Source of the DNA: a phage
Sequence record: OZ335962.1
Length of the DNA: 64,000 bases
Reading direction: 5' to 3' (one strand)
Notes under the pieces: generated by a model
Databases searched by the model: none
What the model saw: the letters and a program-made list of their open reading frames with translations, nothing else
Told to the model about the DNA's origin: nothing
Translations under genes and position numbers: made by a program
In this document: piece by piece, positions 1-64,000 of the stretch
How the letters are laid out: each line of letters begins with the position of its first letter
How positions within the stretch are numbered: the stretch's first letter is position 1

Positions 1-1
1 T

Positions 2-205
2 TCTTATGATGGCCCAGGAGGCGGCTATAATTATGGTAATGCTCACTCTGGTCAGGGTGGCGACGCTGGCGGAAATGGACAAAATGCCTGGAATGATGGC
101 GGTAAAGTACTAAAAGTCGGGGCTGGCGGGGCTGCAGGTTATGCTGTAATAGGGTCTGCTCCAACATGGCAAAATGTTGGAGTAATATATGGTCCAAGAG
201 TATAA
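2..205 (+). CDS. 38: Tail-fibre adhesin gp38, C-terminal fragment (5-prime end outside window); glycine-rich T2-type
   Basis: In-frame tail ...GGNGQNAWNDGGKVLKVGAGGAAGYAVIGSAPTWQNVGVIYGPRV then TAA; Gly-rich segments; lies immediately upstream of holin t as in T-even phages. Confidence 0.6.
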   Translation, partial: SYDGPGGGYNYGNAHSGQGGDAGGNGQNAWNDGGKVLKVGAGGAAGYAVIGSAPTWQNVGVIYGPRV

Positions 206-236
206 TTTTGAATAAATATCCTTAAAAGGAGGGTCT

Positions 237-893
237 ATGGCAGCACCTAGAATATCATTTTCGCCCTCTGATATTCTGTTGGGTGTTCTAGATCGCTTGT
301 TCAAAGATAATGCTACCGGGAAAGTTCTTGCTTCCCGAGTAGCTGTCGTAATTCTTTTGTTTATAATGGCGATTGTTTGGTATAGGGGAGATAGTTTCTT
401 TGAGTACTATAAGCAATCAAAGTATGAAACATACAGCGAAATTATTGAAAAGGAAAGAAATGCACGCTTTGAATCTGTCGCCCTGGAACAACTCCAGATA
501 GTTCATATATCATCTGAGGCAGACTTTAGTGCGGTGTATTCTTTCCGCCCTAAAAACTTAAACTATTTTGTTGATATTATAGCATACGAAGGAAAACTAC
601 CTTCAACAATAAGTGAAAAATCACTTGGAGGATATCCTGTTGATAAAACTATGGATGAATATGCAGTTCATTTAAATGGACGTCATTATTATTCCAACTC
701 AAAATTTGCTTTTTTACCAACTAAAAAGCCTACTCCCGAAATAAATTACATGTACAGTTGTCCATATTTCAATTTGGATAATATCTATGCTGGAACAATA
801 ACCATGTACTGGTATAGAAATGATCATATAAGTAATGACCGCCTTGAATCAATATGTGCTCAGGCGGCCAGAATATTAGGAAGGGCTAAATAA
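237..893 (+). CDS. t: Holin T
   Basis: 218 aa, matches T4 holin T in length and sequence; strong SD AAGGAGG at 222-228. Confidence 0.9.
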   Translation: MAAPRISFSPSDILLGVLDRLFKDNATGKVLASRVAVVILLFIMAIVWYRGDSFFEYYKQSKYETYSEIIEKERNARFESVALEQLQIVHISSEADFSAVYSFRPKNLNYFVDIIAYEGKLPSTISEKSLGGYPVDKTMDEYAVHLNGRHYYSNSKFAFLPTKKPTPEINYMYSCPYFNLDNIYAGTITMYWYRNDHISNDRLESICAQAARILGRAK

Positions 894-1166
894 TTATTTG
901 TTTGTATACATCTCTAGATATCGATATACACCCTCAAAACCCTCGTTGAATTCGTCGATGAGGGTTTTCTTATCTTCTTGAGTTAAGTCAGAAACAATTT
1001 TACGGAATGAATTCTGATTTAACTTTCTACCTTCATGCGTTACTCCAATCTCATTCAGAAATGCAATAAAATTAGCGCGATTCTCAACAATATCTTCTCT
1101 GGAAAATTTAATCAAAATAGACGCAACAGTAATAATTTCACGAACTGTATCAATATTTTTATTCAT
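894..1166 (-). CDS. asiA: Anti-sigma70 factor AsiA
   Basis: 90 aa; sequence MNKNIDTVREIITVASILIKF... matches T4 AsiA; ATG confirmed. Confidence 0.9.
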   Translation of the reverse strand: MNKNIDTVREIITVASILIKFSREDIVENRANFIAFLNEIGVTHEGRKLNQNSFRKIVSDLTQEDKKTLIDEFNEGFEGVYRYLEMYTNK

Positions 1167-1328
1167 TAACTATACCACTCAATTAGTTGACTTTGCTATA
1201 ATATCATCAGACGTTTGATTTGTAAACTGGTCTGTGGTATTTTCTTCAAAAAATTTTTTCTACGAATTCCTTGAACGACTTACGTTCCTGAGCTACATTA
1301 TGCTCGATTACTTTTTCAAGATTATGAC

Positions 1329-1607
1329 TCATTCGAAATAATCTTCAATTTCATAATCAAGGACATAAATCATTATAGTTTTTAATACATCATCAATACT
1401 TTTTCCTGGAGCTGGAATTACGTAAAAATATCCCGCCTTTGAATTATCTTTATAAGTTCCAATCAAGAAATCATTATTCCCAAGATGTAGTTCTTCAACT
1501 AATTCATTAACAATTGAGTGGTATAAATTTGGTAGAAACTTGTATAGCTTTTCTAGAATATCAATTTTGATTGTGTATTGAACCACAGATTGAGAATCAA
1601 TAATCAT
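1329..1607 (-). CDS. arn: Anti-restriction nuclease Arn
   Basis: 92 aa, acidic; position between asiA and motA as in T4. Confidence 0.75.
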   Translation of the reverse strand: MIIDSQSVVQYTIKIDILEKLYKFLPNLYHSIVNELVEELHLGNNDFLIGTYKDNSKAGYFYVIPAPGKSIDDVLKTIMIYVLDYEIEDYFE

Positions 1608-1690
1608 AGACCTTCCCCTTATGTTTCTGTTTGCGATTAGATTCTTTAAACGCTTTCTTCTTATCCTTATGGACAGAAGCTTTATTAAAA

Positions 1691-1909
1691 TTATGTTTTG
1701 CGACTAAATTGTTCATAGTGCTGAATTACCTCTCTTAAACAATTGCACGTGAATGAAAACTTTTTAGCTACACCACATTCAAATATATGTTCTCTTAAAT
1801 CACGTGTATCAGTATATCCCATCTCAACGATAAAATGCCGTATTAGATTTTTATCTTTATCATTGAGAGAATTAAAATAATCGGATTTTGAATTAATTTC
1901 CCTGGCCAA
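1691..1909 (-). CDS. Hypothetical protein, 72 aa (arn-motA interval)
   Basis: ORF with TTG start preceded by SD AAGGTGA; no in-frame ATG near 5-prime end. Confidence 0.4.
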   Translation of the reverse strand: MAREINSKSDYFNSLNDKDKNLIRHFIVEMGYTDTRDLREHIFECGVAKKFSFTCNCLREVIQHYEQFSRKT

Positions 1910-2189
1910 ATTGAATCACCTTCAGTTGACGTTTTAGTTCTTTTATCATTTCTTCGTTCATCGCAATATAAAGATCGCGTAAAGCAGGTTTTAACATGTC
2001 ATTTATTATAGAACTAAATGGACATACATAATCTTTTCCTACAAGCTTTTTAGTGAATTCCATATCGCAGAACTTAAATCCCGGTTCATTGGCATAAATT
2101 CCCCAATTAGTTGACATCATTTTATTAGCATATTCCAGTGCCTGGATTTGATTCATAATTCCATCAATTTGAAACTTTTTAATATTCAT
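1893..2189 (-). CDS. Hypothetical protein, 98 aa
   Basis: ORF with ATG; TAATG overlap with upstream gene. Confidence 0.5.
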   Translation of the reverse strand: MNIKKFQIDGIMNQIQALEYANKMMSTNWGIYANEPGFKFCDMEFTKKLVGKDYVCPFSSIINDMLKPALRDLYIAMNEEMIKELKRQLKVIQFGQGN

Positions 2190-2650
2190 TAGTAAAGGTC
2201 CTCAGAGTAAAGTTCTTTTTCACTACCACCGCGTTCAATACGTACTTGTCCTGCGTAAGTTGCAATAATCATTGCTTCTTCACGTGTCCAATAATTACTA
2301 TACTGATCAATAAACCCTTGGTCATCATCACAAACTTGCTGAGTAACTAATTGGGGTTTAACTACATCTAAAACTTCTGCCATATCTTTAGAATAATGAC
2401 GAGCACCTGGAATAACAAGAGTTCGTCCATCTTTTAATTTAAAACGGTTGGCTGCGCAAACAATTCGTCGTTGATATTTTTGATTTTCGTCCCAATATGC
2501 AGACTGCCAACAGATTTCAGGAACTTCTTTCAGAATATCTTCTTCTGTGCATTTATAACCATGCGCTTTAAATTTTTCAACAAGACTTTCTGGAGTTTCG
2601 CGAGATAAAGGAACATTCAGCATTTTTAAACGATTAATAAATGGGTTCAT
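2189..2650 (-). CDS. Hypothetical protein, 153 aa
   Basis: ORF with ATG; coupled to neighbours. Confidence 0.55.
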
Positions 2651-2991
2651 TTAAACCATCCTTTAATACGCTGCCACAAAGTTTTCTGTCGAGCTTTGTT
2701 AACACCAATTGAGCGAATAACTGGTTGAGATTCCTGGAATTCTTTATAATCAGCAAGGTAAATTTCGTAAGCCGATTGAACAAAGGTACTAATCGCTGCC
2801 ATGAAGTTTTTACGTACACCGCCAGGAGCTACTCCGTTGGGTAATTCAGAATTTTCACGAATAATTAAATATAGCCCAGTTCTAACTTTAACAATAGTTC
2901 CAAGATAAGCTCCATGGTACCAGATGTCCCACCCCTCTTGAGTGGGTTCTGCACAACGACGAAGTTCATTAACAATTTCTAACTTGTTCAT
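2647..2991 (-). CDS. Hypothetical protein, 114 aa
   Basis: ORF with ATG and SD GAGGAA. Confidence 0.55.
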
Positions 2992-3001
2992 TATTTATTC
3001 C

Positions 3002-3637
3002 TCACAGTTCAGATGCTACGGTGATTACTGCTTCAATGTTTTCTGCCGAGCGTTTAATGTCAAGATACACATTGCCGTTTTTAGCGATTTTACATGACAT
3101 TCCAATATCAGTAAATTTCTGAATATGGTGTTCCATCATTTTGTATCCAAAAATTCGCATATTTCCATTGTTATTAATTTCAAAATTACGAATTCCGTGA
3201 GTGCGTTTTTCTAAAATAGCAAGATAGTTACTGCGGTAAGTTTCAACCTTTTTAAGAACAAATCCATTTTCATCTAAAAGTTTTAACATGAAGTCTTTAT
3301 CTTCTTCCATATCGGAAGTAATCTCGCGAGCTTTACGAGTTGCTCGTTTTTTCAGTAGTTCAGGAGCATTTTCCTGCGCGTATAAAGTTGCTGCATTTGA
3401 AATAATATCCTGAGCTTCGCCTGTAATGATTAATCCATCACCAGATTTCTCCACCAGGCCTTTTTTAATCAATACCCCAATATTACTATTAACTACTGCG
3501 TTACCTAAATCTGGATGCACCTCACGAACTTCTGCGGCTGTAATGAAATCTTTCTTAGCAATGGTAATTAAAATCGCAGCAGTTTTTTCATTCAGAACAT
3601 CGTTAGAAGCTTTGATGATGTAAGTTACTTTAGACAT
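3002..3637 (-). CDS. motA: Middle-transcription activator MotA
   Basis: 211 aa; matches T4 MotA in length, sequence and position. Confidence 0.9.
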   Translation of the reverse strand: MSKVTYIIKASNDVLNEKTAAILITIAKKDFITAAEVREVHPDLGNAVVNSNIGVLIKKGLVEKSGDGLIITGEAQDIISNAATLYAQENAPELLKKRATRKAREITSDMEEDKDFMLKLLDENGFVLKKVETYRSNYLAILEKRTHGIRNFEINNNGNMRIFGYKMMEHHIQKFTDIGMSCKIAKNGNVYLDIKRSAENIEAVITVASEL

Positions 3638-3742
3638 TTTAATCTCCGTTTCAGTTCATTTATTTGATAGGTCTATAGTATCATGTTTAAAGCAGAAGTA
3701 AACACTTTTTTGCACTCTTTTTCAAGAGCTCTAATAAAGTAC

Positions 3743-3970
3743 TTACTTAATGTTCAGATTACGAACTTCGATTTCGTCTTCATGGGCAAAATCAAACTGT
3801 TTGAATTCTGTGTCACCTTTAAATTTAAAAATCATTGTGAAGAAAGTCAGAACACCGGGTTTTTCTTCACGAACTCCACAGATATCATATTCAATACCAT
3901 CTACAACCAGTTTGTTAGCAGTCAGAGCATTTTTAGCTTTAACGATTTCGTTTTCGATTTTAAATTTCAT
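3743..3970 (-). CDS. Hypothetical protein, 75 aa
   Basis: ORF with ATG and SD GGAGAT; directly downstream of early promoter at 4012-4049. Confidence 0.5.
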   Translation of the reverse strand: MKFKIENEIVKAKNALTANKLVVDGIEYDICGVREEKPGVLTFFTMIFKFKGDTEFKQFDFAHEDEIEVRNLNIK

Positions 3971-4011
3971 TTTTTGTATCTCCGGGTTGTTTGTTTCAGT
4001 TCATTTATTTG

Positions 4012-4049
4012 ATAGTTGTATAGTACCATAAAGCTTTATGCTTGTAAAC
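4012..4049 (-). promoter_or_regulatory. T4-type early promoter (-35 GTTTAC, 18-nt spacer, -10 TACTAT with upstream TGG)
   Basis: Minus-strand read GTTTACAAGCATAAAGCTTTATGGTACTAT; part of promoter/terminator cassette. Confidence 0.6.
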
Positions 4050-4072
4050 CGTTTTGTGAAAAAATTTTGAAA

Positions 4073-4101
4073 TAAAAAAAAGGGAGAGCCTCGGCTCTCC
4101 C
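4073..4101 (-). terminator. Rho-independent terminator (GC hairpin + U-run) downstream of gene 52 operon
   Basis: gggagagcctcggctctccc hairpin at 4082-4101 followed on the minus strand by T-run (plus-strand A-run 4073-4081). Confidence 0.65.
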
Positions 4102-4106
4102 TAAAA

Positions 4107-4256
4107 TTACTGCATGACTGTGATAACTGTCATGATAACACGTTGAATTCCGAACGCAAGAAGACCTCCTGCTACGGCAGGAACAACACCTAAACCCGCC
4201 AGTAAAATGCCACCAGATACTAATGCAGCGCTTGTAATACCTATGAATGGACTCAT
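4107..4256 (-). CDS. Small hydrophobic peptide, 49 aa
   Basis: Hand translation MSPFIGITSAALVSGGILLAGLGVVPAVAGGLLAFGIQRVIMTVITVMQ; ATGA overlap with gene 52 stop; below track size cutoff. Confidence 0.35.
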   Translation of the reverse strand: MSPFIGITSAALVSGGILLAGLGVVPAVAGGLLAFGIQRVIMTVITVMQ

Positions 4257-5581
4257 TTGATTTCCTCTAAATCTTTGGTGTATTCTGTAACTACATCAGT
4301 AGTTTTCCAATATTCGTTTTCTTCTTTTTTAGCTTTAGCTTCTTCAGCAAGTTTCTTTGCTTCGTCGGAAGTCATATGAAAAATATTCATTCCAACTAGT
4401 TTATCAACATAAGAAGAATACATATCAATTTTAGAAAGTTCTTCGGTCAGTTCTTTGCGAGTTTTACCCTGCACAACAATTTCATCTGAAATTACTTTCT
4501 TAATGAAATGCGCCTTGGCAAAGGCTAAACGAAATGCTGATTCAGTTTCTTTGATTTTGTTATCAATTCGTTTTTGGACATAAGTTTTACGAACTTCAAC
4601 GAAGTCTTTGATTAAATCAACTACGTTATCGTAAACTTGTAGTTTTCCTTTCTCATTAATAACGGTAATATTCTGGGAACGACGCTCAATCAACCCGAAG
4701 TCTTTCATAATTTTTGCATGGCGTTCTTCTTCGTTATCGCTCAAAGAGTATTCTTTACGGAATTTAACTTTAAAGCCAAACCCGTGCTCACCACAAGCAT
4801 CATCCCACATAATGAAGCCTTTATCTTCAAGCGGGTCTAAGATTTTACTCACATAAGTTTCACGATCATACTTATACGGAATCTCAGTGATATTCATTTG
4901 AGTTCGTGAAGTAAACTTGTACGTTCCACGAATTTCATATTGACCGTCAATTTCAACGACTTCACCGCGAAATTCTGGAAATTCTACCTTCGGTTTAGTT
5001 ACTTTCTTTCCTTGAAGAGCTTGCAATACAGCTTTCTTGACAGAAGAAACACTATGAGGAAGAATATAAGTTGCATAACCAGTTGCAATACCGGAAACAC
5101 CATTAAGAAGAACAGTAGGAATAATAGGCAAATAGAAAGCAGGCGGAATGTGTTCTTTATCTTGATGTACCGGAGCATATTCAGTATCTTTATATACGCT
5201 ATAGAAATTTTTACTTACACGAGCAAAAATATAACGACTTGCCGCTGCTTTTTGAACGGTACGAGAACCAAAGTTTCCTTGACCATCTAACAGAGGAAAG
5301 TTATTATTCCAAGTATTAGCCATCAAAGCACCTGCGTCTTGTGCAGAGTTTTCACCATGATGATATCCAAGGTCTGCTACACCACCTGCAATAGAAGCGA
5401 GTTTGTGAAACTTATCTTTATTTCCTCGTGCCAAATCAAGAGCTCGAGCAATAACAAATCGTTGAACTGGCTTAAATCCATCAATCATATTTGGGATAGC
5501 ACGATTTTCAACCGTGTACATAGCATAAGCCAATGCTTCATTATCAATGATACTTTTTAAATCGCGATTATTCAGTTGCAT
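4253..5581 (-). CDS. 52: DNA topoisomerase II medium subunit gp52 (GyrA-like)
   Basis: 442 aa; matches T4 gp52 in length and sequence. Confidence 0.95.
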   Translation of the reverse strand: MQLNNRDLKSIIDNEALAYAMYTVENRAIPNMIDGFKPVQRFVIARALDLARGNKDKFHKLASIAGGVADLGYHHGENSAQDAGALMANTWNNNFPLLDGQGNFGSRTVQKAAASRYIFARVSKNFYSVYKDTEYAPVHQDKEHIPPAFYLPIIPTVLLNGVSGIATGYATYILPHSVSSVKKAVLQALQGKKVTKPKVEFPEFRGEVVEIDGQYEIRGTYKFTSRTQMNITEIPYKYDRETYVSKILDPLEDKGFIMWDDACGEHGFGFKVKFRKEYSLSDNEEERHAKIMKDFGLIERRSQNITVINEKGKLQVYDNVVDLIKDFVEVRKTYVQKRIDNKIKETESAFRLAFAKAHFIKKVISDEIVVQGKTRKELTEELSKIDMYSSYVDKLVGMNIFHMTSDEAKKLAEEAKAKKEENEYWKTTDVVTEYTKDLEEIK

Positions 5582-5585
5582 AAAT

Positions 5586-5726
5586 TTACCATACTAGTGA
5601 ATGTAGTGCCATAATAACATCAGAAATGAAAAGCACGACTTGAATTAATCCGAACATTACTCCATAATATAGTGCTACCAATAAAGTAGCAAGGGCTAAT
5701 GAATAGCCCAAGATTTTCTTAATCAT
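5586..5726 (-). CDS. Small membrane peptide, 46 aa
   Basis: Hand translation MIKKILGYSLALATLLVALYYGVMFGLIQVVLFISDVIMALHSLVW; no clear SD. Confidence 0.3.
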   Translation of the reverse strand: MIKKILGYSLALATLLVALYYGVMFGLIQVVLFISDVIMALHSLVW

Positions 5727-5877
5727 TAGTAGATAACAACACAAATGTTAAATATGCACACATACCCTGGGCTAAAGCTTGTGAAAACACACTGCTAGCA
5801 TCGATACAGATAGTTAAAACACATGCTACTATCCAACAAATAAATGAAATAACTCCTAATAATTTTGCGATATTCAT
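5719..5877 (-). CDS. Small membrane protein, 52 aa (paralogue of 5888..6043)
   Basis: Start moved to internal ATG with SD GAGGAG; shares FxCW...SVFxQAxAQG motif with neighbour. Confidence 0.45.
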   Translation of the reverse strand: MNIAKLLGVISFICWIVACVLTICIDASSVFSQALAQGMCAYLTFVLLSTND

Positions 5878-5887
5878 AATATTCTCC

Positions 5888-6043
5888 TCAACTATTTTTA
5901 GAACCAATGTACGCGAATAATGATAAAATCGCTAATACGCCCTGAGCTGATGCTTGCAAAAATACTGAAGTTTCTCCAGTTATTACTGTTCCGATGCATA
6001 AAAAGAACCAACAGAAAAAGGTTATACCGTGAACAAATTTCAT
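5888..6043 (-). CDS. Small membrane protein, 51 aa (sits where T4 has ac)
   Basis: Hand translation MKFVHGITFFCWFFLCIGTVITGETSVFLQASAQGVLAILSLFAYIGSKNS; SD GAGGA. Confidence 0.45.
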   Translation of the reverse strand: MKFVHGITFFCWFFLCIGTVITGETSVFLQASAQGVLAILSLFAYIGSKNS

Positions 6044-6050
6044 ATTTTCC

Positions 6051-6131
6051 TCACTGGCGTCCGAAGACGCCTTTAGTTTTAAGATTGTTACGATAGAACT
6101 GCATCACGTGTTCGTTATGGAAATTACTCAT
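6051..6131 (-). CDS. stp: Stp peptide (26 aa)
   Basis: Hand translation [26 protein letters not shown] matches T4 Stp as recalled; TAATG coupling with ndd stop. Confidence 0.85.
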
Positions 6132-6586
6132 TAGTATGCCTGCAAAACAAATTTAAAGTTATCAGCCAACATACGGTTCATTTCTTCAAGCGTTTGATAC
6201 TCAGAATGATGATTACGAGTAAACGCTAAAGCTAACTGGCCTTTTCCAAATCCAGTCGTTAGAGGTTTCATCTTAGAAGCAGGCAAATAAAATACTGTGT
6301 ATGGAACATTGTTATTTGTAATAGTACGCGCAAGCTGAGACCGACGTTGACGAATATGACTTAGAACTGCACTGAACCCTTGCTTAGAACGCTGATTACC
6401 TACATAAAATCGCGCAGATACACATGGACTATCAAATGGACCACCAAATTTGCTCACTAAAAAGTAAAATCCGGGTTTAGACAAAATGTCTTTATGTGGA
6501 GTTCCAAAAACCCATTCACCGCCCTTGATTGTACCAATAACAGTTGCGCCTGCATTATTCAGATCAGTAACAGTCATGTATTTCAT
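6131..6586 (-). CDS. ndd: Nucleoid disruption protein Ndd
   Basis: 151 aa from ATG at 6586 with SD GAGGAAA; track ORF extended upstream; matches T4 Ndd. Confidence 0.9.
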
Positions 6587-6646
6587 ATTAATTTCCTCTA
6601 AATTATTTTCTACTCCAAGGCCGCATGAATACACACGGCCGATAAA

Positions 6647-6862
6647 TTAATCGTCGCAGTCGACGCTCAATTCCCAAAACTCTTCTACGGTATATGTTTC
6701 AGTATCATTTTCAATACAGAAACGTTTATTACTGTTGTTTTCTAAAGTAGCGTTAACTGTCATTTTCTCGCTAGTGCTCTTAAGAGGTGAAATACGAATT
6801 AACTGATCACCATTATCTAAACAAAAAATTTCACCAACTTTTACATCTTTAAAAATTTTCAT
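6647..6862 (-). CDS. Hypothetical protein, 71 aa
   Basis: ORF with ATG and SD GAGGTGA. Confidence 0.5.
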   Translation of the reverse strand: MKIFKDVKVGEIFCLDNGDQLIRISPLKSTSEKMTVNATLENNSNKRFCIENDTETYTVEEFWELSVDCDD

Positions 6863-6977
6863 AATTCACCTCAAGGAGTATAAAATCCGAATGCAGTTGT
6901 TGACCATCCCATCCAATACGGAAAATTTGCACCGACGTAAAACATGAGAATATAAAACCAACCACTCAATAAATTCA

Positions 6978-7175
6978 TCATTTTACACCATTCCAAATTG
7001 TTTCAACCACAGATTTTAAGCCATTTTGATGAATGTCCATTCCGACAACTGCCATCAAATAAATTCCAACTACAACTGAACCTAAGGCGAAAATCAGCAT
7101 GAAAATGAATAAAGCCGGAAAAATATTATCAAAAAACCATTCAACAAATGTAAAAGCACTGCGTTTACGCTTCAT
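6978..7175 (-). CDS. Small membrane protein, 65 aa
   Basis: Start placed at internal ATG with SD GAGGAAAAT; hydrophobic C-terminal half. Confidence 0.45.
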   Translation of the reverse strand: MKRKRSAFTFVEWFFDNIFPALFIFMLIFALGSVVVGIYLMAVVGMDIHQNGLKSVVETIWNGVK

Positions 7176-7182
7176 ATTTTCC

Positions 7183-7296
7183 TCACATAAATCCAAAGTA
7201 AGCGTTTAATACATCAATCATTAAAACGATTGGGAATATACTCAAAACTACTAGTATTATAACTACATTCCATATAGCTTTAACAATCTTTTTCAT
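7183..7296 (-). CDS. Small membrane peptide, 37 aa
   Basis: MKKIVKAIWNVVIILVVLSIFPIVLMIDVLNAYFGFM; SD GGAGGAACAG; track ORF extension runs through promoter. Confidence 0.4.
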   Translation of the reverse strand: MKKIVKAIWNVVIILVVLSIFPIVLMIDVLNAYFGFM

Positions 7297-7316
7297 TTTC
7301 TGTTCCTCCGTAGTTG

Positions 7317-7354
7317 ATAGGGTAATAGTACCACAGAGGAACAGTCTTGTAAAC
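7317..7354 (-). promoter_or_regulatory. T4-type early promoter
   Basis: GTTTACAAGACTGTTCCTCTGTGGTACTAT on minus strand. Confidence 0.6.
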
Positions 7355-7539
7355 CACTTTTTTAAAAATATTCGTAATAAATGTGAATACCAATCACCAC
7401 TGCCGAAACTTGCGCAACCCACCATGCACAAGCAATAAGTACAGAATTCAAAATTTTCATAATAACCTCATTACAAAAGTAAATGTTAAACAAATTAATG
7501 GAATACTAATTAACCAAACGAAACACCACCATAATGAAC

Positions 7540-7803
7540 TCATAGTTCAATCTCAACGATTTTCATTTCATTACTATTAATAGCCGCTTTAAGACTATCT
7601 GAAAGAATTACACACCAGTGGTCATTCATATGACCATTAACTAAACGTGTAATTTCTTCAGGAGTTGAAAAATAAGGCGTATCAGACTCCCAATGCGATA
7701 GTCCCAAGCGAGTATAAATCATACCTTCATCATCGCTATAATATTCAACTGACACAAACTCATCAGTTATTTTATGTTTAGCGTAATAAAATTTAAATTT
7801 CAT
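7540..7803 (-). CDS. Hypothetical protein, 87 aa
   Basis: Start at ATG 7803 with SD GGAGGAG; track ORF extension overlaps promoter. Confidence 0.5.
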   Translation of the reverse strand: MKFKFYYAKHKITDEFVSVEYYSDDEGMIYTRLGLSHWESDTPYFSTPEEITRLVNGHMNDHWCVILSDSLKAAINSNEMKIVEIEL

Positions 7804-7822
7804 TTTTACTCCTCCGTAGCTG

Positions 7823-7860
7823 ATAGTTGTATAGTACCACAGTCCTTGTGGTATGTAAAC
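7823..7860 (-). promoter_or_regulatory. T4-type early promoter
   Basis: -35 GTTTAC (7855-7860), 18-nt spacer, -10 TACTAT (7831-7836). Confidence 0.55.
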
Positions 7861-7877
7861 CGTTTTGTGAAAAATTT

Positions 7878-8435
7878 TTAAATGGAAAGATACCATCCAT
7901 TGTAGTTGCTTTTTCTTACAACCTTACGAAGGTCTTCTCTGTCACCGATGAACTTCGGAGTGTACTGGATGACACCTGGATGAATTTCTTTAGTGTTGAA
8001 TATAATTATACAGTCAGCGACCTGATGATTCAGAATGGGCCCTAGATTTATTCCAGAACCGTATGGATACTCTCCGCTGCATCCGGTTGTTACCGAAATC
8101 CAACGTGAGTCAGTTTGATGTGTTTTGACTTCTACACGAAGCCCGCAGTATCTTGGATGCGCCAATACATCCCATGCATATGTATACGGGTCATTAACAT
8201 CCTCTTGCCCTTTGTTAACATAGCCGCTTAGCCAATCTGCTACAAAAAATTCTGCGTACACCGCGATACGACATCTTTCAATAACTTCTGCTTTATCCTG
8301 GTTCGGGTTTTGTTTTAAAGAGTATCTTGCTGTATCAGCAATTTTGACCTTCATTTCACTAGTCAAGTCACTGTTCGATAGGGTAAATGTCGGAATCTGA
8401 AATAGTCTCTGTAAACCCGGATTCGTTTTCTGCAT
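7878..8435 (-). CDS. denB: Endonuclease IV DenB
   Basis: 185 aa; matches T4 endo IV in length and position next to rIIB; SD AAGGAAAG. Confidence 0.8.
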   Translation of the reverse strand: MQKTNPGLQRLFQIPTFTLSNSDLTSEMKVKIADTARYSLKQNPNQDKAEVIERCRIAVYAEFFVADWLSGYVNKGQEDVNDPYTYAWDVLAHPRYCGLRVEVKTHQTDSRWISVTTGCSGEYPYGSGINLGPILNHQVADCIIIFNTKEIHPGVIQYTPKFIGDREDLRKVVRKSNYNGWYLSI

Positions 8436-8697
8436 TTAGACTTTCCTTTTTACCGCTGAGATAAGCGTTATATACTTTAAGAGTGCCGTAATAAATTCGG
8501 TCATTTTCATCTAAAGACTTATGGTCAAGTTCATCGAGTTCCTTTTTATCCATGACTATAACATCATTACAGTAAAGAAACCCAAGTTTTTCGTGACCAA
8601 ACTCAAATTTATTGCAGTACACAATATTAGCGTGATGATTTCCGTGCAGTTTAATCTCTTTTATGTCGGAATCACCTATATTCATACAATAAATCAT
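8368..8697 (-). CDS. Hypothetical protein, 109 aa
   Basis: ORF with ATG and SD AAGGAAAA; 68-nt overlap with denB. Confidence 0.5.
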   Translation of the reverse strand: MIYCMNIGDSDIKEIKLHGNHHANIVYCNKFEFGHEKLGFLYCNDVIVMDKKELDELDHKSLDENDRIYYGTLKVYNAYLSGKKESLNAENESGFTETISDSDIYPIEQ

Positions 8698-8710
8698 AAT
8701 TTTTCCTTAA

Positions 8711-8730
8711 AACAAAAGGGCCGAAGCCCC
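8711..8730 (-). terminator. Stable hairpin (GGGC-UUCG-GCCC on transcript) + U-rich tract
   Basis: Plus gggccgaagccc at 8718-8729 preceded by aacaaaa. Confidence 0.45.
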
Positions 8731-8735
8731 TTATT

Positions 8736-8930
8736 TTATTTGAATTGTGCAATTCTTTTTTCTAAACAATCTGCGTAAGATTTCATTGAGATGAACTGCG
8801 AAAGCAGTAATTCTTGCTCAACTTCATTAATCGTTAGAAACTTTGTGCTTTCTAAAAATTTGCTCAGTGCATTAATTTTGAGCATTAATTGATCGTATTC
8901 TTCTTTTACTCGTGCTTGATAACCTAACAT
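8736..8930 (-). CDS. Hypothetical protein, 64 aa
   Basis: ORF with ATG and SD AGGAAA. Confidence 0.5.
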   Translation of the reverse strand: MLGYQARVKEEYDQLMLKINALSKFLESTKFLTINEVEQELLLSQFISMKSYADCLEKRIAQFK

Positions 8931-8946
8931 AATTTTCCTTAGTTAA

Positions 8947-8958
8947 GGGCCGAAGCCC
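8947..8958 (-). other. UUCG-tetraloop hairpin directly 3-prime of rIIB stop codon
   Basis: gggccgaagccc abutting rIIB stop (8959-8961). Confidence 0.5.
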
Positions 8959-9897
8959 TTATTTAAATTGTTCAGTAACGTCTTCAACTACTTCGTATTG
9001 GCAGGTACGCATTTTAGCATCGTTGTAATCAATCGGAATTGATACTACATCACGCGGATGCACTTTAACTTTTACAACTCGACTGGTTGAACTGCCAAAG
9101 TGACGAATATAAGATTTAGAACACACATGCAGACCACGAGAACAAGTTTGTGTATCATCGTCATTCACACGAGTACGTGGCATTTTAACTACTTTACCAG
9201 GACTGTTATCAAAAGTATTTGAATGACAGTCAAAGTAATTGCTGCGAACTACTTTCCAAGCATAGAAGTAACCATCTTCTGTAATTTCAATATCGTTTGC
9301 TACCAAGAAATCAAAGAGTCGAGATACCGCTTTTTGGCTTGGGTTTTCCAACAGATTTTCCAAGAACGGAAAATAAAATTCAAAGTTTTCGCCTTTTTCC
9401 ATCGAATCGAGAATACGATCAACTAAACCAGATCGCAATTCAATATTTTGATAGAACAAGCTTCCACCTTCAATTCGAACATCACCGGAAATATATTTTT
9501 CAACAGCGCGACGAACATTAATTTTTTGTGCCGCTTCTTCCAATTTATCTGCAACAAGCAGATTAAGAATTTCCTGGAAGTTTGAATGAGTATTAGGAGT
9601 TGCGTTATAAGTTACACCGTCAACAGTAATTGAAATGAATTTTTTAGATGCATTCCAAATAATGTCAGATTTAGCAACTGGAGCAATAACTGCATCGCTA
9701 TTAACTTTAACTGTAATATCACCACTAATAGTAACTTTAGAGCGCTCAGCTTCTTCAGCATTTTTCAAAACACGACGGATTGTGTCCACCGATACACCTT
9801 GCCAATCAGCCAATTCCTGTTGGGTATAATTACCACTTGAATACAGTTTGACAATTTCAGCTTGTTCGTTTTTGGTCAGGCATTTAATATTGTACAT
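8959..9897 (-). CDS. rIIB: rIIB protein
   Basis: 312 aa; MYNIKCLTKNEQAEIVKLY... matches T4 rIIB. Confidence 0.9.
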   Translation of the reverse strand: MYNIKCLTKNEQAEIVKLYSSGNYTQQELADWQGVSVDTIRRVLKNAEEAERSKVTISGDITVKVNSDAVIAPVAKSDIIWNASKKFISITVDGVTYNATPNTHSNFQEILNLLVADKLEEAAQKINVRRAVEKYISGDVRIEGGSLFYQNIELRSGLVDRILDSMEKGENFEFYFPFLENLLENPSQKAVSRLFDFLVANDIEITEDGYFYAWKVVRSNYFDCHSNTFDNSPGKVVKMPRTRVNDDDTQTCSRGLHVCSKSYIRHFGSSTSRVVKVKVHPRDVVSIPIDYNDAKMRTCQYEVVEDVTEQFK

Positions 9898-9908
9898 AAT
9901 TTTCCTTA

Positions 9909-12086
9909 TTAGGCCGCAAGGGCCTTCATAGTTTTAGCGATTTGGGAAACTTCATCATCACTTAAAGAGTTGCGATAACCGATGAAGTCGGAAACAATAC
10001 GGAATTTCTTGGTAAACTCAGCAACCATTTTATCACTGTTTTTTGAAGCATTATTTGATAATACATCAAAAAGATTAGTTACTGTCCAGATGTCATGACC
10101 GATGGTATCTTTTCCACCGTTGAAATATATCCCCCGCAATGAACTAACCATATTACCGAGTCGTGTATATTCTTCGGAAACTTCATCTGTACTAAAATAC
10201 TTCATCATAAAATCTAGTTCAGGATACTTGATAATTTTATCAATATATCGTTGAGCTGAACTTGAATAACCTACGTACTTATCATAATCTACATCATCAA
10301 AAGCATCTACATATAAATCACGCAGAGTTTCAAAAATACATTGGCACTGACCAAGTTCTTTTACCTTTTTCTGCAAAAGCGGACGAATAACATAAAATTC
10401 ATTAATGCCAATAAGATTAGCCATACGAGTCAAAATACTCGTAGATGGATGACAAAGCGATGTAGTACCATCCATAGAGAAAATATCAGAACGATGCATA
10501 TATGCTACATAACCAGTAATTTCATCTGCTTCTGATGTGAGTGTAAACAGTTCCTCTTTTTCCCAGCGTCCGTCTTTAATTTCAAACTTAAATGCAGTAG
10601 CAGCTTTAGGACGAGGAGCTTTACTTTTAACTACCTTCGGAATATAACTTTTAACTAAAGCTTCAATTTCTGACAAATAATGAATGTTAACTTCATCACT
10701 TTCAAACATTGCCATAATATCAGGGAGTAAATCAATCTGCGATTCTACTTCCGGATTAATAAACAGAAGACGCTCATTATGATGAATATTCAAAGTGTTG
10801 TTAAATTCTTTATCATCTAACGCATGCGCTAATCCACGGACAATATTAACACGATTTTTAATATTATCAATAACAATATTAATTTTTGTTGTATTAATAC
10901 CAAACAGACGATAACTTGATGCAACGGCTGAAGTTTCATGACTTTGCTTAATGCGTTTCAGTCGAGGGTCAAGATTTACTTCATACACAACTCCTGCATT
11001 GCATAACTTACTATCAGGTTCAAACATGCTTTGCATCTTTTTATATGACAGATTTTTAGTCGTAAATTTGACTGAATTACTAATCATATAATCTCGAGCA
11101 GAATATCCCATCTTCATCAATTCACGGTATGTATGACGAGGAGATGTAGATTCTTTAAATCGTTTTACATCTTCATTGAATGCCTTCTCACTAAGCTCTT
11201 TAACACGCTCAATAATATTTTTACGAGTACGATCATCCAATGAAAGAGCTTCGCGTGATGGAGCAATATCAAGTGAACCCATTGGAAACTTAATGTAATT
11301 CACTTCATTGCGGATGCTTAACCAGTTACGGTCTCTAATAACACCATCGATAGGATAAACAATACCACCATAGATAGCATACAATCCACCACGATCTGGC
11401 CAATATCTTTCTGGATTTACACCGTAATAGTCATCAAAATCCGGAAAATAATCAATTTCGCGGTCAAGACCATTAATGATAGCTAAATCTTTGAATGGTC
11501 GCATGATATAAGAAACTTCATAAGCAAAGTTTCTAAAGTCTTTTTCTTCAACTGGAACTACGATTTCAATACCAGTTTTATCATCTGGACCCATTTCTTT
11601 TACGAATGTAGGTTTAATCTGCGGACCATCGCCATCCATGTAAGCTACATAACCACGAATTTCGCCTTTATGATATGAAGTAATACTAAATGTATCAGTA
11701 TAACTAAACGGAGATTTAGAACCTAAACCAAATCCACCAATGAAATCGTTAGATTCAGCCTTAGATGAACTAAAGTATGAATTATACAACCCAGGAGAAT
11801 TATCATCACCTTGAATATCAAAATCGCTCATACCCGGACCAAAATCTCGGCAAACAAATCGCGGATCTAATCGTCCTGGAACTTGAATGATAAATTTTTC
11901 ATGATTTCCATTGAGAGCATGGGCGTCAATCATGTTGGTAATCAATTCACGGACTACTGCGCGAATCTTGTTTGTATACAAATCAGATGACAGAATTTTG
12001 AATACTTTAGGAGATGCTGTGATGCTAAATGCTTTTGATTTAGAACCATTACCAAGAATTGTTTCTTTTTCAGTGGTGATAATCAT
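9909..12086 (-). CDS. rIIA: rIIA protein
   Basis: 725 aa; matches T4 rIIA in length and position between rIIB and gene 39. Confidence 0.9.
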
Positions 12087-12096
12087 AATTTCCTCA

Positions 12097-12300
12097 TTAA
12101 TTCATATTGCGTTTAATAACTTCAGCAACTTCTAGTAGTTCATCTTTAGTTGCGGTGTCGGATTGAATTTTATCTCTAATATCCTTAAAGCGGTTTTTAA
12201 ACTCTTCGGCTTCTCCCATATCGAAAAAGCGTTGAATGATTCTATATTCTCGATGAACTGCTTTATCAAAAAGTTCTAAATTTACTCTGTATGATTTCAT
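12097..12300 (-). CDS. Hypothetical protein, 67 aa (rIIA.1 position)
   Basis: ORF with ATG and SD GAGGA; downstream of early promoter. Confidence 0.55.
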
Positions 12301-12316
12301 TTCAATATCCTCATTT

Positions 12317-12354
12317 GCCCAATTAATTATACCACATCCTTGTAGTAAAGTAAA
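12317..12354 (-). promoter_or_regulatory. T4-type early promoter (consensus GTTTAC / 18 nt / TATAAT)
   Basis: Minus read GTTTACTTTACTACAAGGATGTGGTATAAT; -35 abuts gene 39 stop. Confidence 0.7.
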
Positions 12355-14172
12355 CTATTGGCTCATCCATTCTTTACGAAGGTCAGCATTATCTCCCATG
12401 AGCATTTCAAAAAGCTCTTTCCAGTTCTCAGGAAGTTTAACAACATCATATACTGGGTTTTGAATCATCTCACGATATTCAGATTTTTCCAAAGAGCCAA
12501 GTCCCTTAATATAACGGATGCTATGTTTAGGTAGAGCATCTTTGGCACTCTCATATTCAGCGACTGTATAAAACCATTCTTGTTTTTTACCGACCTGAGC
12601 GATGATTACAGGAGTTTTGACGAAGCGAATTCTTCCTTGTTCAAACAGTTCTGGCCAATTACTAAAAAATCCGAGCAGAGAAGGATAAATGCTTCCTAGA
12701 CCATCATGGTCAGCATCGGTCATAATAGCAATATTATGATAATTCAAGTTTTCAGCCTTTTCACCAAGAACTAATCCGGTGATTGCGCAAATATCAAACA
12801 GTTCTTTATTTTTAAGCATATCAGCATAAGACATACCCCAGCTGTTAAGAACTTTACCGCGTAATGGATAACCACCATGAAGTTCTTTATCACGAACATC
12901 AATAAGATATCCGATAGCCGAATCACCCTCAGTCAAGAAAAGAGTAGTGTCAGCATCTTTACCGCAAAGATTCGCTTTAATATGTTTATGAACCTTAGCT
13001 TTAGAAGCCTTTTTAGCTGCTTTAGTTTCTGCTGCCTTTTCTGCCGCCAATTTACGAGCCAAGGCAGCTTCAATGATTGGCATTAAAATTGCTTCATTGT
13101 TTAAAATAGCGCGTGAAATCTTTTTAGCATCAAGCTGAATATGACTACGAATTTCACCAAATGGAGAAGTCAAACGCTCTTTAGTCTGAGAATCAAATCG
13201 CATGTTTTTCATATCACGAACAAACATAACGATAGTCAAACATTCTTTAACACGTGCTTTAGTTACATCAATTTTGAACTTACGTTTGATTTGTGGAATA
13301 AGGTCTTCACAAATATCATCCATAACGCAGTCAATGTGATGGCCACCATTCTTAGTATGAATGTTATTGACGTATGTTAATTGACGAAAACCATCCGGTG
13401 AACGACCAACCGCAATAGAACAATTTTCCTGTTCTTGAACGATAGCATGCTCATCATATTGGCGTGCATATTTCTTAAAATTGCCCTGAACCTTTTTACC
13501 ATTAAAGGTAAATTGAATATCAGGATAAACTACTGCAAGTGTCTGGAGACGATCTAGTGTAATGTCAAGATAAACCTGAGATAGCTCATTAGTTTCAAAT
13601 GACATAAAATCAGGAATGAAAGTAACACGAGTTCCTTTCCATTTTCCAGGAATAGTTTCCCATGATTTATTTTCCATGCCATTTGAACAACGAACTACAA
13701 TATTATTTTGACCGTCGCCAGTTTCACCGACAAACATAACAGAAAAAATGTTAGTTAAACTAGAACCAACACCGTTCATACCGCCAGTGACGCGTTCTTT
13801 ATCATCACCGAAGTTACCACCTGCTTTTGGAATAGTCCAGGCAGCAACAGGACCAGGAATTTCTTCACCAGTAGGTGTTTTAACCATCGCTTGTGGAATA
13901 CCACGACCGTTATCTTCAACTGTTACTTGATTGTTTTTGATAGTAACATTAATTTTATTTGCGAATTTAAACTTAGTACGAATACCTTCATCTACTGAGT
14001 TATCGATAATTTCATCAATAAGCTTAACAAGACCAGGTACATACTGAACACTTTCCCATTTACCAAACAGAAAGCGCTCATGCATTTCATTAGCGGAAGA
14101 GCCAATGTACATGCCGCTACGCTTTTTGATATGTTCAATATCGCTCAGAATTTTAATTTCATTCTTAATCAT
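12355..14172 (-). CDS. 39: DNA topoisomerase II large subunit gp39 (GyrB-like), single contiguous ORF
   Basis: 605 aa from ATG at 14172 (track start is GTG one codon upstream); MIKNEIKILSDIEHIKKRSGMYIGS... Confidence 0.95.
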   Translation of the reverse strand: MIKNEIKILSDIEHIKKRSGMYIGSSANEMHERFLFGKWESVQYVPGLVKLIDEIIDNSVDEGIRTKFKFANKINVTIKNNQVTVEDNGRGIPQAMVKTPTGEEIPGPVAAWTIPKAGGNFGDDKERVTGGMNGVGSSLTNIFSVMFVGETGDGQNNIVVRCSNGMENKSWETIPGKWKGTRVTFIPDFMSFETNELSQVYLDITLDRLQTLAVVYPDIQFTFNGKKVQGNFKKYARQYDEHAIVQEQENCSIAVGRSPDGFRQLTYVNNIHTKNGGHHIDCVMDDICEDLIPQIKRKFKIDVTKARVKECLTIVMFVRDMKNMRFDSQTKERLTSPFGEIRSHIQLDAKKISRAILNNEAILMPIIEAALARKLAAEKAAETKAAKKASKAKVHKHIKANLCGKDADTTLFLTEGDSAIGYLIDVRDKELHGGYPLRGKVLNSWGMSYADMLKNKELFDICAITGLVLGEKAENLNYHNIAIMTDADHDGLGSIYPSLLGFFSNWPELFEQGRIRFVKTPVIIAQVGKKQEWFYTVAEYESAKDALPKHSIRYIKGLGSLEKSEYREMIQNPVYDVVKLPENWKELFEMLMGDNADLRKEWMSQ

Positions 14173-14241
14173 CACTTATCCTCGTTTGGTTTCGGGAATA
14201 TTATACTCCGGTAATCATAAAGCTAAAGGCCCGAAGGCCTT

Positions 14242-14502
14242 TTATTTAAAACGGATAGTCGAATCCTTGAAGAATAGACCAGAACACACGGTTCCTTCTA
14301 CTTTCTGCCCAGTAGGTCCAATAGCACGAAATCCAGTATGTTGGAAGTCATTTTCAGAGCAACCGAACCAGTTGTATCCAGTGATTTCAATATTAGTAAA
14401 ACCGCTTGAAGACAAAACTTTGGTTGCATTATCAGCATCAGTACATCCTGCTAAAGACACTGCTAATACTAATGCTGCGATAGAACGATTAATATATTTC
14501 AT
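14242..14502 (-). CDS. Putative lipoprotein, 86 aa
   Basis: Signal peptide with lipobox LAGC; start at ATG 14502 (track start GTG). Confidence 0.5.
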   Translation of the reverse strand: MKYINRSIAALVLAVSLAGCTDADNATKVLSSSGFTNIEITGYNWFGCSENDFQHTGFRAIGPTGQKVEGTVCSGLFFKDSTIRFK

Positions 14503-14507
14503 AGTTT

Positions 14508-14879
14508 TCACTTAAATTTAATGGCTTGAAGGAGACTAATAATTCTCAAGCGACTTCTTTCATCTTTAACTGTAAATGAAAGAGGGTCACCAGATTTCAT
14601 AGTGATAGTGCATTCAAAATCAAAACCTTCGGGGACTTCTTCGAATAGGTCAAATTCTTCATCATATATTAGAACATTACTCTGAAAACTGTGAAGAATT
14701 TTTCCATCATTTCCAGATGCTGTACTAATCATTGTAACATTATTACCTTTCATATCTTCAACGATAAATTCGCTTGTAGATATTACGGCATTAATAGAAC
14801 CATTCCTATAAATAGCAGAAAATAGATATTTCTTTTCTTCACCTTCGCGAATGCGATATTTCTTACCGATTTTAAACAT
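14508..14879 (-). CDS. Hypothetical protein, 123 aa
   Basis: ORF with ATG. Confidence 0.5.
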   Translation of the reverse strand: MFKIGKKYRIREGEEKKYLFSAIYRNGSINAVISTSEFIVEDMKGNNVTMISTASGNDGKILHSFQSNVLIYDEEFDLFEEVPEGFDFECTITMKSGDPLSFTVKDERSRLRIISLLQAIKFK

Positions 14880-14881
14880 AA

Positions 14882-15058
14882 TTACCCTTTAAGTAAGTCG
14901 TAAAAACCACCATTCACATACTTAGGAGCGGAAACTAACCGAATAGCAATCCGATGACAATCAGGACATACATCAGTATCCCTTTCAGAAATTTTCTTGA
15001 TTTTTTCGTATTCTTTTGCACAGTCTTTGGATTGACATTTATAATCATAAAGCGGCAT
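14882..15058 (-). CDS. Small zinc-ribbon protein, 58 aa
   Basis: Hand translation MPLYDYKCQSKDCAKEYEKIKKISERDTDVCPDCHRIAIRLVSAPKYVNGGFYDLLKG; two Cys pairs; SD AAGGAA. Confidence 0.45.
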   Translation of the reverse strand: MPLYDYKCQSKDCAKEYEKIKKISERDTDVCPDCHRIAIRLVSAPKYVNGGFYDLLKG

Positions 15059-15060
15059 AA

Positions 15061-15474
15061 TTATTCCTTAAAGTGAGCTTTCAACATCTGATACAAAGAC
15101 CATGCCTGTTCATTATTTTCAATAGTAACGTTCATGATCGGGAATTTAGATGGATCAGTTATTGTTGCAGATTCTTCCTGCTCTTCAGCTGCCTGGTATG
15201 GATTTTCAACTTCATTAAAGAATTCAGCTTCATTCGATGAAAGCCAAATAAAATCTTCATCCAAAATATCTTTACCAGAAGATAGTACTAAATTTCCAGC
15301 AAATGACATAATTTTAATAGGACGCCCAAGAGCATCCACATCTAAAATTTTAAAAGGATGCATACCTAAACGGCGTGCATAGATTCCGTTATCAGTATGG
15401 TCTTTAATAAAATTTTCTTGAGCTTGTTTATTTTTAAATTGATACCATTTATTAACTTCAAATTTAATAGCCAT
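15061..15474 (-). CDS. Hypothetical protein, 137 aa
   Basis: ORF with ATG. Confidence 0.5.
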
Positions 15475-15689
15475 TAATAAATTTCCTTCCAGTAAGTTGT
15501 ACCGTCTTCAGTGATTTCACGAAATACACCGTAAATTGGTTGTTTATCCCCAACCTTTTCATACACATAAACCGAAGTCAAGTGAGTAAACTTAGCAGTG
15601 TGTTCCTTTTGAACTACTACCAAATCTGGATCGAATAACACATCTTCAAATTCGTCATTAGTGCAGTTCTGAACAATTTTACGTTTCAT
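15474..15689 (-). CDS. Hypothetical protein, 71 aa
   Basis: ORF with ATG; TAATG coupling. Confidence 0.5.
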
Positions 15690-15860
15690 TACAATTTCCT
15701 CGTTAATTGAACATTGGAGCGATGCGTTTCAGAAGAGTAGCAGCACCTTTGGCAAATTTTCCATTTTATTCTCCAAGTTATTTTCTGTATCAGTAGTTGA
15801 TATTGATATAGTACCATAATCAACTACTGATGTATATAGTTTTATGAAAAAATTTAAACT

Positions 15861-16358
15861 TTATGCATAGCGAGCTTTGCTATAGTGTTTAATCCAACTT
15901 TCAGGAATGACTTTGTATGTTCCTAAAAATACCGCGTTGTACAACTTAACGCCATCTTCTACCCATTGATCGGTAATGTATGCACACATAGCGCAAGTAC
16001 GATGTTTTTGAACAACCCCTTCTTCGTCTTCAATAAATTCGAATTCATAAGGAGCAACGAACTTAATAGCTCGACCGAGTTTCCACTTAAAGTCTACACC
16101 TACATGCGAAGTATCAATCGTTTCAATTCCTTTAGCAGGAACAGCTTTTAAAAACGCAGATTCAAGAAATTTCGCACGAACATAGCCAAACTGAGGTTTA
16201 GACTTTCCATCTTTAGGAATGATACGCACTTTTACTTCAGAATCTTCATCTTTAACGCCGTGTTTAAGCTGAATGCTTACAATTTCGACCAATTTTCCTG
16301 CTGCTTTAGAACGGGATTTATCAGATACACGAGCAATTTCACCAATATTAATAATCAT
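15861..16358 (-). CDS. Hypothetical protein, 165 aa (paralogue A, where T4 has motB)
   Basis: ORF with ATG; C-terminal motif TDQWVEDGVKLYNAVF shared with next gene. Confidence 0.55.
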   Translation of the reverse strand: MIINIGEIARVSDKSRSKAAGKLVEIVSIQLKHGVKDEDSEVKVRIIPKDGKSKPQFGYVRAKFLESAFLKAVPAKGIETIDTSHVGVDFKWKLGRAIKFVAPYEFEFIEDEEGVVQKHRTCAMCAYITDQWVEDGVKLYNAVFLGTYKVIPESWIKHYSKARYA

Positions 16359-16402
16359 AGTTATCTCTCACTTGTTAAAAAGATTTTATACTCCACAGGA
16401 CC

Positions 16403-16433
16403 ATTATACTCTGGTCCCCAAGAGTTTGTAAAC
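16403..16433 (-). promoter_or_regulatory. T4-type early promoter (TATAAT -10)
   Basis: GTTTACAAACTCTTGGGGACCAGAGTATAAT on minus strand; spacer 18-19 nt. Confidence 0.45.
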
Positions 16434-16435
16434 TA

Positions 16436-16978
16436 TTAATTCAAAATAGCTACCACTGCACTACGAGGTACTACGCTAAAATCACCTGCATGAACAACGT
16501 TCAGAAGTTCAACACCATCTTCAATCCATTGGTCTGTTACCCAACCACAGACCGAAATAAATGGGGTCTTAATAGCTACTGCACGAGTCAAAAGGTCAGT
16601 AGGATCGCATTCTTGGAAGAGGATAAGCTCTGCTTCAAAGACTATAGTTTTAATTACTTCATCATTATCTAAGCGTTGTGCTCGAATCACGTAAGCTTTA
16701 TTCTTATCATGCCAATTACTTTTTGAAAAACTTTTAACAACAAACTCGCCTTCACCAAAAACACTAGTCAATGCTTTATAACCCAAACTTAGTTCAGTAG
16801 TTTTAATTTCAGTTTCAACCAGTTTGTAGGTTTTGCCAATTTCGATGGTCCGAGCAGTCATAAAGGTTTCCTTAATTTCTAATGGTTTAACAAGAGTGCC
16901 ATGCATGCTTGCTATATCTATATCAAATATTTTATCTATAGGATTTGGGGTGTATTCAGGATTATAATTAAATTTCAT
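16436..16978 (-). CDS. Hypothetical protein, 180 aa (paralogue B)
   Basis: ORF with ATG; C-terminal motif TDQWIEDGVELLNVVH. Confidence 0.55.
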   Translation of the reverse strand: MKFNYNPEYTPNPIDKIFDIDIASMHGTLVKPLEIKETFMTARTIEIGKTYKLVETEIKTTELSLGYKALTSVFGEGEFVVKSFSKSNWHDKNKAYVIRAQRLDNDEVIKTIVFEAELILFQECDPTDLLTRAVAIKTPFISVCGWVTDQWIEDGVELLNVVHAGDFSVVPRSAVVAILN

Positions 16979-16980
16979 AA

Positions 16981-17493
16981 TTATCTCATTTCAATAAAAT
17001 CTATAAGTTCAGCATGGGATTTACGGAACATTACTTGGTGTCCGCCAATGATAACTTCATCTTCAGGAACTTCATAAATCGCAATGTACATTCCACGATC
17101 TTTTAAGTCTTCACGCTCTTCTCGGGTGAACCATCTCATCATATCATATTCACTAGCGAAAGCAAAATGATATAATGAAATAAGCCACAATGGAATATAA
17201 TTTTCAAATTGCGAATAATCTTTATTCCATTTAGTTTTAATAGCATCATTAGCATTTTCAACTAATAACTTATCATCGTGCGGAATAGGAATACTTTCAT
17301 GGCTTTCATAATCATTGCTATGATGATGAAATGACGATGAATTAATACCGCAAAATTTTAGCCAAGTTCGAGTTTTCATAGAATCAAATCCACGATAAGG
17401 AGTTGATTGAACGCATAACTCTTGCCTAATTTTCACTATACCACTATCATCGTTTAATGCGCTAAACGATGATTCAACACGATAAATTTTCAT
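16981..17493 (-). CDS. Hypothetical protein, 170 aa
   Basis: Start at ATG 17493 with SD GAGGA; track ORF extended into promoter. Confidence 0.5.
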   Translation of the reverse strand: MKIYRVESSFSALNDDSGIVKIRQELCVQSTPYRGFDSMKTRTWLKFCGINSSSFHHHSNDYESHESIPIPHDDKLLVENANDAIKTKWNKDYSQFENYIPLWLISLYHFAFASEYDMMRWFTREEREDLKDRGMYIAIYEVPEDEVIIGGHQVMFRKSHAELIDFIEMR

Positions 17494-17556
17494 TTTATTA
17501 TCCTCAGTAGCTATGGTGTTATAATACCACAACTAACCGAGGAAGTAAACAACTTT

Positions 17557-18240
17557 TTATCGTTTTGTTGGAAGAGACAGAGGATCGCACTCTTCCTCTG
17601 ACGGAGCATCTTCAAGACCCATAGCATACCGCAAAGCATACTTCATCATCAGGATGTCTTTCGCACAGTCATGAATAGAATCATGTGCAACGAATCCATC
17701 TAAAGTTCCCTTTGGAAGAGGACATGTAGTCATATCACGAACAAGCAGAAGTGCTTCAATTCTGGTACGAATATCACGCTGATTCCAGAATTTACAAGGT
17801 TCTAACTTAAATGTGTCAAGTTCATTCTCAGAAACGCCGTTAAGACGTTGAATATCACGAATGAGATCGACTAAAATTGGAAAATCAAACGACATTCCAC
17901 GGCACCAGCCTTGAGATTTCCAAGGATCGATGTTATGTGCATTGATATAATCATTAAATTTTACAATACCATCGATGGTGCTTACATCTTCATCTGATGG
18001 TGCAATATTTTTTCGAGCTTCAGGAGACTGATTTTTCCACCATTCGATAGTGCTTTTAGTAAAAAGACGATGTCCTTTTTGACTTTTTAAATCAAACTTG
18101 ATTTTAATGCCGCGTGAAACTAATTCATCAAATGTTTCAACTACTTCTGGATTAGGATCAAAGGCAATAACAGCTAAGTCAATAACAGCTGCTTTTTCAC
18201 CGCTTCCCATTGTTTCAAAATCTATAATAAAATCAAACAT
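17557..18240 (-). CDS. dexA: Exonuclease A DexA (DnaQ-like 3-prime to 5-prime exonuclease)
   Basis: 227 aa; N-terminal MFDFIIDFETMG exo motif; length and position as T4 dexA. Confidence 0.8.
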   Translation of the reverse strand: MFDFIIDFETMGSGEKAAVIDLAVIAFDPNPEVVETFDELVSRGIKIKFDLKSQKGHRLFTKSTIEWWKNQSPEARKNIAPSDEDVSTIDGIVKFNDYINAHNIDPWKSQGWCRGMSFDFPILVDLIRDIQRLNGVSENELDTFKLEPCKFWNQRDIRTRIEALLLVRDMTTCPLPKGTLDGFVAHDSIHDCAKDILMMKYALRYAMGLEDAPSEEECDPLSLPTKR

Positions 18241-18482
18241 TAAATTTTCCTCGCTAAATCGCGAATTTGACCTACAGTATAATCTTGGATATAAACTTTA
18301 TTAATGGGCTCATCAATAAATTTTGCCATAGATTCAATATCTTTTTGTATCTCTTCAAGACTGTATACTATCTTTGAAGCTTTTTCGCGAATAGTAACAT
18401 TATCAGGTCCTGGATTTTCTTGAATGACAGCTTTAACGTTTGCCATAAGAGATTTAAATTGGTACCAACTTAATTCAATCAT
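18240..18482 (-). CDS. Hypothetical protein, 80 aa
   Basis: Start at internal ATG 18482 (track start is GTG without SD). Confidence 0.45.
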   Translation of the reverse strand: MIELSWYQFKSLMANVKAVIQENPGPDNVTIREKASKIVYSLEEIQKDIESMAKFIDEPINKVYIQDYTVGQIRDLARKI

Positions 18483-18720
18483 TAATAACCGCCTTATAAA
18501 GATGGCTAATTTCACCTAAAACATAATCACTGATTGTAACAGTTTTCACTTCACCGCAAAAGAATTCTAATGCAATCAAATCTCGTTCAATTTCTTTCAA
18601 TTGAAGCATTAACTTGCCTGATTCAATTTTCACGTTTTTGCGATTTTTACTATAAGCTATTTCATAAATTTCGCTCACTTTATCTTGAAGCAGATAAAAC
18701 TGGTCTTTAGTTATTTCCAC
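18475..18720 (-). CDS. Hypothetical protein, 81 aa, GTG start
   Basis: GTG at 18720 preceded by SD GAGGAAG; track start 18735 is TTG. Confidence 0.4.
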   Translation of the reverse strand: MEITKDQFYLLQDKVSEIYEIAYSKNRKNVKIESGKLMLQLKEIERDLIALEFFCGEVKTVTISDYVLGEISHLYKAVIND

Positions 18721-18967
18721 GAATAGCTTCCTCAAATTTAATTAGTAATTTACAGACACTTTCATCTAATGTAATTACCGTGTCTGTATTACTATGATAT
18801 GATTGTTTTTCAATTCGTTTAATTGCTAGTATAGTATCACTTATAAGATTAAGTTTATAAAGGAGCTCAGCTCCTGTTACCATAACACTGAGGTTATCTT
18901 GCCTATCAGTATGCTTCTTTATACCATCTATTAGACGATTTAAATATTTTGAATTGATGTTAATCAT
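18707..18967 (-). CDS. Hypothetical protein, 86 aa
   Basis: ORF with ATG and SD GAGGA. Confidence 0.5.
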   Translation of the reverse strand: MININSKYLNRLIDGIKKHTDRQDNLSVMVTGAELLYKLNLISDTILAIKRIEKQSYHSNTDTVITLDESVCKLLIKFEEAIRGNN

Positions 18968-18973
18968 ATATCC

Positions 18974-20293
18974 TCACACATAAAACACATCATAACGACC
19001 ACGAGTGACACCAACATAAAGAAGCTGCTGAGCTAGTTCAGCATCTGCATAATGAATACAAGGCGTATAGATGAAAGCACGGTCTACAGACATACCCTGC
19101 GCTTTATGGAACGTTGATGCAGGAAGTGCTTTCACTTTACTAAACTGTGATTTAGCATCCCAAAAATCACTCCACGGAGCTTTTCCACCTTTATTCCAAT
19201 TTTTATAAGTTTCTGCCGTTTTACCTAAAAATAAGTTAAACTTATACAGCTCTTCATCAGATGAAATTATTTTAATCTTTTCACGATAATATTCATCATC
19301 GCCGTAAGTTTCTACTGTTAAATCCCAATGACGAATTAGATATTCTCCAGAAACACCGCGAGCTTTAACAAACGTTGATGTATACTCTGCTTCTATAATA
19401 CGAACTAATTGTCCGTTATTAAAAATAATTTCTGACACAGGCTTTCCATCAATTTTATATGTTTTAATTAATGGTTCCTGCATTACAATAATTTCGCCAA
19501 CGATAAAATCTTTATCAGTTTCAAAAATCTTTTTGCGAATAATGTTATTTAACTTATCAACAGATTTATTCGTAAATGCCATGACGCGATTTTCAAACAA
19601 ATCATCTAGTGATTTTACGATTGAAAAATAATTTACCATAAAATCGCGTAAAGCGGCATCACCGGTAAATCCACGTACTCCATGCCCGTCAACAACTTTA
19701 TCATAAATCCACTTACCGTTGCGAACATCAGTAGCTACATCAATAATAGGAGCATTACTGCGTTTAACTTCAGTGAGTTCACACTGATAAAAATCTTTAT
19801 GTGTAAAGAACGGACTAATATAAGCAGTGTTTTCTCCTGGGTCAACGGGTCTAATTTGCTTATTATCACCTATTCCAATTATAGTACACCACGGCGGGAT
19901 AGTTGAAAGCAGAATTTTAAATAGCTTTCTATCATACATTGATACTTCATCGCAGATTAATACTCTGCATTTAGCCAAATCCGGTACTTCTTTTTGTTCA
20001 AAAAGAACGTTTTCTTCGTATGTTACCGGGTTAATTTTAAGAATACTGTGAATAGTACTTGCTTCTTTCCCTGACAGTTTTGAAAGAATCTTTTTAGCTG
20101 CGTGAGTAGGAGCTGCTAAAATAATGCCAGTTTCGCCCGTAGATATTAAGGCTTCAATAATGAACTTAGTAAGAGTAGTCTTACCAGTACCAGCAGGTCC
20201 ATTAATAGTTACATGATGTTTCTTTTCTTTAATAGCCCTCATAACGATGTTAAAGGCATTTTTCTGACCTTCGGTCAAATCATCAAATGTCAT
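18974..20293 (-). CDS. dda: Dda DNA helicase (SF1)
   Basis: 439 aa; Walker A GPAGTGKTT; matches T4 Dda. Confidence 0.95.
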   Translation of the reverse strand: MTFDDLTEGQKNAFNIVMRAIKEKKHHVTINGPAGTGKTTLTKFIIEALISTGETGIILAAPTHAAKKILSKLSGKEASTIHSILKINPVTYEENVLFEQKEVPDLAKCRVLICDEVSMYDRKLFKILLSTIPPWCTIIGIGDNKQIRPVDPGENTAYISPFFTHKDFYQCELTEVKRSNAPIIDVATDVRNGKWIYDKVVDGHGVRGFTGDAALRDFMVNYFSIVKSLDDLFENRVMAFTNKSVDKLNNIIRKKIFETDKDFIVGEIIVMQEPLIKTYKIDGKPVSEIIFNNGQLVRIIEAEYTSTFVKARGVSGEYLIRHWDLTVETYGDDEYYREKIKIISSDEELYKFNLFLGKTAETYKNWNKGGKAPWSDFWDAKSQFSKVKALPASTFHKAQGMSVDRAFIYTPCIHYADAELAQQLLYVGVTRGRYDVFYV

Positions 20294-20601
20294 CGTAAAT
20301 TCCCTGCAATTGGTATACTAACAATACGCCCAGTATCTAAAATTCGCCGATATAATCTTTGTGTGTCTACATCAGGCTTAACGCGTTTAACTTCTATTTT
20401 ATTAAACCAAAACTTGCGTGGAGTCTCAACTAATCTCGGAATTCCCATACCTAAAGCTAGTCGATACTGCTCTTTAAGAGTTGTAAAAACTTTATCAGCA
20501 ATCTCCCTTTCAAAAAATACAGCAGGACGATGTTCATCAAGAGGAACAGGCACTGCAAATCCATCTTTATCTCTATACACTATCGCATATACATAAAACA
20601 T
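20290..20601 (-). CDS. Hypothetical protein, 103 aa
   Basis: ORF with ATG and SD GAGGA. Confidence 0.55.
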   Translation of the reverse strand: MFYVYAIVYRDKDGFAVPVPLDEHRPAVFFEREIADKVFTTLKEQYRLALGMGIPRLVETPRKFWFNKIEVKRVKPDVDTQRLYRRILDTGRIVSIPIAGNLR

Positions 20602-20602
20602 A

Positions 20603-21349
20603 TTATCCTCGGATAAGTTTAAAAATTGAACAATTTAGCGGGTATCCTCTTTTCAGTTTAAGTTTATCAATAAAAGACAAGTTTTGATACCGCTCTACAC
20701 CTTGAATAATTTTATCACACATATCATATTGCATTTCTGCTTCTGACAACTTTTTCACAGTTTTCCAATCAGAGCCTTTAAGAAGAACGTTCAATTTAAC
20801 AACTTCAGTGCCTTCTGCTATACGAGAACCATCAATACGAGCTTTGAGTGCTACAATCGTTAGCTTAATATCAGAGGTTTGTTTTGATTTAGAAAGCTGA
20901 GAAATGTGTTCAATTCGGTTTTCACGTTTTTTCTGTATAGCTTTAATTTGATTATAAGTCTTTTTGATTTTAGCCCATTTCTTTTCATCTAAATTTAGTT
21001 TATGAACTTTTTTCGCAGATGAACGACCAATTCGTAAAGCAAATAAATCACGCTTTTCAATCAACTCTTCTAAAGTATAATCAGAACGAAATGTATTGTA
21101 CTTTTTCTTTACTGCAATAACATTCCCTTTAATGTATCCAACGTTATTATCAAAACGTTCTAATGATAATTTCTCTCCTTCAATACGATTATCAAAAGGT
21201 TCTCCTGAGTAAGCGCAAACTTTCTGATCTAAAATGTTCTTAATGTAATTGAAGTCTAAGTTAAAATCTTTAGAACGTCTTTTAGCAGATGCCTGAGTGT
21301 GCTCTAGACGACGTGTAATTTTACGAATTTGATTTTTAGACAGTTTCAT
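20603..21349 (-). CDS. Basic protein, 248 aa, where T4 has srd
   Basis: Lys/Arg-rich ORF with ATG; position between dda and modA; identity to T4 Srd not verified. Confidence 0.5.
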   Translation of the reverse strand: MKLSKNQIRKITRRLEHTQASAKRRSKDFNLDFNYIKNILDQKVCAYSGEPFDNRIEGEKLSLERFDNNVGYIKGNVIAVKKKYNTFRSDYTLEELIEKRDLFALRIGRSSAKKVHKLNLDEKKWAKIKKTYNQIKAIQKKRENRIEHISQLSKSKQTSDIKLTIVALKARIDGSRIAEGTEVVKLNVLLKGSDWKTVKKLSEAEMQYDMCDKIIQGVERYQNLSFIDKLKLKRGYPLNCSIFKLIRG

Positions 21350-21371
21350 ATTTTTCTCACGGACGGGTTAA

Positions 21372-21409
21372 CTACTTATACTATAACATTTTTACTTCAG
21401 CTTGTAAAC
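21372..21409 (-). promoter_or_regulatory. T4-type early promoter (-10 TATAGT)
   Basis: -35 GTTTAC at 21404-21409, 18-nt spacer. Confidence 0.55.
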
Positions 21410-21465
21410 AACTTTATGAAAAATGCTTTAAAACTTTCATGGTATAATGAATCTAAGTCCTTCCA

Positions 21466-22068
21466 TTATAGATTAAATCCTTCAAAATCAAGAGTATAGA
21501 TAGTGTATGTTGAATACTTTTTATACTCGTATCTATCCGCAATTCTAAATACACTTCCAGCTGGTATCATTACTTCTTGTTCATCTGAAACTAATTCCAT
21601 ATTACGATAACGATGGCTATCCGGAAATTTAAAACTCGGACTATATTCTTTACAACGTAGAGCTTTTATAGCATACTCCTGGAAATTAAACACCATAGGA
21701 GCTTTGAATTCAAAAATAACTTGTGTGTTATATTCTAATCCAGAAGCAAAATGTAGAGCTATATTTTTATCATATGAAGCTGATACTACTTTATCAAATG
21801 TAATAATATCAATTCCTTGATTTAACACCTGCTTAGTCTCAACTGGAACACCTCTCCAAAGAGGTTTATCGTTTGGAACCAAACGAGATTTGATTATTTC
21901 ATTTAACCAAGAATGATCGTCTGGTTTATTAGTAATACAATGAATTAAAAGTTCAATTTCAGATAAATTAAATCCTTCGGAAAGTAATTCTTCACGAATA
22001 GAAGCACGCACGGATGCATCCATTGATTTGATTTTAAAATCTTTTAATTGCATTGCTGAATATTTCAT
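21466..22068 (-). CDS. modA: ADP-ribosyltransferase ModA
   Basis: 200 aa; R (WRG), STS-like (SAS) and ExE (EQEVMIP) motifs; length and position as T4 modA. Confidence 0.85.
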   Translation of the reverse strand: MKYSAMQLKDFKIKSMDASVRASIREELLSEGFNLSEIELLIHCITNKPDDHSWLNEIIKSRLVPNDKPLWRGVPVETKQVLNQGIDIITFDKVVSASYDKNIALHFASGLEYNTQVIFEFKAPMVFNFQEYAIKALRCKEYSPSFKFPDSHRYRNMELVSDEQEVMIPAGSVFRIADRYEYKKYSTYTIYTLDFEGFNL

Positions 22069-22688
22069 TCAACTACCTCAATATCATACACTTTAAATGT
22101 TCCAAATGAATCATGTAATTTTTCTTTTGAAATAGAAGTTATTTTATACTTTCCAATTGGAATCATCCATTCTTGTTCACGCACAATCATCATTAAGTTA
22201 TCAGTACGTTCTGAATCTAATCCATCAGTATCTTCATATGTATACTTAAACTCAGTATTAGGAGAAGAAAGTATAATATCACTGATATGGTCAGAATAAT
22301 TAAAAGCTTTATCAGTTTTTAAGCGAAATATTATTTCAGTGGAATATTCAACATAAGAAAAACCACATGCTGTGTGCAAACTAGTAGTAAATGAATCTAC
22401 TCTGTTCGTTGAAAACACTTCTCCAACTTGCAAATCTTTAATGAGTTCTTTTGTCGATTTTGATATACCACGATATAGCTGATAAGGCGATTTAGTTAAA
22501 TGCTTTTTAACGATTTTATTCAACTGCCGATGAAGGGCTTCATTCTTTTTGGCTTCCATACATTGCCAAAGAACTGACTGTTCGAAGTCAGTAAATTTTT
22601 CACAGACCTTTTTATACATATCATATTGAAAATCGACACTTTCAGCTTTTATAGATAACTGTTCAACATCTGCGAGATTAATAATCAT
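22065..22688 (-). CDS. modB: ADP-ribosyltransferase ModB
   Basis: 207 aa from ATG 22688 with SD GGAGG; YRG / FSTN / EQEWMIP motifs. Confidence 0.85.
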   Translation of the reverse strand: MIINLADVEQLSIKAESVDFQYDMYKKVCEKFTDFEQSVLWQCMEAKKNEALHRQLNKIVKKHLTKSPYQLYRGISKSTKELIKDLQVGEVFSTNRVDSFTTSLHTACGFSYVEYSTEIIFRLKTDKAFNYSDHISDIILSSPNTEFKYTYEDTDGLDSERTDNLMMIVREQEWMIPIGKYKITSISKEKLHDSFGTFKVYDIEVVE

Positions 22689-22706
22689 GATAGCCTCCAT
22701 ATACTT

Positions 22707-22744
22707 CAGAAGCTATCATATCATTGTTAGGAAGGAAAGTAAAC
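22707..22744 (-). promoter_or_regulatory. T4-type early promoter
   Basis: -35 GTTTAC at 22739-22744; -10 TATGAT. Confidence 0.5.
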
Positions 22745-22755
22745 AACTTTTTGAA

Positions 22756-22938
22756 TTATTTTGCCCAGGGAGCCCAGGGCGGAGGGTCAAGATGGTATGA
22801 AGCTAGTTCTTCTAGAAGAGCATCTGGGGCTTCAATTCCATAATTCTGTAATACTATACGGTACTCTTTCTTATAATCACTAGAATCATTCTGGATATTC
22901 GTAGAATGATTATCTTCTAACATCTCAAATAAATCCAT
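22756..22938 (-). CDS. Hypothetical protein, 60 aa
   Basis: ORF with ATG. Confidence 0.4.
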   Translation of the reverse strand: MDLFEMLEDNHSTNIQNDSSDYKKEYRIVLQNYGIEAPDALLEELASYHLDPPPWAPWAK

Positions 22939-22946
22939 ATTAATTC

Positions 22947-23429
22947 CTAGCGATAAAAACCAAAATAACGATTAGCTTCAATAATCTTTCTTTCTTCTTC
23001 AGACATTCTCCAGCGTAGTCCAACATCAAAATGAGCCCAGACCATCTTAACAAATGCATTTATATCTTTAATATCTTCAATAATGAATGATTTACTTTTA
23101 GAAGGTTGACCTGCTAAATTAAGTGCTAATTTAACTTTATCGTCTTCAAACAGGTCAAAAAGACCATATTCATGGGCTCTTTTATAGCCTTTAATAGTTA
23201 AAGCTTCAGAAGAAGAAAAAGGTGAATCAGTATTCTGCAAAATATCTTCAGTATGCTTTATAATTAGAATAACATTTTCTGGATATTTTCTTTCTTTTAT
23301 ATCTTTAATTAAAAAATCCGGATTTTCTGCTAAAGGAATAATTAATGAGCACTTTTTATCAAGTGTATTTACCGATTTACCTTCTTTAGACATAAATTCT
23401 ATTGAATAATGTTTTGCTACTTCAATCAT
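22947..23429 (-). CDS. Hypothetical protein, 160 aa
   Basis: ORF with ATG and SD GAGGAAA. Confidence 0.5.
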
Positions 23430-23586
23430 GTGATTTCCTCTTGCCTACTAATGGGCCGTCAGGAATTTTGTTTTCCTGGATATATTTCTCATTTTCTTCC
23501 ATCATTTTACTGCCAATTTTAAGAAGCAAATCCAGTGCTTCATTTGCTTTAGCCTTGGCCTCTTCTAATGTCATATCTCTGTTCAT
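23422..23586 (-). CDS. Hypothetical protein, 54 aa
   Basis: Hand translation [54 protein letters not shown]; ATGA coupling with upstream gene. Confidence 0.3.
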
Positions 23587-23786
23587 GATTTATCCCCATA
23601 GATATCTCTCATCAATTTAAGCGCTGAGCGTTCTAATTTCTTTTCTTTCTCAGCACTAATCATTGATTTCATCCATTCTTCTGATTCGTTCTGCATTTCT
23701 TTATTTGCTTGTTCAACCCAACCATCGTCAATGTACATTGAGTTTGGTCTATTAAACCATTCAAGCATTTTCTTCAGAACTTTCAT
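23583..23786 (-). CDS. Hypothetical protein, 67 aa
   Basis: ORF with ATG. Confidence 0.45.
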
Positions 23787-24246
23787 TTGTTTTACCTAAA
23801 ACAACAGTAGGAGCATCATCAAATTCATGAATTTTTAGCAAATTTGGATGTAAAATATTCCACACAGAAGAAATAAAGTATGATAAAGCATCTTCACTTG
23901 CAATTATAAATTTATTTCCTTTATCTATTTTCCAACTATATACTGAATCATACGAATAAAAAGATAAAGGTTTATCATTATATTGTTCTGCGCTAACATT
24001 AATGTATTCTGATTTAGTAAATGCTTCAATTGCTCTAAACGGAATATTTGGTACAGTTTCAATAATACCAATCTTTTTAAGTTTTATTTCAGCATCTTCT
24101 GGAACTGGCATTGAAACGAAATTTTCTACGAGATACATTGGGTCACAATAACCCTTATCAATCATTACTGCTACGGTAATTGGAACGTCTTTAGCAAACG
24201 ACAAACTATTACTGCTAATATACATTTCAAACAAAATCGCTTCCAT
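23761..24246 (-). CDS. Hypothetical protein, 161 aa
   Basis: Start at ATG 24246 with SD GAGGAAAA (track start TTG). Confidence 0.5.
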
Positions 24247-24254
24247 AATTTTCC

Positions 24255-24593
24255 TCAATCACAAGATGTAGATGAACAACTAGAATCACAAGAACTTCCA
24301 CACGAATCGCCTGCCCATACATGAACAGGAACATTAGTGTCATATGAATCAGAACTAGACTGTGTATTCTGCGTATTAGATGATGCAGGTGTTGACCAGC
24401 GCCAAGGATTTTTATAATATTCTTGGGCTTCTTCATAAGTCATAGTAACTGCTTCTACTGTTCCATCTCCCATATAAACATATTCAACTACAGTTAAAGG
24501 AAGGTAGTCATTTGAAATAGGAACTACACCTTCTCCGGGAGTTGTAGAGAAAAAATCCGTAAAGAAACTTTTAAACCAATTAAAGATAAACAT
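24255..24593 (-). CDS. Hypothetical protein, 112 aa, with Ser/Cys-rich C-terminal tail
   Basis: C-terminus ...[20 protein letters not shown]. Confidence 0.5.
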
Positions 24594-24805
24594 TACAAAA
24601 AGCCTCTTTGAAATTCGACTCTTTGAAATCCACCCCAGTCAGTGTATCGCATTTCAGCATTGAACTCGACTGAACCATCTGTATGCATCATGAATGAATG
24701 CGTGACGATATCACAATCCCAGCTTTTCATACCCCATTTATCAGAGATAGCTTTATCAAGAACCTTCTGGAGGTCTTCATTTGGTTTAATCCAACGATTT
24801 AACAT
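24593..24805 (-). CDS. Hypothetical protein, 70 aa
   Basis: ORF with ATG and SD GAGGAG; downstream of early promoter. Confidence 0.5.
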   Translation of the reverse strand: MLNRWIKPNEDLQKVLDKAISDKWGMKSWDCDIVTHSFMMHTDGSVEFNAEMRYTDWGGFQRVEFQRGFL

Positions 24806-24823
24806 AGTGCTCTCCTCTATAAG

Positions 24824-24861
24824 ATAATTCTATTATACCATACTCATTGTGGAAAGTAAAC
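24824..24861 (-). promoter_or_regulatory. T4-type early promoter (GTTTAC / 18 / TATAAT)
   Basis: -35 at 24856-24861, -10 at 24832-24837. Confidence 0.65.
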
Positions 24862-24870
24862 CGGTAAAAT

Positions 24871-24897
24871 GAAAAAAGGACTCCCGAAGGAGTCCCT
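24871..24897 (-). terminator. Rho-independent terminator downstream of soc
   Basis: GGGACUCC-UUCG-GGAGUCC hairpin followed by UUUUUU on minus transcript. Confidence 0.7.
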
Positions 24898-24901
24898 GAA
24901 T

Positions 24902-25147
24902 TTATTCACCAGTTACTTTCCACAAATCTTCGTTTGCAGCAATCCACGCAGCACGTTGATTTTCTTCATATACAGTAGTATATGCTGCTTTTTCTGAAGG
25001 GAATATTTGGTAATGAGAACCAGAAATTTTGTGAACGTCAGAATAAAGAGGGAAAGCTACAGAAATTTCTTTTCCTTCAATTTTCTTATTTCCATCTAAT
25101 TTCTGCTCAAATGTTTTAATATTAACATAACCGCGAGTACTAGCCAT
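24902..25147 (-). CDS. soc: Small outer capsid protein Soc
   Basis: 81 aa; MASTRGYVNIKTFEQKLDGNKKIEGKEISVAFPLY... matches T4 Soc; SD AAGGAG. Confidence 0.9.
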   Translation of the reverse strand: MASTRGYVNIKTFEQKLDGNKKIEGKEISVAFPLYSDVHKISGSHYQIFPSEKAAYTTVYEENQRAAWIAANEDLWKVTGE

Positions 25148-25180
25148 GTAATTCTCCTTTTATTTAAATTACATGACTAT

Positions 25181-25188
25181 TTATAATA
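25181..25188 (-). promoter_or_regulatory. T4 late promoter TATAAATA upstream of soc
   Basis: Minus-strand TATAAATA about 34 nt upstream of soc ATG. Confidence 0.55.
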
Positions 25189-25219
25189 AATTCTCGCAGC
25201 TTTTAAGCTGTCGTTTATA

Positions 25220-25738
25220 TTAATAACCTCGGTCTTGACGAGCGAAGTTTTCGGCATTTTTTAGATAATAAAGTTTAAAGATTTCTTCAGCCGTAAGACC
25301 GAGACCTTGGAACATGTTCAGAACGAAATGAAGAATATCAATCATTTCGAATTTAATTTCCAACTGGTCTTGCGGAGACAAATCAGTAATTAGAGTTTCA
25401 CGGCGTTCACCGTGTTGAGCTTTCCAAGGCTTCCATACAGCGGATGCATCTTTTTCACCATTGCTCATACCACCAAGAGAAGTCAGAAGTTCGCGGAATT
25501 CATCATCAATATAATCTTTCTGATTACGCAACCAATCAACAACTTCGCCTGCGGTAGCCAAATCATCAGGATGACGGTTATATTCAGGTTTATCTTTAGC
25601 TAAACGAACCTGCAGAGATTTCTGCATATCAAGCATAACCTGCAGCGGGTCTTTTTCATCACCGAGAATATCCCAGTATTCATTTTGAGCTTTATCAGCG
25701 CCTTCGATCAGTTGTGAACATTCATTAAAGTAAGCCAT
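25220..25738 (-). CDS. 56: dCTP pyrophosphatase gp56 (MazG-like)
   Basis: 172 aa from ATG 25738 (SD AAAGGA); MAYFNECSQLIEGADKAQNEYWDILGDEKDPLQVMLDMQ... matches T4 gp56; track ORF has a spurious 31-codon extension. Confidence 0.9.
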   Translation of the reverse strand: MAYFNECSQLIEGADKAQNEYWDILGDEKDPLQVMLDMQKSLQVRLAKDKPEYNRHPDDLATAGEVVDWLRNQKDYIDDEFRELLTSLGGMSNGEKDASAVWKPWKAQHGERRETLITDLSPQDQLEIKFEMIDILHFVLNMFQGLGLTAEEIFKLYYLKNAENFARQDRGY

Positions 25739-25809
25739 TATTTTTCCTTTCAATTCATGGGTTAGTAGATTAATTATACAATAAATATATAAAGCAATAA
25801 GGAGGATAT

Positions 25810-26010
25810 ATGGTACAAAAATTAATGGCACTTGTAGATGCCATAAAAGGTAATAAAAGACGTATAGCTTTTACTATTTCTGCTATGGTAGGAATTTTAC
25901 TTTGGAATTTTGTTTTATCGCCAGTTGCTATTGCTCATGGTGTTAGTATTCCAGTAATTACTCTCGATACATTCGTAGATTTAGCATTTGCTTTAGTTGG
26001 GTTAATTTAA
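25810..26010 (+). CDS. Small membrane protein, 66 aa, plus strand
   Basis: ATG at 25810 four nt after SD GGAGG; hydrophobic segments; stop codon overlaps gene 61 stop. Confidence 0.45.
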   Translation: MVQKLMALVDAIKGNKRRIAFTISAMVGILLWNFVLSPVAIAHGVSIPVITLDTFVDLAFALVGLI

Positions 26011-27035
26011 ATCTTAGCATATTTAGATAGCCGCATTTTGGCCATCAACCCTTGGGCAATATTATTTTTCATATATTCCATAATTTGTTCAGGGGTTGCA
26101 CCTTCCTTTCTAATCATATCATTAACATCTTTTGATTTCCAGGGAGATTTGTCCCAAAACATAACCCTTTCTCCTGCATCAACCAATTTAGTCATTCGTT
26201 TAATAGTATCAGGGTGACGAGGTTCATTATCTAAAACCCATACACGTCTATCTTTAAATGGAACAATTTCTAGGTCTAATTGACCACCCGTAATAGCTAT
26301 ACCATTTTCAATAAAAAGTGAATCTATAGGTCCTTCTAGAACATATACATCACCATCTTTGACTCGTTCAACTCCATAAATTTTTGTTGCCTCAGGATAA
26401 GCTTTGATTGTGATATATTTTTGAGGAGCATCTTTCTTTAATGCACGCCCTTGAAAAGACTCAGCTTTTCCATTAGCATTATAAATTGGAATAACAAGAC
26501 GAGGCTCAGGTATTTCCTTTTTATATGTTCCTGGCGCTATACTATTAACTAATTTAGGCCATTCGGTTGTAAACCAAAGATATTTCCATTTATCCTTTGG
26601 AATACAACGAGCTTTTACATATTTTATAATTGGATGGTCTTCCGCCAGTTTATCTAATCTAATGCATGACGGAAGAGATTTAATTATTTTCTTCTCAGGC
26701 TGCTTAGGAAGTTCTTTAGGTTTTTCTACTGGACGACTTTTACCTTTTTCTTTTCTTATTTCAAAGATATACTCACGATATAAATCAGGTTCAAACTCCT
26801 TTAAATATATTCCGATTGGTGCATGATAGTTACAGTTATAACAATGAATATTTCCTTCATTATTATCACCATAATACCATCCACGGGCTTTATTTTGGTC
26901 GGTTTTTGAATCTCCACAAACAGGGCATCTAAACCGTAATTTAAAAGTTGAACTATTATTTACTTGTGCGAATTTAGGTAAATGAGCCAATGCACGGTAT
27001 GCAAACTCATTATCAATCCAAGGTATTGATGACAT
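26007..27035 (-). CDS. 61: DNA primase gp61
   Basis: 342 aa; zinc-ribbon CPVCGDS...CYNC; matches T4 primase. Confidence 0.95.
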   Translation of the reverse strand: MSSIPWIDNEFAYRALAHLPKFAQVNNSSTFKLRFRCPVCGDSKTDQNKARGWYYGDNNEGNIHCYNCNYHAPIGIYLKEFEPDLYREYIFEIRKEKGKSRPVEKPKELPKQPEKKIIKSLPSCIRLDKLAEDHPIIKYVKARCIPKDKWKYLWFTTEWPKLVNSIAPGTYKKEIPEPRLVIPIYNANGKAESFQGRALKKDAPQKYITIKAYPEATKIYGVERVKDGDVYVLEGPIDSLFIENGIAITGGQLDLEIVPFKDRRVWVLDNEPRHPDTIKRMTKLVDAGERVMFWDKSPWKSKDVNDMIRKEGATPEQIMEYMKNNIAQGLMAKMRLSKYAKI

Positions 27036-27037
27036 TT

Positions 27038-27202
27038 TTACTCTTCTTTTTCTTTAGATTCCTCTTTTTTCTTTTTAGGAATCTGTTCAGGACCTTTATT
27101 TACTACAGCGCCTGACGTTGTTCCAGTGGAGATATTTTCAGGATTACCACCTGAGTCTCCAGCTACCATATCTTCTTTAATAAATTCTTTATATGTTTTC
27201 AT
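27038..27202 (-). CDS. Small Gly/Ser-rich then Lys/Glu-rich protein, 54 aa
   Basis: Hand translation MKTYKEFIKEDMVAGDSGGNPENISTGTTSGAVVNKGPEQIPKKKKEESKEKEE; SD AGAGGT. Confidence 0.4.
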   Translation of the reverse strand: MKTYKEFIKEDMVAGDSGGNPENISTGTTSGAVVNKGPEQIPKKKKEESKEKEE

Positions 27203-27203
27203 A

Positions 27204-27830
27204 TTAACCTCTATTCATAAAAGCATTAAAAATTTGGTCATCAATAGAAACATTTACTTTAGACTGTTTTTCTGATGGTAATTCATATCCACATATTACA
27301 ATTTTGTGATCAATATCAAAATACACAGAAGCAATATGATTAATGATGTTTTCAGTAAAGTCTAAATCAACATCAATATCTTTTTGACCACAGCCCAAAG
27401 GATAAATAATGCGAGTAATTCGATTATCTTTAACAAAGATTCCACCGACATACTCTGTGCTGCGTTTAAAATCTACACGCCGACGAAATGAAAAATATTC
27501 AGGCTCTTTATGAGCTCTGCTCATAGGACACAACGAGTAACTAGAATAAGAGATGTCAAATCCTACGCCTTCAATATGAGCCAAAGTATCATGATTAAAC
27601 CAATTATAATCGTACGCCAAATCCATTAGATCATAATATGTAAAAGGCACTGGATTAACATCATTAGTCACAAGCACGTAATTAGCAATTGCTATAATTT
27701 CATTGTTTTTAACGAATACAAACCGTGATTGATGGGAATGACCTGGACCCGCGTTTTCACGATTAATGATATAACACTGAGCACCTTTATATTTGTATGT
27801 ATCTTTACACTTGTGCATTTGATAGAGCAT
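27204..27830 (-). CDS. Hypothetical protein, 208 aa (between primase and spackle)
   Basis: ORF with ATG; no recognisable motif. Confidence 0.55.
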   Translation of the reverse strand: MLYQMHKCKDTYKYKGAQCYIINRENAGPGHSHQSRFVFVKNNEIIAIANYVLVTNDVNPVPFTYYDLMDLAYDYNWFNHDTLAHIEGVGFDISYSSYSLCPMSRAHKEPEYFSFRRRVDFKRSTEYVGGIFVKDNRITRIIYPLGCGQKDIDVDLDFTENIINHIASVYFDIDHKIVICGYELPSEKQSKVNVSIDDQIFNAFMNRG

Positions 27831-28123
27831 TATTCACCTACCACTTCAGCGATGATATTTTTATTATTAAAGTTTTTATCGCAATACAGAACATAATTAT
27901 ACTGCATTACACCACCAGACTTAAGCTGTTTTTGTACTTCAGCTTTCATTTCAGGACGATCACGCTCAACGATATTCATAATATCTGCTTCAATTTGAGT
28001 TTCAACCTCAGTCTGATCTGCAGTCATAGACCATTCACACAAATCTTTATCATAACCTGCCATAGCAGGCTGAGCAGCGCAAGAAGATAAAGCAAAAATT
28101 GCAGCAAAGATAAATTTTTTCAT
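27830..28123 (-). CDS. sp: Spackle (periplasmic, signal peptide)
   Basis: 97 aa; N-terminal signal peptide MKKFIFAAIFALSSCAAQPAMA; matches T4 Sp in length and locus. Confidence 0.8.
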   Translation of the reverse strand: MKKFIFAAIFALSSCAAQPAMAGYDKDLCEWSMTADQTEVETQIEADIMNIVERDRPEMKAEVQKQLKSGGVMQYNYVLYCDKNFNNKNIIAEVVGE

Positions 28124-28143
28124 GATAATCTCCTCAGTAGTTT

Positions 28144-28181
28144 ATGTTTATATAGTATCTCAATTTCCAACAAAAGTAAAC
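28144..28181 (-). promoter_or_regulatory. T4-type early promoter
   Basis: -35 GTTTAC 28176-28181; -10 TACTAT 28152-28157. Confidence 0.55.
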
Positions 28182-28435
28182 TATTTTATTTCCTCAAGTT
28201 CGTTAATCAATAAAAGTTCTCTGACGCTAAAAACAAAGAAAAATGTGTTCCCATCAACCAGAGCATGACCGCTAATAGAACACCCTCTGCGGAATTTAGA
28301 AACTTCACAATCTAGAACTGTAAAGGGTTTTAATCCTATGACTTTAGCTATGCGTCTATTCAGTTCACAACCACTTGCGAATTTTTCCAAATCTTCTTCT
28401 GATTTAAACTGATATTCTCTATTAACTAGCATCAT
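28181..28435 (-). CDS. Hypothetical protein, 84 aa
   Basis: ORF with ATG. Confidence 0.5.
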   Translation of the reverse strand: MMLVNREYQFKSEEDLEKFASGCELNRRIAKVIGLKPFTVLDCEVSKFRRGCSISGHALVDGNTFFFVFSVRELLLINELEEIK

Positions 28436-28458
28436 TTTCTTTTCTCCGCGATTAGCTG

Positions 28459-28496
28459 ATAGAATTACTATAACACAACTCTATCAGCTTGTAAAC
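28459..28496 (-). promoter_or_regulatory. T4-type early promoter
   Basis: -35 GTTTAC 28491-28496; -10 TATAGT. Confidence 0.5.
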
Positions 28497-28498
28497 TA

Positions 28499-28741
28499 CT
28501 ATTTTACTAGCATCAATAACTGTTTCTCTAACTTGACGATTTTACGAAAGTATCTTTTGCATTGACGAATCTGTCGCTTCGTAGGACGCACAGCAAACTT
28601 AATAAATTCCACTCGACCAAATGGAGGACTTTCTTCTGCTGGAATATCTAATACTAATTCCCACGTATCTGCAACAAGTGCTTTGAATTGAGTATTTTTC
28701 CTGACGTTATACGGTGTAGGTTTAAATAAAACGATATGCAT
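28499..28741 (-). CDS. Hypothetical protein, 80 aa
   Basis: Start at ATG 28741 with SD GAGGA (track start is TTG). Confidence 0.45.
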   Translation of the reverse strand: MHIVLFKPTPYNVRKNTQFKALVADTWELVLDIPAEESPPFGRVEFIKFAVRPTKRQIRQCKRYFRKIVKLEKQLLMLVK

Positions 28742-28742
28742 A

Positions 28743-28925
28743 TTATCCTCGGCAATCCACTTCGCATACTTTCTTGTCATCAATGAAAGCTTTAACTAAT
28801 GCTTTATTAACTTCAGCATATTGAATAGTAGCCCATTGAACGTCATCTTTCATCATTGTGATTTCTTTAGTAAACATGCTTTCATTCTTAAACCACCCCA
28901 TAAAAACTACCTTTACCAATTCCAT
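28743..28925 (-). CDS. dmd: Dmd antitoxin (discriminator of mRNA degradation)
   Basis: 60 aa; MELVKVVFMGWFKNESMFTKEITMMKDDVQWATIQYAEVNKALVKAF... matches T4 Dmd; SD GAGGAG. Confidence 0.85.
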   Translation of the reverse strand: MELVKVVFMGWFKNESMFTKEITMMKDDVQWATIQYAEVNKALVKAFIDDKKVCEVDCRG

Positions 28926-28946
28926 AACAATCTCCTCATTTAACCA

Positions 28947-28984
28947 ACAAGACTACTATACCATAGTCTTGTCGGCTTGTAAAC
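28947..28984 (-). promoter_or_regulatory. T4-type early promoter
   Basis: -35 GTTTAC overlapping gene 41 stop; -10 TATAGT. Confidence 0.55.
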
Positions 28985-30411
28985 TAAAATTTTAATTCAT
29001 TTGCCAAAGCATCTAACTGAGCTCGAGCTGATTCGTTTCTTTGATAGCGATTCTGTTCAGCCTGAATCTGCTGTGAACCTGCTACTTCGTTTACTTCGGT
29101 TGGAGTAGAATCTTGCTCAATTTCTACCCATTTTTGATTTCCTTTTTGAACACCCATCAAAAACTTATTCCATTTATTCTTATCACCATATCGTGATTTG
29201 ATTTGCTTAATGAGTTGTTGTTCAGCGGCTGCTAACTCCTCGGTTTCAATGACCGCAAGCATAAAATCGGCTGTTGCTGGAAGACCGGCAGATTCTGCAA
29301 TATCGCTCATGTTAACATCAGAAGAATCCCAAGCTTGCTTACCAACCTGTGCTGCAGTCCAAAGAACAGTTTCGGTTTCAACAGCCAGAGCACGCAATTC
29401 TTCTGCGATGGCTTTAACAGTTGTGTAACTATTTTCTGAATAAACTCTGATGCGACAAGATTTACAAATACCCAGATAGTCAACAATAATGATTGTTGGA
29501 ACAAAATTCTTCTTGAGCTTTAATTCGTTTAAAAGCGATCGAAATGTATTAGCGTCTGCTCCACCAGTAGGATATTGCTTAACGATTAAACGACCGAGAG
29601 TAGATTTCTCACGCCATTTTTCCATTTTTCCTTTATACTCAGCGTAAGAAATATGCCCATCATCAATGTCATCAAGAGAAACATCAAGCATGTTAGCGTC
29701 AATACGCTTAGCACAGACTTCTTCTGCCATTTCCATGGAAATGTAAAGAACATTGTGTCCGAGTTGTAAATAATCCGCTGCCAATGAACACAGACCTAAT
29801 GACTTACCGACGTTAACACCAGCCATTAAAACGTTCAGTGTTCCAGTTTCAGCTCCACCTTTAGTAATTTTATTTAGAATTTTGAGTCTAAATGGAACCT
29901 TACGAGCTTTATTCATATAAGATAGCCAACGTGCTTCGTAGTCATCCATCCAATCATGACCAACGTAACTATCAAATGAAATTGATAATGCTTGGCGCAT
30001 GATGTCAGGAATAGCACCAACATCCGGCATTTTCTTATTTCGTTTTTCTGGAGGAAGCTCAGCATTAGTTTGAATTTCAATTATTTTAGACGTAGCATTA
30101 AACATCGCCCTTTGCTGAACATATTTTTCTGTTTCTTTTACTAACCAGCTGTGGTCTTCTGGAGAATCGGCTAGTTTCGAAATAAGTGTTTTTACACCAG
30201 AATATTCTGTTTCAGTAAATGAACTATTTTCTAATGCAACATTCAACGCATTAATAGATGGAACGCTATGGTACTCATTAACATGAGATTTAATTAATTT
30301 GAATGTATTTTTAGCTGGACCACTTTCAAAATATTCTGAATCCATATATGGCCAAACTTTTGAAAAATAAGCTTGATCAAATATGAGATGAGAAAGAATA
30401 ATTTCTACCAC
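28984..30411 (-). CDS. 41: Replicative DNA helicase gp41 (DnaB-like)
   Basis: 475 aa; MVEIILSHLIFDQAYF... matches T4 gp41; start codon GTG preceded by SD AAGGAG. Confidence 0.95.
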   Translation of the reverse strand: MVEIILSHLIFDQAYFSKVWPYMDSEYFESGPAKNTFKLIKSHVNEYHSVPSINALNVALENSSFTETEYSGVKTLISKLADSPEDHSWLVKETEKYVQQRAMFNATSKIIEIQTNAELPPEKRNKKMPDVGAIPDIMRQALSISFDSYVGHDWMDDYEARWLSYMNKARKVPFRLKILNKITKGGAETGTLNVLMAGVNVGKSLGLCSLAADYLQLGHNVLYISMEMAEEVCAKRIDANMLDVSLDDIDDGHISYAEYKGKMEKWREKSTLGRLIVKQYPTGGADANTFRSLLNELKLKKNFVPTIIIVDYLGICKSCRIRVYSENSYTTVKAIAEELRALAVETETVLWTAAQVGKQAWDSSDVNMSDIAESAGLPATADFMLAVIETEELAAAEQQLIKQIKSRYGDKNKWNKFLMGVQKGNQKWVEIEQDSTPTEVNEVAGSQQIQAEQNRYQRNESARAQLDALANELKF

Positions 30412-30420
30412 ACTTACTCC

Positions 30421-30765
30421 TTAAAAGAATTTAAATTTTTTCTTTGACCTTTTATTAAATGCATCTTGTAGTTGCATTGTAATACATTTTTCTACATGAG
30501 GAGCTAACTCAGCTTTTCTTTCTTGGTCAAGAACAGCAAAGTCCATTACAACTTTTCCATCAACCCAATCTAATTTTGTCACATACACAATGTGTGTAGA
30601 ACCATCTTCTAATTTAATGACAATCTCCTGGATAACATTTTCCATGGCAGATTTAATTATCTTAAGAGATTCATTAAAAAGACGTTCTTTTCTTTCTTCT
30701 TCCCCCTCCGAAGAGGGGGATTCATCGATAATTTCTAGATCTAAATCTAAATCATCTTTATTCAT
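30421..30765 (-). CDS. 40: Probable gp40 (head assembly)
   Basis: 114 aa from ATG 30765 (track start GTG); acidic N-terminus; locus between 41 and uvsX. Confidence 0.5.
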   Translation of the reverse strand: MNKDDLDLDLEIIDESPSSEGEEERKERLFNESLKIIKSAMENVIQEIVIKLEDGSTHIVYVTKLDWVDGKVVMDFAVLDQERKAELAPHVEKCITMQLQDAFNKRSKKKFKFF

Positions 30766-31939
30766 TAAATTCTTCCATATCACTTAACTGATCTAGGTCA
30801 GTTTCTAAATCAGCTGCTGATTTACTTTTACTTTCTGGAGATTTAAATTTTTCAACCTTTGAGTTAATCAATTCATCAACTTCAGCTTCAACAATTTCAT
30901 TACTATCAATAGCACCTAACTGATAAGCGCGTTTAATAGCATCTCGGAATGGCTGATGCTTAAATAAAGGACCCCAGAATGTAGTGCAGTTGGTATCTTT
31001 TGCACGCCAAGATTTTTCTTCGCGAATCATCTCGCCGGTTTCTTCATCAAGAAATTCACGAGCATACCAGCCATTTTTAGGTTTTACCACAAATCCTAAT
31101 TCAAGAGCCATATCTAACAATCCAGAATAAGGATCGATACCACCGTCAAATTTAACATCAATAAAGAATTTACTTTTTTCTTTAACGGTACGAGATTTTT
31201 CTACATTTAGAACAAACTGATACCCCTGAAGATCTGAACCATCTTTAATCTGGCGCTTACCGATAATGAATACGGTATCAGCCGAATACATTACGCCTGT
31301 ACCACCTGTCATCACGGTTTTACTAAACATTTCAATTGTTTCAATTGTATGGTTAACCGCAACACATGGAATATTTTTAATGCTAAAATAAGGAGTAACA
31401 ATACGGAATAATGACTTCAGTGATTTAGCACGAGTCATATCTGCCACAGATTTTTCATTCAAGGCATCTTCCGTTTCTTTCTTAGAAGCCATATTACCAA
31501 TTGAGTCGATGAATACAATAACTTTTTCACCACGCTCAATAGCTTCAAGCTGATTCACCATATCAATTTTCAGCTGTTCAACTGACTGGATTGGTGTATG
31601 AATTACTCGTTCCGGGTCAACTCCCATGGATCGCAAATAAGCTGGAGTAATACCAAATTCGCTATCATAGAATAGACATACCGCGTCAGGATATTTGTTC
31701 AAATACGCCGCAACCATAGTCAAAGACATATTTGATTTAAAGTGTTTAGAAGGACCTGCAAAAATGGTTAAACCAGACTGCATACCACCATCAATCGCAC
31801 CAGAAATAGCGATATTAAGCATTGGGATTTTTGTACGGATTACATCCTTTTCATTAAAGAATTTAGATGTAGTCAGTTCAGCAGTCATTTTAGAAGTGGA
31901 AGCTTTAATCAAACGGGATTTTAAATCTGCAATAGACAT
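30758..31939 (-). CDS. uvsX: UvsX recombinase (RecA-like)
   Basis: 393 aa; matches T4 UvsX. Confidence 0.95.
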   Translation of the reverse strand: MSIADLKSRLIKASTSKMTAELTTSKFFNEKDVIRTKIPMLNIAISGAIDGGMQSGLTIFAGPSKHFKSNMSLTMVAAYLNKYPDAVCLFYDSEFGITPAYLRSMGVDPERVIHTPIQSVEQLKIDMVNQLEAIERGEKVIVFIDSIGNMASKKETEDALNEKSVADMTRAKSLKSLFRIVTPYFSIKNIPCVAVNHTIETIEMFSKTVMTGGTGVMYSADTVFIIGKRQIKDGSDLQGYQFVLNVEKSRTVKEKSKFFIDVKFDGGIDPYSGLLDMALELGFVVKPKNGWYAREFLDEETGEMIREEKSWRAKDTNCTTFWGPLFKHQPFRDAIKRAYQLGAIDSNEIVEAEVDELINSKVEKFKSPESKSKSAADLETDLDQLSDMEEFNE

Positions 31940-32016
31940 TCATTTTTTCCATAGGCATCATTATATTTTCCTCACTGGTTAAAGATAGAGTAATTATAAC
32001 ACAATAAATTTAGGCA

Positions 32017-32859
32017 TTAATCAACTGCTATTGGATGAATAGCATTAAACTTATGAAACGCTTCTGATTTTTCTTTGCGCGAAACACACATGCGAAGAAC
32101 CTTTAATGGTTCGTCTTCTTCACCCAACGATTTTCTCTTTTCAATATTCAATGTTTTCCAACGAGCTTGCTCTGGAAACTCTCTATTGATTTGCTCAAGA
32201 GCTCTATTATGTTTTGAATTACTACGAATTGAACTGCACCCGCCCGGAGCCTGTGCTTTTCCAGATACAACCAGATATTTGAACAAGGCCAAATGTGGAT
32301 AACCTTGATTAATTAAATTGAGAAATGCATACATATCTTCGCATAAATCAATTTTTCCATACCCAATTTGTTCTGTCGTAAGTTTTCCGAGGTCATACCA
32401 AGTATTCGTGAATCCATATGAATTTTCACGATAATTACCCCAAGATGAAGTAATTTTAAAAATAGGCAGACGAGCATGACCATGATAATACCCGCAATCC
32501 ATGGCATCTTCAACGTATTGAATCAATTCATAGAACTGTTCACGAGTTAATTGATTAATTTTATCTACGCAGCGACGATCATCTTTCTTTCGCATTGAAC
32601 TCATACGAATAGTAGTATCATCATCAATCATCCAAATTCGTTGACCTGCATACATATCAGTAATTGCTTTACGAGTACCAGCAATTCCGTTAACATCATC
32701 AGGAATAGTTATAATTTTAGCTCTAGACCCGTAAGCGTCATAATAAGCCTTTTCTTCATGTTCACGTACTACAATATGTGGTTCATAATCAGTCGGAAAC
32801 ATATCAAGGGCAGAAACTGCCCCTACGCGCTGATAGCTTGGAATTACGAATTGAATCAT
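32017..32859 (-). CDS. Putative GT-A fold glycosyltransferase (where T4 has beta-gt)
   Basis: 280 aa from ATG 32859; N-terminal FVIPSYQR motif and DxD (IDDDT); ATGA coupling with gene 42 stop. Confidence 0.55.
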   Translation of the reverse strand: MIQFVIPSYQRVGAVSALDMFPTDYEPHIVVREHEEKAYYDAYGSRAKIITIPDDVNGIAGTRKAITDMYAGQRIWMIDDDTTIRMSSMRKKDDRRCVDKINQLTREQFYELIQYVEDAMDCGYYHGHARLPIFKITSSWGNYRENSYGFTNTWYDLGKLTTEQIGYGKIDLCEDMYAFLNLINQGYPHLALFKYLVVSGKAQAPGGCSSIRSNSKHNRALEQINREFPEQARWKTLNIEKRKSLGEEDEPLKVLRMCVSRKEKSEAFHKFNAIHPIAVD

Positions 32860-33596
32860 TTCCACTCACCGTTATAATCTTTTTTCGCAATATGAGTTTC
32901 GCCAGTTTTCCACCAATGGTCAACCAAATAAAAATGACGGGAATACACATGAAGGCTTCCGACATTCCATATAATGGAACCTGCTTTATACTGACGAGTT
33001 GAATCACCTGCATTCAAATCAGATACTAATTTATCTAGTACGTATTTTTGCCATGCATAATCATTACGGAATCCGAAGACCACGTCATTTGAACGCATGC
33101 TTACTACTGCATTGACTTTCTTATCACGAATCAGGTACTGTACTGTATTCGTACACATGAAATCTGACATACCATCTTTATTGTAGTCAAACTGCATGGA
33201 TGGACGAGTATAAATCATGATACCGCGTCGAGAATCAGGATTTTGACCAAGTTCAGCTAAACACATATCATACTGGGCATAGTTATCTTCTGACCAGATG
33301 GCCCAACCATAATTCGAGTTAATTTCGCCTTTAGAAGATGCTACCTGTTGCCAAATCTTTGGTGTTTCACCTGGAATATCTTTAACAAACAGACTTTGAG
33401 ACTTATACCATTCAAGTTCACGTTGAATGTATTCATCATTAAGAGCGCCAAAAATAAAAGGTTCATCTGCTACAAATGATGCACCAATAATTTCAATAGT
33501 TTTAACACCAGTTTTATCAATTACGAAATCTTTTTCCTTTAATGCAAGACCCAAATCAAGACGGATTTCTTCAACTGTCATATAATCGTTAATCAT
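32856..33596 (-). CDS. 42: dCMP hydroxymethylase gp42
   Basis: 246 aa; near-identical to recalled T4 gp42. Confidence 0.95.
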   Translation of the reverse strand: MINDYMTVEEIRLDLGLALKEKDFVIDKTGVKTIEIIGASFVADEPFIFGALNDEYIQRELEWYKSQSLFVKDIPGETPKIWQQVASSKGEINSNYGWAIWSEDNYAQYDMCLAELGQNPDSRRGIMIYTRPSMQFDYNKDGMSDFMCTNTVQYLIRDKKVNAVVSMRSNDVVFGFRNDYAWQKYVLDKLVSDLNAGDSTRQYKAGSIIWNVGSLHVYSRHFYLVDHWWKTGETHIAKKDYNGEWK

Positions 33597-33603
33597 TTAA
33601 ACC

Positions 33604-33753
33604 TCAATTGATGCATTCATATTTAACTTGTAACAGTAATAAACCCCAACCTATAATAAGTGTCGGAATCATACAAGGAACCGTTACGCTATAGTATATA
33701 CTTATTATAATCATCAAAATTAAAAGCAATACTGCTAAAATTTTGCTTTTCAT
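33604..33753 (-). CDS. Small membrane peptide, 49 aa
   Basis: Hand translation MKSKILAVLLLILMIIISIYYSVTVPCMIPTLIIGWGLLLLQVKYECIN; ATGA coupling with imm stop. Confidence 0.4.
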   Translation of the reverse strand: MKSKILAVLLLILMIIISIYYSVTVPCMIPTLIIGWGLLLLQVKYECIN

Positions 33754-34001
33754 TCCTTCTCTCTGATGATAATTACTTGGTTTTGCTGTGCAGATTTTTT
33801 AGTTTCACCCGCAATTGACCAAATAAATGTAATAAACCAACCAATAATTGACCAATTAAACAGTAAAGATGTGAAAAAGATTCCTACTGTCGATTTTGAC
33901 CCACGCATCAAGGCGATGAACCACGGAAGCATGTATATAATAATAGCCAACACGCCTGAAACTAAAACCATAAAAATTGAACCTGCTACTAAAGTTTCCA
34001 T
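33750..34001 (-). CDS. imm: Immunity protein Imm (membrane)
   Basis: 83 aa, two TM segments; length and locus as T4 imm. Confidence 0.8.
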   Translation of the reverse strand: METLVAGSIFMVLVSGVLAIIIYMLPWFIALMRGSKSTVGIFFTSLLFNWSIIGWFITFIWSIAGETKKSAQQNQVIIIREKE

Positions 34002-34008
34002 GTTTTCC

Positions 34009-34389
34009 TCACTTAGTCAAATTTTTTACACATGAATTATAAGAATTCACTACATACTCCATTGGAGCATTTTTACCAGTACGCCATTGGTAATTATTAG
34101 CCCAATTAGCCCAAAGTTCGGCGCAGTAGTTTTCAATTTTTTCTTCGCGTGTAATTACATCTGAATTACGATATGCTTGAGCAGATTCATCTGGACGAAT
34201 AGCTTCGTCAAAATTCGCCTGCATTTGTTCTACTGTCTGTTTTGGAGCTTCTTTATAACATTTAACATTAGGATTATAAAATTTGCTTGAACAGTTTACA
34301 ATTTTTCCTGCATCAGACTGATTTACTATCGGTCCTTGAGCTACACATCCAGTAAGACCTAATGCAATAACCAAAATAGCGATTTTCAT
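34009..34389 (-). CDS. Putative lipoprotein, 126 aa
   Basis: Start at ATG 34389 with SD GGAG; lipobox LTGC; track ORF extended through promoter. Confidence 0.55.
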   Translation of the reverse strand: MKIAILVIALGLTGCVAQGPIVNQSDAGKIVNCSSKFYNPNVKCYKEAPKQTVEQMQANFDEAIRPDESAQAYRNSDVITREEKIENYCAELWANWANNYQWRTGKNAPMEYVVNSYNSCVKNLTK

Positions 34390-34415
34390 TTCATTCTCCA
34401 AATTTGTATTGGTTG

Positions 34416-34453
34416 ATAGAGTAATAGTACCACAGAGGAACAGTCTTGTAAAC
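34416..34453 (-). promoter_or_regulatory. T4-type early promoter
   Basis: GTTTACAAGACTGTTCCTCTGTGGTACTAT. Confidence 0.6.
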
Positions 34454-34534
34454 AGTTTTGTGAAAAAATTTTTAATGAATTTACAGGACCTAGAATCATC
34501 TATTTTTCCTAAGTATAGATTTATATTACTTGTA

Positions 34535-34557
34535 TGAAAAAGGGACCCGGAGGTCCC
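34535..34557 (-). terminator. Rho-independent terminator downstream of gene 43
   Basis: GGGACC-UCCG-GGUCCC hairpin + U-run on minus transcript. Confidence 0.65.
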
Positions 34558-34570
34558 TAGATTTATTCTA

Positions 34571-37267
34571 TCAGCCAAACAGGAAGTCTAACGAAGCTTT
34601 TTCCTCATAGTCCATACCTGCCGATTCACACATGCCCGCAAGAGGTTTAACAAACGATTTTTGGAACAAAGTTGAGTAGTCAATCCAAGACAGTACGTCA
34701 GAACGAATTTCTTTTGGAAGTTCTGTGCCTGATGGCCAAGCAATGCACTTGTCACCAAATGGATTTCCTTCACGTAATGGAAGAACCATTACCTTATTTC
34801 CATCCAAAATTGGAGCTACACCTAAACCACTAACAGCTCGACGATAAGTTAGCACACCACGAATATGGAACGGACATTTAAATCCTGGCCAACCTTTATC
34901 ATCATATTTCGCTATATCGTTCGCAGTTTTTACTTCAGCAATAACTTTATAGTCAAGTTGACGATATTCTTTCTCAAAGTTCTTGTAGTATTCTTGGACA
35001 GACTCTTCACCTTCCTGAAGAATACGACGAATACTTTCTTCGAGGGCTTCTTGTACTGCTTTTGGTGTTGAACTCTGCTGAGTTTCCATACCCATGATTT
35101 TTAGATGCGGTTCAGCAAATCGCTTATCTTCCATATCATAAACGTTCAGAGCATAACGTTTTTTCGCTTTCCAAAATCCACCAACACCCTTTGAACCAAG
35201 TGGAGGGCAAGAAATAGCTTCACGGTCCATATGCATCAGATGCTCGCGGTTATTCATATAATCACATAACTCACGATATGCAACATCAATCATAGGTTCC
35301 ATCTTTTTCTTACCAAACTGATTCATGAATTCAACTAAATCATTTTGTTCTTTAAAGCGGTCAAGACCTACTTTTTCAATAACTTTATCTACACAAACAT
35401 ATACCGAATCAGTATCACCTGCTGCGATGAAATCTTCACCATTAGTTCCACACACTTTATTTAGATACTCATTAATTTTACGAGCAATCCATTGAATACC
35501 AACTTGACCGAAAATTGTGATAGCAGTAGCATTTCGCAAATCATAGTAACGGAAATGAATATTACCAAGAGCACCATAAAGACTGTTAATAAGAATTTTA
35601 CGGTTCAGCTGATTTGTGTTAGCAAGCGTAGCTGCTTTTTCACATTCTTCGATCAGACTATTAAGAACAGATTCGGTGTAATTCGATAATTTGTTTAAGA
35701 AATCATCATTGAACTTAACATATCGTTCAACTTCTGGTTTAGTTGAACAAGACCCTGCACCTTTCATAATAATCTTTTTAATAGCTTCGGCATTCATTTC
35801 TTCCGCGAACATTTTCTTTTTCCAATCTTTACGCTGGAAAAATACTTTAGCGATTTCCTTTGGAATGATACCTTCTTGGTGCTTATCATACATCCATCCA
35901 TTCGGAGAGCAAGAATATTCATCACTTGGCTTAGGAGCTGTTCCTGCGATATATTCATGAATTGGATGAACTTTAAACTGCCCACGAATAGTCTCAGGAC
36001 TAATGTTAACCTGACGAATAATGCTAGGATACAGAGACGTCAAGTCAAAACTCATAATGTATCTACGGGCAATCGGTTTAGGTTCAAACACAAATGCACC
36101 TGGAAAACTCTGTTTAACGTGCGAACCTTGTTGAGGAATAACCTTATGTTCACCTTTCAGTGAGTTAAAAATAATAGCATCCCAAGTTTTAATAGGACTC
36201 ATTACACCAGAAAAAGGCATTTTAGCGTAATAAGACATACTTAAAACTAGATCGATAAACCCACGAATTTTATCAATTGCTTGAACTGATTCTACGTCAA
36301 TGATGTTATAACTAATGTATCGTTGATGATTAGTCTCACGAAGTTTATTAATAGGACCATCATATGGTAATTTACCTTTTTTGGTTTCATGTTGAGCAAC
36401 TGATTCCAAAGAGAACGATGGCAAATTAGTAAATGCGAATTTCTTGTACAAATCTAAATAATCAAGAATAGATACGCCATCAATAGAATAAATTTCTTTG
36501 CTACCGTACATATTTTGAATTAGTTTAGATTTTACTCGACCGATTGGAGAGAAGCGTTTCATACTACGTTCGCCTAGAACCATTTTAACACGGTTCATGA
36601 TATACGGAACGTCAAATCCCTCAATATTCCAACCAGTAAAAATAGCGGGTCGTTTCTGTTCCCAGAGATTAATATATTCCATGAGCATATCACGCTCATT
36701 ATCAAATGGCATATAAATTACTCGGTCAAGAATTTCTTGAGGAACTTCATCACCACCTTCGCAGTCAAGCTTAGCAGCTAACTTTGCATCCCATTTTGAT
36801 ACTGAACCGTACATTGAATTCAATAAATCAAAGACGTAAAAACGATCGTCAATTGAATCATAATGAGTGATAGCATCAATTTCATATTCTGCTTTCATTG
36901 GGTCAGGAAATTTATCGCCAGTAACCTCAATGTCACAGTTAGCCACACGAACAAATTTTCGGTCATAAACAATTTCTGAACCATATGTATCACTGATATA
37001 AGCGAGTTTAAAATCGTTCATACCGAGAGCTTCGAGACCGATGTCTTCCATTCGCTTCATCCAGTCTCGCGCATCTTTCATTGATGGAAATTTTTGAGGA
37101 GCGCAATTTTTACCATAAATGTCTTTGTATTTTGACTCTTCCTTACAATGCCTAAACATAGTCGGAAGATATTCTACTTCACGGGTACGTTCCTTTCCAT
37201 TTTCATCAATATAACGCTCAACAATATTATTTCCGACTGTTTCGATAGAGATATAAAATTCTTTCAT
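34571..37267 (-). CDS. 43: DNA polymerase gp43
   Basis: 898 aa; matches T4 DNA polymerase. Confidence 0.97.
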   Translation of the reverse strand: MKEFYISIETVGNNIVERYIDENGKERTREVEYLPTMFRHCKEESKYKDIYGKNCAPQKFPSMKDARDWMKRMEDIGLEALGMNDFKLAYISDTYGSEIVYDRKFVRVANCDIEVTGDKFPDPMKAEYEIDAITHYDSIDDRFYVFDLLNSMYGSVSKWDAKLAAKLDCEGGDEVPQEILDRVIYMPFDNERDMLMEYINLWEQKRPAIFTGWNIEGFDVPYIMNRVKMVLGERSMKRFSPIGRVKSKLIQNMYGSKEIYSIDGVSILDYLDLYKKFAFTNLPSFSLESVAQHETKKGKLPYDGPINKLRETNHQRYISYNIIDVESVQAIDKIRGFIDLVLSMSYYAKMPFSGVMSPIKTWDAIIFNSLKGEHKVIPQQGSHVKQSFPGAFVFEPKPIARRYIMSFDLTSLYPSIIRQVNISPETIRGQFKVHPIHEYIAGTAPKPSDEYSCSPNGWMYDKHQEGIIPKEIAKVFFQRKDWKKKMFAEEMNAEAIKKIIMKGAGSCSTKPEVERYVKFNDDFLNKLSNYTESVLNSLIEECEKAATLANTNQLNRKILINSLYGALGNIHFRYYDLRNATAITIFGQVGIQWIARKINEYLNKVCGTNGEDFIAAGDTDSVYVCVDKVIEKVGLDRFKEQNDLVEFMNQFGKKKMEPMIDVAYRELCDYMNNREHLMHMDREAISCPPLGSKGVGGFWKAKKRYALNVYDMEDKRFAEPHLKIMGMETQQSSTPKAVQEALEESIRRILQEGEESVQEYYKNFEKEYRQLDYKVIAEVKTANDIAKYDDKGWPGFKCPFHIRGVLTYRRAVSGLGVAPILDGNKVMVLPLREGNPFGDKCIAWPSGTELPKEIRSDVLSWIDYSTLFQKSFVKPLAGMCESAGMDYEEKASLDFLFG

Positions 37268-37327
37268 AGATATTCCTTAGTTTATAGCCCGAGTTATTAG
37301 GCTCTTGATATATTATACTCCAAATAA

Positions 37328-37341
37328 GGGGCCGAAGCCCC
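37328..37341 (-). other. UUCG-tetraloop hairpin directly 3-prime of regA stop
   Basis: ggggccgaagcccc. Confidence 0.5.
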
Positions 37342-37345
37342 TTGC

Positions 37346-37714
37346 TTAATTACCAATCGTATATTTTGGAACGAGTTTCCATTCATGTTTTTGTTTAAAA
37401 GAAATAACTCGGAAGTTATTGGTTAAATCTTTCATAAAAGTTCTTTGACCAGGAACGATTTCAATCAGTCCCCAATCTTCTAACAGCCACGCAATCGAAT
37501 CACGGCGAACTTCATCTTCTTCTGTCATTTCAACCTGGCGACCATCCATACGAAGCATTTCTTTAAAATGAACGATATAGTATAGTCCTTTTTTCTGAAG
37601 AATATGGCAGGACTGATACAGAACTTTATCTTTATTATTAGCAATTCCCATACGAGTCAAGGTTTCTTTTACTTTCAGAAAATCTTCAGGTTTTTTAAGA
37701 GTAATTTCAATCAT
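37346..37714 (-). CDS. regA: Translational repressor RegA
   Basis: 122 aa; matches T4 RegA. Confidence 0.9.
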   Translation of the reverse strand: MIEITLKKPEDFLKVKETLTRMGIANNKDKVLYQSCHILQKKGLYYIVHFKEMLRMDGRQVEMTEEDEVRRDSIAWLLEDWGLIEIVPGQRTFMKDLTNNFRVISFKQKHEWKLVPKYTIGN

Positions 37715-37715
37715 T

Positions 37716-38279
37716 TTACCATTCCAATGCTAGTTTTTTGAGTTGTTTCTGTTCTTTTACGTTCTTAGTCACTTCTTTCAAAAAATCATCCGTGACTAAA
37801 CCTTTTAGTTCTTTTAATACTAAAGGAAGTTTTCCATTTTTAGTAAGAATTGATTTATAGTTAATTGCATCATTTGTATTAACTTGATACCGCTTAGCAA
37901 GTAACTTAATAATCAATACTTCGGTAGAATCTTCGACCAGTTTTGCCCATTTACCGTATCTTTTACCCCGAGGAACGGCAGCCATCAGATAATTAAAATG
38001 GGCTTCATCGCTTAAACCTGATCCAATTAAATTCATCGCATATACAGCTGGCATGCATTCAGGAAATTGTGATAATGCATTCTCAACCATGTATTTTGAA
38101 TAATCTTTTTGAGCAATAGAGCATTTAGTTTTATTATTAATAGCTCCAATTATTTCAAAAAATTCATTTTCAGCTTTTTCCTTAAAAGAATCAGCAGCAG
38201 ATTGGACAGCTGTCCAATCTTTTGAATACCAAGCAACTTGATGCTCGTTTAATTGAATATCATCTTCAAATAAGCTCAT
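37716..38279 (-). CDS. 62: Clamp loader small subunit gp62
   Basis: 187 aa; position between 44 and regA. Confidence 0.9.
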
Positions 38280-38280
38280 A

Positions 38281-39240
38281 TCACTTCCACTGCATTTCGC
38301 ATGCTAATTGAATGAAAAGATATGCTAAATGTAATTCAGTATTAGCCGCAATTCCATGATACTGGTTATTTTCACCAACAATTTCATACATACGAATAAT
38401 ACTTTGCGGAGTTACGCGTGTATAGATTTCTTCGGCAAGTTTACCTACGAACCACGAATAATCAGCTGCATATTTTGGTGCTAAAGCTCTGAGCTGTTTA
38501 ACATCTTTATTTTTGAGAGATTCAAGAACATCATCAATAGCACCACGATCGTTAGTAACCAGTGATAAAATACCAGCATCCAAAACACCTTTAGATGAAT
38601 AACTATCGAGCTCACCAATAGTTTTACGAAAATCAGGAAAATTCTTTTTAACTAAAGCTGCTACAACTTTCATATCAGCTATAGCAATTCCTTCATGCTT
38701 ACAGATTTCAGTCAATCGACGAATCATCTGCTTCATCATTTCAATTTTATCTTCATCGGTCGGTTGACCGAACGTAATAACTCGGCAGCGTGACTGAAGC
38801 GGTTTAATAATACCATCAATATTGTTAGCAGTAATAATAATACTACAGTTTGAACTATAAGCTTCCATAAAGGAACGAAGATGCCGCTGAGACTCTGCTA
38901 ACCCTGAACGGTCAAATTCATCAATAACGATTACTTTTTGACGACCATCAAATGAAGCTGCGCTAGCAAAATTAGTCAAAGGACCACGAACGAAATCAAT
39001 TTTACAATCTGACCCATTTACAAACATCATATCAGCATTTACATCATGACACAATGCTTTTGCTACAGTTGTTTTACCTGTTCCTGGAGAAGGAGAATGA
39101 AGAATAATATGTGGAATCTTACCTTTACTTGTAATAGATTTAAAGGTTTCTTTATCAAAGGCGGGAAGAATACATTCATCGATAGTAGATGGACGATATT
39201 TCTGTTCAAGAATGTGTTCTTTTTCATTTACAGTAATCAT
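38281..39240 (-). CDS. 44: Clamp loader ATPase gp44
   Basis: 319 aa from ATG 39240 with SD GAGGAAA (track start TTG); Walker A GTGKTT. Confidence 0.95.
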
Positions 39241-39275
39241 AATTTCCTCATTCAAGTTTTAGTGTAAATTATAAA

Positions 39276-39287
39276 GGGCCGAAGCCC
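39276..39287 (-). other. UUCG-tetraloop hairpin directly 3-prime of gene 45 stop
   Basis: aaagggccgaagcccttt. Confidence 0.5.
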
Positions 39288-39291
39288 TTTA

Positions 39292-39978
39292 TTAAAAATC
39301 GTGGGTAGAATCAGCTTCAAGAGCTACTACATAATTCGCATGTTCACCTTCAAATTTAGCAGCACCTTGTTTACCTTTTGCCCAGAGCAGAAGTTTATAA
39401 TTTCCTGGTTGCATTTTCATATTTGCCATATTGATAATGAAATTAAATGTATTTTCACCATCATAATCACCAAGAGTCAAAGAATATTTAACACGGGTCA
39501 AAGCAGAATCTTCTACTTTGTTAAAACCGTTAATTACGATTTTACCTTCTTTTACTGTGATAGCAATTGTATCAATCTGCAGACCACGAGATACACGCAA
39601 CAGCTGTTGAAGGTCTTCAGCTTTAATTTCGGTAACAACAGATGCTACCGGGAATGGAATTGGTTTATTAGGAGCAACTACTGTACTTGGATCGGCTGCT
39701 GGCCAAAAAATTGTTGAACGAGCATCAGCAATTTTAATATTTCCATCTTCTGACTGGGAAATTTCTGCATCGTCATTAACTAGGGACAGAATACCGAGAA
39801 AACCGTTCAAATCGTAAATTGCTACATCAAAATCAATAGTGTCAGAAATATTTGCTTCTGCATAAGTTGTACCATTAACTGCGCGAGTCATAATAAATTG
39901 ACCAGATTTAAGCATAATACCAGAGTTAATAGTAGCGAAATTTTTAAGCAGAGCAGTAGTATCTTTAGACAGTTTCAT
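39292..39978 (-). CDS. 45: Sliding clamp gp45
   Basis: 228 aa; matches T4 gp45. Confidence 0.95.
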   Translation of the reverse strand: MKLSKDTTALLKNFATINSGIMLKSGQFIMTRAVNGTTYAEANISDTIDFDVAIYDLNGFLGILSLVNDDAEISQSEDGNIKIADARSTIFWPAADPSTVVAPNKPIPFPVASVVTEIKAEDLQQLLRVSRGLQIDTIAITVKEGKIVINGFNKVEDSALTRVKYSLTLGDYDGENTFNFIINMANMKMQPGNYKLLLWAKGKQGAAKFEGEHANYVVALEADSTHDF

Positions 39979-40033
39979 GTAATTTCCTTCAATTCAAATG
40001 AGATTTAATTTTATAACTAATTTAATAAAGCAA

Positions 40034-40423
40034 TTAACGATTAAAATCGGCAGCAATTGTTTCCGCAACAATTTGAGCAGCGACAATTAGGCGTTCATCT
40101 GCATTACCACAATAATCATCTTCAAGACGTTCACCGCATGAAGTCATAATAAATTTAGCACCAGCATTTAAAGATTCTGTCGTATGTTTGCGCATTAGTT
40201 CAATCCATTTATTGCTTACTTCACGATCGATAGCTTCATAATACGCATGACGAGCAGGTGCAGATTTAATTTTATTCTGAATAACTTCCATCGCGTTATC
40301 AGAAAGAGACAAAACCCATGCTCGACGAATTTTATTTTGATTTTGTGGATTTGATTCAGAACGCACGTGTTTTGGCTGAATATCTTTTACATCAACAGTA
40401 TAATTCACAGTAATTTTAGTCAT
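40034..40423 (-). CDS. rpbA: RNA polymerase binding protein RpbA
   Basis: 129 aa; length and locus as T4 rpbA. Confidence 0.75.
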
Positions 40424-40432
40424 AATACACCT

Positions 40433-40621
40433 TTAGTCATAATAATCAGTAACAGTCCAAGCTTCATTTCTGTTGGACATTATTTTCGTATATTCTGCTT
40501 TAAATGCATTCTTAAGCATAGATTCAGTAACTATATGCTCTTCATTAGAAAAATTATTTCTCAGAATATATCGTTTTATTTCAGGAATAGTTAATAGATG
40601 CTGTCCAGTTGAATATTCCAT
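40433..40621 (-). CDS. Hypothetical protein, 62 aa
   Basis: ORF with ATG and SD GGAGGAAA. Confidence 0.5.
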   Translation of the reverse strand: MEYSTGQHLLTIPEIKRYILRNNFSNEEHIVTESMLKNAFKAEYTKIMSNRNEAWTVTDYYD

Positions 40622-40638
40622 GTTTTTCCTCCATAGAG

Positions 40639-40662
40639 ATTATACTCTAATAAATTAAAGCA
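40639..40662 (-). promoter_or_regulatory. Candidate MotA-dependent middle promoter
   Basis: Minus-strand TGCTTTA about 12 nt upstream of TATAAT. Confidence 0.4.
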
Positions 40663-40676
40663 TAATCTCTTATAAA

Positions 40677-42359
40677 TTAAACCATTACAGTAAATCGACC
40701 AACTTTCTTCATTTGAAGATGCTGACCATATGCTTGTGGGTCGTGGTCTCTATGTGAAATAACAAAAACATTAGTATTTTTTAAACTATCTAAAATAGTT
40801 GAAATAGCTTTTACACCTTCAACGTCTGTTGCTGAATCAAAAACTTCATCAAGAATTAACGTGTTTATTTTAACACCTGAAACTTTTTCAGCAATATCAC
40901 GCCAAGTAAATAAAAGAGCAATATCAATTCGTGCTTTTTCGCCTTGACTGAATGAAGCATAACTAAAATCTTCACGACCACGGGATTTAATTGTCTCATT
41001 AAATTCTTCATCTAATGTAAACACATAATCCGCTTCCATTATTTTAAGATAATGATTAATCTGCTTATTAAATAACGGAATGTACTTTTTAATAATAGCA
41101 CCTTTAATACCAGAATCTTTGAGCATATCAGTCAAAATTCCTCTGTGGTATTTTTCCATTACTAAATTAGTTTTTGTCTTAACAATTTTATCAAGTTCTT
41201 CTTGAAGCAGTGCTATTTCATCAGCATGGTCAATAAACTCGGATGATGCTTTTTCTATAGCCGCTTTAACTTTTTTAGCTTTATCTACCGTCGTGATTAG
41301 AGATTGCTTTTTATTGCGAATATCATTCGCCAACGTCTGCTGGGTTTTAATATTATCTCGGTATTCATCAACAAGAACTTTTAAATTATCACGATGTGTT
41401 GAAAGCTGTTCGAACGAATGTGTGCATTCAGAAACTTTATCTTTAATTTTAGAAACAACTTTATCACCGGAACTTAATTGTGACAAACAGGTTGGACATA
41501 ATCCACCTTCGTGATACATATTAATGACTTTATTATACGAGTCAATTTTTGATTTAATTAAAAATGCTTCTTGACCGATTTTATTAAATGCATCAGTCGG
41601 GTCTTCATCCAAAACAATATTAACTAATCTTTCATTAGCTTCTTCTATTTCCGATTTTAACGTTCTAGCTTCTTTTGCCAAATCATCATACATATTCTGC
41701 AGACGAGTAAGGTTATCACCAGTTAATTTTTTCTGGCGTTCAACGTTATCATTATATATTTTAATTTGCTGGATAATACTATCTTTTTTAACATCAAGCA
41801 CTTGGTTTTGTGAATTTAATTCACGTATTAGTGCTTTATTAAGCTTATCCATTTCAGCTAATGTTCCTACCTCGAGTAGGTCTTCGACGAGTTTTCTTCT
41901 TGCAGGAGTGGATAAGCCCATAAAAGGGGTATATCCAGCCGTGCCGAGTACGACGATCTGTTTGAAACTGGCGTATGACATTCCGATAAGCTGTTCAAAT
42001 TCTGCTTGGAAATCTTTACTGCTGGCAGATTCATTAAGACGTGTACCGTTAACGGTGATTTCGAAAACATTCGGTTTTTGTCCTCTTTTGATATAGTACT
42101 TTTTCTCATCATATTCCATCCACAGTTCAACTAAAAGTTCTTTCTTATTTGTGCTGTTTATTAATTGACCTTTCTTTACATCACGAAATGGCTTGCCAAA
42201 AAGCCCAAATGTGATGGCTTCTAACATAGTAGACTTACCACCGCCATTTCGTCCAGTAATAAGAGTTTTTTGAACCTTATCTAGTTGAATGTCAATAGGA
42301 TTTCCACCTACTGACATTATATTTTGATACCTAACTCGGTTTAGTTTAAAATTCTTCAC
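40677..42359 (-). CDS. 46: Recombination nuclease subunit gp46 (Rad50/SbcC-like)
   Basis: 560 aa; Walker A GRNGGGKST; GTG start with SD AAGGAA. Confidence 0.95.
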   Translation of the reverse strand: MKNFKLNRVRYQNIMSVGGNPIDIQLDKVQKTLITGRNGGGKSTMLEAITFGLFGKPFRDVKKGQLINSTNKKELLVELWMEYDEKKYYIKRGQKPNVFEITVNGTRLNESASSKDFQAEFEQLIGMSYASFKQIVVLGTAGYTPFMGLSTPARRKLVEDLLEVGTLAEMDKLNKALIRELNSQNQVLDVKKDSIIQQIKIYNDNVERQKKLTGDNLTRLQNMYDDLAKEARTLKSEIEEANERLVNIVLDEDPTDAFNKIGQEAFLIKSKIDSYNKVINMYHEGGLCPTCLSQLSSGDKVVSKIKDKVSECTHSFEQLSTHRDNLKVLVDEYRDNIKTQQTLANDIRNKKQSLITTVDKAKKVKAAIEKASSEFIDHADEIALLQEELDKIVKTKTNLVMEKYHRGILTDMLKDSGIKGAIIKKYIPLFNKQINHYLKIMEADYVFTLDEEFNETIKSRGREDFSYASFSQGEKARIDIALLFTWRDIAEKVSGVKINTLILDEVFDSATDVEGVKAISTILDSLKNTNVFVISHRDHDPQAYGQHLQMKKVGRFTVMV

Positions 42360-42619
42360 AAAAGATTCCTTTTAATGTATCTTTTAGACCATTCTATCAT
42401 ATCATCATAATCTAAAAAGTATTCATCAAATTCAGCCATGCAAACAACACCTTGCGCTGCTTTTGATGTGATATAAATTATTCCAACATATCTAGAATCT
42501 TCTTCGGTGTAATCAATATTTGCTATGAATTCATCGTTAATGTCAAATGTCGAAAACTTCACAGTATGCATCCTTAATACAAGATACAGCCATATCTTGT
42601 AATGATTTAGGTGTGTCAT
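42356..42619 (-). CDS. Hypothetical protein, 87 aa
   Basis: ORF with ATG; true start uncertain (77-nt overlap with upstream ORF). Confidence 0.4.
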   Translation of the reverse strand: MTHLNHYKIWLYLVLRMHTVKFSTFDINDEFIANIDYTEEDSRYVGIIYITSKAAQGVVCMAEFDEYFLDYDDMIEWSKRYIKRNLL

Positions 42620-42806
42620 TATCTAAAATGTTGAAGTTAAAAGATACAGCCCAGTCAGTGCAGACCGTAACCTTTTTAATACAATTATCTTCAACCTCTA
42701 GCGGTTCAAACCAATATTCAATAATTTCTTTATGCCCAATATCATCTTTTACTTCGCATTCAAAATGCTGACTCATCATAACATTTTTAAATTCATCAAA
42801 AGTCAT
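42543..42806 (-). CDS. Hypothetical protein, 87 aa
   Basis: ORF with ATG; ATGA coupling with gene 47 stop. Confidence 0.5.
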   Translation of the reverse strand: MTFDEFKNVMMSQHFECEVKDDIGHKEIIEYWFEPLEVEDNCIKKVTVCTDWAVSFNFNILDNDTPKSLQDMAVSCIKDAYCEVFDI

Positions 42807-43822
42807 TGTGTTGCCTCTACATATAACTGATTTGCATATTGAATAAGTGCTTCGCGGTCAGAATCAGTGATGTCTGGAATTGCATTAATGTATTCTTCCA
42901 TCAACGTCTGAAGAGATTGAACTTCAACTTCTTCACTATCATCTGACTCGACAGAGTTATCAATCTTTGACACAACTCGTAATGAATGCACAACTTTTTC
43001 TAGTTCAGATTCGAACTTCGTTAGATTTTTGTCTACTTCAGTTACTATAACACGTACTGATAGATTTGTAAAATCTTTATAGTCAATTTTTCCCTTAAAT
43101 GGATATTGAATTCGACGATGCCAGGTGGTGTTGTTTGGAATAAATTCCATTCGTTCTGTTTCTGTATCAAACATCCAGAACCCGCGAGGGTCATTCTCGT
43201 CACCTGCAGTTAGTGTCCATGGTGTCCCAATATATCTGACGTTAGCAGCCTCAGAGATAGTATGGAAGTGACCAGACCACACCTCTTTATAAGTCTTAAG
43301 GAAATCAGGTTCAAGACCGTGAGATTTCATTCCTTTATAAAAATAAAATCCATTCAGTTCCCAGTGACCAACACAAAAAGAAGCAGATGAAGTTTTGATG
43401 TGTTCAAGAATTTCACCAGTATTTTCTTCGCACATCCAAGGAATTAAATCAATCAAACATCCGTCAAAATCTACTGTAGTAGGCTTATCATATACTTTAA
43501 CATTAGGATATTTAGCCAAAAGCTCAGTAGAAGCATTTGGAGTTAAAGTATTTTTAAAGTGCATATCATGGTTTCCTACAACAGTATGTAGGGTAATACC
43601 AGCATCATCAAGCATTTGAACTATTTCACGAGCGAACTCCATAGTTTTATGTGTGATTGCTTTTCGCACATCAAAAATATCGCCGTATTGAATCCATGTA
43701 GTAATTCCGTTTTTCTTAGAATATTCTATTGCTTGTTTAATTCCATCCAACTGAATGGATTGAACCCACTCATCATCAGCTTTAACACCTAAATGCCAAT
43801 CACCTAAATTTAAAATTTTCAT
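42803..43822 (-). CDS. 47: Recombination nuclease subunit gp47 (Mre11/SbcD-like)
   Basis: 339 aa; metallophosphatase motifs (GDWH, GNHD). Confidence 0.95.
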   Translation of the reverse strand: MKILNLGDWHLGVKADDEWVQSIQLDGIKQAIEYSKKNGITTWIQYGDIFDVRKAITHKTMEFAREIVQMLDDAGITLHTVVGNHDMHFKNTLTPNASTELLAKYPNVKVYDKPTTVDFDGCLIDLIPWMCEENTGEILEHIKTSSASFCVGHWELNGFYFYKGMKSHGLEPDFLKTYKEVWSGHFHTISEAANVRYIGTPWTLTAGDENDPRGFWMFDTETERMEFIPNNTTWHRRIQYPFKGKIDYKDFTNLSVRVIVTEVDKNLTKFESELEKVVHSLRVVSKIDNSVESDDSEEVEVQSLQTLMEEYINAIPDITDSDREALIQYANQLYVEATQ

Positions 43823-43959
43823 ATATCAAGAACCGTCATTGAAATGCAAAATAAAATTATTGAAATAAATCCATCTGGAGTGCTAAAGAACCCAATCCAA
43901 CATGCTCTAGTGAATAGATAAAATGCGAGAAAAAGTATCACATATCCAAGAAATATCAT
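43819..43959 (-). CDS. Small membrane peptide, 46 aa
   Basis: Hand translation MIFLGYVILFLAFYLFTRACWIGFFSTPDGFISIILFCISMTVLDI; ATGA coupling with gene 47 start. Confidence 0.35.
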   Translation of the reverse strand: MIFLGYVILFLAFYLFTRACWIGFFSTPDGFISIILFCISMTVLDI

Positions 43960-43985
43960 TATATCAAACTCCGTATAAAGCTAAA

Positions 43986-43997
43986 GGGCCGAAGCCC
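43986..43997 (-). other. UUCG-tetraloop hairpin directly 3-prime of alpha-gt stop
   Basis: aaagggccgaagcccttt. Confidence 0.5.
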
Positions 43998-43998
43998 T

Positions 43999-45201
43999 TT
44001 ATTTTGTAATAATGTCAAACTGTTCTTTAAAGCAGAAGCTTGAATCTTGATGCTGATACAAAAATTCATAAGCTTTTTCGCGTTCACGGTCATAAAGAGC
44101 TCGGTCAGATGACAGTTCTTTAATACGTTCAAATGTTGATTCCATGTCATTTTCATCAAACCAAACGATACCGCTATCATGTGAAATTAACGGAGTATTA
44201 TCAACACGGAATTTTAAATTTTCACCAGTAGATTTCCAAAATACTGGAATTGTTCCACATGCACCAAGCTCGAGATGAGTATATTCTAAAGAACGCTGTA
44301 GATATTTTTTGTCCAACTTACTCAGCTGATAACCAAATCCGGATTTACTCATGCGTTCAAGCATTTCGCTATTTACATAACGGTCAAGAATTTGCGTTGG
44401 CAAATTAGGAGCAATTTTAATTTGGTCTACTTGATGAAGACGATAATACTCATATGGAATTCCTTTTTCTTTAATAGGAATGAACGCTGGAGAACGTTCC
44501 AGACCTTCCATAATAGTACTTAGCCCAGCAGGTTTAAGATGTTTTTCGTGAAAATCAAACATCTGATAAAAACCTTTCCATGTAGTCGTACGACCAATCC
44601 AACGGTTGACATTCATGTTAATTTCAGAAACATCTTTCCAGTAGGTTGATCGAACCTTAGCAATATCCATAGGAGGCTGAAAGTTGTATACAGTCGGTGC
44701 TTCTTCAATATCGTCAAACAGTGAAACAGTTTCTGGATACCATTCTTTCATCAGAACTTTATTAAAATCACCATTATCAGAATGACTAAAAATAACATCA
44801 GCTCGGCGAACAGTTTCTTCTAATCCCAAATTTCGGCGCAAAGAAAGAGAAGAATGGTCATGTTGATAAACTACAACACGAACCGAAGGTTTAATGTTAT
44901 CAATAATTTTTTTATAGTTATTAATAGTGTCTTCTTCGACTGAAGTAGCAGGAACTGAATTGATAATTAGAATATCACAATCATTTACCAGCTTAAGTGT
45001 TTTATCGTATTCTTTTGCCAATAAAACCGGAATTGAAAATGATTTATAATCATGCGCGCAATTACGGGTAAATGATTTATCTTTAGCATAAACCAAAGTT
45101 ACTTCATGACCATTTTTAATAAACCAATCACGTTGCTCAAGAGAAAATTTAGTTACGCCACAACCTTCAAGACCTCGAGCCATAAAAATGCATACTTTCA
45201 T
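43999..45201 (-). CDS. agt: DNA alpha-glucosyltransferase
   Basis: 400 aa; near-identical to recalled T4 alpha-gt (MKVCIFMARGLEGCGVTKFSLEQRDWFIKNGHEVTLVYAKDKSF...). Confidence 0.9.
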   Translation of the reverse strand: MKVCIFMARGLEGCGVTKFSLEQRDWFIKNGHEVTLVYAKDKSFTRNCAHDYKSFSIPVLLAKEYDKTLKLVNDCDILIINSVPATSVEEDTINNYKKIIDNIKPSVRVVVYQHDHSSLSLRRNLGLEETVRRADVIFSHSDNGDFNKVLMKEWYPETVSLFDDIEEAPTVYNFQPPMDIAKVRSTYWKDVSEINMNVNRWIGRTTTWKGFYQMFDFHEKHLKPAGLSTIMEGLERSPAFIPIKEKGIPYEYYRLHQVDQIKIAPNLPTQILDRYVNSEMLERMSKSGFGYQLSKLDKKYLQRSLEYTHLELGACGTIPVFWKSTGENLKFRVDNTPLISHDSGIVWFDENDMESTFERIKELSSDRALYDREREKAYEFLYQHQDSSFCFKEQFDIITK

Positions 45202-45267
45202 TTAATATCCTCATTGTTTTGGTTTATTTTACCAAAAATTTATAAAGCAATATAGGAGCCGAAGCTC

Positions 45268-45438
45268 CTATCCGCATAATACACCATACAGAGGCTCATT
45301 AGAGCTTCTAAATTTTATGCGTTTATGTGTTATAGTTCCTGCTTTAGCTTTATCATGAGACTCTTTAAAGCGTCTCATCATTTCTACTTTAGAGGAACGA
45401 ATTTTATTATAATCTATTTCACAAGTCTGGGCGTTCAT
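45268..45438 (-). CDS. Hypothetical basic protein, 56 aa
   Basis: Hand-translated ORF; weak SD; 3-prime end overlaps a stable hairpin. Confidence 0.3.
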   Translation of the reverse strand: MNAQTCEIDYNKIRSSKVEMMRRFKESHDKAKAGTITHKRIKFRSSNEPLYGVLCG

Positions 45439-45441
45439 CTT

Positions 45442-45645
45442 TCACAGTTGCCACCATTTTTTGACTTGATAGGAATCAACCCACACTTTCATATTAGGGT
45501 CTGCTCTTACAATAGGAGGATTAACTTCTTTAATTGAACTATCGTGGTATTCTTTTTCAGAAATTTTCACACAAAGATGACCATTCAAAGATTCAGTAAA
45601 TCCTGCATTAATTTTAAGACGCTTGAATTTTACGTGTGTAAGCAT
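45442..45645 (-). CDS. Hypothetical protein, 67 aa
   Basis: ATG at 45645 (track start TTG). Confidence 0.4.
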   Translation of the reverse strand: MLTHVKFKRLKINAGFTESLNGHLCVKISEKEYHDSSIKEVNPPIVRADPNMKVWVDSYQVKKWWQL

Positions 45646-45931
45646 CAATCATATCCTCAATCTGCGATCTAGTAGTCTTCCAAAGAATACTAATGAGTTC
45701 ATCGTTATATGGCTGTTTTAGAATATCCCGACTTTTCTTGATAGCATATTCGTATTGAGCAAAATTATTGTTTTCAGCTGCAATCTGAGCGTGCTTATAA
45801 AGACGGTTCAGTTCGCGTTTGTTTTTAGACAATAACTTATTTGCTTTTCTTTCTGCTTCAAGACGGTTCTTTTCTTCAAGAGAAGAAATAAGCTTTTCCA
45901 CTTCATCATTAATTTCGGGTTTATCAGTCAT
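45614..45931 (-). CDS. Hypothetical protein, 105 aa
   Basis: ORF with ATG. Confidence 0.5.
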   Translation of the reverse strand: MTDKPEINDEVEKLISSLEEKNRLEAERKANKLLSKNKRELNRLYKHAQIAAENNNFAQYEYAIKKSRDILKQPYNDELISILWKTTRSQIEDMIDAYTRKIQAS

Positions 45932-45932
45932 A

Positions 45933-46151
45933 TTATTTCTCTAATATAAAATAAAAATCATCATCTGTTAAATGATACCGATAATTTAATTCTACACCGT
46001 TAGATTTAAAAGCGGTATCATACGGATTTTCTGGATCAATATCAATGTCAAGAGCTAAAACTTCCCTGAGATACATTTTAAGTAAATAGGGAATAGCTTC
46101 AACTTCAGGTATTTCTTCCAAGAATCCGGAGAGGTTAATCGTTAGCCTCAT
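45933..46151 (-). CDS. Hypothetical protein, 72 aa
   Basis: ORF with ATG. Confidence 0.5.
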
Positions 46152-46692
46152 ATAAAAAATCCAAACTAGGAGAATCGTCTACAACACTTTTCTTTTCAGC
46201 CCCCGGTGTTCTATAGGTTGATTCTTCGTAATGCGTCATTTTATCGTAGATGTCTTGAATAAAAGTTTCATCTACTAACGCAACCATATCGTCGTCACGA
46301 CTGTCATAGACATTGTGAACGAAGTAACTATATTTCTTTGCAACTTCCTTACGTTCTTTTTTAATACGTTGGACGAATGCATTAAAACAAGCTTGAGTTA
46401 TATATGCATGTGGGTTTTTATATTTCGTTTCATCAAAATTATGAAGCCCCTTAATAGAAGCTTCTATACCATCTGCAATCATTTCTTGTTTCCAAGATTG
46501 GGTGTATCCTGAAAAGTTGAAACGTTTAGATAAGCCTTCTGCGATAAGCATAATGGCTAATCCGATAGTATCATTCTGACGAACTACTTTATTTGGGTCT
46601 TTATTATTTGCTAATTCTGTTTTCCAATCAATAATAGCTTGTAAAAGCTCTTTATTGTTTACGTAATTATATTTAGGCTTAGTTTCTGACAT
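46135..46692 (-). CDS. 55: Late sigma factor gp55
   Basis: 185 aa from ATG 46692 with SD GAGGTGA (track start GTG); matches T4 gp55. Confidence 0.9.
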
Positions 46693-46770
46693 TTTCACCT
46701 CTTAGCTCAATTCATAGATCTATTATATCATAATATTTGAAGATCTATCTTAAAGCATAGAGGGTATCAG

Positions 46771-47040
46771 TTATCTAAGTAAGCAGTATGCTTGGAATAC
46801 TTTCTCCATCATCTTTTTAAATTCATGAATATCTATATAATGACTAGTTAAATCAGCATGATATAAAAAGTCTAAAAACTTTTCATGTGTGCTAACATAT
46901 TCACTTTCATTTAATTCAGAAACATGGCTTTCCCAATATCCAACACCAGTCTTATTTGGGAAAAATGAAATTTTCATATATTGGTCAACATAGAAAATTC
47001 CATAATTTTCAATAGTAATAGAAATATTAATAAATTTCAT
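46771..47040 (-). CDS. Hypothetical protein, 89 aa
   Basis: ORF with ATG. Confidence 0.5.
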   Translation of the reverse strand: MKFINISITIENYGIFYVDQYMKISFFPNKTGVGYWESHVSELNESEYVSTHEKFLDFLYHADLTSHYIDIHEFKKMMEKVFQAYCLLR

Positions 47041-47258
47041 ACATTCATCAACTTAGCCGCTTCAAGAGCTGCATCTAACGAATCAAACTGGTCAACGTAT
47101 TCAATCAATTCGCCATAATTAGCATATAACCACCATTGACTAAATTCATACTCAAGGATGAATCCATTTCCTTCAATTTGAGTTAAACCAATGCCGTTTG
47201 TATTTACTTCATATCCGGCAAGACGCAAATCGTTAATAAGAGCTTCGTTCATATTCAT
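47037..47258 (-). CDS. Hypothetical protein, 73 aa
   Basis: ORF with ATG; ATGA coupling. Confidence 0.5.
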   Translation of the reverse strand: MNMNEALINDLRLAGYEVNTNGIGLTQIEGNGFILEYEFSQWWLYANYGELIEYVDQFDSLDAALEAAKLMNV

Positions 47259-47581
47259 ACCTTAGCAATTTTCAGGTCAGCAAATTTTTTCTTGCGTTGA
47301 TTTTTCATACGACGAATAGTTTTATCAGAAATTTCATGCTTTTGATAAGCTTTAGATTCTACACCAAAAGCTTTAACATCAAATTCTGACAAGATATATT
47401 GAACCAACAATTCACGGACAGTATTGCGTCCAATTTTCTGATCATTCTGTTTCATCGTCTGATGAAGCTCTTTTTCCCATTTATCCAAAATTTGAGGAGT
47501 TACAATATCGCCTTTTTCTAGCAAAGAAACTACTTTATCATATGCGTAAGAATTGATGGCGTTTTTAATTTGAATAGTCAT
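47255..47581 (-). CDS. Hypothetical protein, 108 aa
   Basis: ORF with ATG and SD GAGGA. Confidence 0.5.
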   Translation of the reverse strand: MTIQIKNAINSYAYDKVVSLLEKGDIVTPQILDKWEKELHQTMKQNDQKIGRNTVRELLVQYILSEFDVKAFGVESKAYQKHEISDKTIRRMKNQRKKKFADLKIAKV

Positions 47582-47621
47582 ACATTATCCTCAATTACAT
47601 TAAAATTTTATTATCCAAAAA

Positions 47622-47633
47622 GGGCCGAAGCCC
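47622..47633 (-). other. UUCG-tetraloop hairpin directly 3-prime of a stop codon
   Basis: aaaagggccgaagccctt abutting stop at 47634-47636. Confidence 0.5.
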
Positions 47634-47834
47634 TTAGCTAAACTTTTTGGCACCCTTCCAGCCTTCGTACATCATTGCGACTGACAATGACAAAGCTCCT
47701 TCACATGCTGTATACTTATTATTCCAGAACCAATTTAGAAAAACTTCATCCTCAATACCATTATGTTTCATGTTCTGGAAAAATTTGGCACGTTCTTCAG
47801 CAATTCGTTGCGATAATTTAGATTCAGGATTCAT
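47634..47834 (-). CDS. Hypothetical protein, 66 aa
   Basis: ORF with ATG. Confidence 0.5.
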   Translation of the reverse strand: MNPESKLSQRIAEERAKFFQNMKHNGIEDEVFLNWFWNNKYTACEGALSLSVAMMYEGWKGAKKFS

Positions 47835-47966
47835 TTAAATTTTCCAGTTACCATTTTCATCAATAAATTTAATCCAGTCATTTACTGACCACTTGATCGT
47901 ATCGCCCTTTGGAGCAACATTTAAAGTGTATAATCCTTGTTTAAAAAGCATGCGTTTGATATTCAT
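47835..47966 (-). CDS. Hypothetical protein, 43 aa
   Basis: Start at internal ATG 47966 with SD GAGGAAAAT; track start is TTG. Confidence 0.35.
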   Translation of the reverse strand: MNIKRMLFKQGLYTLNVAPKGDTIKWSVNDWIKFIDENGNWKI

Positions 47967-47973
47967 ATTTTCC

Positions 47974-48267
47974 TCAGCTGTAACGATAGCACTCGTTTGA
48001 TTTACGCTTAGCAACTCGTTGAGAAGTATTGTAATCAAAATCATCGTCAATGTAAACTGATTTTTTCAACTTTCTTACTTCACCGCGTAATTGGCGATTT
48101 AGCTCATCTTTAACTTCTGAATCAATGCCTTTCATTCTACGCCATTTATCAGAGCGAAAAATGTTTTCAACCATATCTTTATGACTTACACCATCAGGAG
48201 CTTTACGCTTTCCGAAATAGTCATAATCACGAACTTTCAAGTCTTTACGACGATACGTTTTACCCAT
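47974..48267 (-). CDS. Hypothetical basic protein, 97 aa
   Basis: Start at ATG 48267; Lys/Arg-rich. Confidence 0.45.
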   Translation of the reverse strand: MGKTYRRKDLKVRDYDYFGKRKAPDGVSHKDMVENIFRSDKWRRMKGIDSEVKDELNRQLRGEVRKLKKSVYIDDDFDYNTSQRVAKRKSNECYRYS

Positions 48268-48442
48268 GGAGTTTAATTTCCTTAGCAACTGAACTAAATA
48301 CAGCACGGTCACAAATCATCTGTTTATGTAACTTGAGTATAAGATAATAAACTTCAAAACCGTTTACATAAGTAACACGAACAACATTACCATTAATAAA
48401 ATAATATTGTCCCTTTTTAATTTCTTTATCAACCACAACCAT
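48260..48442 (-). CDS. Hypothetical protein, 60 aa
   Basis: ORF with ATG and SD GAGGA; downstream of early promoter. Confidence 0.5.
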   Translation of the reverse strand: MVVVDKEIKKGQYYFINGNVVRVTYVNGFEVYYLILKLHKQMICDRAVFSSVAKEIKLHG

Positions 48443-48464
48443 ATCAAATCCTCAAAGGCAATTC

Positions 48465-48502
48465 ATATGTTAATAATACCACAGTTTGAACTTCTTGTAA
48501 AC
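48465..48502 (-). promoter_or_regulatory. T4-type early promoter
   Basis: GTTTACAAGAAGTTCAAACTGTGGTATTAT. Confidence 0.55.
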
Positions 48503-48600
48503 AACTTTATGAAAATTATTTTAGGGAACGATAAGAAGGGAACGATAGCTTAGAATGGTAATATACAGAATGTGAGAAAGAAAGGCCCAGAGGGCCCGTC

Positions 48601-48924
48601 TTAGTCTTCTATGATATCTCTATCATATCCAAGTGAAATGAGAGTTTCTTTGAAGTGTTTAATGTTCTTTTGTCTAGAATCATTAATGAAAATGACTGGA
48701 TAACGAATATTAAGAGATGTGAATCCAGCGCGTTTAGCAAGAGATACAATCAGTGGACGATCATACTCAATCTTACCATTATTTGTAAGAACTTTATAGA
48801 AAGTAAAAGGAGCATTGAGCTCCTTTAAAAGTTTTGTAACTGATTGACATCCAGGACAACGACCAACTTCATCTGGAATTCCATAGACTTCAATCTTATT
48901 CTTTAAGTTCGAGTTTTGTTCCAC
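48601..48924 (-). CDS. nrdH: Glutaredoxin-like protein (NrdH-like), start uncertain
   Basis: CPGC redox motif; locus just upstream of nrdG; no in-frame ATG, putative GTG at 48924 with AGGA upstream; track ORF overlaps neighbouring gene. Confidence 0.5.
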   Translation of the reverse strand: MEQNSNLKNKIEVYGIPDEVGRCPGCQSVTKLLKELNAPFTFYKVLTNNGKIEYDRPLIVSLAKRAGFTSLNIRYPVIFINDSRQKNIKHFKETLISLGYDRDIIED

Positions 48925-49207
48925 GAGAAATAATTCCTTGATAAGCCCAATATGGCGGATTAACAGAATCCTCACCAGAATTTTCTTCAGGAAAATAAAC
49001 CTGGATAACAAATCCAGATGCATCAAAGGTAAAATAAACTGTAGGTAATTCACCTAACAATTCAGCACGATTATTAATTTCTTCGAGTTCTCGTTCACGT
49101 CCGGCCCAAAAACTAGGATTTAGACTACATTCATAGAAATAATAGTCATTACCGAACATATCAAAACCTTTCCAACTCTCTACCACATATCGCTCAAAAC
49201 TAATCAT
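48896..49207 (-). CDS. Hypothetical protein, 103 aa
   Basis: ORF with ATG. Confidence 0.5.
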   Translation of the reverse strand: MISFERYVVESWKGFDMFGNDYYFYECSLNPSFWAGRERELEEINNRAELLGELPTVYFTFDASGFVIQVYFPEENSGEDSVNPPYWAYQGIISRGTKLELKE

Positions 49208-49209
49208 AA

Positions 49210-49425
49210 TTAAGCCTTTTTATCAAGAACAGCATTCAGCTTGTTAGTAATTTTATCCAGGCGCTCATTGAACTCGCTAGAAGATAGACCTTTTTCTGGA
49301 GAAATCAAACTAATTACGAAAAATATAACAATAAAAGGAATAAGGAAAATAGCTCCAACTGCCATAAACAGAAAGAATGTTACAGTTGTAAGAAAATCAG
49401 CTAAACCTTTACGAAATTTATACAT
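49210..49425 (-). CDS. Hypothetical membrane protein, 71 aa
   Basis: ORF with ATG; one TM segment. Confidence 0.5.
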   Translation of the reverse strand: MYKFRKGLADFLTTVTFFLFMAVGAIFLIPFIVIFFVISLISPEKGLSSSEFNERLDKITNKLNAVLDKKA

Positions 49426-49540
49426 ATTTTACCCTTAATTGATTAACCAAGCATTGATAAGCACTAAACTATATTGCGAATAAAATTCTGGACCAAAATG
49501 AAAAATCATATCATTTATAGTGTCCATAATATAATTCAAT

Positions 49541-50011
49541 TTAATCATGTTTCCACACCCCATCGGTATTTGACCAAAGTCGCTGATTATCTGATCCTCG
49601 CCACAGCTTTTTGGTCGGAAGATTTTTCTCATACTTCCCATCAATAATAACATCAACATATTTAAGCATTTCTAGTTGTTTAATATCTTCAAACTTATAT
49701 CCTGTCCACAACCAAATGCTTTTATTGGGATAAAGATTTTTTACTGTTTGAACAATGCAATGAATAACATCTCGGTTATCAGGATAAAGAGGGTCACCTC
49801 CAGTTATAGTTAATCCTTCTATATAATCATTATTCAAACATTCAATTAATTGTTCTAGTGTTTCACCAGTGAATGGAACGCCATTTCTAGCATTCCATGT
49901 TGATTTATTATAACACCCTTCGCATTTATGCAAACAACCTGTAACGAAAAGAACGACCCTGCATCCAGGGCCATTCACAAAATCGCAGGGATAAAATCTA
50001 TCGTAATTCAT
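49541..50011 (-). CDS. nrdG: Anaerobic ribonucleotide reductase activase NrdG (radical SAM)
   Basis: 156 aa; Cys cluster CLHKCEGC; ATGA coupling with nrdD. Confidence 0.9.
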   Translation of the reverse strand: MNYDRFYPCDFVNGPGCRVVLFVTGCLHKCEGCYNKSTWNARNGVPFTGETLEQLIECLNNDYIEGLTITGGDPLYPDNRDVIHCIVQTVKNLYPNKSIWLWTGYKFEDIKQLEMLKYVDVIIDGKYEKNLPTKKLWRGSDNQRLWSNTDGVWKHD

Positions 50012-51825
50012 TGGTGTTTAACCCTATGCATGATTTCTTTATTTTTGCCGAGATTAAATCCGCGTTCGTTCGGATTTCCCAAATAACCACAAGTTCTTCT
50101 TATTGTGTTCATCTTTTTAGGATCAGTTTCTCCACAAATAGAACAAACAAATCCGTTTTCAGTAGGAGTCATTTCATGTGTACTTCCACACGTAAAACAT
50201 TTATCTACTGGCATATTAACACCAAAATAATCTAAATGTTGTGCAGCATAATCCCATACAGCCTCAAGACCTTTTAGGTTATTTTTCATATCAGGAAGTT
50301 CAACATAAGAAATGTGACCACCTGTCGCAATGAAATGATATGGTGCTTCTCGAGAAATCTTTTCAAACGGAGTAATATTTTCTTCTACTGAAACGTGGAA
50401 ACTATTAGTGTACCATCCTTTATCAGTAACATCTTTTACACTTCCATATTTCTCAGTATCAAGTTTACAGAAGCGATAGCACAGATTTTCAGCAGGTGTA
50501 GAATACAAACTAAAAGCAAAACCGGTTCTTTCAGTCCACTGTTTAAGACGAGCATTCATTTTAGTTAAAATTTCCTGTCCAATATCACGACCGACAAGAA
50601 TATTCAATTCGTGAATACCAATGTATCCTAAGGACACTGAACTTCTACCGTTTTTAAATAACTCAATTATGTCGTCATCAGGTTTAAGACGAACCCCGAA
50701 TGCACCTTCTTGGTAAAGAATAGGAGCAACAATCGCTTTAACTCCTTTTAAGGAACTAATTCTACACATCAAAGCTTCAAAACACAAATCCATTCGTTCA
50801 TTGAACAATTCGGCAAATTTCTGTTCATTGAATTGTGTTCCAATATAAGAATCTAACGCAATACGAGGAAGATTCAGTGTTACAACACCAAGATTATTAC
50901 GTCCATCAAGAATTTCATTACCAGTCGAATCTTTCCATACGCTTAAGAAACTACGGCAACCCATTGGAGAAACAGGAATAGATGAACCGGTGATAGCTTT
51001 ATTGTTCTTAGCTGAAATAATATCAGGATACATTCTTTTGCTTGCACACTCTAAAGCAAGCTGCTTAATATCATAGTTCGGATCATCTTTATAAAGATTA
51101 ACACCTTCTTCAACGAACATAACAAGTTTAGGGAAAATAGGAGTTATCCCATCGCGACCAAGGCCTTTAATACGATTTTTCAGAATTGCTTTCTGAATCA
51201 TTCGTTCAGTCCAGTCAGTTCCAGTACCAAATGTAATTGTTACAAAAGGCGTTTGTCCGTTTGAACTAAAGAGAGTATTTACTTCATATTCATAAGCTTG
51301 GAATGCATCGTATACGTCTTTTTCTGTTTTAGATTGGGCGTAATTCAACGCATCAGCGATTTGCCATTTTTCTGCATCCTCAATATGTTTTGCATAGGTG
51401 CGTTTAACATAAGGAGAAAGTACTTTATCTACATTCGCAAAAGTCGTTCCACCATATTGATGAGAAGCAACCTGCGCAGTAATTTGTGCCATAATTGCAG
51501 TAGCAACGCCGATTGATTTAGGAGTTTCAATCTGCGCATTACCGAGCTTAAATCCATTCTCAAGCATTCCTTTTAAATCTACTAAACAGCAATTAGTAAA
51601 TGGAAGAGCAGGTGAATAATCAATATCATGGAAATGAATAATTCCGCTTTCATGCGCTTTCATAATAAAAGACGGGACCATATTTTTGGCAATGTGTTTA
51701 GACACAATACCAGCCATAAGGTCCCGTTGAGTTGGAAAAACACGAGAATCTTTATTAGCATTCTCGTTTAAAAGGTCTTTATTAGTTTTATGAATCAATC
51801 CTTCAATTTCTTTTTCAATTGTCAT
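50008..51825 (-). CDS. nrdD: Anaerobic ribonucleotide reductase NrdD, intronless
   Basis: 605 aa contiguous ORF; C-terminal glycyl-radical region and Cys-rich tail. Confidence 0.95.
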   Translation of the reverse strand: MTIEKEIEGLIHKTNKDLLNENANKDSRVFPTQRDLMAGIVSKHIAKNMVPSFIMKAHESGIIHFHDIDYSPALPFTNCCLVDLKGMLENGFKLGNAQIETPKSIGVATAIMAQITAQVASHQYGGTTFANVDKVLSPYVKRTYAKHIEDAEKWQIADALNYAQSKTEKDVYDAFQAYEYEVNTLFSSNGQTPFVTITFGTGTDWTERMIQKAILKNRIKGLGRDGITPIFPKLVMFVEEGVNLYKDDPNYDIKQLALECASKRMYPDIISAKNNKAITGSSIPVSPMGCRSFLSVWKDSTGNEILDGRNNLGVVTLNLPRIALDSYIGTQFNEQKFAELFNERMDLCFEALMCRISSLKGVKAIVAPILYQEGAFGVRLKPDDDIIELFKNGRSSVSLGYIGIHELNILVGRDIGQEILTKMNARLKQWTERTGFAFSLYSTPAENLCYRFCKLDTEKYGSVKDVTDKGWYTNSFHVSVEENITPFEKISREAPYHFIATGGHISYVELPDMKNNLKGLEAVWDYAAQHLDYFGVNMPVDKCFTCGSTHEMTPTENGFVCSICGETDPKKMNTIRRTCGYLGNPNERGFNLGKNKEIMHRVKHQ

Positions 51826-52295
51826 TTTAAACTCTTTCTAAGCTGCTTCTTAAATGAAGCTATTAATTGTGTTTTAGTGTCAGATTCATTATATTCAAAT
51901 CCTCTTTGAAGCATCTCAGCCATCATTTCCTCTTTTCCTAAACGAGAAAATTCCTTTGATTTATCTCCAACGAAGTTAGGGTGAATATTATTTTGGGTGT
52001 AATCGGATTTTAAATAAGTAAGTAAATTTTCTAACCATTCAAGATAATCAACGCCTTGTCCCTTTAAGCCAGAACGATTAAATTTGTGCTTCATTTGACC
52101 TTCCGCTGCATTGCAAAGATTACAGAGCAATCCACGTACCTTTCCTGCTTTTGGTCCATTTAATTCATGGTCATGGTCAAGGTGATTAGCTTGAACATCA
52201 GGATTTAGTTCTCGTTGGCAAATTAAGCATTTACCGTTTTGTGCGTTATAAAATTTTTGTTTTTCTTCTTTATATAATTTGCCAGTCAATAACAT
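51822..52295 (-). CDS. 49: Endonuclease VII gp49 (Holliday junction resolvase)
   Basis: 157 aa; zinc-binding Cys cluster (CLIC...CNLCN); matches T4 endo VII. Confidence 0.9.
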   Translation of the reverse strand: MLLTGKLYKEEKQKFYNAQNGKCLICQRELNPDVQANHLDHDHELNGPKAGKVRGLLCNLCNAAEGQMKHKFNRSGLKGQGVDYLEWLENLLTYLKSDYTQNNIHPNFVGDKSKEFSRLGKEEMMAEMLQRGFEYNESDTKTQLIASFKKQLRKSLK

Positions 52296-52336
52296 AATAA
52301 ACCCTTACCTTAAATAGATAAGGGTATTTATTATTT

Positions 52337-52513
52337 TCAAGTATTGTAAAACATTCGATGCAATCGCTTATATTGTCGAATCATCTTTTTAGTAGGACGA
52401 GAATAAGTTCCTACACAAGTGGTCATATTAGGGTCTGTAGAATTTCCTTTAATAAAAAGTTTCCAGACTTTACCACCATTTAGCTTTTCAGTATAAATCA
52501 ATTCAGTTTTCAT
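52337..52513 (-). CDS. Hypothetical protein, 58 aa
   Basis: Hand translation MKTELIYTEKLNGGKVWKLFIKGNSTDPNMTTCVGTYSRPTKKMIRQYKRLHRMFYNT; TAATG coupling. Confidence 0.4.
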   Translation of the reverse strand: MKTELIYTEKLNGGKVWKLFIKGNSTDPNMTTCVGTYSRPTKKMIRQYKRLHRMFYNT

Positions 52514-52959
52514 TAGAATGGCCTATCAGAAAAAGAAATTTGAGTTTCAAGCCATTCAATATATTCTGCCGCAGCTTGCATCAAATTTCCTTCATAACCA
52601 TCGTTATTTTCTTGTGCAGCTAATTTAGCTAATGCGTATGAAATGCGTTCACCTTGAAAAGCGGCTTTAGGTTTATGAATAACTTGATCAACTCGTTCTA
52701 CAACTTCTTCAATTTCGCCATTTTCTGCTGATTCAGTATTCCACAAGCACCAATATGTAATTGGCTTATCATAGATGTTAATAATCTTTCCATCAGAAAG
52801 TTCAATTTCAATAATTCCAGTATCAGGTTCTATGTCATCTTCACATTCTTTTACAAGTTCACGAACTTTAAAGACAGTACCTGCACTAAGTTCCGGCCAG
52901 TAATTACACAGCCCTTTATCAGCACGATTAATTCTAAACCACTTATCTACTGCAATCAT
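52513..52959 (-). CDS. Hypothetical protein, 148 aa
   Basis: Start at ATG 52959 with SD GGAGATGGGA (track start TTG). Confidence 0.5.
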   Translation of the reverse strand: MIAVDKWFRINRADKGLCNYWPELSAGTVFKVRELVKECEDDIEPDTGIIEIELSDGKIINIYDKPITYWCLWNTESAENGEIEEVVERVDQVIHKPKAAFQGERISYALAKLAAQENNDGYEGNLMQAAAEYIEWLETQISFSDRPF

Positions 52960-53082
52960 GTCCCATCTCCATATCAATTAAGTCGTTTATCGTCGGTTCA
53001 TTATATACTGTTTCTTCATCAGTGTAAACCGGTTCTTCCGGCTCTGGCTCTACAGTTTCCCATCTAGCCGCCCACCAAGGTT

Positions 53083-53430
53083 TTATAGCGTAATCCATTC
53101 TCGTACTGTCTGAGTTACTACACGTTCACGGGGCTCGACTAGTTCAACAGTCGGAACTGCATAATACCAGTCAGAATGATAAGAACCTGAGCGAGATTCA
53201 TTTACAGACACATGAACGTTATGTTTTGGACTAAAATAAATGCACTGCCGGTATTGACATTTGCCGTCTTGTACCCAATCTTCTATTTCGATAGGTTTAA
53301 GATAATCTGAAAAATCGAAATCATAATTTTCTGAAAATGCATCATGGTCTTCAATGATTTCACCCAGAACTGCATCAACATCGTAAATCATATTTACCCC
53401 AGTTTGACCATACAATCGCCATATTTCCAT
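53083..53430 (-). CDS. Hypothetical protein, 115 aa
   Basis: ORF with ATG; start uncertain. Confidence 0.45.
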   Translation of the reverse strand: MEIWRLYGQTGVNMIYDVDAVLGEIIEDHDAFSENYDFDFSDYLKPIEIEDWVQDGKCQYRQCIYFSPKHNVHVSVNESRSGSYHSDWYYAVPTVELVEPRERVVTQTVREWITL

Positions 53431-53609
53431 TTAGAAATAGACTTTTCACCATTAAAATAATAAACTTCGAGTTTAGCACGATTATTTTTAATTTGAATAA
53501 CCTTGGCTGTCATCAAAGTTCCATACCCATAATAAACTGCAACCTCATCACCTACATATACCGCGCTTCCGCGGTAGTCATGGATATAATCAGTTCCTTC
53601 GAGCATCAT
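53394..53609 (-). CDS. Hypothetical protein, 71 aa
   Basis: ORF with ATG; ATGA coupling with nrdC stop. Confidence 0.5.
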   Translation of the reverse strand: MMLEGTDYIHDYRGSAVYVGDEVAVYYGYGTLMTAKVIQIKNNRAKLEVYYFNGEKSISKWKYGDCMVKLG

Positions 53610-53869
53610 TTAAAATATTCCCGCAATTGGTCAAATCCACCAATATAACTTCCATCAGGAGCAAATACTTGTGGCATCGTCAAACCAATTTGAGTATCAC
53701 GACCTAGTTTCGTCAGAAGCTCAGCGATTTTCTCATCATCAAAAACACCTTTTTCTGGCATAATGTTGATAAATTCAAACGGCTGTTTCTTCACAGCCAA
53801 AAGACGTTTTGCATTATCGCAATACACACATTTATGGATACTGCTATCATAACCATATACTTTAAACAT
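53606..53869 (-). CDS. nrdC: Thioredoxin/glutaredoxin NrdC
   Basis: 87 aa; MFKVYGYDSSIHKCVYCDNAKRLL... matches T4 NrdC; CVYC active site. Confidence 0.9.
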   Translation of the reverse strand: MFKVYGYDSSIHKCVYCDNAKRLLAVKKQPFEFINIMPEKGVFDDEKIAELLTKLGRDTQIGLTMPQVFAPDGSYIGGFDQLREYFK

Positions 53870-53870
53870 A

Positions 53871-54113
53871 TTATTCCTTAATTCCTAGTACTTGTTTAAA
53901 AGTCTCGTCGTAATCAAGACTTTGGCCCGTTTGTTCTTTATGTTTGTATATAATATCACTTATTTCTGATAGCATATTTTTATATGAACGAGTTAAAGCA
54001 GATTTAAGCACGCTGTATCTATCAGGAAATTTACCGTGTTCATTATAATACGCTATTGCTAATTCACGGACTGCCTTTTCAGCAATCTCCATATATTCTT
54101 TACGCTTGGTCAT
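53871..54113 (-). CDS. Hypothetical protein, 80 aa
   Basis: ATG at 54113 (track start TTG). Confidence 0.45.
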
Positions 54114-54417
54114 TTTCTTCTCGGTCAAATCGGTGTTTGCAATGACGGCATTTATAACGAAGATTACTAGTCTGCCAATGAACTAATTGTACCTGTTCAG
54201 TACCGCATTCAGGACAATTAGGAACGTTTTTAGAAGCCCTTTCGCGACGTTCAACCATAGCCATAATGGCATCCCAAGCTGGAGGTTTAAAATCTAAATC
54301 GTCACAACCATGAATCTTTCCACGCATTTCCAGATCGTCTTCTTCACCAGCCATAATAATTTTAATTAGACTGGAATTACTTGAAGCTGCAATATCTTCT
54401 AATAGACGCTTTTTCAT
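54100..54417 (-). CDS. Zinc-ribbon protein, 105 aa
   Basis: CPECG...CRHCKH four-Cys motif. Confidence 0.5.
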
Positions 54418-55343
54418 TTCAGCACCTCAATAGCATTACGTAAACCATTTGCTTTTGCATTAAGAGCTTTTAACAATTTGGTGTGTTCGGCAATCTGGGC
54501 TTCAACTTCAATCAAACGAGCATTGAGATATTCACGTTCTTCGCTCAAGTTATCAATCTTTTCTACTTTAGGCTCTTTTACAACTGTCTTATATGTATTA
54601 GGGTTCTTCAGTTTAATTAGAATGCGTGAACTGTATAACATTGAACCATTATCTTCGGTTTCGTCATACATTTCTACTACGTCCATGATTTTTAACATCA
54701 TGCGAAGTTTATAAGACAACGAACGAATAGTTTTGTTGTGCTTATTAATTTCTTTAGAGTTCATGGTGCCGAGATTACGTGAGTAATAATAAGGAACCTG
54801 GATATTAATTAATACTGATGAACCACCTGGCTTGTGTGTTACTTCATCAGCAATAACCCAGTCCTTAACATGAACTGTATTTGTACGGTCATCACCCGCG
54901 GTAAACAGTTTGCGAGCATGCTTAAAAAGCATATTCACTTGGGTATTGAATTGACAAGCAAATTTATCAGCAAATTTAGTTTCAGGAATGGTAGATAGCC
55001 AATCAGCTAAATGGGTCTTTTTAACATCGTTAACAATAGTAAATTCAACCAAATCGGTTATAGATGTCGCAGATTTAATGAAGCTCGGCTTCATAAAGTT
55101 TTTAATGTTATCACGAGCTACAGTAGAAGATAACATACGAGAACGTTTAAACCATTCAAGCAAATTGCCTAATGAATGAGAATAGGCGTTCTGAGTATCT
55201 TTACAGATATGATTTTCCTGGCCAACATATTGAAGGAAATCACGAAGAATATTATTGATTACTGCTCTGTGTCCGATCTGATAATTACGATGTTTAGTAA
55301 TAAGACTGTCAAAATAATCAATATAATGTTTACGAGTTTTCAT
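54414..55343 (-). CDS. Coiled-coil protein P1, 309 aa (tandem family)
   Basis: ORF with ATG; C-terminal heptad-rich segment. Confidence 0.6.
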   Translation of the reverse strand: MKTRKHYIDYFDSLITKHRNYQIGHRAVINNILRDFLQYVGQENHICKDTQNAYSHSLGNLLEWFKRSRMLSSTVARDNIKNFMKPSFIKSATSITDLVEFTIVNDVKKTHLADWLSTIPETKFADKFACQFNTQVNMLFKHARKLFTAGDDRTNTVHVKDWVIADEVTHKPGGSSVLINIQVPYYYSRNLGTMNSKEINKHNKTIRSLSYKLRMMLKIMDVVEMYDETEDNGSMLYSSRILIKLKNPNTYKTVVKEPKVEKIDNLSEEREYLNARLIEVEAQIAEHTKLLKALNAKANGLRNAIEVLK

Positions 55344-55395
55344 GTTCTTCTCACTTGGTTAATGATTTATGCTCCGAGCCATCCTTGGCTTTAAA

Positions 55396-56397
55396 TTACT
55401 TAATTAATTGTAAAGCTTGTTCAAGACGATCTAGGCGATTAACAGATTCTTCCCAAATCCTTTTAGCCTGCTCATAATCTTTCTGCGCTTTATTAGAAAT
55501 TTCTAGAACTTCTTTATAAGCTTTTTCTAGTGCAATAACTTCTGGACGAATTTCTACCGGTTCAGGTGAATCGTCAAGACATTCCATTAGTTCCTCAAGG
55601 GTAGTTTCTTCTTTAGGAGTATTCACAATTTCATCACATTTTTGTTGGTAAATTTCTTTATCAGTCGGTGAGTACGCACACTTTACTTCACGGAGACTAA
55701 CTACAATTTTATATCCTTCCCAACCGCATATATTCTTAAAAGGATAAGTATGAATATTTTCTACTGTTTCCATACAAAGTAATGCGGTCTCTAACTGACG
55801 AGTTATATCGCTAGCAATTGAGAAAAATTTATTAATGTTCTTTTGATTAGCTTCTGGTGTAAAAAATTCATAATTCACAAAAATAGCTGCTTTATTTTTA
55901 TCAAGCTCATATTCTTTTATGATAATCATATCAGAAGCCCAAGGATGGATTTGACGATAATCACCATAGCATAATTTAGAAGCTGATTTTAGAAGTTGCT
56001 TCTTGAAAAGTCTGAAATTACTAATCCAACGACGAGTAAAAATATTCTCAGGGTCTTCTTTATTATTAAGATGATAAGAATTAACATCACCGAACCAATT
56101 ATATCCTACTACATCTTTAGTTCGTTTAATTTCTTTCCCAAATTTACTAAGAATATCTCTGTTGACTAAGTATGAAAGAAGACGAGAACCTTTAAAGGTT
56201 TCCTTAATATCATCTTTATATTCGCAACTAGAAATTTTATGAACTTCATGAATAAATTTGTCGGAAGAAACAATACTTGCATCAGTATTGTTGAGCCACT
56301 GATTGATAATAGAAAGAACACTATTCTGACTAGACATAGATTTAACTTTATCATCAATAACGCTATTGAATGATTTGATATATTCGTTACGAGTCAT
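55396..56397 (-). CDS. Coiled-coil protein P2, 333 aa (tandem family)
   Basis: Start at ATG 56397 with SD GAGGAG, downstream of promoter; C-terminal coiled coil. Confidence 0.6.
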   Translation of the reverse strand: MTRNEYIKSFNSVIDDKVKSMSSQNSVLSIINQWLNNTDASIVSSDKFIHEVHKISSCEYKDDIKETFKGSRLLSYLVNRDILSKFGKEIKRTKDVVGYNWFGDVNSYHLNNKEDPENIFTRRWISNFRLFKKQLLKSASKLCYGDYRQIHPWASDMIIIKEYELDKNKAAIFVNYEFFTPEANQKNINKFFSIASDITRQLETALLCMETVENIHTYPFKNICGWEGYKIVVSLREVKCAYSPTDKEIYQQKCDEIVNTPKEETTLEELMECLDDSPEPVEIRPEVIALEKAYKEVLEISNKAQKDYEQAKRIWEESVNRLDRLEQALQLIK

Positions 56398-56420
56398 ATT
56401 AATCTCCTCAGTAGAAAGTA

Positions 56421-56455
56421 AGAACATTATACCACATCCTTGTGGCGAAGTAAAC
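56421..56455 (-). promoter_or_regulatory. T4-type early promoter (GTTTAC / 18 / TATAAT)
   Basis: Minus read GTTTACTTCGCCACAAGGATGTGGTATAAT. Confidence 0.65.
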
Positions 56456-57480
56456 TAGTTTAGTGCATTTAGTGCATTGTTCAGTTTAGAACGTTGCTTC
56501 GTGAGATTTTTGACTTTTTCTTGAGCTTTTTCTAGTATCTTTTCAGCTTCTAACACTTCATTAGTTGCTTTAATGAGTTCATCATCTACTGCCTTGATAG
56601 ACTTCTCAATCGCATCTGCATGCCATTTTTCAACAGGTTTAAGACTCGGATTTTCAACAGGAAGAAAATTCGCTTTATTGAATTTCCATGCATCCTTATT
56701 ACCTGAACTATACATCCAAAATTTAGGATCGTTTGATGAGTAATTGGATAAATTTAAGTTATAGTTATCTTGTACTTCCTGCTTTTTCTCTTGCGGGATT
56801 TCGTCCTTTCTCAAAAAATCATATTTAAATGAAACGATCATATCAAGTTCATACGTTGTTGTATGTTCCCAATTTCGCTCAAAATGAGGTAAAATCTTAG
56901 ACTGAACCGCGGCAACTACATCCATATACTTAAATGCTTCTGTCAACTGTGATTTAAGGCATTCACAAATTGAAAGAGAATTTTTTGTATTAGGTTTAAA
57001 GCTAATTCGTGCAGTTCTGTTATTTTCTTTTAATGGTCTTACTTCCATCTGAAGAGTATAACCATCAAATTTCAGATTCTTTAAGTTAATATCAGAACCT
57101 TTTAATCGACTCGCAATTGATAAAATTTGTTTTAATTGTTTACGGAATAGAGCAATAAATCTCCATTCAATACGATAATGATTTGGATTGAAAAATCCAG
57201 ATGATAAATCGACCTTACTTTGACCAACGCCTTGAACAAATAGAGGATTTTTATAATCAATAGTTTTACAGAAATCGGTGAGCTGCTCACGAGCAGTCAT
57301 TTGTGTAATATACCCCGCTTTACTAAAATGACGTAACCATTCACTGCTATTCATATATTTAAAGTGAATATCACTATTAACTTTATCAGGGTCTAAATTA
57401 TTTTGACACAAAAATGTCATAACATCACGAGTATAGCTGGCATTACGAACCATATCTTCAATTTGAGAACGAGTTTTCAT
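56455..57480 (-). CDS. Coiled-coil protein P3, 341 aa (tandem family)
   Basis: ORF with ATG; C-terminal coiled coil. Confidence 0.6.
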   Translation of the reverse strand: MKTRSQIEDMVRNASYTRDVMTFLCQNNLDPDKVNSDIHFKYMNSSEWLRHFSKAGYITQMTAREQLTDFCKTIDYKNPLFVQGVGQSKVDLSSGFFNPNHYRIEWRFIALFRKQLKQILSIASRLKGSDINLKNLKFDGYTLQMEVRPLKENNRTARISFKPNTKNSLSICECLKSQLTEAFKYMDVVAAVQSKILPHFERNWEHTTTYELDMIVSFKYDFLRKDEIPQEKKQEVQDNYNLNLSNYSSNDPKFWMYSSGNKDAWKFNKANFLPVENPSLKPVEKWHADAIEKSIKAVDDELIKATNEVLEAEKILEKAQEKVKNLTKQRSKLNNALNALN

Positions 57481-57488
57481 GGTGTTCC

Positions 57489-58379
57489 TTAAGATTTAAG
57501 TAAATCAACAATTTTAATTAACTTTTCACGCTCAGATTTAGCTTTACTACTCAGTCCAGATAGTCTGAAAATTTCATCATCATATTGTTGAATGGAAATA
57601 TTCAGCTCTTCAATCTGTTTATTAAAATAATCAATTTGTTCAGAATGTTTTTCGTTACTACGAACTGGTACAGGTTTCGTAGGCAATGTAGTTGAACTGG
57701 ATTCATCCGGGCGATAAATTAAAATACAACTTGAACCAATAGGGCATTTTGCACCAGATGAATATTCTAATGTTCCAGCTTCTTTTAAAACTTCAAAAGC
57801 TAAACAGAGATGATGCCCCATATTAACATAATCTGTGGAGCGAGCTCTGATGTAATAATCATCGCCACGAATACTAAATTTAAAGCATTTAAGGTCTTCC
57901 GTATTATTGGTCTTAAAAATCATTTGTTTATCTAGACCTTTAGCTAATCGAGCGCCTAATGCTAATAATCGTCGTTGATTTTCCCACAAATCCACAATCA
58001 TTTGATCGAATGATAATTTCGGCATTAGTCGACCATAAAGGTCATATCCTTTATTATAATTACGAAGGATTTCACTCGCGTTAATACGAGACAATGCTCC
58101 AATTTTATTAAGAGCTTTCATAATGCGATTAGATAAACTCATTCCAGACCCATTTGTTCGCTGTAAATGTTTTTCTAATCCAAATCCAATATCAACTTTA
58201 AACTTATCTAAAATTTCTGCATGAACATCTCTGTCGATAACATTCAAATCCAAAGTTGGGTTAAATCTATGAAAAAATTTATCTGGCTCTGCACTGCGAA
58301 ATACAGTCCATTCATTCATCATTTTTTTATTAACTAAAGATTTAATTACTGCATTGACATTATTAATTACTACTGACAT
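57489..58379 (-). CDS. Coiled-coil protein P4, 296 aa (tandem family)
   Basis: Start at ATG 58379 with SD GAGGAAAAT (track start TTG). Confidence 0.6.
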   Translation of the reverse strand: MSVVINNVNAVIKSLVNKKMMNEWTVFRSAEPDKFFHRFNPTLDLNVIDRDVHAEILDKFKVDIGFGLEKHLQRTNGSGMSLSNRIMKALNKIGALSRINASEILRNYNKGYDLYGRLMPKLSFDQMIVDLWENQRRLLALGARLAKGLDKQMIFKTNNTEDLKCFKFSIRGDDYYIRARSTDYVNMGHHLCLAFEVLKEAGTLEYSSGAKCPIGSSCILIYRPDESSSTTLPTKPVPVRSNEKHSEQIDYFNKQIEELNISIQQYDDEIFRLSGLSSKAKSEREKLIKIVDLLKS

Positions 58380-58386
58380 ATTTTCC

Positions 58387-58794
58387 TCACTCAATTTCAA
58401 TTTTACTAAATATACAGAATAAGATGGAACAGACTATATAAGCACCACACACAGATTGAACTAATACCATTCCAAAGAACCAAACAATATTATCAAACAA
58501 TGTCTGTTTTACGTCGAAAGGACGTAAACTTACAGTAATATTATCACCTTTTTCTATTGAAGAATACATCTCTGGGGAAATATATTCACTAAATCTATAA
58601 CCGTCTTTGAGTTCATATACGGCAATAAACGATAAACTAGACCCTTTTCCTTGCGTTCCTGTAATGGTATTAACTACAGTAACATCATAATCTTTATAAT
58701 GCATATAATCATTAATTGCGTAATAACCATATGCAATTACTACACATAAACAACATATCAATAAATTCAATCTTTTAATTATCAACTGTTTCAT
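58387..58794 (-). CDS. Membrane protein, 135 aa (N- and C-terminal TM segments)
   Basis: ORF with ATG; hydrophobic termini. Confidence 0.55.
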   Translation of the reverse strand: MKQLIIKRLNLLICCLCVVIAYGYYAINDYMHYKDYDVTVVNTITGTQGKGSSLSFIAVYELKDGYRFSEYISPEMYSSIEKGDNITVSLRPFDVKQTLFDNIVWFFGMVLVQSVCGAYIVCSILFCIFSKIEIE

Positions 58795-58849
58795 AATAAT
58801 CTCAATTAAAAGGGCTTAGAACCATTATACCATCCTTGGTATAAAGCGG

Positions 58850-59377
58850 TTATGCGAGTACCGTCTTTAACCGTTCTTCAAACTTCCGAAGAGTATTTTG
58901 GCGTTCAGCTCTTTGCTTTTTGTAAGTTTCAATACGCTCTGAAATGAGAGTGTATCGTTCATTTACTGATTCTTTCATAAAATCAGGAATTTCACGAGAA
59001 GCTTTAATCTCGTCAAATTTATCAATAACAGCTTGCTCTTCAGCAATTAAGTTATCATACATTAAAATATCTTTCTTGATGAACTCAATATCTTCTTGAG
59101 TTACACGAGATAATTTAGATGCTTTATCCTTTTTGTACTGTTCGTTAGTATCACGAGACCAGTGTAATGTACGATTTTTATTCGTATTTTTGTAAATTTC
59201 TACAATACCGATCTCATCAATAATAACGATCCAATTCCAACGGGATTTGTAAATTTGTCCTCCATCAACAGTGATTTCACCTCCGATTGAGATGTCATTA
59301 AAGAACTTGCTTTGTGCCTCAGATTTAAATTTACCATCGTTGTAATTTACCAAGTTGAAAATATCTTTAGCGTTCAT
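58850..59377 (-). CDS. Hypothetical protein, 175 aa
   Basis: ORF with ATG and SD GGAGGAACAG; downstream of early promoter. Confidence 0.55.
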   Translation of the reverse strand: MNAKDIFNLVNYNDGKFKSEAQSKFFNDISIGGEITVDGGQIYKSRWNWIVIIDEIGIVEIYKNTNKNRTLHWSRDTNEQYKKDKASKLSRVTQEDIEFIKKDILMYDNLIAEEQAVIDKFDEIKASREIPDFMKESVNERYTLISERIETYKKQRAERQNTLRKFEERLKTVLA

Positions 59378-59397
59378 TTTCTGTTCCTCCGTAGTTG

Positions 59398-59435
59398 ATA
59401 GGGTAATAGTACCACAGAGGAACAGTCTTGTAAAC
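59398..59435 (-). promoter_or_regulatory. T4-type early promoter
   Basis: GTTTACAAGACTGTTCCTCTGTGGTACTAT (same cassette as 7317-7354). Confidence 0.6.
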
Positions 59436-59437
59436 CA

Positions 59438-59740
59438 CTAAAAGAAACTTCTTTCACAATTTTTTCCACTGAACCATGCACTCACTGCTTTCTTAGTCTC
59501 AGGAGCAGTGTTATCCATAAACCATTCAAAGGCAGCCTTTTTATGATTCTGGAGGGCTTCTCGGGCTTTAATCTGCTCACGGTCTATTAACACTAACATA
59601 TGAGCCTTTCTTGTCACCATGGGCTTCTTATGATTTTTTGAATACTCCCAGTCATTTGTCCATCGCATTGTCGTTGCGAACTTAAATACTTCTTCTTTAA
59701 TTTTAGTTTCGTAAATTTCACGAGCCTTTGAGTATAACAT
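59438..59740 (-). CDS. Hypothetical protein, about 100 aa
   Basis: Start at ATG 59740, 5 nt after SD GGAGG; 3-prime end overlaps promoter cassette. Confidence 0.45.
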   Translation of the reverse strand: MLYSKAREIYETKIKEEVFKFATTMRWTNDWEYSKNHKKPMVTRKAHMLVLIDREQIKAREALQNHKKAAFEWFMDNTAPETKKAVSAWFSGKNCERSFF

Positions 59741-59841
59741 CATTACCTCCATTCACCAGTTTAATTCTAGTCATCTTTTTAATGGCAGTCCATATAATCT
59801 ATTTCTGAACTGCCTTTTTGTCATAGAAGTCCTCTTATGAA

Positions 59842-60810
59842 TTATTTCAGAAGAGTAACCTCAGCGATTTCTTCCCAACCGTTTTTGTCGGTCATAATAA
59901 AGTCAGCAAGATAAAGAGCAGTACGCAGTGAAACATTGCGTAAACGATTAACATTAACTTTCATCCATGATAATGCTTTATAAGTTTCTTCATCAGAAAG
60001 ACCGCGCTTTTGCATCATGTCAGTTGAAAGAATAACATCTTCAACCCTGACCATAATTTCTTCATTAGTATGAACACCCAAATCCAAATAAACTGAGCGG
60101 GACACTAATGCTTGTAAATGTGGAGCAAGTTTAGTACCGCGGTCTAATTCGCGGTCAATGTCAACGTTTGTGATAAAAACAATCGTTCCTTTAAATTCAA
60201 ACTCACGCTCAATGCCTTTTTCTTCTAAGTAAGAAGACGCAGTGCTCCAGCAGACTTTACGGGTCTCTCCAGTGTCCAGAGCGGCTTTTAGAAGATTAAG
60301 AATGTCCATATCAGAGAAAACATCCACATCATCAATCAAAAGGACAGAATTCTCTTCACGATTATTCCAAAGCTGCTCATAAAGACCAATACCAGAGATT
60401 TTACCATTAATGCTTTTATATTCAATGTATCCAATATCATTTGCTTTATTCAAAGCTTTATCTAAAGAATACGTTTTACCAATACCTGCTGCACCAGAGA
60501 TAATCAATGAACGAATATTTCCATTAATAATACCATTCGTCATCATTCCCATAACATTAAATCTTTTATTAATGCGGGTTTTCATATCTTCATACGATTC
60601 TTTAACTTCTTCAACTTTTACACCATCATATGAAATATCTGATTTGTAAACCCAAACACCGCGACGTTTACCGTCAATTTCAACAAAAACTTTACCATCT
60701 CCTTGTGCATCTACCGGAGCATTATCTGGGAACCATTCGCCTAAGAGCTCAAAAGTTCCAGAGATTTCTTTACCGAAGTAGATACCCTTATTGATAGTTA
60801 CAGTTTTCAT
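59842..60810 (-). CDS. P-loop ATPase (AAA-like), 322 aa
   Basis: Start at ATG 60810 with SD GGAGAA (track start GTG); Walker A GAAGIGKT and Walker B LLIDDVD. Confidence 0.65.
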   Translation of the reverse strand: MKTVTINKGIYFGKEISGTFELLGEWFPDNAPVDAQGDGKVFVEIDGKRRGVWVYKSDISYDGVKVEEVKESYEDMKTRINKRFNVMGMMTNGIINGNIRSLIISGAAGIGKTYSLDKALNKANDIGYIEYKSINGKISGIGLYEQLWNNREENSVLLIDDVDVFSDMDILNLLKAALDTGETRKVCWSTASSYLEEKGIEREFEFKGTIVFITNVDIDRELDRGTKLAPHLQALVSRSVYLDLGVHTNEEIMVRVEDVILSTDMMQKRGLSDEETYKALSWMKVNVNRLRNVSLRTALYLADFIMTDKNGWEEIAEVTLLK

Positions 60811-60838
60811 TTTATTCTCCAATTTCACATTTGTTTTG

Positions 60839-60876
60839 ATAGGGTAATAGTATCACACTACTACCCTACTGTAAAC
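60839..60876 (-). promoter_or_regulatory. T4-type early promoter
   Basis: -35 GTTTAC 60871-60876; 18-nt spacer; -10 TACTAT 60847-60852. Confidence 0.55.
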
Positions 60877-60879
60877 AAT

Positions 60880-61143
60880 TTATTTTAATGTTTGCCAAAT
60901 TTTTACTGCTTCGCGACGAGATACTTCTACAGCTCCAAGTTCTACGGCTTTTTGGCGTCGGCGAGCATGTAAGTCATAATGTTTAATGCGTTTATCTTGA
61001 AACCAAGAACGTTTCATTCCTATTGCTTCTGCCATTTTATGAAGCTCTTCAATATCTCCATCAGTGAACATATGACAATTTTTAGTTGGATGACCGCGAA
61101 GTTTCCATCCATGATTCATTAAAACATCTACGTAAACTGTCAT
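60880..61143 (-). CDS. Hypothetical basic protein, 87 aa
   Basis: ORF with ATG; family assignment (DUF4031-like) is from memory, not verified. Confidence 0.5.
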   Translation of the reverse strand: MTVYVDVLMNHGWKLRGHPTKNCHMFTDGDIEELHKMAEAIGMKRSWFQDKRIKHYDLHARRRQKAVELGAVEVSRREAVKIWQTLK

Positions 61144-61288
61144 TGATTCTGCTCCAAATATGTTTCTATAATTTTCTGAGCGAGATAAACTGCGTTATCT
61201 TCAGTTGCATCTTCTAAGAAATTTTCAAAATAAGCTGAAATTTCTTCTGTATCAATCAACTTTTTTACTTCAATTAACGTAGTTTTCA
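61140..61288 (-). CDS. Small acidic protein, 49 aa
   Basis: Hand translation MKTTLIEVKKLIDTEEISAYFENFLEDATEDNAVYLAQKIIETYLEQNQ; ATGA coupling with next gene. Confidence 0.35.
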
Positions 61289-61313
61289 TTTTATTCCCCA
61301 AATCCGTATCAGT

Positions 61314-61401
61314 TGATAGTTGTATAGTACCATAAAGCTTTATGCTTGTAAACCGTTTTGTGAAAAAATTTTGAAATAAAAAAGGGAGCCCGAAGGCTCC
61401 C
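61314..61401 (-). repeat. Promoter + terminator cassette (PeSL-like), near-identical copy of 4011-4101
   Basis: About 70 bp identical to 4011-4081, then GC hairpin gggagcccgaaggctccc at 61384-61401; contains -35 GTTTAC 61348-61353 and -10 TACTAT 61324-61329. Confidence 0.7.
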
Positions 61402-61403
61402 TA

Positions 61404-62417
61404 TCATTTATAATAACTTCGATGGTTTTCAAGATAAATCCTCTCAAGGAAGTCATCCCAGAAACCCATGTCTACTTTTTGCTGCATACCGTTCTTAGAA
61501 GCTTCAATGGAAGCTGCTTCTACTTGATCGACTACATCTTCCAAAAACTCTTGAACAGTTTTAAATGGATGTTTACCCAACTTCACGTCGAGAATAAATG
61601 GAGCATCTTGAAGTGGATAGACTAAGTCACCAGTTTTGTAAATTTCCAATAGTTGGAGTCCACCACGGCAAGCATGACTCAGAGCTTTCCAGTCAATGCC
61701 CTCATTAGCTTCGGCCTTACGAGCGCGTTCGCCGTATTCAGCATCAAGTTTATTCAAAGATTGCTTAAGCTCGATAAGAGAAAGCGTTGTTTGATATTTA
61801 CGACCCAACACGGTGTAGAACGTTTGTGGTCCTGTTTTCTCATGATTATGGAATACCCATTCACAGAATTCGTTCTCTGGAAGACGATGCTTAATATCTT
61901 CAACTTTAGTTCGACGCTGCTTAATGGAACCGTCTTCTTGGTAATCAACCCATTGCTCAGGGATTTGATTAACTACTTTCAATACATCACGTAATGCGGC
62001 CAAACGAGAACCCTTGACACCATATTTAGAAGCTTGCTTGCGAACATATCCTAAATAGGATTTCATGTTAGTCGTATAAAAACGAGAACGATTGTCTTGA
62101 ATAAACTTCCATACATCAGGCAAATCAGATTTAACTACCAGTTCAGGTGGAGTATGGAGCATATCCAATGCTACAGTTTCACCATCTGCTGCTAATTTAA
62201 AGAAATACTTAAGACTGTATAGTTCATGGTCAATATCATCTTTAGTGTTTTTAGATGATGTGTTGTTAGTGTTTTTACTCATATGCTCTTTAACATTTCC
62301 GATAAGAATATCACGAGCAGGAGGAACAAAGATTTCTTTAAAATCTACATCAGATTCTGGAGTAGAAGTTCCATAAAGATGACTACCAAAATAGCTTTTC
62401 ATTACTGTTTTCATCAT
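61404..62417 (-). CDS. Putative nucleotidyltransferase (Pol-beta superfamily), 337 aa
   Basis: N-terminal G-S-x10-D-V-D motif (FGSHLYGTSTPESDVDF); ATGA coupling with upstream membrane protein gene. Confidence 0.6.
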   Translation of the reverse strand: MMKTVMKSYFGSHLYGTSTPESDVDFKEIFVPPARDILIGNVKEHMSKNTNNTSSKNTKDDIDHELYSLKYFFKLAADGETVALDMLHTPPELVVKSDLPDVWKFIQDNRSRFYTTNMKSYLGYVRKQASKYGVKGSRLAALRDVLKVVNQIPEQWVDYQEDGSIKQRRTKVEDIKHRLPENEFCEWVFHNHEKTGPQTFYTVLGRKYQTTLSLIELKQSLNKLDAEYGERARKAEANEGIDWKALSHACRGGLQLLEIYKTGDLVYPLQDAPFILDVKLGKHPFKTVQEFLEDVVDQVEAASIEASKNGMQQKVDMGFWDDFLERIYLENHRSYYK

Positions 62418-62875
62418 TCAGCCTTATATTCAATAACAGGACATACTTTAGCTTTACGCGCTTTTAAAAATTCGACGATAATAGATTTCTTGGGTTGAAT
62501 AGGAGGTAAACCTTTATACGCCCTATCAATATTTTCTACATGTAAAGCATAATCCTTTTTCCATTTATAATCTTTATATTTTTCATGCAGTTGTGCAGGA
62601 ATAACAAATGAACCAATAATAAGTAAAACAAGCAAAATGGCAAGTATAAATGCTGATGGAATAAGAGTCCATAAACTACCAAAAATAAGCCATTTCTGTA
62701 TGATTTCTGCACAGATAATAGTTAGACCTGCGAGTATAGTACATCCGAAAAAAGAAACGAAAAATGCAGGGATAACAATAGACCAAAAATATGCACAAAG
62801 TGTCTTAGGTCGTTTCCATTCGTCGTTAAACATTTTGAATAATTTATAATGCCAAGAGTTTTCATTAATAATCAT
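62414..62875 (-). CDS. Multi-pass membrane protein, 153 aa
   Basis: ORF with ATG and SD AAAGGA; three to four hydrophobic segments. Confidence 0.6.
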   Translation of the reverse strand: MIINENSWHYKLFKMFNDEWKRPKTLCAYFWSIVIPAFFVSFFGCTILAGLTIICAEIIQKWLIFGSLWTLIPSAFILAILLVLLIIGSFVIPAQLHEKYKDYKWKKDYALHVENIDRAYKGLPPIQPKKSIIVEFLKARKAKVCPVIEYKAE

Positions 62876-62877
62876 AA

Positions 62878-63399
62878 TTATCCTTTCATTGAAGGTGTAA
62901 CAGTTGTTAAATACTTAATCATAGCTTCAGCTTCTGATTTTGATAATGAAATTTCTCCATTATTTTGACGAATAGAAATAAAATCCGGATGACGGTCACC
63001 ACCAGCTTTTAAAACACACATATAAGTATCAGTTTCATCTTCAATATTTGAAATGATTGAAGCAGTTCCACATGAATGTGGTTTTTGATAAACTAATACA
63101 GCTTTTCTTCCACCGTTTGACTGTTCATAAACTTTTAATACATCAAACAAATCACTTCTTTTATCAATAGCTAAGATGTTGTTTTCATCTTCAATGTTAA
63201 ATCCTTCGGATACTTCATAAAGTGTCACCCATAAATCGCCAATATCAATAACAGCGTTCACTTTTCCATGACTTTCAAGAGCATGACAAATTTTCTTGAT
63301 TTCATCATAACTCATTTTAATAATATCATCTCCTTGAATAAGAAAGATGTCATTTTTAAATTCAACACGAATTAAACCGCTTTCACTTGAAATAAACAT
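62878..63399 (-). CDS. Hypothetical protein, 173 aa (paralogue of next gene)
   Basis: ORF with ATG and SD GAGGAAA; C-terminal motif IRQ...EA.A...YL..V.P shared with 63406..63963. Confidence 0.55.
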   Translation of the reverse strand: MFISSESGLIRVEFKNDIFLIQGDDIIKMSYDEIKKICHALESHGKVNAVIDIGDLWVTLYEVSEGFNIEDENNILAIDKRSDLFDVLKVYEQSNGGRKAVLVYQKPHSCGTASIISNIEDETDTYMCVLKAGGDRHPDFISIRQNNGEISLSKSEAEAMIKYLTTVTPSMKG

Positions 63400-63405
63400 A
63401 TTTCC

Positions 63406-63963
63406 TCACTTTGAAATCATAGTTGGAATGACAGAATCAAGATAAGTCTTTAGCGCAATAGCTTCGTCTTTGGTAAATGTGACAATATGTGATCGAAAAT
63501 CATCAATTTGACGAATAGTTAAGACATCTCCATCTTCATAACATTTTGATAAATTTAAAACAGTTTCATCATTTTGATTGCAAGCGTTAGTAATAATAGC
63601 ATTGCAATTTTTGAGCCATTTTAAACTATGTTTTCTTTCATTAGAATAATAAAAATATTTAATCTTATCTATAAAACTATCCCAATGGATAACTGATAAA
63701 CACATTGACTCACTTTTAATATTAAATCCTGGGCATGAAGAATAAAAATGAATTTTGTGCTCATCATTGATGCTTACTATTTTATCAGTATAAGGATATT
63801 CAATTTGGGTTAAATGAATGATTTCACTAGGCGTAAAATATAGCATATCGTCTTCTTGTGTCAAACGATACATATTATTTACTTTTTCTATAGCTAATTC
63901 ACCAAAAAGCGGACTAACTTCTAATACTAATCGTTTCATATTGATTCTCTTCGACTCACTCAC
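63406..63963 (-). CDS. Hypothetical protein, 177-185 aa (paralogue)
   Basis: GTG at 63963 with SD AAAGGAG, or ATG at 63939. Confidence 0.5.
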   Translation of the reverse strand: MSESKRINMKRLVLEVSPLFGELAIEKVNNMYRLTQEDDMLYFTPSEIIHLTQIEYPYTDKIVSINDEHKIHFYSSCPGFNIKSESMCLSVIHWDSFIDKIKYFYYSNERKHSLKWLKNCNAIITNACNQNDETVLNLSKCYEDGDVLTIRQIDDFRSHIVTFTKDEAIALKTYLDSVIPTMISK

Positions 63964-64000
63964 AATTACATACTCCTTTGAATAATATCAATAATGTTGT

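Follow-up and report, generated by a model that had tools for sequence, protein, structure and literature searches.

The gap between genes 56 and 61 of T4-like phages raises the question of whether the short reading frame that occupies it, on the strand opposite to both flanking genes, is a gene and, if so, what its product might do. We considered this question for a window of 64,000 nucleotides of phage DNA (sequence record OZ335962.1), which represents a T4-like phage of the genus Tequatrovirus with best DNA matches that are about 97% identical. A first-pass annotation of this DNA had described a plus-strand ORF of 66 amino acids with its ATG four nucleotides after GGAGG and a stop codon overlapping that of gene 61. 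Both parts of this description hold, with the two stop codons sharing a TTAA (26007-26010) so that the ORF and the primase gene meet end-on-end (Table 1). The Shine-Dalgarno 8-mer, TAAGGAGG, occurs only once in the 64-kb window, and an AGGAGG-type Shine-Dalgarno element is kept across the homologues of the ORF.

Table 1. Features of the locus between genes 56 and 61, in coordinates of the 64,000-nucleotide window.
Feature	Position	Strand	Remarks
Gene 56 (dCTPase)	25220..25738	-	Divergent neighbor of the ORF
MotA-box middle-promoter pattern, TGCTTTA-N11-TATAAT, for gene 56	25773..25796	-	Overlaps the late motif on the opposite strand
T4 late-promoter-like motif, AATAAATA	25780..25787	+	22 nt before the ATG; positions -13 to -6; inferred start near 25793
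Shine-Dalgarno element, TAAGGAGG	25798..25805	+	4 nt before the ATG; contains GGAGG 25801-25805
ORF, 66 aa plus stop	25810..26010	+	ATG at 25810, stop at 26008-26010; family RB32ORF030w / PHROG 2024
Residues 1-18: short amphipathic helix and basic cluster KGNKRR (five K/R)	25810..25863	+	Predicted cytoplasmic
Residues 19-42: predicted transmembrane helix, signal anchor or possibly cleavable signal peptide	25864..25935	+	AlphaFold2, hydropathy, conservation
Residues 43-66: [HQY]-G-x3-P loop, acidic residue 53, short hydrophobic C-terminal helix	25936..26007	+	Predicted periplasmic
Gene 61 (DNA primase)	26007..27035	-	Convergent with the ORF

Plus-strand genes are as rare in this window as had been supposed, since only the holin gene t (237..893) and the 66-codon ORF look like genes on that strand, and the remaining plus-strand ORFs of at least 50 amino acids resemble low-complexity antisense frames. 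The length of the ORF is not significant by itself, because several spurious ORFs of 60-97 amino acids occur nearby. What lifts it above chance is the combination of its position in a non-coding gap, a perfect Shine-Dalgarno element and conservation across genera.

The first-pass annotation had proposed a genuine small membrane-protein gene at this site and had named conservation in related phages as a check on that proposal. In a tblastn search, 693 phage records contained a match to the peptide, about 500 of them at more than 80% identity and 190 at around 45-55%, and the ORF is present in seven genera of Tevenvirinae: Tequatrovirus, Mosigvirus, Gaprivervirus, Dhakavirus, Jiaodavirus, Moonvirus and Mosugukvirus. 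It lies tail-to-tail with primase gene 61, on the opposite strand, in Tequatrovirus, in Mosigvirus ZQ3, in Gaprivervirus VR7 and in a Yersinia phage, and the corresponding place in Dhakavirus JS98, Mosugukvirus PM2, Jiaodavirus KpV477 and Moonvirus Moon is taken by a divergent form with only 24-27% identity. Within Tequatrovirus the orthologues are 88-97% identical to the ORF product, with position and orientation unchanged. The start codon, the Shine-Dalgarno element and the length (62-69 amino acids) are kept across the seven genera. The product also matches the profile of PHROG 2024 over nearly its entire length (E = 8.8e-30; residues 2-66 against positions 1-65 of 65), and a broader profile gathers 120 family members, all of 41-73 amino acids and all from T4-like phage contigs, with those that carry names being nearly all hypothetical proteins. 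Two further loci are without it: in RB49 (Krischvirus) genes 56 and 61 abut and the ORF is absent, and in CC31 (Karamvirus) there is no plus-strand ORF at the locus and a minus-strand gene is found there instead. The ORF evolves faster than its neighbors, with 24% identity to the JS98 form compared with 63% for gp61.

We asked whether this conservation could belong to DNA rather than to protein, that is, whether a chance ORF might lie in conserved non-coding DNA such as a promoter or an origin. The idea has some appeal in a region that adjoins the gene 56 middle promoter and corresponds to the oriA area of T4, and in AT-rich DNA where spurious ORFs of this size are common. The pattern of substitution, however, is that of a protein-coding sequence. 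Pairwise dN/dS for the ORF ranges from 0.14 to 0.43, below 0.45 in every pair for which it could be computed, and the differences at codon positions 1, 2 and 3 (35/11/39 against VR7 and 30/12/40 against ZQ3) fall least often on position 2. In all six homologues checked, the +0 frame alone is open despite saturated synonymous divergence, and the alternative frames contain 2-10 stops on the plus strand and up to 9 on the minus strand. Together with the conserved start, Shine-Dalgarno element and length, the dN/dS values and the frame analysis effectively refute the chance-ORF explanation, which we regard as extremely improbable. Sequence comparison thus establishes the ORF as a bona fide gene of the Tevenvirinae under purifying selection, and the first-pass proposal is well supported on this point.

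Second copies of the gene are seen at two loci. In VR7, a paralogue of the JS98 type lies directly 3' of the T4-type copy (about 2701-2967 (+) of the VR7 locus piece), and its C-terminus looks frameshifted. YenP8 carries a truncated copy of the ORF (2679-2807 (+) of the locus piece) beside a homing endonuclease, and a small CDS covering this truncated copy (2709..2810) is annotated as 'DNA packaging ATPase'. Given these second copies, some genomes appear to hold two divergent alleles in tandem.

The gene is already known in the sense that databases carry a hypothetical protein for it, and hundreds of relatives have it annotated under that label. In close relatives the orthologue appears as 'RB32ORF030w hypothetical protein', the name in VR7 is VR7ORF033w, and the label of PHROG 2024 is 'unknown function'. 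In T4 itself the ORF is found at 17738..17938 (+) of NC_000866.4, with 6 conservative differences from the window ORF; the 309 bp that separate dam from gene 61, in which it lies, carry no annotation in this reference record. The JS98 RefSeq record, NC_010105, is likewise without an annotation for the ORF, which is found there at 15343..15543 (+). Searches of the literature on T4 and its relatives found no paper that names or characterizes the ORF, and no published transcription-start, Ribo-seq, proteomic or functional evidence for it. Routine shotgun proteomics would be likely to overlook the product, of which tryptic digestion yields just LMALVDAIK and a hydrophobic peptide of 48 residues.

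The surroundings of the gene vary on the gene 56 side. The first-pass annotation had placed dam and an origin near this site in T4, correctly, as in that phage genes 56 and 61 are separated by a region that includes dam and oriA. The phage analyzed here is without dam, for which tblastn gave no match anywhere in the window. The variable part of the locus is a slot between the ORF promoter and gene 56 (window positions 25739-25809), with the ORF remaining beside gene 61. The slot holds dam in T4 (2787-3738 of the locus piece), a homing endonuclease in JE01 (841-1491) and other genes in KpV477 and Moon. Given these different contents, and an empty slot in the window, we regard it as an insertion hot spot. 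A mosaic junction is also evident at the locus: gp56 (25220..25738, minus strand) is 91% identical to that of JS98 and only 74% identical to that of T4, and across the junction, on the 25810..27035 side, the ORF is 91% and gp61 98% identical to the T4 counterparts. The phage of the window also has a soc.2-type arrangement without segF.

When might such a gene be expressed? Early and middle T4 transcripts all have one polarity and only late transcripts run either way (PMC2988020), and the early and middle polarity corresponds to the minus strand in the window. The T4 late promoter is TATAAATA, of which the form with A at -13 is the commonest natural variant, found in 9 of 50 T4 late promoters (PMC2988020). 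The ORF is preceded at a short distance by an element of this class on its coding strand, and the identical AATAAATA variant precedes the holin gene t (211-218), 18 nt before its ATG. The more general motif WATAAATA occurs 6 times in the 64 kb, compared with an expectation of 24 +/- 5, and this four-fold depletion indicates that late-promoter motifs are avoided in a mostly early window. Three of the six copies precede t, soc (25178-25185, minus strand) and the ORF at 18-31 nt from the ATG, and the remaining three are not promoter-like in their placement. Among the ten lineages compared, nine have NATAAATA at 12-22 nt upstream of the ATG in differing flanks, and the Moon form carries only ATTAAATA upstream.

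The ORF thus shares a TATAAATA-class motif and a strong Shine-Dalgarno element with t and soc, which are T4 late genes with gp55-type promoters. The first base of its motif differs between genera (A, G or C among the lineages); the first position of the late promoter is poorly conserved in related phages (PMC1524935). We infer that the ORF is probably transcribed late, from a gp55-type promoter, and the corresponding start in T4 would be expected near 17722. A perfect TATAAATA is also found at 14807-14814 (+), within a minus-strand coding region and with neither an ORF nor a Shine-Dalgarno element behind it; it could have arisen by chance or could serve as a late promoter for antisense RNA.

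The late motif in the window falls inside the spacer of the minus-strand middle promoter of gene 56, a pattern that is the counterpart of the T4 gene 56/oriA promoter region. MotA-box patterns of this kind are enriched four-fold in the window, with 10 matches compared with 2.5 expected. The overlapping middle promoter of gene 56 and late promoter of the ORF could compete for the same DNA, and part of the conservation of the late motif could serve the gene 56 promoter on the other strand. In T4, where dam separates the two promoters, the late motif is nevertheless retained.

The convergent arrangement suggests another way in which a late transcript from this promoter might act. A search for a rho-independent terminator for the ORF on the plus strand found none, so that late transcription past the ORF would be expected to continue into gene 61 in antisense orientation. 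One could therefore propose that the chief function of the locus is that of a regulatory RNA, with the late transcript silencing gene 61 or colliding with its transcription, and with the small ORF in a secondary role such as shielding the 5' end from Rho. In favor of this proposal, all genera examined share the tail-to-tail arrangement of the ORF and gene 61, whereas the neighbor on the other side varies; the stop codons overlap with no plus-strand terminator pattern for several kb beyond, and in the Moon record a plus-strand terminator is annotated shortly beyond the 5' end of gene 61. An RNA-only role is insufficient, however, because it does not account for the purifying selection on the peptide itself (dN/dS of 0.14-0.43) or for the residues that stay invariant across forms only 24-27% identical. 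Nor is the abutment of the ORF and gene 61 obligatory, because a homing endonuclease lies between them in YenP8 and 206 bp lie between them in VR7. In addition, by late times the early and middle transcription of gene 61 has already ceased. Thus, we consider it unlikely that regulation of gene 61 is the chief function, although an antisense role and a protein role are compatible with each other.

Two hairpins were noted in the course of the terminator search. A stable plus-strand RNA hairpin (26046-26098; z = -3.1) lies just past the ORF stop, inside gene 61, and has no U-tract. A weak minus-strand terminator-like hairpin with a T-run (25844-25825) falls within the beginning of the ORF and, in the minus-strand direction, comes after gene 61 and before the gene 56 promoter; we do not rely on it, because it is kept in T4 and missing in VR7.

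The protein encoded by the ORF is predicted to have one membrane-spanning segment. An AlphaFold2 model, which is of moderate confidence (mean pLDDT 75.6) and is based on a shallow alignment of 9 sequences, places helices at residues 2-12, 16-42 and 52-63. Hydropathy points to the long central helix as the membrane segment, and the Hessa sum is lowest at residues 19-42, where its value of about +0.7 kcal/mol is marginal. The best 19-residue Hessa sums are about 0 to +3.8 kcal/mol, and in several genera the segment has many Ala, Gly and Ser residues, or even an Asp. Five Lys and Arg residues precede the long helix and none follows it, a layout of charge and hydrophobicity that is well supported. 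From the five N-terminal basic residues, the positive-inside rule predicts a cytoplasmic N-terminus and a C-terminus outside the inner membrane.

The first-pass annotation had counted two hydrophobic segments in this protein, and only the first of these, the marginal transmembrane segment at residues 19-42, is clear. We considered the C-terminal tail as a second transmembrane segment and rejected it: the tail is acidic, with 1-2 acidic residues, and in several homologues its length is insufficient to cross a membrane, with 10-13 residues after the conserved acid in KpV477 and Moon. A single-pass protein is accordingly more likely than a two-pass one.

The distribution of conserved residues provides a further view of the protein. 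Among ten representatives chosen at below 60% identity, W32, N33, P38 and G44 never vary, nine carry A40 and nine carry P48, only A, S or T is seen at position 42, and residue 53, which sits in the C-terminal hydrophobic stretch, is always acidic. These positions define a well-supported family motif, W-N-[FYL]-x3-P-x-A-x-[AST]-[HQY]-G-[LIV]-x-[LIV]-P-x-[VM]-x-[LMF]-[ED], in which conservation is densest at the outer end of the helix and in the loop that follows. Because the conservation is concentrated at this boundary, the protein would be expected to act on a specific partner and not through general membrane damage.

The same motif can be read in a different way, in which residues 1-42 act as a Sec signal peptide that is cleaved off, leaving a secreted, acidic-hydrophobic peptide of 24 residues, HGVSIPVITLDTFVDLAFALVGLI, as the active product. 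The -3/-1 rule of signal peptidase agrees with P(-5)-x-A(-3)-x-[A/S/T](-1), with [H/Q/Y]-G after it, in nine of the ten representatives, and the tenth departs from the pattern by an L at -3. The segment also has a basic n-region and a core of marginal hydrophobicity, and the strongest conservation is found around and after the putative cleavage site. Judged by the -3/-1 rule, cleavage after A42 with release of the 24-residue peptide is possible. A signal peptide of 42 residues with an h-region of 18 residues would be unusually long, however, and the invariant W32-N33 pair would lie inside the part that is supposedly discarded. We therefore view a secreted peptide as the active form of the protein as rather doubtful.

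A small hydrophobic protein that is encoded behind the same arrangement of AATAAATA and strong Shine-Dalgarno element as holin gene t also invites comparison with lysis proteins. A holin, pinholin or antiholin-like protein would form or gate lesions in the membrane, and some homologue records do carry the automatic names 'Holin' or 'putative holin'. The weakly hydrophobic transmembrane segment, rich in Ala, Gly and Ser, is also reminiscent of signal-anchor-release (SAR) domains. Against this comparison, no holin family of Pfam or NCBIfam was matched, and the product is without the charged, hydrophilic C-terminus that is typical of holins, its C-terminus being hydrophobic and its Lys and Arg residues all N-terminal. 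These phages, moreover, already possess the holin T, the antiholins RI and RIII, and spanins, and no r-type locus is known to map at the ORF. On balance, a holin-like function for this protein is quite unlikely.

Homology searches do not favor any particular function. The ORF product gave no significant match in Pfam or NCBIfam and nothing significant against PDB sequence profiles, PADLOC defence models gave no match at an E of 1 or below, and a search for paralogues within the window found none (best E 0.65). Searched with a profile, 1.84 billion representative proteins yielded 7 matches, of which six are short proteins or fragments resembling the same family and the seventh is a 1255-amino-acid protein with a marginal score (E = 3.5e-4). 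A fold search of BFVD recovered the protein's own orthologue and two weak matches to 63-amino-acid phage proteins (25-27% identity), one of them from Enterobacter phage CIP9, with the rest being noise; holin-labelled proteins in BFVD other than the orthologue were at noise level (E above 5). At the level of sequence, then, no function is supported by homology.

There are nonetheless similarities of layout to better characterized proteins. The T4 antiholin RI is a small envelope protein made late, in which a signal-anchor-release domain at the N-terminus precedes a periplasmic effector part. The ORF product resembles it in combining a membrane segment of weak hydrophobicity near the N-terminus with a subsequent part predicted to face the periplasm, and in being predicted to be expressed late. 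The likeness is one of layout only. No sequence similarity between RI and the ORF product was found in the window or in the libraries searched, and the periplasmic part of the ORF product would comprise only about 24 residues, compared with about 70 in RI. No genetic link between the ORF and lysis inhibition is known. No classical r or lysis locus is known to map between dam and gene 61 in T4, which argues against a strong lysis phenotype. As a working analogy without homology, the small single-pass regulators MgrB and AcrZ of bacteria are also shorter than 70 amino acids and have one transmembrane helix. The W-N pair within the helix of the ORF product is of the polar or aromatic kind that drives helix-helix association, and in this respect too MgrB and AcrZ offer a comparison.

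These considerations lead us to favor an explanation, to which we assign a probability of roughly two in three, in which the ORF is a late-transcribed gene for an inner-membrane protein with its N-terminus inside and its C-terminus outside, which binds a partner and takes part in late envelope events. Transcription would occur only late, from the gp55-type promoter AATAAATA, and translation from the perfect Shine-Dalgarno element would then yield a 66-residue envelope protein. We infer a mode of action in which the basic N-terminus stays in the cytoplasm and residues 19-42 enter the inner membrane as a signal anchor, which may be cleaved after A42, so that the conserved 24-residue acidic-hydrophobic C-terminal part would face the periplasm. 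The invariant Trp-Asn pair and the P-x-A-x-[AST]-[HQY]-G-x3-P boundary would bind another membrane or periplasmic protein. As to the role of the protein, our best guess for the setting is lysis timing, lysis inhibition or the handling of superinfection. A more specific proposal, that this overlooked late gene supplies a periplasm-facing micro-protein or processed peptide for late envelope control, for example as a T/RI lysis-inhibition or superinfection partner, and that its transcript might also silence gene 61, seems improbable to us in that form.

T4 is among the best-annotated viruses, yet its reference record misses a conserved and apparently late micro-protein gene. Because the reference annotations of T4 and JS98 omit the ORF, knock-down libraries, proteomics databases and expression tables are blind to it. 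The addition of the ORF to these two annotations would be a small but real correction, and this is the main practical value of the finding. For now the product counts as another small hypothetical membrane protein of phages. If the protein does have a role in lysis timing, lysis inhibition or the handling of superinfection, it would be a new component in a classic system.

Follow-up and report, generated by a model that had tools for sequence, protein, structure and literature searches.

The gene lying between uvsX and gene 42 in the window, that is, in the whole 64-kb stretch of phage DNA analysed here (genome roughly 167 kb), can be assigned with high confidence as an intact beta-glucosyl-HMC-alpha-glucosyltransferase of the T2/T6 type (ba-gt; TAGT, TET-associated glycosyltransferase, Pfam PF20691), a small GT-A enzyme giving gentiobiosyl-hydroxymethylcytosine (gentiobiosyl-hmC). 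Orthology, synteny, integrity of the gene, GT-A fold, conserved residues and partner genes were obtained in this analysis, and nothing in the sequence stands against this identity.

The gene, its neighbours and its relatives

The ORF list gives a minus-strand frame at 32017..32865, of 282 aa when counted from a GTG, in which an ATG at 32859 opens a 280-aa protein with the N-terminus MIQFVIPSYQRVGAV. This ATG shares an ATGA overlap with the TGA stop of gene 42 (junction …GAGTGGAAATGATTCAA…) and corresponds to the annotated start of the T2 and PP01 orthologues; on both grounds the GTG start at 32865 was dropped. The length, the coordinates and the neighbours are thus those given by the original prediction, to which the strand is added here (Table 1). 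The GC content of the gene (0.36-0.38) is the same as that of its surroundings. A scan of positions 31800-34100 returned 11 promoter-like sites where 10.2 were expected, and 2 terminator-like sites where 1.1 were; this does not exceed chance, and no claim is made on regulation.

Table 1. Position of the ba-gt gene, its motifs, its flanking genes and its partner genes in the window.
Feature	Position	Strand	Evidence or remark
ba-gt / TAGT gene, beta-glucosyl-HMC-alpha-glucosyltransferase, 280 aa	32017..32859	minus	
FVIPSYQR, aa 4-11	32827..32850	minus	First beta-strand, GT-A nucleotide-binding half; last residue is the family-invariant Arg11
DDD, aa 79-81, DxD motif directly after strand 74-78	32617..32625	minus	Translation and model
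ED, aa 174-175, opens helix 174-184	32335..32340	minus	Translation and model; putative catalytic-base role of Asp175
Segment without DNA homology to T4, 946 bp	31928..32873	.	blastn breakpoints: T4 homology ends at 31927 and restarts at 32874
uvsX, downstream flank of the cassette	30758..31939	minus	PF21134 at 4.7e-39 and PF00154 (RecA)
Gene 42, dCMP hydroxymethylase, makes the hmC precursor	32856..33596	minus	PF00303, thymidylate synthase fold
alpha-gt, DNA alpha-glucosyltransferase, makes alpha-glucosyl-hmC, the ba-gt acceptor	43999..45201	minus	PF11440, E = 5e-236; PHROG 2888
Gene 56, dCTPase/dUTPase, keeps unmodified C out of phage DNA	25220..25831	minus	PHROG 173 at 2.3e-46

The window protein is identical over its full length to the T2 (280 aa), T6 and PP01 proteins at 98%, 98% and 99% of positions, respectively. 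It matches PHROG 842, named beta-glucosyl-HMC-alpha-glucosyltransferase, over residues 1-275 (E = 1.3e-88) and Pfam PF20691 with 38.8 bits, the gathering threshold being 27.5; this last match places residues 3-207 on profile positions 2-205 of 205, i.e., on the whole domain. Moreover, the order uvsX, ba-gt, gene 42 is the same in T2, T6 and PP01, and the window runs collinear to both T6 (96.1% DNA identity over 5 kb) and T2 (96%). A megablast search with the locus retrieved 540 phage records, 473 of which cover at least 80% of the query; they belong mostly to Tequatrovirus phages of Escherichia and Shigella, and many of them name the gene beta-glucosyl-HMC-alpha-glucosyltransferase. Since a 25-kb stretch around ba-gt is also about 97% identical to many Tequatrovirus genomes, the window can be regarded as part of an ordinary Tequatrovirus genome.

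The partners of ba-gt, namely alpha-gt, gene 42 and gene 56, are all found within the window, in agreement with the original prediction as far as the first two are concerned. Along its entire length, the alpha-gt product matches T4 alpha-GT (PDB 1XV5; E = 7e-257), and the name gp42 is given at the equivalent position in the PP01, T2 and T6 annotations. Gene 56 occupies the same position as in PP01 and falls in PHROG 173, a family of nucleoside triphosphate pyrophosphohydrolases; its true start probably lies inside the GTG-initiated ORF listed in Table 1.

A few small features of the surrounding region can be recorded. Between imm and gene 42, a strongly hydrophobic ORF of 49 aa (MKSKILAVLLLILMIIISIYY...; 33604-33753, minus strand) matches PHROG 3610, of unknown function, at 1.2e-25, and the equivalent gap of about 150 bp is left without annotation in the T4, T6, T2 and PP01 records. 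Between spackle (sp) and the primase gene 61, an ORF of 208 aa (27204-27830, minus strand) matches PHROG 3781, also of unknown function, at 8.6e-135; at this position PP01 annotates the shorter genes 61.2 and 61.1, which indicates a variable accessory slot. Furthermore, the interval between imm.1 and gene 43 is about 280 bp longer in T2 (AP018813.1, locus 4656-4935) than in the window (34390-34411), the extra T2 stretch including the small ORF T2_046, and in the same intergenic region the T6 record AP018814 carries an 'attL' feature, so that this is another small variable spot.

The original prediction had described the protein as unlike the T4 beta-glucosyltransferase (beta-gt), and had proposed an alignment against both the T2/T6 enzyme and T4 beta-gt as a check. 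The 98% identity to the former contrasts with the absence of any similarity to the latter by BLASTP (best E = 3.4). Likewise, the window protein does not match PF09198, a profile that T4 beta-gt itself matches at 9e-98, and tblastn over the whole 64-kb window retrieved neither T4 beta-gt (best E = 1.3) nor segA. At the DNA level, homology to T4 is interrupted for 946 bp across this slot, and the T4 counterpart of the interrupted segment is 1,941 bp long and holds segA and b-gt according to the T4 annotation; across the same segment the window remains collinear with T6 and T2. Another gene does therefore occupy the slot, as had been proposed. The wording 'in place of' T4 beta-gt, however, reverses the usual state: the arrangement typical of Tequatrovirus combines alpha-GT with TAGT, T4 being the exception (NAR 2026, PMC13216743), and alpha-GT together with beta-GT occurs in only 6 of 753 phage genomes encoding glycosyltransferases (PMC13216743), a picture consistent with the 540 records retrieved here.

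Fold and conserved residues

The window protein adopts a GT-A fold, as originally predicted and in line with the assignment of T6 TAGT to this class (PMC13216743). In the model it forms a single Rossmann-like alpha/beta/alpha domain, structurally similar to solved GT-A enzymes, in which the FVIPSYQR segment lies on the strand formed by residues 3-7, and the DDD triplet, the sole D-x-D in the 280 residues, directly follows the fourth strand (74-78) at the canonical GT-A DxD site, where metal binding is putative. Both motifs had been named in the original prediction and are present in the translation. The alignment depth required for modelling was supplied by an exhaustive HMMER search, which gave 333 representative homologues at E <= 0.001, many of them at 20-30% identity; a word-indexed protein search had given only 11 relatives.

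Conservation was examined on an alignment of 85 full-length homologues with 20-78% identity to the query. Four positions are invariant (R11, D80, D175 and G207) and nine are nearly so (I6, P7, R63, I66, D79, D81, G186, G206 and R212), with D79 and D81 conserved in at least 90% of the sequences; every one of these residues is present in the window protein. A search of the PDB chains by sequence, also performed with the family profile, gave no match, and no member of the family has a solved structure, so the roles of residues can be described only by analogy. From this perspective, the DDD triplet would presumably hold the metal-UDP moiety, and the invariant Asp175, whose ED pair opens helix 174-184 in the model, would probably serve as catalytic base, on the pattern of inverting GT2 enzymes.

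Predicted DNA modification and its extent

The chemistry and the phenotypes considered here come from the literature on orthologues. By the established T-even route, the pathway would start with gp56 and gp42, which would exchange dCTP for hm-dCTP, so that the DNA is built with hydroxymethylcytosine; after replication, alpha-gt would add an alpha-linked glucose to most hmC residues, and ba-gt would then transfer from UDP-glucose a second glucose, beta-1,6-linked to the alpha-glucose, to yield gentiobiosyl-hmC. As a beta linkage is formed from an alpha-linked donor (UDP-alpha-glucose), the reaction is inverting. That TAGT/ba-gt attaches the second glucose in a beta-1,6 linkage is documented (PMC13216743; PMC11078745), and glucose transfer by the orthologues onto alpha-glucosyl-hmC DNA is attributed to Kuno and Lehman (1962, as cited in PMC13216743). 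Since no beta-gt was found in the 64-kb window, the DNA of this phage should carry hmC, alpha-glucosyl-hmC and gentiobiosyl-hmC, without beta-glucosyl-hmC. A beta-gt in the remaining part of the genome would be improbable, T4 having its own at this very locus and alpha-GT being rarely combined with beta-GT (6 of 753 genomes, PMC13216743).

This expectation agrees with the data available for related phages. LC-MS of Tequatrovirus phages possessing alpha-GT and TAGT has revealed 5-hmdC together with its alpha-glucosylated and alpha-gentiobiosylated derivatives; the beta-glucosyl form was not found (AEM 2026, PMC13390438). Moreover, the DNA of a T6 mutant deleted of ba-gt is degradable by Brig1, a glycosylase acting on alpha-glucosyl-hmC, and the mutant itself shows increased sensitivity to Brig1 (Nature 2024, PMC11078745), as is to be expected if alpha-glucosyl-hmC alone remains. 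The T2/T6-like pattern of the original prediction is thus supported as regards the kinds of modification, but the term covers very different amounts: T2 DNA has about 70% alpha-glucosyl-hmC and gentiobiose on about 5% of cytosines (PMC11078745; about 5% also in PMC13390438), T6 DNA about 3% and about 72%, respectively (PMC11078745). The enzymes of the two phages being about 98% identical and their gentiobiosyl contents about 14-fold apart, the extent of the second glucosylation is not predictable from sequence.

One position deserves attention in this respect. Residue 11 is a histidine in both T2 records (AP018813.1, locus 2283-3125, minus strand; LC348380.1, locus 2295-3137, minus strand) and an arginine in the window, in T6, in PP01 and in 85 of the 85 aligned TAGT homologues. 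This distribution suggests that T2 may encode a weak form of the enzyme and that the phage of the window would belong to the T6 type. As a tentative proposal, possible but doubtful in its full form, the window allele would be fully active, producing a T6-like phage with mostly gentiobiose on its glucosylated hmC, and the change from Arg11 to His would be the cause of the difference between T2 and T6. This candidate explanation concerns T2 more than the window phage; it was not found stated in the literature, which was not searched systematically for it.

The same enzyme could instead make a small contribution in the window phage, leaving T2-like DNA with mostly alpha-glucosyl-hmC and a few percent of gentiobiosyl-hmC, in which case restriction and glycosylase sensitivity would in practice be those of an alpha-glucosyl phage. 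The T2 gene, for all its 98% identity, accompanies a low gentiobiosyl content, and the Durham phages carrying the same gene pair split into two classes, one with a ratio of about 1:2:2 and the other with about one third hmC and two thirds gentiobiosyl-hmC (PMC13390438). We nevertheless consider this outcome unlikely, because the window has the family arginine at position 11 and not the histidine of T2; if His11 does weaken the T2 enzyme, the window allele would be of the active type.

A TAGT-family enzyme could also differ from that of T6 in donor sugar, linkage or acceptor. TAGT proteins are diverse, some accompanying alpha-GT, others beta-GT and others neither, so that specificities vary in the family (PMC13216743), and many of the 333 homologues share only 20-30% identity. 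A departure of this kind is highly improbable here, given that the window protein is 98-99% identical over its full length to those of T2, T6 and PP01, from which it differs by a handful of substitutions, none at conserved positions, and that neither the synteny nor the set of partner genes differs.

Equally remote is a decayed or inactive copy: lesions do arise in laboratory stocks, and two T6 records carry one each in ba-gt, but the window ORF is full length, its Q10 codon, its DDD triplet and all conserved residues are intact, and, like the annotated orthologues, it has a start coupled to the stop of gene 42.

As regards those records, gentiobiosyl-hmC has T6 as its reference phage, and the two public T6 sequences carry different ba-gt lesions. 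In MH550421.1 (locus 2138-2980, minus strand) codon 10 is an amber codon (CAG to TAG), and the CDS is annotated from Met20 with 261 aa; in AP018814.1 (locus 2135-2974, minus strand) one Asp of the DDD triplet is missing (MIDDTTIR), leaving 279 aa. These lesions may reflect mutations of particular stocks or errors in sequencing, and the truncated form may have served as query in published surveys, the published query being YP_010067197.1.

For the gene read as an intact T2/T6-type ba-gt, the practical value lies in annotation: together with alpha-gt, it predicts which of the modified cytosines the DNA contains, and the proportions in this phage are inferred. The predicted pattern matters for sensitivity to several defence systems and also bears on which restriction enzymes digest the phage DNA in the laboratory. 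All three forms, hmC, alpha-glucosyl-hmC and gentiobiosyl-hmC, are cut by GmrSD/BrxU-like Type IV enzymes. The gene pair is the commonest arrangement in Tequatrovirus genomes and is common to hundreds of sequenced T4-like phages; publications already cover the ba-gt gene, the place where it lies, the class of its fold and the consequences for restriction and glycosylases, and no new biology is added here.

Comparison with known glycosyltransferases

T4 beta-gt (PF09198, PDB 1JG7) resembles the window enzyme in its chromosomal slot, from uvsX to gene 42, and both take glucose from UDP-glucose and attach it to modified phage DNA by a beta linkage (PMC13216743). They differ in sequence, with no detectable similarity, in fold, GT-B for T4 beta-gt and GT-A for the window protein, and in acceptor, which is the hydroxymethyl group of hmC for T4 beta-gt and the glucose of alpha-glucosyl-hmC for ba-gt; in addition, the T4 locus holds the homing endonuclease gene segA. 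Cellular GT-A enzymes, mainly inverting GT2 members (AvpGT, 9JMA; TarS, 5TZE; SpsA, 1H7L) and a GT27 GalNAc-T (8V9Q), share with the window protein the fold, a DxD that follows strand four, and an acidic residue with which a helix of the acceptor half begins, whereas sequence identity is only 7-15% and the acceptor of the window enzyme is a glucose borne by DNA. The ba-gt of T2 and T6 agrees with it in length (280 aa), in 98% of positions, in occupying the slot that uvsX and gene 42 flank, in the start-stop overlap and in the partners alpha-gt, 42 and 56; the differences amount to a few substitutions, such as Leu237 in the window for the Ser of T2, T6 and PP01, and to residue 11, at which T2 departs from the arginine shared by the other three.

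Follow-up and report, generated by a model that had tools for sequence, protein, structure and literature searches.

Profile comparisons link the phage counterparts of T4 nrdC.3 to nrdC.6 as diverged copies of one early gene with coiled-coil tails

Results

In the window (the whole stretch of phage DNA that was analysed, 64,000 nucleotides), four consecutive genes lie on the minus strand between 54414 and 58379 and encode proteins of 296-341 aa, exactly where an earlier note on this DNA had placed them. The genes, designated A to D, and the promoter found among them are as follows:

54414-55343, minus strand: gene A, 309 aa, orthologue of T4 nrdC.3 (Pfam Y04OP type, phrog_1435)
55396-56397, minus strand: gene B, 333 aa from MTRNE, orthologue of T4 nrdC.4 (PF26897 Phage_T4_Y04OP, phrog_1435)
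56426-56454, minus strand: T4-type early promoter, GTTTAC-N14-GTGGTATAAT, located by consensus scan and sequence between nrdC.5 (C) and nrdC.4 (B)
56455-57480, minus strand: gene C, 341 aa, orthologue of T4 nrdC.5 (Pfam DUF7235, PF23882; phrog_2351)
57489-58379, minus strand: gene D, 296 aa from MSVV, orthologue of T4 nrdC.6 (PF26899 Phage_T4_Y05B, phrog_2257)

Mapping against T4 gave nrdC.3 to nrdC.6 as the equivalents of A to D; the synteny with nrdC.4 to nrdC.7 proposed in the earlier note was therefore off by one in its ORF numbering. nrdC.7 is a 135-aa membrane-protein gene at 58387-58794, and the array lies among nrdC, nrdD, nrdG, nrdH and further genes of early metabolism. C is 91% identical to T4 nrdC.5 over 342 aligned columns and occupies the same slot, between nrdC.6 and nrdC.4, whereas the A allele of the window shares only ~61% identity with the T4 nrdC.3 allele. 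The stop-to-stop ORF of B extends to 56427, where an upstream ATG overlaps the -10 box of the promoter, and a GAGGAG Shine-Dalgarno sequence precedes the start ATG at 56397; for D, a TTG-started ORF extends to 58400. The N-termini, which had been described as alike in all four proteins, are so in A (MKTRK), B (MTRNE) and C (MKTRS), but not in D, which begins MSVVI and does not have an MKTR-type start.

The promoter drives B, A and the genes downstream of them. An early promoter had been read from the letters at 56421-56455, and this reading was borne out: the T4-type sequence at 56454-56426 is conserved at this position of the array across Tequatrovirus, Mosigvirus and the Dhakavirus/Gaprivervirus-type loci, and GenBank record MZ726795 independently labels it a T4 early promoter. 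Its spacer holds a co-varying hairpin, N5-AGGA-N5'.

Database models place A to D in three families (Pfam Y04OP, DUF7235 and Y05B; three PHROGs). A and B match phrog_1435 along their full length, at E 1e-116 for A and 3e-164 for B, and the precomputed assignments give PF26897 to all B homologues; Pfam already puts nrdC.3 and nrdC.4 in one family. C matches PF23882 over residues 1-341 with 410 bits (E 9e-123), against a gathering cut-off of 30 bits, while D matches phrog_2257 over residues 1-296 (E 2e-151) and its homologues at 96-99% identity carry PF26899. No enzymatic Pfam domain was found in A to D or in the bridging proteins described below, and the recognisable enzymatic domains of NARP-type NAD+ reconstitution were not present in A to D; sub-threshold Pfam matches (PHL, DUF3905, Med29 and others) fell below their cut-offs and were dropped. 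Many GenBank records label these genes thioredoxin or glutaredoxin. Since A to D gave no thioredoxin or glutaredoxin Pfam match at E up to 1, and the CxxC motif is absent from all four sequences, this widespread misannotation, which has spread from the name of a neighbouring gene, nrdC, is ruled out and corrected here.

Each of the four proteins ends in a segment of 48-57 residues with the features of a coiled coil, in agreement with the heptad-rich C-termini that had been noticed from the sequence:

54417-54560, minus strand: tail of A, residues 262-309 (period 3.45, p 0.011)
55399-55551, minus strand: tail of B, residues 283-333, ending ...VNRLDRLEQALQLIK (period 3.50, p <0.0005)
56458-56628, minus strand: tail of C, residues 285-341, ending ...KQRSKLNNALNALN (period 3.50, p <0.0005)
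57492-57653, minus strand: tail of D, residues 243-296, ending ...SEREKLIKIVDLLKS (p 0.015; two modelled helices with a break at SGLSS)

Family-averaged hydrophobicity peaked at a period of 3.45-3.50 in all four tails, with p values obtained by permutation; this periodicity test was used instead of a cruder heptad score, which was ambiguous for A and B. In one unbroken heptad register, the a and d positions are 80-94% hydrophobic and the other positions 7-18%. AlphaFold2, run on monomers, modelled the tail of C as a single helix (282-340, pLDDT 51-89) and that of D as helices 243-272 and 278-295 (pLDDT ~66-92). The tails combine at least four heptads, an unbroken 3.5 periodicity and a predicted helix. 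They share a terminal motif, R-x-(K/R)-L-x2-A-h-x2-L-K, in all families, and conservation was highest in the tail in seven of the eight comparisons made; between A alleles that are 61% identical overall, it is 83% conserved. The product of nrdC.8 (58850-59377) also has a heptad-like terminal helix, but no family model matched it, and it was not accepted into the family.

N-terminal to the tail, the four proteins share a core with a signature helix, given here for D:

57936-58010, minus strand: signature helix in the core of D, residues 124-148 (...NQRRLLALGARLAKG)

The hhalign alignments run through this helix, which is also supported by invariant columns of the D family. Its counterparts finish with ARKLFTAG at 143-150 in A, ASKLCYG at 139-145 in B and ASRLKG at 123-128 in C; the consensus is (G/A/S)-(A/S/R)-(R/K)-L-x(2-4)-G, and a beta-beta-alpha-beta-beta module comes after it. 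The AlphaFold2 model of D (pLDDT 78) was the only usable one; that of C was poor (pLDDT 48) owing to a shallow alignment and was left out of fold searching. Structure models had been suggested as a check on common ancestry, and they are in keeping with it: in C and D, the two proteins modelled, the predicted secondary-structure elements follow a similar order, with the C model at a pLDDT of only 48. No PDB chain matched the C or D profile by sequence, and the globular fold is one without a solved relative.

By direct comparison, only A and B were clearly linked (E 7e-9 in BLASTP, 98.2% in hhalign, one PHROG and one Pfam family in common). hhalign gave 83% for A with C and 85% for the combined AB profile with C, and D against A, B or C gave 0.6-6%, rising to 18% (E 1e-3) against ABC, none of these D comparisons being significant. 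As neither pairwise BLASTP nor direct family-to-family hhalign could place D, its position was resolved only with an intermediate profile, S, built from the single-copy 288-345-aa homologues of other Straboviridae genera. This profile matched D at 98.7% (E 3e-16), C at 98.5% (E 4e-15) and B at 92.6% (E 5e-7). With the tails removed, the core-only values were 96.7% (E 4e-10) for D, 87% for C, whose full-length score came partly from the tail, and 93% for B, while reversed profiles and unrelated proteins gave at most 1.3%. The direct link from S to A was weak (12%), and A is attached through B only.

Individual bridging proteins gave the same picture. With their tails removed, they scored between 1e-5 and 1e-10 against several of the family cores, compared to values of at least 0.03 for unrelated ORFs, and three of them (P0234, P0236 and CIP9_194) each matched the D, C and B models at once. 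The curated PHROG models independently gave the same bridging, with Marfa_080 matching phrog_1435 (1e-10) and phrog_2351 (2e-10), and P0234 and P0236 matching phrog_2257 (3e-15 and 4e-14). In a Foldseek search, the D model matched bridging proteins of phages IME523, PM2, Mineola and Merlin at E 2e-7 to 5e-4; the same slot that holds the Merlin (Moonvirus) protein holds, in phage Moon, a protein that matches C by sequence. That D is unrelated to A, B and C, its size, coiled-coil tail and chance helix motif being convergent and the array a set of two or three unrelated families, would fit the insignificant direct comparisons and the separate Pfam and PHROG families, but is very improbable given the tail-free matches of S to the D, B and C cores, the proteins that match all three models together, the Merlin and Moon pair, and the similar element order of the D and C models. 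Overall, the pairwise and profile alignments show similarity beyond composition and show A to D to be homologous, diverged copies of one ancestral gene, as the earlier note had supposed in calling them a diversified paralogue family; by the same profile evidence, the three database families form one superfamily.

Copy number differs between genera. Kanagawavirus, Mosugukvirus and Marfavirus have one copy, directly upstream of their nrdC.2 homologue; Moonvirus and Lazarusvirus also have one, within the same nrdC.10-to-nrdC interval. Mosigvirus and the Dhakavirus/Gaprivervirus-type loci carry three copies, and Tequatrovirus carries four. Searches of viral contigs for related loci with C, P0234 and P0236 returned close relatives only, or nothing. 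Among natural variants, genes of the array have been deleted, fused, frameshifted or, in one case, internally duplicated; B has been lost by deletion in P0056 and carries a frameshift in L005. We considered unequal crossing-over between paralogues for P0056, but its junction connects C 273 with A ~129, positions that are not equivalent, which makes it an ordinary deletion. In laboratory T4, nrdC.6 is frameshifted and its tail absent, so that, in laboratory hosts at least, the phage can do without D. A occurs as mosaic alleles, in two deeply separated classes, with a variable segment at residues 61-267. Gene-wide dN/dS was well below 1 for all four; it was 0.13-0.34 for A, B and C compared to 0-0.08 for gp49, nrdC.8 and nrdC.10, and 0.05-0.15 for D, which is conserved like many housekeeping neighbours.

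Discussion

Functional work on these genes was found in a single paper only, with no other in the literature searched. In that study, T4 nrdC.5 was enough to defeat Dsr1, a SIR2 NADase defence: with nrdC.5 supplied from a plasmid, a T4 deletion mutant again plated on dsr1-bearing cells, the rescue was specific to Dsr1-carrying cells, and the region could be deleted at no cost on laboratory hosts (PMC9391042). The activity was demonstrated for T4 NrdC.5 only, against ECOR17 Dsr1 (Srikant, Guegler and Laub, eLife 2022, PMC9391042), and Dsr1 was still called poorly characterised in 2026 (PMC13464706). The pattern of a host-takeover or anti-defence array, suggested in the earlier note, is thus supported for C, the 91% identical counterpart of the gene that counteracts Dsr1, and for A, B and D we infer such a role. 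Because one copy is already known to disarm Dsr1, these three are good anti-defence candidates.

We think it probable that the array belongs to an accessory anti-defence superfamily, tandemly duplicated and combining a conserved coiled-coil tail with a variable recognition domain. One ancestral Straboviridae early gene, single-copy just upstream of nrdC.2 in most T4-like genera, would have been multiplied by tandem duplication, reaching three copies in several genera and four in Tequatrovirus. The proteins consist of a poorly conserved helical N-terminal region, a conserved core, a flexible linker and the coiled-coil tail, and would be early-expressed, non-essential accessory proteins, part of whose expression is supplied by the conserved internal promoter. 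Their most likely role would be that of stoichiometric protein inhibitors of host anti-phage defences, in which the variable globular part may bind the defence protein directly and the tail may oligomerise the inhibitor or dock a common partner; A, B and D might each neutralise a different defence. A more far-reaching version is possible, though we hold it only tentatively: that all Straboviridae carry this modular superfamily, a coiled-coil handle joined to a fast-changing, recombination-shuffled recognition domain of a fold unseen in the PDB, with each Tequatrovirus paralogue directed against a different immune protein and Dsr1 the first target found. If this modular reading is true, the deep nrdC.3 allele classes reflect target switching.

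Two other explanations, both unlikely in our judgement, deserve weighing. The proteins might have a phage-internal role, as scaffolds or regulators of the early nucleotide-metabolism or replication machinery, with an indirect effect of nrdC.5 on Dsr1. Their setting amid nrdC, nrdD, nrdG, nrdH and early metabolic genes, the retention of a single copy across very distant Straboviridae genera and the purifying selection on all members are consistent with this, and a metabolic bypass of the NAD+ depletion through which Dsr1 works is conceivable. However, the costless deletion on laboratory hosts and the rescue by nrdC.5 alone, specifically on Dsr1 cells (PMC9391042), argue against it, as do the natural truncations, fusions and frameshifts, the variation from one to four copies between genera, and the search for enzymatic or nucleotide-binding domains, which detected none. 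The second explanation, that the paralogues have no separate targets and form a tail-assembled hetero-oligomer acting on one class of target, such as Dsr1-like sirtuins, seems similarly improbable. The co-location and co-transcription of the genes would fit it, as would a tail that is the best-conserved segment and whose end motif is common to all families, but a single copy suffices in most genera and parts of the array are naturally lost (B in P0056 and, by frameshift, in L005; the D tail in T4). The rescue by nrdC.5 alone also counts against it, with the qualification that other paralogues may still have been present in that mutant.

T4 is the best-studied lytic phage, and its nrdC.3, nrdC.4 and nrdC.6 have no assigned function. 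If they and nrdC.5, together with the single-copy genes of many T4-like genera, form one superfamily built on a shared architecture, these three orphan genes become concrete anti-defence candidates, and the superfamily supplies a deeper alignment for predicting the structure of the anti-Dsr1 factor.

Among known systems, NARP1, NARP2 and NARP3 likewise let phages overcome DSR1-type NAD+ depletion (10.1101/2024.02.11.579819; PMC13464706); however, these are enzyme pairs that resynthesise NAD+, whereas the nrdC.3 to nrdC.6 proteins have no enzymatic domain. DSAD1 of phage SPbeta, which inhibits the SIR2 defence DSR2 (PMC10981675, PMC11087589, PMC11263360), is a non-enzymatic phage inhibitor of a sirtuin defence and is the best mechanistic analogy for a possible block of Dsr1 by nrdC.5. 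It differs in phage lineage and target; the C and D profiles gave no sequence match to any PDB chain, and no DSAD1 chain was among the structural matches listed for the D model. With T4 NrdC.5 itself, C shares synteny as its orthologue, 91% identity, DUF7235 and phrog_2351, and the comparisons presented here make A, B and D its paralogues, a relationship to nrdC.3, nrdC.4 and nrdC.6 of which the Dsr1 study (PMC9391042) makes no mention. Finally, A to D are ordinary members within PF26897, PF23882, PF26899 and PHROGs 1435, 2351, 2257, 26858 and 12512; the Pfam and PHROG libraries hold these as separate families of unknown function, and here they are joined, through the phrog_26858-type single-copy proteins, into one superfamily.

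Identity of the four-gene array

The 4.8-kb region was 96-97% identical to many Tequatrovirus genomes (e.g., Escherichia phage UGKSEcP2), and its genes, on the minus strand throughout from gp49 to nrdC.10, were arranged as gp49, pin, ..., nrdC, nrdC.1, nrdC.2, the four array genes (A-D) and nrdC.7 to nrdC.10. Since this order matches the T4 reference map, A-D were assigned as orthologues of T4 nrdC.3-nrdC.6, which shifts by one the nrdC.4-nrdC.7 equivalents proposed in an earlier note. The coordinates, strand and lengths given there for four genes of 296-341 aa were exact.

Features of the array and its flank, with the signature helix of each protein
54414-55343, minus: A, nrdC.3 orthologue, 309 aa; FNTQVNMLFKHARKLFTAG
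55396-56397, minus: B, nrdC.4 orthologue, 333 aa; FRLFKKQLLKSASKLCYG
56454-56426, minus: early promoter GTTTAC-N14-GTGGTATAAT, between C and B
56455-57480, minus: C, nrdC.5 orthologue, 341 aa; FRKQLKQILSIASRLKG
57489-58379, minus: D, nrdC.6 orthologue, 296 aa; WENQRRLLALGARLAKG
58387-58794, minus: nrdC.7, membrane-protein gene, 135 aa

The N-termini, described previously as similar, are so in A (MKTRK), B (MTRNE) and C (MKTRS), while that of D (MSVVI) is unlike the others. In many deposited genomes all of nrdC.1 to nrdC.10 are labeled "thioredoxin"; since neither a thioredoxin-fold match nor a CxxC motif was found in any of the four proteins, this label reflects name propagation from nrdC. Some database copies attributed to Enterococcus faecalis or Bacillus cereus assemblies (P0054, P0067 and P0092) are most likely T4-like phage contamination.

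A single-copy family bridges the array proteins

In curated libraries, A-D fall into three families: A and B (both phrog_1435; Pfam PF26897, Phage_T4_Y04OP, comprising nrdC.3 plus nrdC.4), C (DUF7235, PF23882; phrog_2351) and D (PF26899, Phage_T4_Y05B; phrog_2257). The similarity between A and B was clear (BLASTP E 7e-9; hhalign 98.2%) and that to C was suggestive (hhalign A-C 83%; AB-C 85%, E about 6e-6), while direct comparison of D with the other three was not significant (best, ABC-D 18%, E 1e-3, by hhalign). The AlphaFold2 model of D was usable (pLDDT 78), and a Foldseek search of viral predicted structures with this model returned matches outside its own family, namely 304-335-aa uncharacterized proteins of the distant T4-like phages IME523, PM2, Acj9, Acj61, fHyAci03, Mineola and Merlin (E 2e-7 to 5e-4) and fHe-Yen9-01 (E 1.7e-3). 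Taking the widely conserved nrdC.10 as synteny anchor, we located one such gene each in Kanagawavirus, Mosugukvirus, Marfavirus, Moonvirus and Lazarusvirus, within the interval from nrdC.10 to nrdC. Its position in the first three genera, directly upstream of the nrdC.2 homologue, is that of nrdC.3 in T4. When 1.84 billion representatives were searched exhaustively with HMMER, the D profile recovered only 14 proteins, among them three further intermediates (P0233, P0234 and P0236).

A profile (S) built from eight of the single-copy proteins matched D (hhalign 98.7%, E 3e-16, 201 columns), C (98.5%, E 4e-15, 240 columns) and B (92.6%, E 5e-7), and the links persisted with the C-terminal tails removed (96.7%, E 4e-10; 87%, E 4e-6; and 93%, E 3e-7, respectively), while controls with the reversed S profile or the unrelated nrdC.10 reached at most 1.3%; the similarity thus extends beyond composition, the absence of which the earlier note had named as grounds for rejecting its proposal. 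Single bridging proteins without tails gave values of about 1e-10 against the D core and 1e-5 to 1e-6 against the B and C cores, compared to 0.03 or above for unrelated ORFs of the same loci. Independent PHROG models agreed: Marfa_080 matched phrog_1435 (1e-10, full length) and phrog_2351 (2e-10), and P0234 and P0236 matched phrog_2257 (3e-15 and 4e-14, respectively) and phrog_2351. Searched against the 64-kb window, the S model gave exactly three matches, D, C and B (E 4e-13 to 7e-9), and no other ORF there qualified as a family member. We conclude that A, B, C and D are homologues, supporting the diversified paralogue family proposed earlier, with A joined via B; the link of A to the other three is the weakest, since it depends on A-B.

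A signature helix and a conserved coiled-coil tail

All families and most S members share a helix ending in (G/A/S)-(A/S/R)-(R/K)-L-x(2-4)-G at about residues 123-150. In the D model, this helix is followed by a beta-beta-alpha-beta-beta module (166-222), a disordered linker and the tail; the low-confidence AlphaFold2 model of C has a similar order of elements, with just the first two strands resolved. The heptad-rich C-terminal segment noted previously was recovered in all four proteins. Over the last 48-57 residues, family-averaged hydrophobicity showed its strongest periodicity at 3.45-3.50 residues (permutation p <0.0005 for each of B and C, 0.011 for A and 0.015 for D), in one unbroken heptad register with 80-94% hydrophobic residues at a/d positions compared to 7-18% at others, and AlphaFold2 placed tail helices at 243-272 and 278-295 of D and 282-340 of C. 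Every family ends in R-x-(K/R)-L-x2-A-h-x2-L-(K/R/N) at its extreme C-terminus. Of eight within-family comparisons, seven had the tail as their best-conserved segment (at 59-83%); among the least conserved parts of C and D were the first 45-80 residues (17-22%). The tails are conserved in sequence, beyond composition alone.

A heptad-like Lys/Glu/Arg-rich helix is also present at the C-terminal end of the nearby nrdC.8 (58850-59377, 175 aa), an extremely conserved protein (identity 99-100%; dN/dS no higher than 0.05) that matched none of the family profiles.

An early promoter within the array

The early promoter reported inside the array proved real by every test applied. It lies immediately past the C stop codon and ~30 nt ahead of the B Shine-Dalgarno sequence and ATG, is found at the identical junction in Tequatrovirus, Mosigvirus and Dhakavirus/Gaprivervirus-type loci, and is annotated as a T4 early promoter in the GenBank record of ASO78A. 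Its spacer contains a small hairpin, N5-AGGA-N5', whose arms co-vary across genera (CCACA/TGTGG, AACCA/TGGTT, CACCA/TGGTG and TCCA/TGGA) around an invariant AGGA loop, with counterparts in the compared loci L011 (~5941), L007-L009 (~6945) and L010 (~7955-7990). Because the hairpin directly follows the nrdC.5 stop codon, it could also act on read-through RNA.

Copy number and natural variants

Copy number is one in the Kanagawa-, Mosuguk-, Marfa-, Moon- and Lazarusvirus genera, two (dispersed) in Tegunavirus, three in Mosigvirus (D, C and A-type) and Dhakavirus/Gaprivervirus-type loci (D, C and B-type), and four in Tequatrovirus, a distribution most simply explained by the tandem duplication of a gene originally adjoining nrdC.2. 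The Tegunavirus locus (Yersinia phage fHe-Yen9-01, L013) has its two members at 9459-10337 and 16382-17323, dispersed and not in tandem. Of these, the 292-aa gp94 is matched by the D, A and C profiles; the 313-aa gp111, a neighbour of nrdC.10, is matched by the C profile and, in structure, by the D model. In the three-copy genera, a ~70-aa ORF without family assignment, absent in Tequatrovirus, separates the nrdC.6 and nrdC.5 homologues (L007:5838-6050; L008:5826-6041; L009:5855-6058; L010:6777-6992).

Purifying selection acts on all four genes within Tequatrovirus. The faster evolving are A, B and C, with dN/dS of 0.13-0.34 (0.08 for one near-identical A allele) compared to 0-0.08 for gp49, nrdC.8 and nrdC.10; D is well conserved (0.05-0.15). 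A forms deep allele classes, the window allele being ~61% identical to those of T4, T2 and T6 and ~76% to the Mosigvirus form, and its alleles are mosaic: compared to T4, residues 1-60 are 88% and the tail 83% identical, and residues 61-267 only about 50%. The central segment of nrdC.3 alleles is cassette-like, and both nrdC.3 and the adjoining nrdC.2 (54100-54417) have deeply diverged alleles (61% versus 98% and 65% versus 88-89%, respectively) in otherwise 95-99% identical Tequatrovirus genomes.

Natural variants include P0056 (299 aa, encoded on a contig of 167,058 bp), in which a deletion removes nrdC.4 and joins nrdC.5, up to residue 273, with nrdC.3, starting at about residue 129; a frameshifted nrdC.4 in locus L005 (6901-8300); and the nrdC.6 homologue of Shigella phage Sf25 (P0121, 378 aa), in which residues 177-259, covering part of the beta-beta-alpha-beta-beta module and linker, are internally duplicated in tandem. 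Reference T4 nrdC.6 (L001, locus 12067-12894, 275 aa) departs from D after about residue 259, as would be expected from a frameshift, and lacks the conserved tail, which is present in T6 and every other locus examined. Given the fusion, internal duplication and frameshifts, the array therefore behaves as a dispensable accessory locus.

Proposed anti-defence function

The sole experimental anchor for function is the study of Srikant, Guegler and Laub (eLife 2022, PMC9391042), in which a T4 clone carrying large deletions could no longer plate on ECOR17. Supplied on a plasmid, nrdC.5 let a T4 deletion mutant plate again on cells bearing dsr1. The anti-defence role suggested earlier is borne out for one member, since the phenotype of T4 nrdC.5 is published there and C is 91% identical to it. 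We infer such a role for A, B and D, which makes nrdC.3, nrdC.4 and nrdC.6 new candidate anti-defence factors. In the literature searched, no later paper characterizing nrdC.5 or mentioning its paralogues was found, and a 2026 paper still describes DSR1, the SIR2 defence counteracted by nrdC.5, as poorly characterized (PMC13464706). The related sirtuin defence DSR2 is bound and blocked by DSAD1 (PMC10981675, PMC11087589, PMC11263360); on this analogy, the mechanism would most likely be direct stoichiometric inhibition of the defence via the variable globular part, and the conserved tail may supply oligomerization or docking.

The genes of the array were already known as catalogued T4 ORFs, one with a published anti-defence phenotype. 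New here are the unification of three database families with a fourth, single-copy one in a single Straboviridae superfamily, and the description of its modular architecture. The superfamily is a useful and directly testable finding, and not a new kind of system.

Follow-up and report, generated by a model that had tools for sequence, protein, structure and literature searches.

The closest described counterparts of the locus pair presented here are the PeSLs (promoter-early stem-loops) of T4-type phages (Arbiol et al. 2010, PMC2839356). These are intergenic cassettes in which a strong early promoter is combined with a stem-loop acting as terminator; at their 3' end stand the Shine-Dalgarno sequence (SD) and start codon (ATG) of the gene that follows. 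Recombination between PeSLs has been proposed to shuffle the open reading frames (ORFs) that they flank, and mini-circles with crossovers between the -10 element and the SD/ATG have been detected (Arbiol et al. 2010, PMC2839356). In this model, conserved terminator/promoter cassettes are preferred crossover points, with small accessory genes being shuffled and transcription units left intact. The class was extended to T4 and PST, where the stem-loop stands just upstream of a promoter of the form TTTACW-N17-TAYWAT (Comeau et al. 2014, PMC4122927), and T4 early promoters have themselves been described as UP/-35/TGn/-10 promoters with a consensus beyond the -35 and -10 hexamers (PMC2988021). The original prediction for this DNA, that a cassette of a kind proposed to mediate modular shuffling in T4-type phages is duplicated here, therefore appeals to a published idea that covers T4 and PST (PMC2839356, PMC4122927). 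Our analysis indicates that the two cassettes are very probably PeSL-type terminator/early promoters whose perfect identity arose when the promoter spacer of one site, B, was copied into the other, A.

The window, by which we mean the whole 64,000-nt stretch analyzed (record OZ335962.1), is from a Tequatrovirus (T4-like) phage, and in BLAST searches against phage genomes both regions of interest match hundreds of Tequatrovirus records at 90-99%. Comparison with annotated relatives and T4 places the motA / motA.1 / gene 52 region at about 3000-5600 and the nrdC.10 / nrdC.11 region at about 59800-62400. The early genes in both regions are all on the minus strand, and the cassettes are therefore to be read on that strand, to which all features of the two regions given below belong. 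Site A corresponds to the T4 motA-region promoter, downstream of motA.1, and site B is the ortholog of the T4 "early promoter 54.4," between nrdC.11 and nrdC.10. The phage is a mosaic, its site-B region being closest to UGKSEcP1/2 and vB_SsoM_113 (99.4%) and its site-A region to OE5505 and VIPECOOM01-03 (99.0-99.1%); UGKSEcP1 has the other of the two site-A spacer alleles described below. No database record matched the 140-nt site-A cassette at 100% by BLAST.

At site A, the stop codon of motA.1 (TAA, 4107-4109), a 49-aa gene (4107-4256) that is the last of the unit ending at this terminator, is followed after 4 nt by a nine-pair hairpin at 4081-4102 (AGGGAGAGC-CGAG-GCTCTCCCT; -18.7 kcal/mol, z -4.8), better than any of the shuffled sequences, and by a T8 run, with the U-run at about 4072-4080. 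Copy A of the 71-nt exact repeat (4009-4079) contains this T-run/UP region, the -35 element GTTTACA (4043-4049), a 14-nt spacer, GCATAAAGCTTTAT (4029-4042), that we regard as a converted patch since most relatives read CCAAAGCATACTGT here, and the TGn plus -10 element TGGTACTAT (4020-4028). Transcription is predicted to start near 4013, 7 nt past the -10. The site-specific leader is ATAAATGAACTGAAACAAACAACCCGGAGATACAAAAAATG, and the gene behind it has its SD and start codon in CCCGGAGATACAAAAAATG. At the T4 ortholog, upstream of motA, entry Z48569 annotates -35 and -10 signals. The terminator loop (4084-4101) is polymorphic when compared with related loci (L008, L010, L012 and L060-L063), reading either GCC-GA-GGC or GCC-TC-GGC, and this replacement of the central dinucleotide by its reverse complement looks like a hairpin-loop inversion by template switching.

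Site B has the same architecture. The hairpin, of eight pairs (AGGGAGCC-TTCG-GGCTCCCT, 61383-61402), begins 1 nt past the nrdC.11 stop codon (TGA, 61404-61406), again folds better than all shuffled sequences (-17.4 kcal/mol, z -3.7) and is followed by a T6 run (U-run at about 61376-61382). Copy B (61313-61383) runs from the T-run and AT-rich UP region through about +5 and contains GTTTACA at 61347-61353, the same 14-nt spacer at 61333-61346 and TGn plus -10 (TGGTACTAT) at 61324-61332, with a start site predicted near 61317. Its own leader, CTGATACGGATTTGGGGAATAAAATG, ends in the SD and start codon TTTGGGGAATAAAATG. GenBank U76612 annotates the T4 ortholog with "terminator," -35, -10 and "early promoter 54.4," and the sequence between nrdC.11 and nrdC.10 in T4 matches copy B without a single difference, hairpin and leader included. 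The T4 RegB nuclease cuts at GGAG, a motif present in the T4 nrdC.10 leader and kept by the leader of the 75-aa ORF behind copy A; the SD of the 49-aa ORF behind copy B (61294-61297) reads GGGG instead, so its leader may escape RegB. The motA mRNA is cleaved by RegB inside its SD (PMC2988021).

Between hairpin and leader the two copies have in common the AT-rich block ATTTCAAAATTTTTTCACAAAAC, with TTTTTTATTTCAAAATTTTTTCACAAAAC directly ahead of GGTTTACA at the -35, and the stretch ACAACTATCAA after the -10. Each has the signals of an intrinsic terminator (8-9 bp stems, 4-nt loops and T6-T8 tails), and a terminator scan found three against 0.2-0.5 expected. Each also has what defines a T4 early promoter, namely a UP-like region, GTTTAC at the -35, TGn, a -10, a position upstream of an early gene and orthology to a mapped T4 early promoter, and the arrangement TTTACA-17-TACTAT with an upstream TG fits the PeSL formula TTTACW-N17-TAYWAT. 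Together with the AT-rich region, this gives both copies every feature of the T4/PST PeSL class that can be read at the sequence level. The leaders are unstructured on folding, and scans of the window over its full length for Rfam families and tRNAs returned nothing, with no sign of a structured RNA gene in the cassettes. Because the terminator T-run also makes up the distal portion of the UP-like, AT-rich region, the signals for stopping and restarting overlap in a span of about 95 nt. From this anatomy and the T4 annotation we infer terminator and promoter activity in the window phage, much as had been suggested for a cassette that ends upstream transcripts and restarts early transcription: the GC-rich hairpin and U-run would end the upstream early unit (gene 52-motA.1 at A, nrdC.11 at B), the T-run and AT-rich block would supply the UP-like region, and a strong T4 early promoter (GTTTACA, 17 bp, TGn-TACTAT) that includes it would restart transcription by host sigma-70 about 26 nt after the hairpin. 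Copy A would thus drive the 75-aa ORF and then motA, and copy B the 49-aa ORF, a DUF4031 ORF and nrdC.10.

Pairwise alignment shows that the copies are identical at 71 of 71 nt (4009-4079 and 61313-61383) over a distance of 57 kb, which bears out the expectation of about 70 near-identical bp at 61314-61383 and 4011-4081, apart from coordinates that were 1-2 nt off. No exact direct repeat in the window is longer, and a 32-mer from its core occurs at only these two places when up to three mismatches are allowed, with 0.00 expected by chance. The original prediction of a near-identical cassette of about 90 bp holds for the 71 nt only, as the identical block extends from within the T-run to about +5 and leaves outside it the leaders and the terminator stem-loops, which are similar but distinct. 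Likewise, a hairpin and U-run do accompany each copy, but they were described as following it because the order promoter, A-run, hairpin was read on the plus strand; on the minus strand the order is hairpin, U-run, promoter. To place the identity in context, 20 minus-strand GTTTAC-N17-TAnnnT sites in the window were put in a common 71-nt frame. Across the 190 pairs the median identity was 33/71 and the 95th percentile 48/71, and the best pair besides A and B reached 55/71. The suggestion that the two regions might be no more similar than other early promoters was thus put to the comparison and not upheld.

Several other early promoters also have stretches in common. A second long exact repeat, of 67 nt on the minus strand (7292-7358 and 59373-59439), begins at the -35 (GGTTTACAAGACTGTTCCTCTGTGGTACTATTACCCTATCAACTACGGAGGAACAGAAAATGAA) and takes in the SD and the start codon, the two small ORFs behind it being unrelated, and a third promoter at 34413 has 33 nt of core (34421-34453) in common with this pair. 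In vB_SsoM_113 the ortholog of the 59.4-kb promoter has a different -10-proximal block. Because of these three observations, patchwise exchange among early promoters looks general. The region at 7820-7890 (minus strand) is a third paralog of the A/B family, 55/71 identical, with the UP/-35 and -10/+1 blocks as in A and B and a third spacer, TACCACAAGGACTG; the leader of the corresponding T4 denB-ndd.6 promoter (L003, about 6985-7115) is nearly the same as the promoter 54.4 leader.

Each copy marks the upstream border of a gene module that is missing from T4, in agreement with the proposal that the cassettes bound variable modules. Behind copy A lies a 75-aa ORF of unknown function (phrog_10955, 3743-3970), followed by a second, motA-proximal promoter (TTTACT-16-TACTAT, 3675-3702) and motA, the activator of middle transcription (3002-3637); in T4, which has no 75-aa ORF, the site-A promoter leads directly to motA. 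Whereas 722 phage records match the site-A flanking region, 168 contain the ORF. Its module lies between two exact copies of a 23-nt direct repeat, CTATCAAATAAATGAACTGAAAC (3993-4015 and 3648-3670, 345 bp apart). A candidate MotA box, TGCTTTA, in the motA-proximal promoter was rejected, as it stands 7 nt from the -10 and the rule is 12±1 (PMC2988021). In L019-L025, loci from more distant T4-like genera in IMG/VR, the motA promoters resemble the window's motA-proximal promoter (GTTTAC-TTCTGCTTTAAAC...), and in L019 an ORF separates two promoters upstream of motA; the two-promoter arrangement may therefore predate the single-promoter arrangement of T4.

At site B, the module of 479 bp comprises a 49-aa ORF (phrog_6888, 61140-61289) and an 87-aa DUF4031 ORF (60880-61143), both absent from T4, and has at its downstream end an nrdC.10-proximal early promoter (TTTACA-17-TACTAT with TG, 60847-60875). 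Next comes the nrdC.10 homolog (322 aa, 59842-60810), with weak matches to AAA/STAND NTPases; on the other side, the last gene before the terminator is the nrdC.11 homolog, a nucleotidyltransferase (Pfam RlaP, 61404-62417). The module is present in 153 records, as against 592 matching the site-B flanking region. In the window lineage an SD-ATG direct repeat, TTGG(G/A)GAATAAAATGAAAACT, flanks it at 61281-61301 and 60802-60822, with 16 nt exact or 21 nt with one mismatch. In T4 the promoter leads directly to nrdC.10, and T4 and ES12 look exactly like the product of a deletion between these repeats. ACG-C40 (L064, 51855-52340) and LF73P3 (L065) carry a further inserted module between nrdC.11 and cassette B, an ADP-ribosylase gene annotated as ModB together with an early promoter and a terminator of its own; the window and T4 have no such insertion at this position. 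Comparing the cassette positions with indels in relatives, as had been advised, thus finds three modules present or absent at the cassette borders.

The history of the identical block can be followed through the spacer. The T4 cassettes are already paralogs that have the UP/-35 and -10/+1 blocks in common and related leaders, and differ in the 14-nt spacer, which is CCAAAGCATACTGT at the motA promoter (here "a") and GCATAAAGCTTTAT at promoter 54.4 ("b"). The two alleles differ at 9 of 14 nt, between unchanged site-specific flanks. Spacer a occupies site A in ACG-C40, PYps14T, YUEEL01, ES12 and two IMG/VR contigs, each with the 75-aa ORF and with the hairpin and leader that site A has in the window. 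A diagnostic query that joined spacer b to the site-A leader was compared with 125 full-length records. Spacer b was found at site A in 13 of these records (98.7-100% match, the remainder giving 90.9%), representing 11 phages: fFiEco06, fHoEco02, OE5505, GADU22, KK4, L14, LF73P3, VIPECOOM01-03 and vB_SsoM_113. Among phages that lack the 75-aa ORF none with spacer b was found, the best class (94%) being an a-like variant, CCAAAGCATTCTAT, in wV7. An exact-pattern scan of IMG/VR, which holds few Tequatrovirus genomes, returned the b-type core at three loci only, one copy each, and a search for related loci with MotA and NrdC.11 returned mostly distant genera, with four more close-relative site-A sequences and no b among them.

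Site B is far more uniform. Spacer b was seen there by inspection of the sequence in T4, ACG-C40, PYps14T, YUEEL01, fFiEco06 and vB_SsoM_113, and BLAST identity classes suggest that about 259 of 262 full-length records have it, the exceptions being ES12, ES26 and LF73P3; these counts are mostly from identity classes, with eight phages verified by sequence. Site B, the majority location, is thus probably the native home of b. ES12 has a at both sites, a reverse conversion, LF73P3 shows a swap, with b at A and a at B, and the window and fFiEco06 have b at both. With T4 (a at A, b at B), all four two-locus haplotypes occur in sequenced phages.

Since most relatives have a different 14-nt spacer at site A, the perfect identity, on this sequence comparison, is lineage-specific; it is neither ancestral nor a general property of the cassette. 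The change at site A is a block of 9 differences within 14 nt between unchanged site-specific flanks, which point mutation cannot explain and which marks it as a copied patch. Taken with the four haplotypes, the non-ancestral identity points to ectopic exchange of patches between the cassettes, and the haplotypes require at least one transfer from B to A and at least one from A to B. We propose that in the lineage of the window phage the 14-nt spacer of the promoter 54.4 type was copied from site B into the site-A promoter, with the common flanks priming ectopic homologous recombination, or gene conversion, as the likely route and most economical mechanism. The alleles could later have spread and been combined through ordinary allelic recombination between co-infecting phages. 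The common flanks measure only about 23-40 nt on the upstream side of the spacer and 19 nt on the downstream side, lengths near the lower end of the range for homologous recombination in T4; in the passage of Arbiol et al. (PMC2839356) that cites Singer 1982, T4 recombination is reported to need only small patches of homology (<50 bp).

A different origin would be the arrival of a mobile module, in which a PeSL mini-circle carrying a b-type promoter and the 75-aa ORF integrated upstream of motA and left the duplicate promoter as a scar. The mechanism is that of the published PeSL model (PMC2839356), and the 75-aa ORF is indeed an indel relative to T4 with 23-nt direct repeats on either side. 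However, 112 of the 125 records with the ORF have an a-type spacer upstream of it, so the presence of the ORF and of spacer b are unlinked, and the A-specific hairpin and A-specific leader are intact on either side of the b patch. Moreover, the distant relative L019 already has an ORF between two promoters at this position, without homology to the 75-aa ORF being implied. We consider this origin improbable. Still less probable is that both promoters need the exact sequence, spacer included, and that selection or convergence holds them identical. The extended consensus of T4 early promoters (PMC2988021) would fit such a constraint, as would the identical 33-nt core of three other window promoters, yet spacers vary widely across the 20 promoters of the window, and about 90% of comparable phages, T4 included, differ from the window in the spacer at the orthologous site A. 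Nor would constraint sit well with a change confined to one block of 9 in 14 nt between unchanged site-specific flanks, or with all four a/b combinations being viable isolates. Finally, although repeats can mislead assemblers and the ES12 and ES26 records are flagged "UNVERIFIED," there is scarcely any chance that reads of one promoter polished the other, as a 71-nt repeat with unique flanks is below typical read length and b is found at site A in 11 phages, the five inspected differing in source (Philippines, USA, Germany and Turkey; none recorded for fFiEco06).

Spacer copying between the two cassettes can be set in a broader frame, which we regard as unlikely: dispersed early-promoter cassettes of T4-like phages may swap cores over tens of kilobases, in both directions and at a rate high enough for all four haplotypes to segregate among sequenced isolates, through targeted recombination or selected spacer alleles. 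In that case recombination might be directed to promoters or hairpins, beyond generic homologous recombination on 20-40-nt flanks, or else the spacer alleles might differ functionally (e.g., in strength or in Alt/ModA responsiveness) and be selected at each locus. The 14-nt diagnostic patch can be read with site-specific flanking primers and may offer an assay of ectopic short-repeat recombination in T4.

As elements the cassettes are of no new kind, being T4 signals already known and belonging to a published class, and the evidence of the four haplotypes is a modest new detail; in the open-access literature we found no description of promoter-core exchange between these two distant cassettes or of the four-haplotype pattern. 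The locus pair nevertheless provides a clean natural example of two cassettes exchanging sequence across 57 kb, in keeping with the idea of PeSLs as recombination points: both directions of conversion and the swap are preserved in different isolates, and modules have been gained or lost at the cassette borders. To a T4 specialist this would be unsurprising, if tidy, support for the PeSL model.

When compared with the PeSLs already described, both copies have the stem-loop terminator, the AT-rich region, the sigma-70-type early promoter and the SD with start codon, both adjoin indels of small ORFs of unknown function, and the crossovers fall between the -10 and the ATG, as in the RB49 mini-circles. 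The chimeric cassettes and the four spacer haplotypes record past exchange between PeSL copies. In contrast, the published cases concern nearby PeSLs, with local excision, insertion or mini-circles, whereas the copies here are 57 kb apart and exchanged only the promoter core and no gene. Against T4 itself, site B is identical to promoter 54.4 (nrdC.10) from hairpin through leader, and site A has the hairpin, UP/-35 block and -10/+1 block of the motA early promoter, but with a spacer of the 54.4 type in place of the motA type; unlike in T4, small inserted ORFs precede motA and nrdC.10 in the window phage. A more general parallel is concerted evolution by gene conversion, for example in bacterial rRNA operons, where non-allelic copies are likewise homogenized through a tract between common flanks. 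Here, however, both tract and flanks are only 14-71 nt long, and the exchange is bidirectional and polymorphic in the population rather than fixed.
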